The position numbers were made by a program, and so were the translations under genes. From assembly GCA_036845085.1 (NCBI GenBank), contig DAIUEN010000008.1, positions 9,788-19,461 on the forward strand: a stretch of DNA of 9,674 nucleotides, given 5' to 3'. The stretch comes from Candidatus Nanopusillus sp. (GTDB lineage: Archaea > Nanobdellota > Nanobdellia > Nanobdellales > Nanobdellaceae). Of this stretch, positions 1 to 9,674 are shown in pieces (positions within the stretch are counted from its first letter, which is position 1; each line of letters begins with the position of its first letter). The notes under the pieces were generated by a model. The model was not told the origin of the DNA and ran no database searches. It saw only the letters and a list, made by a program, of their open reading frames with translations.

Positions 1-3
1 GAT

Positions 4-18
4 AAAATATTTTATATT
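4..18 (+). promoter_or_regulatory. TATA-like box for leaderless small ORF 40..207
   Basis: 'ttttatat' starts at 10, exactly 30 nt upstream of the ATG at 40. Eight other starts in the window have the same spacing. Confidence 0.4.
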
Positions 19-39
19 TTTATTATTATACTATTATTT

Positions 40-207
40 ATGACATATCAAATATTATCAATATTAATAATAATATTAACTACGATCGTCGAGATATGGG
101 CAATACTAAATGAACCACTTCTTAAACATGAATTAGTCCGTATTGCTATCGGAATTGTTATAGCTTTAGATGTATTAGTCTTGTTAGGCATATTATTAAA
201 TTTATGA
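40..207 (+). CDS. small two-TM hairpin membrane protein (55 aa), below the ORF-track length cutoff
   Basis: Hand translation: MTYQILSILIIILTTIVEIWAILNEPLLKHELVRIAIGIVIALDVLVLLGILLNL, stop TGA 205-207. It has two hydrophobic helices and a TATA-like box at -30. Confidence 0.45.
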   Translation: MTYQILSILIIILTTIVEIWAILNEPLLKHELVRIAIGIVIALDVLVLLGILLNL

Positions 208-226
208 GCTACGTAATAATATATCC

Positions 227-240
227 AAAAAACTTATAAG
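227..240 (+). promoter_or_regulatory. archaeal BRE/TATA-like promoter, leaderless
   Basis: 'aaaaaacttataag'. The 'cttataag' at 233-240 starts 30 nt before the ATG at 263. Confidence 0.55.
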
Positions 241-262
241 AGTTTCGTATATATCTAATATT

Positions 263-820
263 ATGTTAGAAATTTCTGATTTATTAACACTAGATGAATA
301 TACAATATTAGAAAAGTATAAATTATCAAATATGCAAGAATTAGTAAATAATCTAAAAAGTATAAAAAAAGAAATCCAAAAACTAGAAATAAAATTAAAG
401 GAAGAAAATCTTGATCCTATAGAAAAAAATATTATAGAATCGCAGCTAAAAGACTTATATAAAGTCAAAGAATCTTTAAGACCAGTATTACAAAAAGTTT
501 TAGATGTTCTCAAAAAAGAATTAAGAATAATATTAGAAACTTTAAAATATAGTTCTGATTTTAATATTAAAAATTATGGTAATAGTATAATCTTCTATGA
601 AGTTAAGGATGGATATACCAAAGAAATAACAGAGTTTATAAATAAATACAATCAGAGCATCTCATCTATAGAATTTAATTTTCAGTCAAACCTTATGCGA
701 AGCATATCAAAAAGTTTAAAACAAAAAAATGCATCTTTATTAAGAATATGTTTAGAAATAGATGGCTATCTAAATGCTGTTATAAATTTAATTAAAGATA
801 TTGAAGACTTTTTAAACTGA
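263..820 (+). CDS. hypothetical coiled-coil / all-helical protein (185 aa)
   Basis: ORF track. Heptad-like K/E/L/I-rich N-terminal half (KSIKKEIQKLEIKLKEENL...). Promoter at -30. No recognisable catalytic motif. Confidence 0.75.
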   Translation: MLEISDLLTLDEYTILEKYKLSNMQELVNNLKSIKKEIQKLEIKLKEENLDPIEKNIIESQLKDLYKVKESLRPVLQKVLDVLKKELRIILETLKYSSDFNIKNYGNSIIFYEVKDGYTKEITEFINKYNQSISSIEFNFQSNLMRSISKSLKQKNASLLRICLEIDGYLNAVINLIKDIEDFLN

Positions 821-1225
821 TTTTGTTATTAATTTTTTATTATATTCTTCTAATGCCTTCTGATATATATATTCAAGAATATTAATGATTAATGGATTTA
901 TTTTATACAACCTATCAGGATATACATTAATACTTGTTACAATTCCTTTCTTTTTATAAAATATTAACAAAGTTGTTGCTAAAATCTTAATATTATCATA
1001 TTTTGATAATAACACTAAAACTTCATCAAGATTTATTGGTCTAAATATGTCTGAATCTACATACAAGTATGTACCATACAAAGCTAAAAGATACAATATT
1101 GTTTTTCGATGTATTTTTTCGATCTTAGTTGTTTTTTTTAATAATCGTTTTATTTTCTGTTTGTTAGCATACTCAAAAACAATAGGAAAATTCTGATAAA
1201 ACTCCATAAATTTTTGGTTGGCCAT
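812..1225 (-). CDS. hypothetical protein, possible winged-helix DNA-binding regulator (137 aa)
   Basis: ORF track. The segment ...INLDEVLVLLSKYDNIKILATTLLIFYKKKGIVTSINVYPDRLYKIN fits a helix-turn-helix plus 'kkG-hydrophobic ... R-x-Y-x-hydrophobic' wing pattern typical of MarR/PadR-like wHTH proteins. It converges on and overlaps 263..820 by 9 nt. Confidence 0.65.
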   Translation of the reverse strand: MANQKFMEFYQNFPIVFEYANKQKIKRLLKKTTKIEKIHRKTILYLLALYGTYLYVDSDIFRPINLDEVLVLLSKYDNIKILATTLLIFYKKKGIVTSINVYPDRLYKINPLIINILEYIYQKALEEYNKKLITKSV

Positions 1226-1242
1226 ATTTGAAATAACTTATA

Positions 1243-1308
1243 TTATTTTTTAGCCTGTTCTTGTTTTTCTTTTTTACCCTTCTGTGATTGTGTTTTGCCT
1301 TTATCCAT
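1243..1308 (-). CDS. candidate leaderless micro-ORF, 21-aa Lys-rich peptide (MDKGKTQSQKGKKEKQEQAKK)
   Basis: Hand translation. The ATG complement is at 1306-1308 and TAA at 1243-1245. A minus-strand TATA ('ttttataag') lies at the same about -30 spacing used by the long genes. It could equally be a purine-rich 5' UTR of 812..1225. Confidence 0.25.
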   Translation of the reverse strand: MDKGKTQSQKGKKEKQEQAKK

Positions 1309-1330
1309 AATACAAACTATTATCTAAAAA

Positions 1331-1345
1331 TCTTATAAAATTTGT
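1331..1345 (-). promoter_or_regulatory. minus-strand TATA-like promoter for the 1308->812 transcription unit
   Basis: The reverse complement reads 'acaaattttataaga', followed by 23 nt and then the ATG at 1308. The 137-aa ORF itself has no TATA at correct spacing. Confidence 0.45.
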
Positions 1346-1370
1346 GTCTTGACTATAATATAATAACCCA

Positions 1371-1384
1371 AAAATCTTTTAAAT
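1371..1384 (+). promoter_or_regulatory. BRE/TATA-like promoter of the 1406..2615 operon (copy C of the extended promoter module)
   Basis: 'aaaatcttttaaat'. The 'c' at 1376 lies 30 nt before the ATG at 1406. The module TTTTAAATTTTTT-N4/5-AATAAAA-ATTAT is shared with 2622-2654 and 2972-3003. Confidence 0.6.
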
Positions 1385-1405
1385 TTTTTCGAATAATAAA
1401 AAATT

Positions 1406-1924
1406 ATGGAGGTCGAAACATACAAATGGCTAACTCCCAGAAAAATAAAGCAATATCTAAAAAGGCGGTCTGAGCTAATCTTTGAGCTAAGAGAAGTAAA
1501 CAGCAAACTAGAAGAGCCTCAGAAATTGCCAGAAAAAGTAAAAGAAGAATTAACTCAGAAAAAAAATCAGATTTTAGATGAACTAGGTACTATTAAAACA
1601 ATATTATTTGAGATTTTTCCATCACTAACAAGAGACATACATTATATAAAAGATAGATTAGGATACCAAATAAAAAAAGACGAAAAAGAAGGAAGAGAAG
1701 TAATAATAGGTGGTCCTTTTGTAAATGTAATAACCTCTCTAGAAGAAACAATGAATAAATTAGATGAAATATATTATAAACTAAATATGAATGGCTTAAA
1801 AACCGCAATCTATGAATTAACAAAAGAATTAGAAAAAATAATAGATTCATTATATAGAATAGATGACGAATTTACGGAAATAATAAAAATAGCTGAAGAT
1901 GTAGAATCTGAATTAAAAGTTTAA
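1406..1924 (+). CDS. hypothetical coiled-coil protein (172 aa)
   Basis: ORF track. Charged helical N-terminal half (ELREVNSKLEEPQKLPEKVKEELTQKKNQILDEL). Promoter at -30. The stop lies 1 nt before the next ATG. Confidence 0.8.
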   Translation: MEVETYKWLTPRKIKQYLKRRSELIFELREVNSKLEEPQKLPEKVKEELTQKKNQILDELGTIKTILFEIFPSLTRDIHYIKDRLGYQIKKDEKEGREVIIGGPFVNVITSLEETMNKLDEIYYKLNMNGLKTAIYELTKELEKIIDSLYRIDDEFTEIIKIAEDVESELKV

Positions 1925-1925
1925 A

Positions 1926-2615
1926 ATGGCAAGATATGTCGCTGAAGTAACTGCAATTACACCTTTATTAGCAGGGTTCTATAAAAAAGCGCATGATTTT
2001 AGACTATTTACAAAAATAGGCCTAGGTACATATTTAGTATTATATAAATCTAATAGTAAAAAATCTAGAGAATCTATAGAAACACTGCACAGAGAGGGAT
2101 ACTTAAGCAGAGATACAACAAATACAATATTAAAATTATTAACAGATGAAAATATTCCAATTCCAGAAGAAACTTATGAAAAAATAAAAGAATTATTATT
2201 AAAAGAAGGATTCAGTGATCTAGACTTTATATTTCCTAGAAACTTGAATAACTTAGAGATAGATTATCATAAATTATTATCAAGACCATTGTATACAGTA
2301 TTAAAATATCGTGGAGATTGGTTAGTTACTCAAATACTAGAAATAAGGCCAGTCAATGTACAGTTAGGAACATATGTAATGTATACATCAAATACTAAAT
2401 CTCCAATATTCTTCGAAACTATAGAACCAGGCTCAAAATTTATAATAGTATTTGAAGCAGAAAATCAAGGAAAAAATGAGTTTGAAGGTTTTATATTAAG
2501 ATTAAAAAAATATGGCAATGGTCATATATCAATAAAAGTATATCCATTAAATACTAACGAAAGTAATAATACAAGCAGAATAAATACAAAACCAAAAACT
2601 CATCATAAGCAATAA
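1926..2615 (+). CDS. hypothetical alpha/beta protein (229 aa) with weak RAMP-like end motifs
   Basis: ORF track. It is coupled to 1406..1924 by a 1-nt spacer. N-terminus is RYVAEVTAITPLLAG. The C-terminal part is ...ETIEPGSKFIIVFEAEN...FEGFILRLKKYGNGHISIKVYP (strand, helix, Gly-loop, strand). These are pattern resemblances only. Confidence 0.8.
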   Translation: MARYVAEVTAITPLLAGFYKKAHDFRLFTKIGLGTYLVLYKSNSKKSRESIETLHREGYLSRDTTNTILKLLTDENIPIPEETYEKIKELLLKEGFSDLDFIFPRNLNNLEIDYHKLLSRPLYTVLKYRGDWLVTQILEIRPVNVQLGTYVMYTSNTKSPIFFETIEPGSKFIIVFEAENQGKNEFEGFILRLKKYGNGHISIKVYPLNTNESNNTSRINTKPKTHHKQ

Positions 2616-2616
2616 G

Positions 2617-2640
2617 ATTATTTTTTAAATTTTTTGTTTT
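2617..2640 (+). terminator. oligo-T terminator for the 1406..2615 operon; also the T-rich TATA region of gap unit 1
   Basis: T6 (2621-2626), T6 (2630-2635) and T4 (2637-2640) lie immediately after the TAA at 2613-2615. Archaeal RNA polymerase terminates at T-runs. Confidence 0.55.
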
Positions 2641-2664
2641 AATAGAATATTATCATTTAATGAT
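2622..2664 (+). promoter_or_regulatory. gap unit 1: TATA-like box plus 4-5-4 palindrome at the predicted start site
   Basis: 'tttttaaat' is followed, 30 nt after position 2622, by ATCA-TTTAA-TGAT (2652-2664). No ATG occupies the start position. Confidence 0.5.
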
Positions 2665-2865
2665 CTATTCTATATATAATACCAAGTGTATTATAAAGAT
2701 CATCGAATTTCTACTTGGCTTTTATTGATTCTCTATATTTCATTCACATTATATAATGGCCAGCACTAACTGACATATATTAAACATGAAAACTAGGTTA
2801 TAATGCATTTCAAATAAATAATATTAGATGATATTTACCCTTTGCTTATTATCTTTTAAGCTTTT
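2652..2865 (+). ncRNA. candidate small RNA 1 (3' end uncertain: T4 at 2719-2722 or T4/T4 at 2854-2865)
   Basis: Predicted start is by analogy with the leaderless promoters. There is a 5' mini-hairpin and a larger imperfect hairpin at 2660-2703. No convincing ORF. Confidence 0.3.
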
Positions 2866-2895
2866 CATACATATACAATAGTATCCAACAGGGAT
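2853..2895 (+). promoter_or_regulatory. gap unit 2: TATA-like box plus 4-5-4 palindrome
   Basis: 'cttttaag' starts at 2853. Thirty nt later comes ATCC-AACAG-GGAT (2883-2895). The 'acaatag' between box and start resembles units 1 and 3. Confidence 0.45.
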
Positions 2896-2985
2896 TTAAT
2901 CTATAACAAATTGCCTATAATTATTTCTCAAGTGCATCTATTCTATTTGGAGTTGCATCTATATAATATCCTTTTTAAATTTTTT
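2883..2985 (+). ncRNA. candidate small RNA 2 (about 100 nt)
   Basis: Bounded by the unit 2 promoter and the T5/T6 runs at 2972-2985. No ATG anywhere in the interval on the + strand. Confidence 0.35.
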
Positions 2986-3013
2986 GTACAATAAAATATT
3001 ATCCGTCTAGGAT
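2971..3013 (+). promoter_or_regulatory. gap unit 3: TATA-like box plus 4-5-4 palindrome (copy B of the extended promoter module)
   Basis: 'ctttttaaattttttgtacaataaaatatt' is followed by ATCC-GTCTA-GGAT (3001-3013). About 29/33 identity to 2622-2654 by hand alignment with one indel. Confidence 0.5.
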
Positions 3014-3053
3014 TTAAGAATTTAGGATTCTACTTATCTGATTCTATTTTTTT
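3001..3053 (+). ncRNA. candidate small RNA 3 (about 50 nt)
   Basis: Predicted start at 3001 and a T7 run at 3047-3053. The 5' 18 nt (ATCCGTCTAGGATTTAAG) match 13/18 with the start of candidate RNA 2 (ATCCAACAGGGATTTAAT). Confidence 0.35.
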
Positions 3054-3087
3054 ATATACTTTAACATTTAACCAATTTGAACTGTAT

Positions 3088-3160
3088 ATCAATAACTATT
3101 TTTTATCAGTTATCTTAACTTTGGGGGTCAAAGTTCATTATAAATTAGATTTATTTTTTT
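3088..3160 (+). ncRNA. possible fourth small transcript with two hairpins
   Basis: Weak TATA-like 'ctttaaca' from 3059 and 'tatca' at 3087-3091. Stems are ATAACT/AGTTAT (3092-3097 / 3108-3113) and AACTTT/AAAGTT (3117-3122 / 3130-3135, loop GGGGGTC). T7 run at 3154-3160. An internal T6 (3099-3104) argues against it. Confidence 0.15.
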
Positions 3161-3208
3161 ACTTAGTATTAACATAATCAAAAGACTTAAAATATGTTGA
3201 TATACCAC

Positions 3209-3222
3209 AAGACTTATTTAAG
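3209..3222 (+). promoter_or_regulatory. TATA-like promoter of the recombinase gene, leaderless
   Basis: 'aagacttatttaag'. The 'c' at 3213 is 30 nt before the ATG at 3243. A near-duplicate 'aagacttaaaat' lies 27 nt upstream (3183-3194). Confidence 0.55.
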
Positions 3223-3242
3223 TTACTAATGCAATAATATAT

Positions 3243-3800
3243 ATGACAGTTGTATTAGGTAAATGGGATAGAGGCTTAGATTTTCTACAAGCAAGAGTAA
3301 CATTAGAGAATTTAATAAGATCACAAAGTAGTTATTTAACATCGATACTACCATCAACAAATAACAAAATGGGTATGGAATTTATATATTACAGTATAGC
3401 ATATGTACAATTATTAAATGGAGCAAGAATTACAGAAGCTATTGAAGCATTAAAATATTATGTAGATACCGGACAGATAACATTTAAACTAGAAGCAAAG
3501 AAAACAAAAGTACTCAGACCTTTCAAGATACCACCATTAATCCAAGTAAACAAAGTACTCTATAATATATACAAACCCATAATATTAAAAGCAAACAAAA
3601 AGATAGTTGTAGCATTCTTAAAAAATAGATTAGGCTGGAATTCTCATAGTTTAAGATATGCATTTATTAGATATGCAATAGAAAAAGGATATACTGCAGA
3701 ACAACTTGCAATAATTTTAGGTCACAAAAAATTAGATACTACATTAGGTTATGCAAGAAATATAGGTGCAGAAAAAATTTTAGATGATATGCAAGGATAA
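3243..3800 (+). CDS. int: tyrosine-type site-specific recombinase/integrase, catalytic domain only (185 aa)
   Basis: The canonical catalytic set is visible: Arg in LLNGARITEA (R62), HSLR box (H135, R138), LGH (H161) and nucleophile Tyr in TTLGYAR (Y170). Only about 45 aa precede the first catalytic Arg. Confidence 0.9.
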   Translation: MTVVLGKWDRGLDFLQARVTLENLIRSQSSYLTSILPSTNNKMGMEFIYYSIAYVQLLNGARITEAIEALKYYVDTGQITFKLEAKKTKVLRPFKIPPLIQVNKVLYNIYKPIILKANKKIVVAFLKNRLGWNSHSLRYAFIRYAIEKGYTAEQLAIILGHKKLDTTLGYARNIGAEKILDDMQG

Positions 3801-3809
3801 GAGTACCAT

Positions 3810-3822
3810 AAAACTTTTATTA
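3810..3822 (+). promoter_or_regulatory. TATA-like promoter of the 3845..7863 unit
   Basis: 'taaaacttttatta'. The 'c' at 3814 is 31 nt before the ATG at 3845. Confidence 0.5.
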
Positions 3823-3844
3823 ACTAATAACATAAATATATTAT

Positions 3845-4249
3845 ATGACTAAACGAAAAAGGAGATGGTTCAAGAATATTTATTTTGAAACTAAAACTAA
3901 GAAAAGAGACTCTGTTTTTGCTGCGGTTCGAGATATAGGTCGAAAAGGAGTAAATAATGCTAAAGAAGTTGGTGCTTTGGCTTTTGCTCAATTATTAGAT
4001 TATCTTGATAAGAAAACAGCTAATCATTATGGTGAAAAAATAAGATTTACTGATACTCTTTGGAGAAAAAGAACAAGAGTCTTATATTTTTTATCAAATA
4101 AATTTGGTGGAAAATCTTATGTAAAATTAGCTCAAAAATTAAAACAAAGTTATGATTCTGGAAAAATTACAGCTAATGAGATAATAAATAAAATAAAAAA
4201 TATTGTACGGGCTGATAAATTACCTCTAATAAAAATAAAGAAAATATGA
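3845..4249 (+). CDS. hypothetical basic protein (134 aa), possibly nucleic-acid binding
   Basis: ORF track. K/R-rich N-terminus (MTKRKRRWFK) and many K/R throughout. Its TGA overlaps the next ATG (ATGA at 4246-4249), implying translational coupling. Confidence 0.75.
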   Translation: MTKRKRRWFKNIYFETKTKKRDSVFAAVRDIGRKGVNNAKEVGALAFAQLLDYLDKKTANHYGEKIRFTDTLWRKRTRVLYFLSNKFGGKSYVKLAQKLKQSYDSGKITANEIINKIKNIVRADKLPLIKIKKI

Positions 4250-7200
4250 TCATTCCTTTGATTTCAGATCCAACAAAAGTATTAAATGCTGCTAAAGAAG
4301 CTGCTAATAAAATAGCAAGTACTATTGCAACACAAGTATCTAATCTAACTAAAAAAGATTCACCAACAACACCACAAAATATTTCTAATATAGGATACAC
4401 TCGTATGCCAACATCTAGTAATATTTCAATAGGATACACTCCTGCTCCAAATAGAGAAAATCCACCAGTAACTTCTATAAATAATGTTGCAACAAATATT
4501 CCATCTACACCATCTCCTCCTGTAACAAATACTAGAGTTGTAACAAATATTTCACCTACACCAACTCCTCCCGTAACTAATACAGTAACAGCTCCTCCTA
4601 TAACAAATACTAGACCAGATACAGTTAATATACCTGATAGAACAACTTCTATATCTTCTGTAACAAATATTTCATCTACACCATCTCCTTCAATAATAAA
4701 TACTAGTACTAAACCTACTACAGATTATATGGATCTAAATAAATTAGATCAAGAAATATCTAAAAGAGTATGGGATGAATACTTTAGACAACAAAGAGAA
4801 CTTGATGAATGGTATAAAAGTTCTATGAGACAATTAGAAGAACAAGAAAAAGAAATTAATAAATTATATGATACATATAAAAAATCAATTGAAAATTATT
4901 ATCGTGGATTTAAAGAAGAACTAAGAAGGGCTTATATAGATTATCTTTATAGAGAGCGTTATGATCCTATTACTGCTACTAAAAGAATACATCAAATATG
5001 GGCTTTAGATAAAGAAATTATTAAAGATCTAGAAAAACTTGAAAATTGGAGAGCTAGTGCACTATCTGAGATACAAAAAGCCAGGGAACAAATACAAGCT
5101 CAATACAGACTAGGAAGAGAAAGTATTAATCAATGGTTGAACTCTACAACAAGATCTTTAAGAGCTCAATACGAACCATTATTTAAAGCACAAGAATTAA
5201 ATAAAGAACTAACAGACTTATATAAAAAATATCAAGAAGGTTTAATAAGTGATGCTGAATTTATAAAAGAAGTAAAATCTATTATAAATAAAGCTAATAA
5301 ATACGGCCTTGATACATCAGAACTAGACAAAAGTATTGGACTCTATGAATATGTATCCAAAGTAAATCAATCTATCTCTTATTATTTAGATCTATTTAGT
5401 AAGGGACAGATATCTTATCCAGACCTACAAAGAACATTAATAGCATATGAAAGAGAATTTATACAAAAAGGTTTAGATCCATCACCAATAACTAATCTAC
5501 GAACACAAATATATCTATTGCATCATGCCGTAGACTATGATCCTAATACATATACTGTTACATTATATGATCCATCATTAAATATTTTGACAAAAGTGAG
5601 CCTCAACAGAGATTATAGATTTTTACCACAAGAGATTAGAAATTATTTACACGAACAACTACAACGAAAAATACAACAAATACAACCATATTTACCTAAA
5701 GATGCAAAAATTACTGGAATAGATGAATATGGAATGATAAAATATGAAATACCACAAATACCGAATCCATATGAATTAATAGGAGGATATACTTCAAAAC
5801 CATCAACTAAAGATAATCTACAACAATTATATACTCCAATACCACAAGATATGTTATTAAGTATAAAAAGTGGTAATATCACTTATTCAAATAATCAAGA
5901 TCGATTTTTAAATTTTATAAACGCTGCAGATAAAGTTCTAAGTAGTTATTATAATCTTTTTGTTAATTTACCTATACCTTCACCTTTTTATGGTTTTCAT
6001 TCATTTGATCCAATAACAAAACAATTTAAACAAGGCGCAGCAGAGGGTATAAAAGATCTTATTATTTCTATACCTACACTAGGTTATCTAGGATATAAAA
6101 CAACTATAGATCCAAACTTTAGAGGTCAAATTAGAGAATCTCTAAGAAATGCTACACTTTCGGATGCATTTAGTATGATAGTAAGTCCTATCAAAGAAGC
6201 ATTTGAAGTAAGTCCAGCTTATGGAGCTGGTTACTTAGCATCTTATTTTATTCCAATACCAATAAAAGCTCCAAAGATATCTGCAAACATTAAGACTATC
6301 AAAATAAATATACCTGAATCAACAATATTGAACCTTGCTATAAAAGATCCAAATATAATGAAATCTATAAACACAAGAATATCTGTTATACAAAATCTAG
6401 AAAAAGAAATCGAATCTTTAAATAAATTTAAACTTCCTACTATCTTTGGAGAACTTGGTACGGATATTAAACTTACACCTAAAAATTATTTAGAATTATC
6501 AAAAATAACAACACAAGAATTAGTAAAACCTACAACTCGAGAATTATTAGCAATAACATCTAATATAATAAATCCAAAACTTTTAGATCTAGCAATTATA
6601 GGTCCTCCTATTATAAAAAGATACAAAATACCTGAATTTTTAAGTGAGTTGAGTCCTATATTAGGTCCTAAATTACATTTAGAATTACAACTAAATAATG
6701 TTAAAAAAATATTTGCTGCCACACCAATGAGATTTGTATATCATAACAAAGAATTAACATTTTCATATAAACCATATTCAATAATTTCTTTTGCATTAAA
6801 ACCAGAACACGGATTATTTAAAGACAAATATATAATATTTACAAGATCTCTAGAAGACTTTTACAAAACTAAAGCAACTGTTGATTCATTAACAATACCT
6901 CTAAAAAATAAAATATATGTACATTATTTAAATGTAGTTGAAAGAAACAAAAATGCACAAATCAAAAACATAATTCCAGGAAAAGCATATACTATAATTT
7001 TAGAGAAAAAAAGAAATGTATCAAAAGCAATAACATATATAAGACTAAAAAATGGTAGAGAATTACTAAGTTTTGATATAATAAAAGGAAAAAATGCATA
7101 TAGTGTTGCTGTATCTACTAGAGTAACTCCTGAAGGTTTACAAAAATTCGCAGAGATAGTATCAAAATACATATCGCCAAGAAACAGAAGCAAACTTGAT

Positions 7201-7863
7201 TTCTATACTAGAGAAATAAAAAGAATAAGATCAAAACCAATAACAACTTTAGATAAAGATCTCAAAAATCCTCAAATGCAAAAACTTATATCAAGATCAT
7301 CTACACGAGAAGCTCCTATAATATCTCAAGATATAGCATCAAAAGTTCAAAGTACAATAATAGATAAATATAAAAGAGATTTAATTATGCAATTACCACT
7401 TCCATATCAATCACAAAAAAGAAGATATCAAATGTTATTACCAAGAACTAGAGTTATACATTCACAAATATTTAAACCAGAATTAATTATAATACCTAGA
7501 ACCATTGACAAAAAATCATTACTTAAATCAAGACAATTACAATTAATATTACCTAAAGAGAGACAACTAATATTATATCGTGTAAAACCTAGATTATTAC
7601 AACTCCAAAATACTGAAACAAAAGTAGCTACTAAACCTAAAATAATGCTAAAAACAAAACAAAATTTAAGACTAGAATATCCTAAACCAAAATTAAGAAC
7701 TCCACATGTAATAATACCAAGATTCTACTTTGTACCTCTATATATAAAACCAAGATCAAGAAGTTATGCATATTATAAAAAGCCTTATAGTAAATATTCA
7801 GATAAATATAAATTATCTAGAGCAGTATTACGTACAAGATTCTATAAATATAGAAGATATTAA
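4246..7863 (+). CDS. large multidomain protein (1205 aa): Thr/Pro/Ser-rich repeats, coiled coil, long central region, polybasic Tyr-rich tail; candidate virion fibre/adhesin
   Basis: A single uninterrupted ORF in AT-rich DNA, where stop codons are frequent. The domain layout is read directly from the translation. No enzymatic motif recognised. The functional call is inference from architecture and from neighbouring capsid-like/membrane genes. Confidence 0.9.
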   Translation: MIIPLISDPTKVLNAAKEAANKIASTIATQVSNLTKKDSPTTPQNISNIGYTRMPTSSNISIGYTPAPNRENPPVTSINNVATNIPSTPSPPVTNTRVVTNISPTPTPPVTNTVTAPPITNTRPDTVNIPDRTTSISSVTNISSTPSPSIINTSTKPTTDYMDLNKLDQEISKRVWDEYFRQQRELDEWYKSSMRQLEEQEKEINKLYDTYKKSIENYYRGFKEELRRAYIDYLYRERYDPITATKRIHQIWALDKEIIKDLEKLENWRASALSEIQKAREQIQAQYRLGRESINQWLNSTTRSLRAQYEPLFKAQELNKELTDLYKKYQEGLISDAEFIKEVKSIINKANKYGLDTSELDKSIGLYEYVSKVNQSISYYLDLFSKGQISYPDLQRTLIAYEREFIQKGLDPSPITNLRTQIYLLHHAVDYDPNTYTVTLYDPSLNILTKVSLNRDYRFLPQEIRNYLHEQLQRKIQQIQPYLPKDAKITGIDEYGMIKYEIPQIPNPYELIGGYTSKPSTKDNLQQLYTPIPQDMLLSIKSGNITYSNNQDRFLNFINAADKVLSSYYNLFVNLPIPSPFYGFHSFDPITKQFKQGAAEGIKDLIISIPTLGYLGYKTTIDPNFRGQIRESLRNATLSDAFSMIVSPIKEAFEVSPAYGAGYLASYFIPIPIKAPKISANIKTIKINIPESTILNLAIKDPNIMKSINTRISVIQNLEKEIESLNKFKLPTIFGELGTDIKLTPKNYLELSKITTQELVKPTTRELLAITSNIINPKLLDLAIIGPPIIKRYKIPEFLSELSPILGPKLHLELQLNNVKKIFAATPMRFVYHNKELTFSYKPYSIISFALKPEHGLFKDKYIIFTRSLEDFYKTKATVDSLTIPLKNKIYVHYLNVVERNKNAQIKNIIPGKAYTIILEKKRNVSKAITYIRLKNGRELLSFDIIKGKNAYSVAVSTRVTPEGLQKFAEIVSKYISPRNRSKLDFYTREIKRIRSKPITTLDKDLKNPQMQKLISRSSTREAPIISQDIASKVQSTIIDKYKRDLIMQLPLPYQSQKRRYQMLLPRTRVIHSQIFKPELIIIPRTIDKKSLLKSRQLQLILPKERQLILYRVKPRLLQLQNTETKVATKPKIMLKTKQNLRLEYPKPKLRTPHVIIPRFYFVPLYIKPRSRSYAYYKKPYSKYSDKYKLSRAVLRTRFYKYRRY
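4489..4707 (+). repeat. in-frame imperfect repeats encoding (V/A)TNI(P/S)(S/P)TP(S/T)P(P/S)(V/I)(T/I)NT
   Basis: Three copies at 4489-4536, 4537-4587 and 4660-4707, plus a partial 'PPITNTR' at 4594-4614. Copies 1 and 3 are close at the DNA level (acaaatattYcatctacaccatctcct). Confidence 0.85.
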
Positions 7864-7892
7864 AAATTGCTCATTAAGAATACTTTTAAAAT

Positions 7893-7979
7893 AAAAACTA
7901 CGAATATTATTTCTAATTTAAAATTATTTATATCAAAAACTACTAAAAAATCTAAAAAATCAATAAAATAAAAAACTAC
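7893..7979 (+). repeat. three direct copies of AAAAACTAC plus tandem CTAAAAAAT x2 in an A-tract-rich upstream region
   Basis: AAAAACTAC occurs at 7893-7901, 7935-7943 and 7971-7979. CTAAAAAAT occurs at 7943-7951 and 7952-7960. Confidence 0.6.
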
Positions 7980-8016
7980 AATAATAAATAAAAAAAATCA
8001 CAAAATTCAAAAAAAG

Positions 8017-8030
8017 CAAAGATTAATATT
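8017..8030 (+). promoter_or_regulatory. TATA-like promoter of the 4-TM capsid-like gene
   Basis: In 'aaagattaatatt', 'ttaatatt' starts at 8023, 30 nt before the ATG at 8053. The 'aaagatt' prefix is shared with the 8612 promoter. Confidence 0.5.
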
Positions 8031-8052
8031 TGAGTTCACAAAAAAATATAGT

Positions 8053-8589
8053 ATGGCCAACGACATTAACGCAATAATTAGAACAGCAATAAGTATAGGA
8101 ATAGCAATAGTATTATTTGCAGTAATATTAATGCAATTTGCAATACCTGTAATGCTTAGCCAATTAGATGCATTAAATACCCTTATTAGTCAAAATCAGA
8201 ATTTACAATCAGTATCAACAGCAATAGATACAACTCGATTACTAGTAAGAGATTTATTACCAATATTGATATTATTCGCAGTAACAATATTACCTCCAGT
8301 AGCTTTATTTATAAAAACAAGATCTTTTGGAACTGAAAACTTTGCAAACAAACTCGTAGCTACTACAATTGGAGTTTCTATAGCATTATTTGTAATTGCT
8401 ATACTATACATGGGAATGGCTCTACCAATATTATTCCAAAGCAACCTTTCATCTACAGTATTAAGCTTAGCAGTATATGGTTCTCTATTATTAGTATTAG
8501 CTACAGCCTTAATACCATCAGGATTATTAACATTCTCTGAACTAAAGAATTATGAAAGAAGGAGACAGCCTCCAATTAGGCTAATCTAG
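8053..8589 (+). CDS. four-TM hydrophobic protein (178 aa); candidate tandem-fused spindle-virus (VP1-like) major capsid protein
   Basis: There are four about 25-aa hydrophobic helices arranged as two hairpins. Helix 1 and helix 3 align (NAIIRTAISIGIAIVLFAVILMQFAIPVML vs NKLVATTIGVSIALFVIAILYMGMALPILF). Hairpin 1 resembles the fusellovirus VP1 pattern as I recall it. Confidence 0.85.
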   Translation: MANDINAIIRTAISIGIAIVLFAVILMQFAIPVMLSQLDALNTLISQNQNLQSVSTAIDTTRLLVRDLLPILILFAVTILPPVALFIKTRSFGTENFANKLVATTIGVSIALFVIAILYMGMALPILFQSNLSSTVLSLAVYGSLLLVLATALIPSGLLTFSELKNYERRRQPPIRLI

Positions 8590-8590
8590 C

Positions 8591-8609
8591 TTTTTCTTAT
8601 TTTTTGTTT
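8591..8609 (+). terminator. oligo-T terminator
   Basis: T5 (8591-8595), T6 (8600-8605) and T3 (8607-8609) lie directly after the TAG at 8587-8589. Confidence 0.55.
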
Positions 8610-8611
8610 AT

Positions 8612-8627
8612 AAAGATTTATTTATTT
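8612..8627 (+). promoter_or_regulatory. TATA-like promoter of the 8649..9625 operon
   Basis: In 'aaagatttatttattt', the T/A box begins about 30 nt before the ATG at 8649. Confidence 0.5.
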
Positions 8628-8648
8628 TATATATAATATATAAATTAT

Positions 8649-8912
8649 ATGAAAAATGAATCATACCAAATCCTAAAAAAGATTATGGATAAACTTAAAC
8701 AACAACGTATCTACCCTAAAGTTGTAATCACATTTCACAACCACAAAAAAATTATAGGTTATATCCTAGATGTAAAACATAATCAAATTTATCTTTTGAA
8801 GGAGGATAATGGACACCTTTATGTGATTTCATATACACAAGTAAAAGAATTAATATTTGAAGATACTAAACTAATACAAAAAATTTATAATGATTTAGAG
8901 AATAATAAATAA
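8649..8912 (+). CDS. small soluble protein (87 aa), possible Sm/Hfq-like or SH3-like beta-barrel
   Basis: An N-terminal helix (SYQILKKIMDKLKQQ) is followed by a strand pattern, VVITFHNHKKIIGYILDVKHNQIYLLKE...HLYVISYTQVKELIF. This parallels the Hfq/Sm1-Sm2 layout, with a conserved Gly after strand 2. Pattern-level evidence only. Confidence 0.75.
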   Translation: MKNESYQILKKIMDKLKQQRIYPKVVITFHNHKKIIGYILDVKHNQIYLLKEDNGHLYVISYTQVKELIFEDTKLIQKIYNDLENNK

Positions 8913-8913
8913 T

Positions 8914-9315
8914 ATGTTATCTGCACTTTATTATGCTGTAACCTTTGGAGCAGGATTATTTTTTATAATTTTGTTATATTCAATATTTTCTCCAATAATC
9001 CCTTATTCTCTTTTTGAACTTTTTATAATAATTGGAGGTTGGGTAGCTGTAATACTATATTGTTATCTTACTGCAAAGAAAATATCATTAGTAGATATTA
9101 TAATAGTATTTGTAGTAATATTTGTTATAAAATTTATTTATGATTTTGTATTTGTTCCATTATGGTTAGCAACACATCAATTTGACCAAAATACTGTGAG
9201 TTTATTAAGAAGTGCAATATTAACATTACTCATGGTATTAATGATAGCTGTAATGGCTAAGCCTGAAATGGAATCTCAAACTTTATATTATCAAGAAGTT
9301 ACAAAAATAAAATAA
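8914..9315 (+). CDS. polytopic membrane protein (133 aa, about 4 TM)
   Basis: ORF track. Four long hydrophobic segments. 1-nt spacer from the upstream stop. Confidence 0.8.
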   Translation: MLSALYYAVTFGAGLFFIILLYSIFSPIIPYSLFELFIIIGGWVAVILYCYLTAKKISLVDIIIVFVVIFVIKFIYDFVFVPLWLATHQFDQNTVSLLRSAILTLLMVLMIAVMAKPEMESQTLYYQEVTKIK

Positions 9316-9316
9316 A

Positions 9317-9625
9317 ATGGCAAATCCAGTATCTTGTGTTATTACAAACTTGAATGATTTTTTGATTTTGATTATATTATTAATGATTCCATTACTAATG
9401 CTAATTCCCGAGAGATTATCAAAAAATTTAGTATACATATCAATAACATTATTTGTTGGAGGTTTAATAATAGTTTGGTTAACTGCAACAATAGTTAGTA
9501 CTGCATATGTTTCAGAAGCATGTCCAACTAATTTCGATAAAGCTTTATTAATGGGATATTACGTAGTATTTTCTGTATTTGCAATATATAAATTATTTAA
9601 GATGTTTATGGAATATCTAAAATAA
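9317..9625 (+). CDS. polytopic membrane protein (102 aa, about 3 TM)
   Basis: ORF track. Three hydrophobic segments. 1-nt spacer from the upstream stop. Confidence 0.8.
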   Translation: MANPVSCVITNLNDFLILIILLMIPLLMLIPERLSKNLVYISITLFVGGLIIVWLTATIVSTAYVSEACPTNFDKALLMGYYVVFSVFAIYKLFKMFMEYLK

Positions 9626-9634
9626 TATAAATAT
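9621..9634 (+). promoter_or_regulatory. TATA-like box for an ORF starting at 9656
   Basis: 'tataaatat' starts at 9626, 30 nt before the ATG at 9656. Confidence 0.35.
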
Positions 9635-9655
9635 AAAATCAGTTATATATATTAT

Positions 9656-9674
9656 ATGAATAAAAAATTAATAT
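9656..9674 (+). CDS. 5' end of an ORF running off the window (MNKKLI...)
   Basis: The ATG sits at the standard distance from a TATA-like box. Only 6 codons are visible. Confidence 0.3.

Follow-up and report, generated by a model that had tools for sequence, protein, structure and literature searches.

The gap upstream of the integrase gene

The window analyzed here, a 9,674-nt stretch of an archaeal contig (25% G+C) whose source is probably a thermophile, has between a 229-aa gene and the gene of a short integrase a gap of ~627 nt (2616-3242) in which neither strand carries an ATG, GTG or TTG open reading frame longer than 27 residues. In three public copies of the contig, too, none of the gene callers used had placed a gene there, in agreement with a first-pass annotation of this DNA that had seen no ORF in a gap of 630 bp. 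No other non-coding stretch of the element is as long as the gap, which also has the element's lowest G+C (22%). The accompanying statement that all other spacers measure 1-60 nt was incorrect, as spacers of 180 nt (1226-1405) and 189 nt (7864-8052) are found elsewhere in the window. Among four near-identical contigs we saw no SNP in the gap; since the flanking region 1188-2616 was SNP-free as well, this carries no gap-specific information.

Searches for near and distant DNA relatives of the window among 50,697 phage records found none, and a 1205-aa protein of the element had no match in the same records. Scans of IMG/VR returned only distant integrases for the integrase and nothing for the 229-aa protein. 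Both the 229-aa protein and the 134-aa protein encoded after the integrase were orphans in a 5.8-billion-protein index, and so no relative reveals the region downstream of a 229-aa gene. Judged by its sequence, ORF 3243-3800 is a member of the tyrosine-recombinase family: in the family alignment the catalytic residues R62, H135, R138 and H161 never vary and Y170 almost never does, and the family profile matches the integrase chains 5dor/5c6k, the HP1 integrase 1aih and the XerC-like recombinase 4a8e. The 134-aa protein had no family match in Pfam or phrog and accompanies the integrase in one relative or more. Single-sequence structure models of this protein (pLDDT 61) and of a 137-aa protein (pLDDT 40) were too poor for searching, and an earlier suggestion that the 137-aa protein is a wHTH found no support in Pfam or phrog. 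The coordinates of the features discussed below are collected in Table 1.

Table 1. Features in and around the gap, in window coordinates.
Feature	Coordinates	Strand	Remarks
Reference cassette, BRE/TATA of the 172-aa gene (CCAAAAATC TTTTAAAT ... ATTATG)	1374..1407	+	ATG at 1406
Unit 1: cassette copy (-31 to +2), then dyad ATCA-TTTAA-TGAT (2652-2664)	2620..2664	+	PWM 98.6-99.7th percentile
T6-AAA-T6, right after the stop of the 229-aa gene	2621..2635	+	also the TATA-like box of unit 1
Unit 2: weaker TATA-like box CTTTTAAGC, dyad ATCC-AACAG-GGAT (2883-2895), TTAA	2853..2899	+	PWM 96-99th percentile
Unit 3: cassette copy, dyad ATCC-GTCTA-GGAT (3001-3013), TTAA	2969..3017	+	PWM 98.8-99.9th percentile
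T7 run, first of three oligo-T tracts before the integrase promoter	3047..3053	+	other tracts at 3099-3104 and 3154-3160
Conserved dyad TTAACTTTG-GGGGT-CAAAGTTCA	3115..3137		kept in relatives, upstream of integrase
Integrase BRE/TATA, palindromic ACTTA-TT-TAAGT	3212..3223	+	-31 to -20 of the ATG
185-aa tyrosine recombinase, catalytic domain only	3243..3800	+	PF00589 E=1e-4; phrog_9208 'integrase' E=4e-30
134-aa basic, all-helical protein	3845..4249	+	53% identical to the post-integrase gene in L017

Promoter copies and oligo-T tracts in the left part of the gap

The first-pass annotation had described the left part of the gap as three T-rich TATA-like boxes, each lying 30 nt before a palindrome, and this geometry is as stated, with the sequences and positions of the three dyads exact. 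It had counted nine protein genes that share the 30-nt spacing; the shared geometry held, while our count came to seven window protein genes with the TATA box at -29 to -22 and the ATG at +1. Units 1-3 match these seven genes in the position of a TTTTAAAT-like box (-29 to -22) and in T|A at -1/+1. The likeness goes further for units 1 and 3, which have ~33 nt (-31 to +2) in common with the promoter of the 172-aa gene starting at 1406: over 34 nt, the copies at 2620-2653 and 2969-3002 have 76-79% identity to the reference cassette (1374-1407), and the ATG of the 172-aa gene aligns to the ATC of the units. The alignment score of unit 3 with the gene-1406 promoter was 40 (shuffle maximum 29) and with unit 1 it was 44 (shuffle maximum 39). 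Units 2 and 3 are additionally alike over +1 to +17, bearing out a likeness past the stem that had already been pointed out, and are 78% identical over 27 nt with an alignment score of 35 (shuffle maximum 31). The description of the units as paralogous was thus right for units 1/3 and 2/3, which resemble each other beyond chance, but not for units 1 and 2 (p=0.24) or for the downstream bodies, whose likeness was not significant (p about 0.10-0.15). What is repeated is a promoter, not a product.

The PWM scores of the units fall within the leave-one-out range of real gene promoters, on a PWM that is itself weak (its top 2% of positions amounts to nearly 400 window sites). The real + strand promoters here have CMAAAAAMC ahead of the TATA box, whereas the BRE position of the units reads ATTATT, TATTAT and ATATCC on the + side, with CAAAAAA on the minus side. 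Given the real-promoter spacing and the two near-copies of the 1406 promoter, transcription starts on the + strand near 2652, 2883 and 3001 are plausible. The palindromes, whose conservation in homologous elements had been an expectation of the first-pass annotation, are not kept in the loci compared: an HMM of the units run against all fetched loci found the three units only, and 11 related loci contained no copies. A match of 2626-2650 to L013 was a low-complexity coincidence that falls within a coding region. We also rejected a mini-CRISPR array on account of low repeat identity, the best direct repeats in the gap (45 nt at 71%, spaced 349 nt; 27 nt at 78%, spaced 118 nt) being promoter sequence.

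All three units have ATCM-N5-KGAT at +1, a pattern absent from the protein-gene promoters. ATCCN5GGAT occurred twice in 14.9 kb versus 0.08 expected, and the relaxed form ATCMN5KGAT occurred five times versus 1.4 expected, a count reached by 3 of 200 shuffles. The 4-5-4 shape as such is common: the window holds 86 perfect palindromes of this geometry, with 12 of them in the gap.

Runs of T are a further feature of the region, the + strand of the gap having seven T5+ runs and no A5+ run, the reverse of the bias in the + strand genes (13 T5+ versus 73 A5+ in 7860 nt). The T6-AAA-T6 that follows the 229-aa gene is a probable oligo-T terminator of the 172/229-aa operon (a T5/T6 pair is also present downstream of gene 8053-8589), and the three tracts between unit 3 and the integrase promoter are candidate archaeal terminators. 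From the oligo-T positions, any RNAs from the units are predicted to be at most short, about 50, 90 and 320 nt. For unit 1 an RNA of ~210 nt ending in T-runs at 2854-2865 had been proposed; these, however, are two T4 runs, and since there is no T5+ run between 2636 and 2971 a unit 1 RNA would be ~320 nt long.

The dyad and promoter of the integrase gene

The conserved dyad at 3115-3137, which falls inside what the first-pass annotation called a weak fourth unit, can alternatively be viewed as 8-bp inverted arms flanking a G-rich asymmetric center of 7 bp. In four lineages its distance upstream of the integrase ATG is 115-119 nt, the relatives' integrases being 46-60% identical to that of the window. 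Besides the window, the carriers are L010/L011 (46%), L016 (51%, with a degenerate right arm) and L017 (60%), the contig of which starts within the dyad. The L010 dyad has perfect 9-bp arms (TTAACTTTG-GGGAT-CAAAGTTAA), the dyad is absent from L048, and the L012 contig stops just short of its position. None of 200 shuffles contained a match to the 19-mer of the dyad. The integrase TATA is likewise shared: each of the six aligned relatives has ACTT unchanged, the surrounding RACTTAWWTAAGTT pattern is largely common to them, and the dyad and this TATA are kept across integrases that are 46-64% identical. Relatives' contigs that extend far enough show that the integrase is preceded by a spacer of only ~160-170 nt; this spacer starts at the dyad and is without the units. 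As a hint of a possible recombination junction, five of five short relative contigs end 40-134 nt upstream of the integrase, one of them inside the dyad.

By its form and its conservation beside the gene, the dyad is probably a core-type site of the neighboring tyrosine recombinase; alternatively, it may serve the integrase as an operator. L006 and L010 each have a single copy of it, and no partner site (attB, attL/attR) or junction was found: scans of genome, viral and metagenome collections with the dyad gave only chance hits in unrelated bacteria or hits to the same contig, and neither L006 nor L013 showed att repeats derived from a tRNA. The first-pass annotation had listed operators, an origin or att sites as further possibilities for the gap, and these came nearer than its small RNAs in that the one conserved element is a recombinase-type dyad.

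Interpretation and comparison with known systems

Our leading explanation, which we hold tentatively, is that the gap, which lies upstream of the integrase of a bicaudavirus-like element, is a non-coding spacer for control and termination, built of orphan promoter copies and consisting of two parts. The right part (~3100-3242) would be a module that travels with the integrase and comprises its BRE/TATA and, ~117 nt from the ATG, the 23-bp dyad, whose inverted arms around a G-rich asymmetric center would most likely be a DNA site of recombinase action. The left part (2617 to ~3100) would be lineage-specific and composed of three same-direction copies of the 172/229-aa operon promoter, i.e., leaderless-type cassettes in which the ATG appears swapped for ATC plus a 4-bp dyad with no ORF after it. 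These orphan copies may share their TBP/TFB with the 1406 promoter, and perhaps a regulator as well, and would at most give rise to short, U-rich, unstructured non-coding transcripts of the three lengths predicted above. The seven + strand oligo-T tracts would end the unit transcripts, and any read-through out of the upstream operon, ahead of the integrase promoter, and the +1 dyad, if relevant, would act on DNA (as an operator or initiator region) and not as an RNA hairpin. Of this picture, the repeats, their likeness to a real gene promoter, the missing coding and RNA-structure signals, the kept dyad and integrase promoter and the strand bias of the T-runs are observed, while promoter activity and its direction, termination, operator function and the action of the recombinase on the dyad are inferred. 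Several points count against this explanation: the units are without the A-run BRE of the real + strand promoters, the gap has a composition like that of minus-strand sense sequence, the absence of the units from relatives leaves no comparative handle on selection, no partner of the dyad was found, and a spacer serving termination only need not be 627 nt long.

The gap may have no present function at all, being neutral debris, next to a recombination-prone site, of duplications of the 1406-type promoter whose genes were later lost, an account that we find somewhat unlikely. It agrees with a region that is lineage-specific and missing from every relative examined, with unit bodies that are unrelated, with a unit 2 that is already a degraded copy, and with structure, coding and motif signals of which none was found. 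Debris is harder to reconcile with an exact 30-nt geometry and an ATC-plus-dyad start kept in three of three copies, and 0.5 kb of junk is usually purged from compact viral genomes. In addition, a tblastn search of 609 ORFs (element plus relatives) against the gap gave nothing credible and no pseudogene trace, and the four near-identical copies have no SNP in the gap, though their neighboring genes are equally SNP-free. Composition raises instead the possibility that the minus strand is the functional one. Read on the + strand, the gap (purine fraction 0.441, T 0.431, 7 T5+ and 0 A5+ runs) is nearly identical in these measures to the minus-strand gene 821-1225 read the same way (purine 0.440, T 0.437, 6 T5+ and 1 A5+), and a minus-strand RNA across the gap would meet no oligo-T terminator. 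The unit TATA boxes are quasi-symmetric, and read on the minus strand they have equal or higher PWM scores (e.g., 6.3 at minus 2949 and 4.5 at plus 3001) as well as an A-run BRE (ACAAAAAA TTTAAAAA) typical of real promoters here, so leftward non-coding transcripts might start near 2949, 2829 and 2600 and be partly antisense to the 3' end of the 229-aa gene. We nevertheless regard this as unlikely: the homology to the 1406 promoter runs from TATA to ATG/ATC in the + direction, no minus-strand ORF in the gap exceeds 31 codons, and the lack of A5+ runs is only weakly unexpected, base composition leading us to estimate ~2.

The model of the first-pass annotation, in which three paralogous genes encode small RNAs that each have a selected 5' hairpin, is quite improbable in our judgment, even though the promoter geometry fits it, oligo-T tracts follow units 2 and 3, and the dyad pattern is mildly enriched. 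In one stem pair both bases differ between unit 1 and units 2/3 (C->A with G->T), which had been taken as selected pairing; it is, however, a single event in three copies, and at local composition we estimate that a random base pair is complementary ~1 time in 3. The 4-5-4 hairpins have energies of +0.5, -2.0 and -2.9 kcal/mol at 37 C and no longer form at 60-80 C, the units fold no better than shuffled sequence (z-scores -0.26 to -1.40), and in units 1 and 2 the MFE fold does not include the hairpin. Rfam 15 gave no match on the window at E<=1 and, on the gap at E<=10, two chance-level matches (17.8 and 11 bits versus gathering values of 37 and 46); ARAGORN found no tRNA; and box C/D motifs, sought by eye with up to one mismatch, were not found. 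The G+C of the units is 22-30% versus 71% in host tRNA-Ser, with no G+C-rich island, and an RNA-duplex test against the 5' ends of the window mRNAs showed no excess complementarity (p=0.15-0.57). Along with bodies that are not homologous and relatives that are without the units, these results argue against small-RNA genes with a selected hairpin. Were the units to encode unstructured promoter-driven small RNAs of a new class, in a bicaudavirus-like provirus of a very low-G+C thermophilic archaeon, possibly a DPANN or Nanoarchaeota-type host, the cassette and the +1 dyad might place them under the same control as the 172/229-aa operon, and they might govern the integrase or the lysogeny switch, but we consider this distinctly unlikely. 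A replication or transcription-primed origin would suit an A+T-rich ORF-free region that is the element's largest non-coding and lowest-G+C stretch, with tandem promoters and an adjoining recombinase gene; the primary origin of phage T7 has tandem promoters, and in STSV1 a long repeat-rich low-G+C region has been proposed as an origin. Such a role is very improbable here, with no k-mer or iteron enriched beyond a first-order Markov null, no ORB-like inverted repeat apart from the dyad, no skew switch at the gap, no replication or initiator protein recognizable by Pfam or phrog, and relatives that manage with ~160 nt at this position. Unannotated micro-proteins are barely credible. One candidate is the 22-aa ATG ORF at 2660-2728, in keeping with an earlier scan that found none above 22 codons on the + strand; its ATG sits 8 nt after the unit 1 +1. 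The predicted +1 of unit 3 opens, with ATC, a 58-codon stop-free frame within a 60-codon one (2995-3174, + strand); the latter, though, is without a start codon, has no homologue among 1.84 billion representative proteins, and crosses the T7 terminator-like tract and also the dyad, which is non-coding in relatives. By our estimate ~0.5 frames of 60 codons are expected by chance in the gap, and no frame is common to the three units. A conserved coding frame across the gap in relatives, which the first-pass annotation had named as incompatible with its model, was found neither by tblastn nor in the search with the 60-codon frame.

Should the units fire, they would join a small number of non-coding transcription units so far described from archaeal virus-like elements and would offer a handle on the silencing of a bicaudavirus-type integrase. 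The more usable result is the conserved dyad, a testable recombination-site candidate for a family of short tyrosine recombinases conserved in large tailed spindle viruses. The region also illustrates how a promoter-plus-palindrome pattern can mimic a gene family in 75% A+T DNA when the promoter alone repeats.

Like archaeal BRE/TATA leaderless promoters, the units have a TATA octamer at -29 to -22 and a purine start after a pyrimidine at the position of the genes' ATG; unlike them, they are without an ORF and have the A-rich BRE on the minus side, not the + side. With known small-RNA classes they share a fixed-distance promoter and a short ORF-less unit ending in oligo-T, and they differ from the Rfam, C/D-box, tRNA and mini-CRISPR classes in having no covariance-model match, no tRNA, repeats that are 71-78% alike and no G+C-rich core. 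In SSV1, the T5, T6, Tind and Tlys promoters all contain an 11-nt site recognized by F55 (PMC9608457), which by analogy may serve as a precedent for a repeated operator. The SSV1 control region, a regulatory hub of an integrating spindle-type virus, would resemble the gap in that a short sequence is repeated at close promoters, but SSV1 has 11-nt direct repeats, an RHH protein and coding transcripts, whereas here a 4-5-4 dyad lies at +1 and nothing is encoded downstream.

Among the Bicaudaviridae, the integrases of STSV1 (ORF56), STSV2, ATV, SMV1 and ATSV are 33-38% identical to that of the window over 94% of the protein, and some are equally short (annotated lengths are ~163 aa for STSV1 ORF56 and 242 aa for SMV1 and ATSV). 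All of these matches are annotated or noted as integrase, the ATSV note reading 'conserved large spindle virus protein', and a very large protein gene near the integrase is a further likeness. On the other side, no other window gene matches those viruses, the host context differs, G+C is 25% here versus 31-40% in three virus excerpts (L050-L052), and neither the units nor the dyad were found upstream of the STSV1 or SMV1 integrases. The core sites of tyrosine recombinases such as loxP, dif and the attP core consist of inverted arms around a short asymmetric center. The dyad at 3115-3137 differs from them in its short arms (8-9 bp) and in that no partner site or junction was found, and it is like them in having inverted arms around a 5-7 bp asymmetric center, in being single-copy and in being co-conserved with the adjoining recombinase gene.

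Promoter copies in the gap

The three T-rich, TATA-like boxes and the 4-5-4 dyads that follow them (units 1 to 3) lay exactly where the first-pass annotation had placed them, in a gap upstream of the integrase gene that contained no ATG, GTG, or TTG ORF of more than 27 residues on either strand. The claimed 30-nt geometry was also real, as in seven genes of the window the ATG (+1) is preceded by a TTTWAWWW box at -29 to -22, a spacing expected for archaeal leaderless mRNAs. Other details of that description did not stand: the remaining spacers are not uniformly short (two more measure 180 nt and 189 nt), and the supposed T-runs at 2854-2865 are T4 runs only, T5+ runs being absent from 2636 to 2971. 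The 4-5-4 dyads do exist, but the pattern is common, with 86 perfect palindromes in the window and 12 in the gap.

Alignments showed that ~33 nt are common to unit 1, unit 3, and p1406, the promoter of the 172-aa gene that opens the 172/229-aa operon, with the ATG of this gene falling on the ATC of the units' ATCC/ATCA. Scores were above the shuffle maximum for units 1 and 3 (44, maximum 39), unit 3 and p1406 (40, maximum 29), and units 2 and 3 (35, maximum 31); unit 1 and p1406 scored 33 (p=0.003), and units 1 and 2 scored 23 (p=0.24). The proposed likeness of units 2 and 3 after the stem was borne out over +1 to +17 (ATCC-N5-GGATTTAA). Since it ends by +17 and the unit bodies further downstream are not significantly similar (p=0.10-0.15), what is repeated is, judging from these alignments, a promoter cassette with a short start region and not a family of products. 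By a PWM trained on 10 gene promoters of the contig, which is not specific, the units scored within the leave-one-out range of real promoters (96th-99.9th percentile of all positions); the A-run BRE of real + strand promoters here is missing from them. We conclude that the feature does exist, as orphan copies of a promoter lying in non-coding sequence 5' of a bicaudavirus-type integrase.

The p1406 region is itself nearly palindromic (AAAAATC-TTTTAAAT-TTTTTC) and has a high minus-strand promoter score (PWM 10.1, start near 1353); it lies in a divergent region shared with the 137-aa gene.

RNA, coding, and origin tests

The units had been read as paralogous genes for hairpin small RNAs; this reading was unsupported, all RNA tests that we ran being negative. 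Rfam searches found nothing in the window at E<=1 and only two chance-level matches in the gap at E<=10, and ARAGORN found no tRNA. The predicted transcripts folded no better than shuffles (z -0.26 to -1.40), and neither unit 1 nor unit 2 used the 4-5-4 hairpin in its MFE fold. Hairpin energies at 37 C were +0.5, -2.0, and -2.9 kcal/mol, and the hairpins are unstable at 60-80 C. The "compensatory" stem change is present, but it is a single event among three copies. A structured RNA in this organism should appear as a G+C-rich island; G+C is 71% in the contig's tRNA and 22% in the gap, where all 40-nt windows are at or below 37.5%. Complementarity of the units to the 5' ends of window mRNAs showed no excess.

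The longest stop-free frame in the gap (60 codons) opens at the unit 3 ATC, lacks a start codon, and had no homologue among 1.84 billion representative proteins. The gap gave no sign of iterons, as none of its k-mers exceeded a Markov null.

The integrase and a conserved upstream dyad

Nearly all window proteins are orphans; the exception is the 185-aa ORF, a tyrosine recombinase consisting of the catalytic domain only. It matched PF00589 and phrog_9208 (E=4e-30), its family profile matched solved integrase and Xer catalytic domains, and in the family alignment R62, H135, R138, and H161 were invariant and Y170 nearly so. Integrase homologues in the protein index had 46-64% identity. Just 3' of the integrase gene is that of a 134-aa basic helical protein, 53% identical to one at the same position in L017, which may be an integrase partner, e.g., a directionality or DNA-binding factor; neither a family match nor a confident fold was found for it.

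In L010 and L016, the relatives with enough sequence, the spacer upstream of the integrase is only ~160-170 nt, and nothing similar to the three units was seen in any of 11 related loci. The palindromic BRE/TATA of the integrase (ACTTA-TT-TAAGT) was conserved in six relatives. Several lineages also retain a 23-bp dyad, TTAACTTTG-GGGRT-CAAAGTTMA, with its centre 115-119 nt 5' of the integrase ATG. The dyad-bearing lineages have integrases only 46-60% identical. The dyad is single-copy in L006 (a near-identical contig) and L010, and the 14.9 kb of L006 contain just two occurrences of GGGGG. The centre of the dyad is asymmetric and conserved, as would be expected of a site for protein binding or recombination more than of a hairpin loop; taken as 8-bp arms and a 7-bp centre, the dyad has the layout of core-type tyrosine-recombinase sites such as loxP, dif, and attP cores. 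All five short relative contigs with close integrase homologues (L012, L017, L047, L048, and L049) end 40-134 nt upstream of the integrase, always their shorter flank, and L017 begins inside the dyad. Assemblies break in this way where flanking sequence varies within a population, and these ends suggest that the flanks vary there in the populations. A partner site was sought in genome, viral, and metagenome collections, with chance hits only, and no tRNA-derived att repeats were found. From its single copy, conserved asymmetric centre, arm layout, and the contig ends, we infer that the dyad is probably the recombinase's DNA site, as a candidate core site. In L013 (integrase 35% identical), a tRNA-Thr(GGU) directly precedes six copies of GTTAATAAC/GTTATTAAC, after which come element genes; GTTAAC-type repeats also lie upstream of the integrase in L016, L010, and L047.

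The window (contig G+C 25%) is matched at 99.5% identity by L006, a 30.7-kb ENA metagenome contig, and at 99.4-99.6% by two JGI contigs of ~9.5 kb each. To the right of the window, L006 has, in order, genes for a DUF2341 protein, an SNase-family nuclease, tRNA-Ser(CGA), a class-Ib aminoacyl-tRNA synthetase, TruD, and a translin-like protein. Because of these cellular-type genes the element seems to reside in, or to adjoin, the genome of an archaeal cell; its ends were not located. The tRNA-Ser has 70.6% G+C and, since G+C of structural RNAs is linked to growth temperature, this points to a thermophilic host. The 1205-aa gene contains imperfect tandem repeats of ~48 nt in its N-terminal part, encoding a Pro/Thr/Ser-rich segment (VTNIS-TP-PP), beyond which the sequence is coiled-coil-like over a long stretch. 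L010 and L013 also have a large ORF close to the integrase (802 aa and 865 aa, respectively), with no detectable sequence homology.

Coordinates of features in the window and in related sequences
Feature	Sequence	Coordinates	Remark
Region of promoter p1406	window	1340-1407	ATG at 1406
Invariant block	window	1188-3247
Gap	window	2616-3242
Unit 1 dyad	window	2652-2664
Unit 2 dyad	window	2883-2895
Unit 3 dyad	window	3001-3013
Longest stop-free frame	window	2995-3174
Conserved dyad	window	3115-3137
Conserved dyad	L006	4224-4246
Conserved dyad	L010	808-830	also L011
Conserved dyad	L017	1-15
Conserved dyad	L016	about 649-671	degenerate form
Integrase gene	window	3243-3800	+ strand
134-aa protein gene	window	3845-4249
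134-aa protein homologue	L017	712-1101
Tandem repeats, 1205-aa gene	window	4488-4706
Second ORF-free spacer	window	7864-8052	189 nt
Variable patch, 178-aa gene	window	8155-8249
Window counterpart	L006	1110-10783
Cellular-type genes	L006	10765-14909
tRNA-Ser(CGA)	L006	12250-12334	minus strand
tRNA-Thr(GGU) and repeats	L013	3302-3520
Gene-free stretch	SMV1 (L051)	2147-2775	~630 nt
C4/G4-centred dyad	STSV1 (L050)	2879-2891

Accounts of the gap and known systems

Our best account, offered tentatively, is that the gap would be a control and terminator spacer. Its left, lineage-specific part would hold promoter copies emitting at most short unstructured transcripts, and the right, conserved part would contain the DNA on which the recombinase probably acts. 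In + strand reading, purines make up a fraction of 0.441 of the gap and T 0.431, with seven T5+ runs and no A5+ run; a T6-AAA-T6 directly follows the 229-aa stop codon, and three further T runs occur in the interval from unit 3 to the integrase promoter. This bias fits a + strand terminator-rich spacer or minus-strand transcription, a serious rival that we consider quite improbable. In its favour, gap composition mirrors that of + strand genes and is nearly that of 821-1225, a minus-strand gene, when this is likewise read on the + strand; the unit TATA boxes read on the minus strand (ACAAAAAA TTTAAAAA) also score equally or better by PWM, because they are nearly symmetric. The second ORF-free spacer has the opposite bias (57% A, eight A5+ runs, no T5+ run).

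That the gap is neutral debris is another serious rival, which we regard as unlikely; a tblastn search of the gap with 609 ORFs (element, relatives, and three bicaudaviruses) revealed no trace of a pseudogene. None of 77 variable sites among four near-identical contigs falls in a 2.06-kb block that runs from the divergent promoters through the genes for the 172-aa and 229-aa proteins and the gap to the integrase start codon. Because it also spans two genes, its invariance is no proof of constraint on the gap itself; the block may reflect a recent sweep or a recombination tract. Elsewhere, 20 variable sites within 95 nt, common to L006 and L008 and not L007, are clustered in the gene of a predicted multi-pass membrane protein, forming a patch that is either hypervariable or recombined.

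Under the control-spacer account, one regulator might act on both the promoter copies and the 1406 operon; SSV1 offers an analogy, in that F55 sites recur across its T5, T6, Tind, and Tlys promoters (PMC9608457). The window's integrase shares 33-38% identity with those of large tailed spindle viruses (STSV1/2, ATV, SMV1, and ATSV). SMV1, as annotated, likewise has a gene-free stretch upstream of its integrase, in which inspection by eye noticed no sequence or repeat similarity to the gap. In STSV1, the dyad GTGA-ACCCC-TCAC precedes the integrase's probable GTG start by ~86 nt; it may have arisen by chance or be distantly equivalent to the conserved dyad of the window.

Follow-up and report, generated by a model that had tools for sequence, protein, structure and literature searches.

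The open reading frame (ORF) at positions 8053 to 8589, on the plus strand of the 9,674-nucleotide stretch of DNA analysed here (the window), encodes a hydrophobic protein of 178 amino acids (GRAVY +1.0, pI 10.0). It raises the question of whether a nanoarchaeon carries the capsid protein of a spindle-shaped virus, with two hairpin units joined in a single polypeptide. Hairpin capsid proteins are notoriously hard to find by sequence. To our knowledge, viruses of Nanoarchaeota are almost unknown. The first-pass annotation had proposed a spindle-virus-like capsid protein in a low-G+C archaeal host, and the host is indeed a Nanopusillaceae nanoarchaeon with approximately 25% G+C. The proposal itself is possible but unproven, given that standard thresholds are not reached by profile or fold, that the only signal is sub-threshold, and that no spindle-virus core gene is present in 12 kb. 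The parts of it that stand are the foreign island, the viral-type integrase, and the duplicated first helix.

The gene and its surroundings

The ORF is preceded by a 189-nt spacer (7864 to 8052, plus strand), in which a TATA-like TTAATATT can be read at 8023 to 8030, approximately 27 nt 5' of the ATG. The distance from TATA box to start follows an established rule in archaeal promoters, and here it suggests that the ORF has its own promoter and a leaderless mRNA. A T-rich stretch directly 3' of the stop codon (8590 to 8615, plus strand) is a candidate archaeal oligo-T terminator. By its sequence context, the gene appears to be a separate transcription unit, placed after an ORFan of 1205 aa and before genes for small membrane proteins. 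The 1205-aa ORFan lies directly upstream (4246 to 7863, plus strand); it is rich in T, P, S, and N at its N-terminus, helical in the middle, and very basic at the C-terminus. The enrichment of N-glycosylation sequons in its N-terminus is not significant (p = 0.36) and, for this reason, no glycoprotein claim is made.

The gene is part of a foreign island, at least 12 kb long, that adjoins tRNA-Ser(CGA). At least 10 related genomes share the tRNA-Ser/TrpRS synteny but lack the island. Such a site, beside the 3' end of a tRNA, is one that mobile elements typically use. None of the contigs examined, which cover 12.2 kb of the island, reaches its left end, and a metagenome scan gave only a 1.2-kb contig. 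The island is probably virus-derived, that is, a putative provirus. The tyrosine recombinase at 3243 to 3800 (plus strand, 185 aa, phrog_9208 with E = 4e-30) is of virus type, with 33-38% identity to the integrases of STSV1, ATV, and SMV1 and its best matches among the integrases of Bicaudaviridae. Its translation shows NGARITEA, HSLRYA, GH, and LGY, and alignment with SMV1 gp34 points to these as carrying the catalytic Arg, His-x-x-Arg, His, and Tyr. The protein consists of the catalytic domain only: it aligns to residues 76-237 of the SMV1 integrase, a stop codon lies 8 codons upstream, and no fragment of the N-terminal part (approximately 75 residues) was found in the window or in contig L001. 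A split integrase of the SSV type with att repeats, in which the attachment site lies within the gene and integration divides it, was considered and rejected, given that neither a tRNA-Ser-derived repeat nor, 5' of 3243, a G+C-rich piece of tRNA was found. An integrase that lacks its N-terminal part, together with the lack of an att repeat, would also fit a decayed remnant or something other than a virus.

Between the recombinase and the large ORFan lies a very basic ORFan of 134 aa (3845 to 4249, plus strand, pI 10.5), which has no family match and may be a DNA-binding protein. Downstream of the 178-aa gene (8649 to 9625, plus strand) are ORFs of 87 aa (soluble) and of 133 and 102 aa (multi-helix and hydrophobic). 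The recombinase, the large protein, and the membrane proteins that the first-pass annotation had placed around the gene are therefore all present. The island also bears secreted SNase and DUF2341 proteins. Except for the integrase and these two, its genes are ORFans, and the corresponding syntenic regions of at least 10 relatives lack them. Among 15 island proteins searched against Pfam, PHROGs, and NCBIfam, only the integrase matched a fusellovirus family, and no AAA+ ATPase, fusellovirus or bicaudavirus core gene, or replication gene was found within the 12.2 kb covered, the left end of the island lying beyond the contigs. Scans of the window for tRNA and Rfam families gave nothing.

The 178-aa protein is itself an ORFan, with only near-identical copies found in searches of 5.8 billion and 1.84 billion proteins. 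Cellular homologues in non-viral contexts, which had been named as evidence against a capsid, were not found in these searches. Neither the window nor the protein matched a phage and archaeal-virus collection, at the DNA or the protein level, and a scan of the IMG/VR viral contigs with the 178-aa and 1205-aa proteins did not find the element.

Helices, topology and internal duplication

The protein has four hydrophobic segments, at residues 11-36, 66-88, 100-128, and 134-160 approximately, and AlphaFold predicts for the full length helices at 2-46, 51-91, 94-127, and 134-171, with a pLDDT of only 58. Both agree with its earlier description as a four-helix membrane protein. When hairpin 1 is modelled alone (residues 1-93), the helices at 2-46 and 51-91 are predicted again, with a pLDDT of 72. 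By hydropathy and these models, the hydrophobic core of helix 1 (residues 11-36; 8083 to 8160, plus strand, as are all the following) ends in FAIPVML, and that of helix 2 (residues 66-88; 8248 to 8316) reads LLPILILFAVTILPPVALFIK. The basic linker between the hairpins (residues 89-100, TRSFGTENFANK; 8317 to 8352) leads to the core of helix 3 (residues 101-128; 8353 to 8436) and, further on, to that of helix 4 (residues 134-160; 8452 to 8532) and a basic C-terminal tail, FSELKNYERRRQPPIRLI (8533 to 8586). Lysine and arginine amount to nine on the N-terminus, linker, and C-terminal tail and to two on both loops. By the positive-inside rule, this distribution suggests that linker, tail, and both protein ends face inward, and it would give both hairpins the topology of VP1. 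A signal peptide of the type IV pilin kind was discarded, because no [KR][GA] cleavage motif was seen, as judged by eye only.

Helices 1 and 3 align position by position (FAIPVML versus MALPILF), as the first-pass annotation had noticed. Their Smith-Waterman score of 65 is above that of all decoys, whose maximum is 49-52 among 296 natural and 10,230 locally shuffled transmembrane segments, and hhalign gives P = 8e-4. On these alignments, the two helices are true duplicates. Helices 2 and 4 show no similarity in the same decoy-calibrated alignment (p of approximately 0.3-0.4) and, therefore, the alignments do not demonstrate that a hairpin was duplicated as a whole. The idea of two like units fused in one chain holds for the first helices and is not borne out for the second ones. 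BLASTP of one half against the other gave no match, probably as a result of filtering, and Smith-Waterman alignment with decoys was needed.

Comparison with capsid proteins of spindle-shaped viruses

VP1 of SSV19 is a curved hydrophobic hairpin with the termini inward and the loop outward (PMC9351363). Hairpin 1 resembles VP1/VP3 of Fuselloviridae (PF06281; SSV19 VP1, PDB 7XDI) in being a hydrophobic two-helix hairpin, with the termini predicted on one side and the loop on the other, and with hydropathy and charge consistent with this arrangement. As in VP1, a proline near the end of helix 1 is followed by S-Q-hydrophobic (LLPVIVSQV in VP1, AIPVMLSQL here), helix 2 has prolines 11 residues apart and a basic C-terminal end, and the loop, which faces outward in VP1, is variable. 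Translation of NC_001338 shows that the SSV1 VP1 strings on which the first comparison was based are correct. The Pro-x10-Pro spacing then put forward as a shared mark was dropped as a signature, given that 21 of 185 natural two-helix decoys (11%) carry it and it is, therefore, not distinctive.

The profile similarity to spindle-virus capsid families that the first-pass annotation had looked for was not found at standard thresholds. PF06281 did not match the whole protein (Pfam hmmscan, E <= 1) or either half (E <= 10), while SSV1 VP1 reached 73 bits as a positive control, and the PHROGs capsid families phrog_11172, phrog_5402, and phrog_28873 were unmatched, with positive controls that did match. 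The hhalign probability against VP1/VP3 was 5-11%, a result that the reversed sequence and 6% of shuffled sequences also reach. Helix 2 against the conserved C-terminal helix of VP1/VP3 gave P = 0.003-0.007 by hhalign, which is not significant after calibration. The PDB sequences contained no match, and Foldseek found nothing, the model of hairpin 1 failing to retrieve 7XDI.

Below the thresholds there is a signal. With our own VP1/VP3 profile and HMMER --max, hairpin 1 scores 13.5 bits, under the Pfam cut-off of 25 bits, and ranks first of 193 natural hairpins, the runner-up having 6.8 bits. The alignment is colinear over profile positions 1-80, with a shuffle p of approximately 0.003, a value that is optimistic because the comparison was picked after the resemblance had been noticed. 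This order-dependent signal is suggestive only. In pairwise comparison with SSV1 VP1, hairpin 1 scores 66 and ranks first of 192, with z = 5.9 against natural hairpins and p of approximately 0.01 against segment-preserving shuffles, which is optimistic for the same reason and makes the resemblance borderline. Four of the eight residues invariant in the family are matched in the HMMER alignment (L21, L50, P52, and V65 in mature SSV1 VP1 numbering), whereas G18 aligns to A, Y55 to I, V58 to A, and A67 to L. Hairpin 2 has no VP1/VP3-like signal. Besides the missing profile and fold matches and invariant residues, the protein differs from VP1/VP3 in having two hairpins per chain and no N-terminal propeptide, and from SSV19 VP1 in a polar tip of approximately 29 residues versus approximately 9. 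It also differs from the fuselloviruses in its setting, with no fusellovirus core genes nearby and a nanoarchaeal host instead of one of the Sulfolobales. Homology to VP1/VP3 is not established by these sequence comparisons and, therefore, the capsid reading is a claim on the mode of working and not on family membership.

VP21 of His1 (Halspiviridae) shares with our protein the two-helix hairpin and the position of its gene, alone between intergenic gaps and followed by genes for small membrane proteins. It differs in being a single hairpin of 73 aa from a linear genome with a protein-primed polymerase, of which none was seen here. Its family PF25665 matched neither the whole protein nor the halves, while SSV1 VP1 reaches E = 0.018, and the pairwise comparison with hairpin 1 is weak (rank 2 of 192, z = 2.8). 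The SMV1 protein gp03 (Bicaudaviridae, PDB 7RO2, phrog_28873) is also a very hydrophobic helical protein, and bicaudavirus integrases are those closest to the one on the island. Its basic N-terminal extension of 66 residues is absent here, its Smith-Waterman rank is 42-49 of 192 (z of approximately 0.1), and phrog_28873 is not matched (control 6e-55). Spindle viruses with two paralogous hairpin capsid genes exist, and among them DNSV-1/2 of Nanohaloarchaeota have DPANN hosts and a tyrosine integrase (bioRxiv 10.1101/2025.02.15.638363). Compared by description, Wyrdviridae of Asgard archaea and DNSV-1/2 likewise have two related hairpin units together, but in separate genes and with an AAA+ ATPase, whereas here there is one polypeptide and no ATPase was seen. 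Given that viruses with two capsid paralogues are known, a fusion would be a small step.

Variation at the tip of hairpin 1

The new finding here is a hotspot of variation at the polar tip of hairpin 1. Between the window and L001, 19 of 52 differences fall within 95 nt (8155 to 8249, plus strand; codons 35-66; hypergeometric P = 6e-26), a 40-fold hotspot. Among the changed codons of the patch, 11 are non-synonymous and 2 synonymous, while the rest of the ORF carries four synonymous changes and two non-synonymous ones. The patch occurs as two recombining alleles, which are seen in different backgrounds. In the alignment of VP1/VP3, the loop is likewise the most variable part.

Possible functions of the protein

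The leading reading, which we hold tentatively, is that the protein is a shell subunit of the particle of the element. It consists of two tandem alpha-helical hairpins, the first helices of which arose by duplication, and it would act like the alpha-hairpin capsid proteins of spindle viruses, with the difference that two units are covalently joined. Its hydrophobic cores would pack laterally into a protein 'membrane', with the basic linker and C-terminal tail toward the DNA-filled interior and the long polar tip of hairpin 1 jutting outward as a strain-variable surface. This reading is favored by the predicted long-helix hairpin of residues 2-46 and 51-91, by the charge bias of both hairpins, which would match the topology of VP1, by the mostly non-synonymous hotspot at the outward tip, and by the first rank of hairpin 1 in the VP1/VP3 profile and SSV1 VP1 comparisons. 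The separate apparent transcription unit, by analogy with His1 VP21, which is likewise flanked by intergenic gaps, and an island missing from at least 10 relatives with an integrase nearest to viral ones (Bicaudaviridae) point the same way. Against it, neither profile searches nor fold comparisons by standard methods connect the protein with a capsid family, hairpin 2 has no capsid-like signal and its helix 4 is no copy of helix 2, and the model of the full length is of low confidence. The 12 kb hold no AAA+ ATPase, core, or replication gene, the element is absent from IMG/VR, and there are further candidates among the small hydrophobic ORFs, those of 55, 102, and 133 aa.

A non-capsid role is about equally likely. 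The protein would then be encoded by the mobile element but act in the cell membrane of the nanoarchaeon, with the variable first loop exposed at the surface, and it might serve in superinfection exclusion, receptor masking, or particle release, or alter the contact between the nanoarchaeon and its crenarchaeal host. The four segments of normal transmembrane length with a clean positive-inside pattern suit such a role, as does the non-significant capsid homology. A strain-variable outward loop is equally expected on a cell surface, and the annotations of fuselloviruses, His1, and SMV1 contain several small non-capsid membrane proteins. Harder to reconcile with it are the order-dependent, sub-threshold likeness of hairpin 1 to VP1/VP3, the predicted helices of 41-45 residues, which is more than a bilayer needs, and an apparent transcription unit of its own adjoining the largest gene.

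It is unlikely that the gene encodes an ordinary strain-specific cellular membrane protein, on a variable island of Nanopusillaceae in which the integrase is a relic and the variable loop reflects selection at the surface of the symbiont instead of on a virus. The absence of the island ORFans from at least 10 synteny-matched relatives, the insertion beside a tRNA 3' end, and the fact that the sole family-level link is to viral integrases speak for a mobile element. The truncated integrase with no att sites found, the lack of a viral hallmark gene on the island and of the island in IMG/VR, the secreted SNase and DUF2341 proteins, and the four nearly identical, apparently chromosomal contigs would suit a cellular gene.

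Less probable by far is cleavage of a polyprotein in the linker near Glu95, with a VP1-like major and a VP3-like minor capsid protein as the two products. In SSV1, where VP1 and VP3 are adjacent, the precursor of VP1 is cut between KLTKG and the conserved Glu after it (PMC5748691), and the linker here reads KTRSFG-T-E95. The basis is this short motif resemblance only: VP1/VP3 signal is absent from hairpin 2, no protease is known or encoded nearby, and the capsid reading is presupposed. There is no N-terminal extension 5' of helix 1, and the G-T-E95 motif is a lead only. Finally, the ORF is a real gene, and a chance frame in AT-rich DNA has next to no probability: although homologues are limited to near-identical copies, 178 codons stay open at approximately 25% G+C, where stops are common, the frame is intact in four contigs (the window, L001, L018, and L022) despite 25 nucleotide differences, the antisense ORF is much shorter (82 aa), and an internal repeat and a coherent four-helix pattern are present.

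Implications

If the shell reading is right and particles are built from this protein, it would be the first case of hairpins fused in tandem within one capsid subunit, and its gene would serve as a marker in the search for viruses of DPANN symbionts. The fuller proposal is doubtful, namely that the gene belongs to a spindle-type virus lineage, the first to be recognised in hot-spring Nanoarchaeota (Nanopusillaceae), and encodes a covalently doubled hairpin capsid of very distant VP1/VP3 kin, with a tip that has two recombining surface variants. Such a doubling would parallel, for hairpins, the passage from single to double jelly-roll capsid proteins. The bicaudavirus-like integrase would tie nanoarchaeal mobile elements to viruses that infect Sulfolobales, and nanoarchaea have hosts in this order. 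An integrase common to both would, if the proposal is true, point to gene flow between symbiont virus and host virus. Whatever the function of the protein, the sharp two-allele hotspot points to a surface on which diversifying or balancing selection acts in hot springs, in natural populations.

Tandem hairpins in the 178-aa protein

The ORF at 8053-8589 (+) translates into a 178-aa protein with four hydrophobic segments, at approximately residues 11-36, 66-88, 100-128, and 134-160 (Kyte-Doolittle). It is unbroken in four independent contigs, namely the window, L001 (from ENA), and L018 and L022 (both from JGI metagenomes), and outside the tip hotspot of its first hairpin it carries four synonymous and two non-synonymous changes; it is clear that this is a genuine gene. 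A 189-nt spacer precedes it, with a TATA-like box approximately 27 nt ahead of the ATG, and a run of T follows the stop codon, which suggests that it forms its own transcription unit. No relatives beyond copies with at least 93% identity were found among 5.8 billion clustered proteins and 1.84 billion cluster representatives, which makes it an ORFan, and its 1205-aa upstream neighbor (4246-7863, +) was as isolated in the protein searches. Neither protein is present in IMG/VR.

AlphaFold2 predicts helices at residues 2-46, 51-91, 94-127, and 134-171 for the whole protein with low confidence (pLDDT 58), while residues 1-93 alone are predicted to form a long hairpin of helices 2-46 and 51-91 (pLDDT 72). 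The N-terminus, the C-terminal tail, and the linker between the hairpins carry nine lysines and arginines in total and the two loops together two, so that, by the positive-inside rule, both ends would face inward and both hairpin tips would lie outside. The linker K-T-R-S-F-G-T-E (residues 89-96, window 8317-8340) resembles the basic-x-G|E context of the maturation site of SSV1 VP1, a fusellovirus capsid protein.

The first-pass annotation had proposed that helices 1 and 3 align, and this is borne out. Their Smith-Waterman score of 65 exceeds that of every decoy, with maxima of 49 for 296 natural hydrophobic segments, which were taken from ORFs in related genome regions of nanoarchaea, and of 52 for 10,230 locally shuffled versions; against segment-preserving shuffles z is 4.2 (p ~0.001), and hhalign gives P = 8e-4. 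Helices 2 and 4 show no similarity to each other (p ~0.3-0.4), and the duplication is therefore demonstrated for the first helix of each hairpin and not for entire hairpins. The protein is made of two tandem hairpins with a duplicated first helix, which upholds the proposed doubled unit for the first helices and not for the second.

Comparison with spindle-virus capsid proteins

The same annotation had read the protein as two fused major capsid hairpins of spindle-shaped viruses, quoting strings of SSV1 VP1 that proved correct. Profile searches against spindle-virus capsid families gave no match at standard thresholds. Neither the whole protein nor either half matched Pfam VP1_VP3 (PF06281) or His1_capsid (PF25665), in a search where SSV1 VP1 as positive control scored 73 bits, and the protein matched none of the PHROGs capsid families, which did recover SSV1 VP1 and the SMV1 capsid protein. 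When compared by hhalign with an alignment of 23 VP1/VP3 proteins (A1), hairpin 1 reached a probability of 5-11%, equaled by the reversed sequence and by 6% of segment shuffles, and hairpin 2 gave no signal. A sequence search of a PDB database that includes SSV19 VP1 (7XDI) and the SMV1 capsid protein (7RO2) returned no match, and Foldseek with both models returned generic helical hairpins only. Given that the defining profile matches were checked and failed, the 178-aa protein cannot be shown to belong to the VP1/VP3, His1 VP21, or SMV1 capsid family. The Pro-x10-Pro spacing, put forward as a trait shared with VP1, is undistinctive, being present in 11% of natural hairpin decoys.

With an HMM of A1 at maximum sensitivity, hairpin 1 ranked first of 193 hairpin-sized sequences, at 13.5 bits versus 6.8 for the runner-up (20.1 versus 13.4 bits without composition correction), in a colinear alignment to profile positions 1-80, and 0.3% of 3,000 segment-preserving shuffles reached its score. 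Four of the eight family-invariant VP1/VP3 residues are retained. In pairwise comparisons of 192 hairpins it was the best match to SSV1 VP1 (66 versus 50, z = 5.9) and the second to His1 VP21 (z = 2.8), and gave no signal with the SMV1 capsid protein. Because VP1 was picked for comparison after the likeness had been noticed, the resemblance is suggestive and does not count as evidence of homology.

A variable tip on hairpin 1

Of 9,674 positions, 52 differ between the window and L001, and 19 of these differences fall within 8155-8249 (codons 35-66, which encode hairpin 1's polar tip; P = 6e-26). The changed tip codons comprise 11 non-synonymous and 2 synonymous ones, several with two or three base changes. 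The five known copies of the gene fall into two groups by tip allele: the window, L018, and an NCBI copy have LSQLDALNTLISQNQ...DTTRLLVRD, and L001 and L022 have INQLE(A/E)LNNLIGNVE...STTKLLVKD. In L022 the L001-type tip sits in the L018 background, indicating that tip alleles recombine between backgrounds. This pattern, a new and notable observation, marks the tip as a probably exposed surface on which diversifying or balancing selection acts. In A1, too, the loop is where fusellovirus VP1/VP3 proteins vary, and in SSV19 VP1 it forms the outer capsid surface (PMC9351363).

A foreign island at tRNA-Ser(CGA)

The gene set of the window, whose G+C is 21-29%, is also present in L001, where it is embedded in the chromosome. 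On its right side come the gene for an SNase-like nuclease that is secreted, then tRNA-Ser(CGA), the gene of a class-I tRNA synthetase (Pfam tRNA-synt_1b, here named TrpRS), and those of TruD, translin, Rpr2, and ribosomal proteins. Nanopusillus acidilobi and Nanobsidianus stetteri have synthetases with 76% identity to this one, and the gene order to the right of the synthetase gene is conserved in 10-15 Nanopusillaceae and Nanoarchaeota genomes, all with tRNA-Ser(CGA) immediately upstream of it and most with tRNA-Ala(CGC) approximately 7.9 kb farther. Nothing that L001 has to the left of the tRNA finds a counterpart in the relatives' flanks, neither the nuclease nor the DUF2341 protein nor any window gene, and similarity ends at the tRNA 3' end; the window therefore belongs to a foreign island beside a tRNA of a nanoarchaeon. 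Its size of at least 12.2 kb is a lower bound, the left end lying outside the contigs examined.

The only window gene with a family assignment (phrog_9208, E = 4e-30) encodes a tyrosine recombinase catalytic domain (3243-3800, +), and its identity to the integrases of Bicaudaviridae, among them STSV1, ATV, and SMV1, is 33-38%. The ~75 N-terminal residues of these 242-aa viral integrases are missing from it, the alignment with the SMV1 protein covering residues 76-237, and a stop codon lies eight codons upstream; neither an N-terminal integrase fragment nor an att repeat was found in the window or L001. Its closest relatives are integrases of viruses of the Sulfolobales, an order that includes hosts of nanoarchaea, and an integrase in common with these viruses makes the Nanoarchaeota element a notable setting. 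In the available part of the island, the proteins scanned included neither an ATPase nor a replication protein nor the product of any other viral hallmark gene. The order of integrase, very basic 134-aa protein, 1205-aa ORFan, 178-aa protein, 87-aa protein, and two small multi-helix hydrophobic proteins is loosely reminiscent of the structural modules of SMV1 and His1.

Possible roles of the 178-aa protein

The reading that we favor, tentatively and on the grounds of sub-threshold similarity and analogy, is that the protein may be a tandem version of the hydrophobic hairpin proteins that make up the shell of spindle-shaped viruses. Strands of such hairpins build a protein 'membrane' in SMV1, ATV, and SSV19, with hydrophilic ends toward lumen and exterior (PMC10589707; PMC9351363). 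A lattice of this kind would accommodate two linked hairpins that point the same way, and some viruses are known to have two paralogous hairpin capsid genes (bioRxiv 10.1101/2025.02.15.638363). Literature searches turned up no account of a fused hairpin capsid protein or of this island.

A non-capsid membrane protein of the element, acting in the cell membrane, is about as likely as a capsid protein. A variable loop on the cell surface would be expected to vary just as the hairpin 1 tip does. A purely cellular island protein is a clearly weaker prospect. A cleaved polyprotein is improbable; as a lead for it, the linker (KTRSFG-T-E95) bears a faint likeness to KLTKG|E66, where VP1 matures (PMC5748691). 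A chance ORF, open in all four contigs, is very unlikely.

Other features of the island

The island is closed by genes for a DUF2341 protein of 294 aa and a staphylococcal-nuclease homologue of 168 aa, both of which look secreted (L001 10765-12334, right of the window). These genes abut the 3' end of tRNA-Ser(CGA), and related Nanopusillaceae genomes share the tRNA and the rightward DNA and differ leftward. L018 and L022 start at the same base, window 337, and end at most 60 nt apart inside the DUF2341 gene (~9859-9917 in window numbering), which suggests that strain-variable or repeated sequence breaks assemblies at both places.

Directly after the integrase, the 134-aa ORFan (3845-4249, pI 10.5) shares its last 4 nt with the start of the 1205-aa gene; it has no family match and is possibly a DNA-binding or nucleoprotein component. 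The 1205-aa gene contains imperfect ~51-nt repeats at 4488-4706, encoding a Thr/Pro/Ser/Asn-rich peptide (..NI(S/P)STPSPPVTNT..), with several strain differences in or beside them; N-x-S/T sequons in its product are not enriched beyond composition (p = 0.36).

A 55-aa ORF missed by gene callers (40-207) encodes a short two-helix hydrophobic hairpin, a candidate for another small structural or membrane protein; it differs from L001 at 5 of 168 nt (three synonymous, two not), approximately six times the mean for the window. An A/T-rich motif of 34 nt (TTTTAAATTTTTT....AATA.AA.ATTAT) occurs three times, at 1374-1407, just 5' of ORF 1406, and at 2620-2653 and 2969-3002, within a gene-free gap of 627 nt (2616-3242) whose sequence the window, L001, and L018 share at 100% identity. 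These copies may act as promoters of transcripts that are not annotated, or may mark an origin or a regulatory region.
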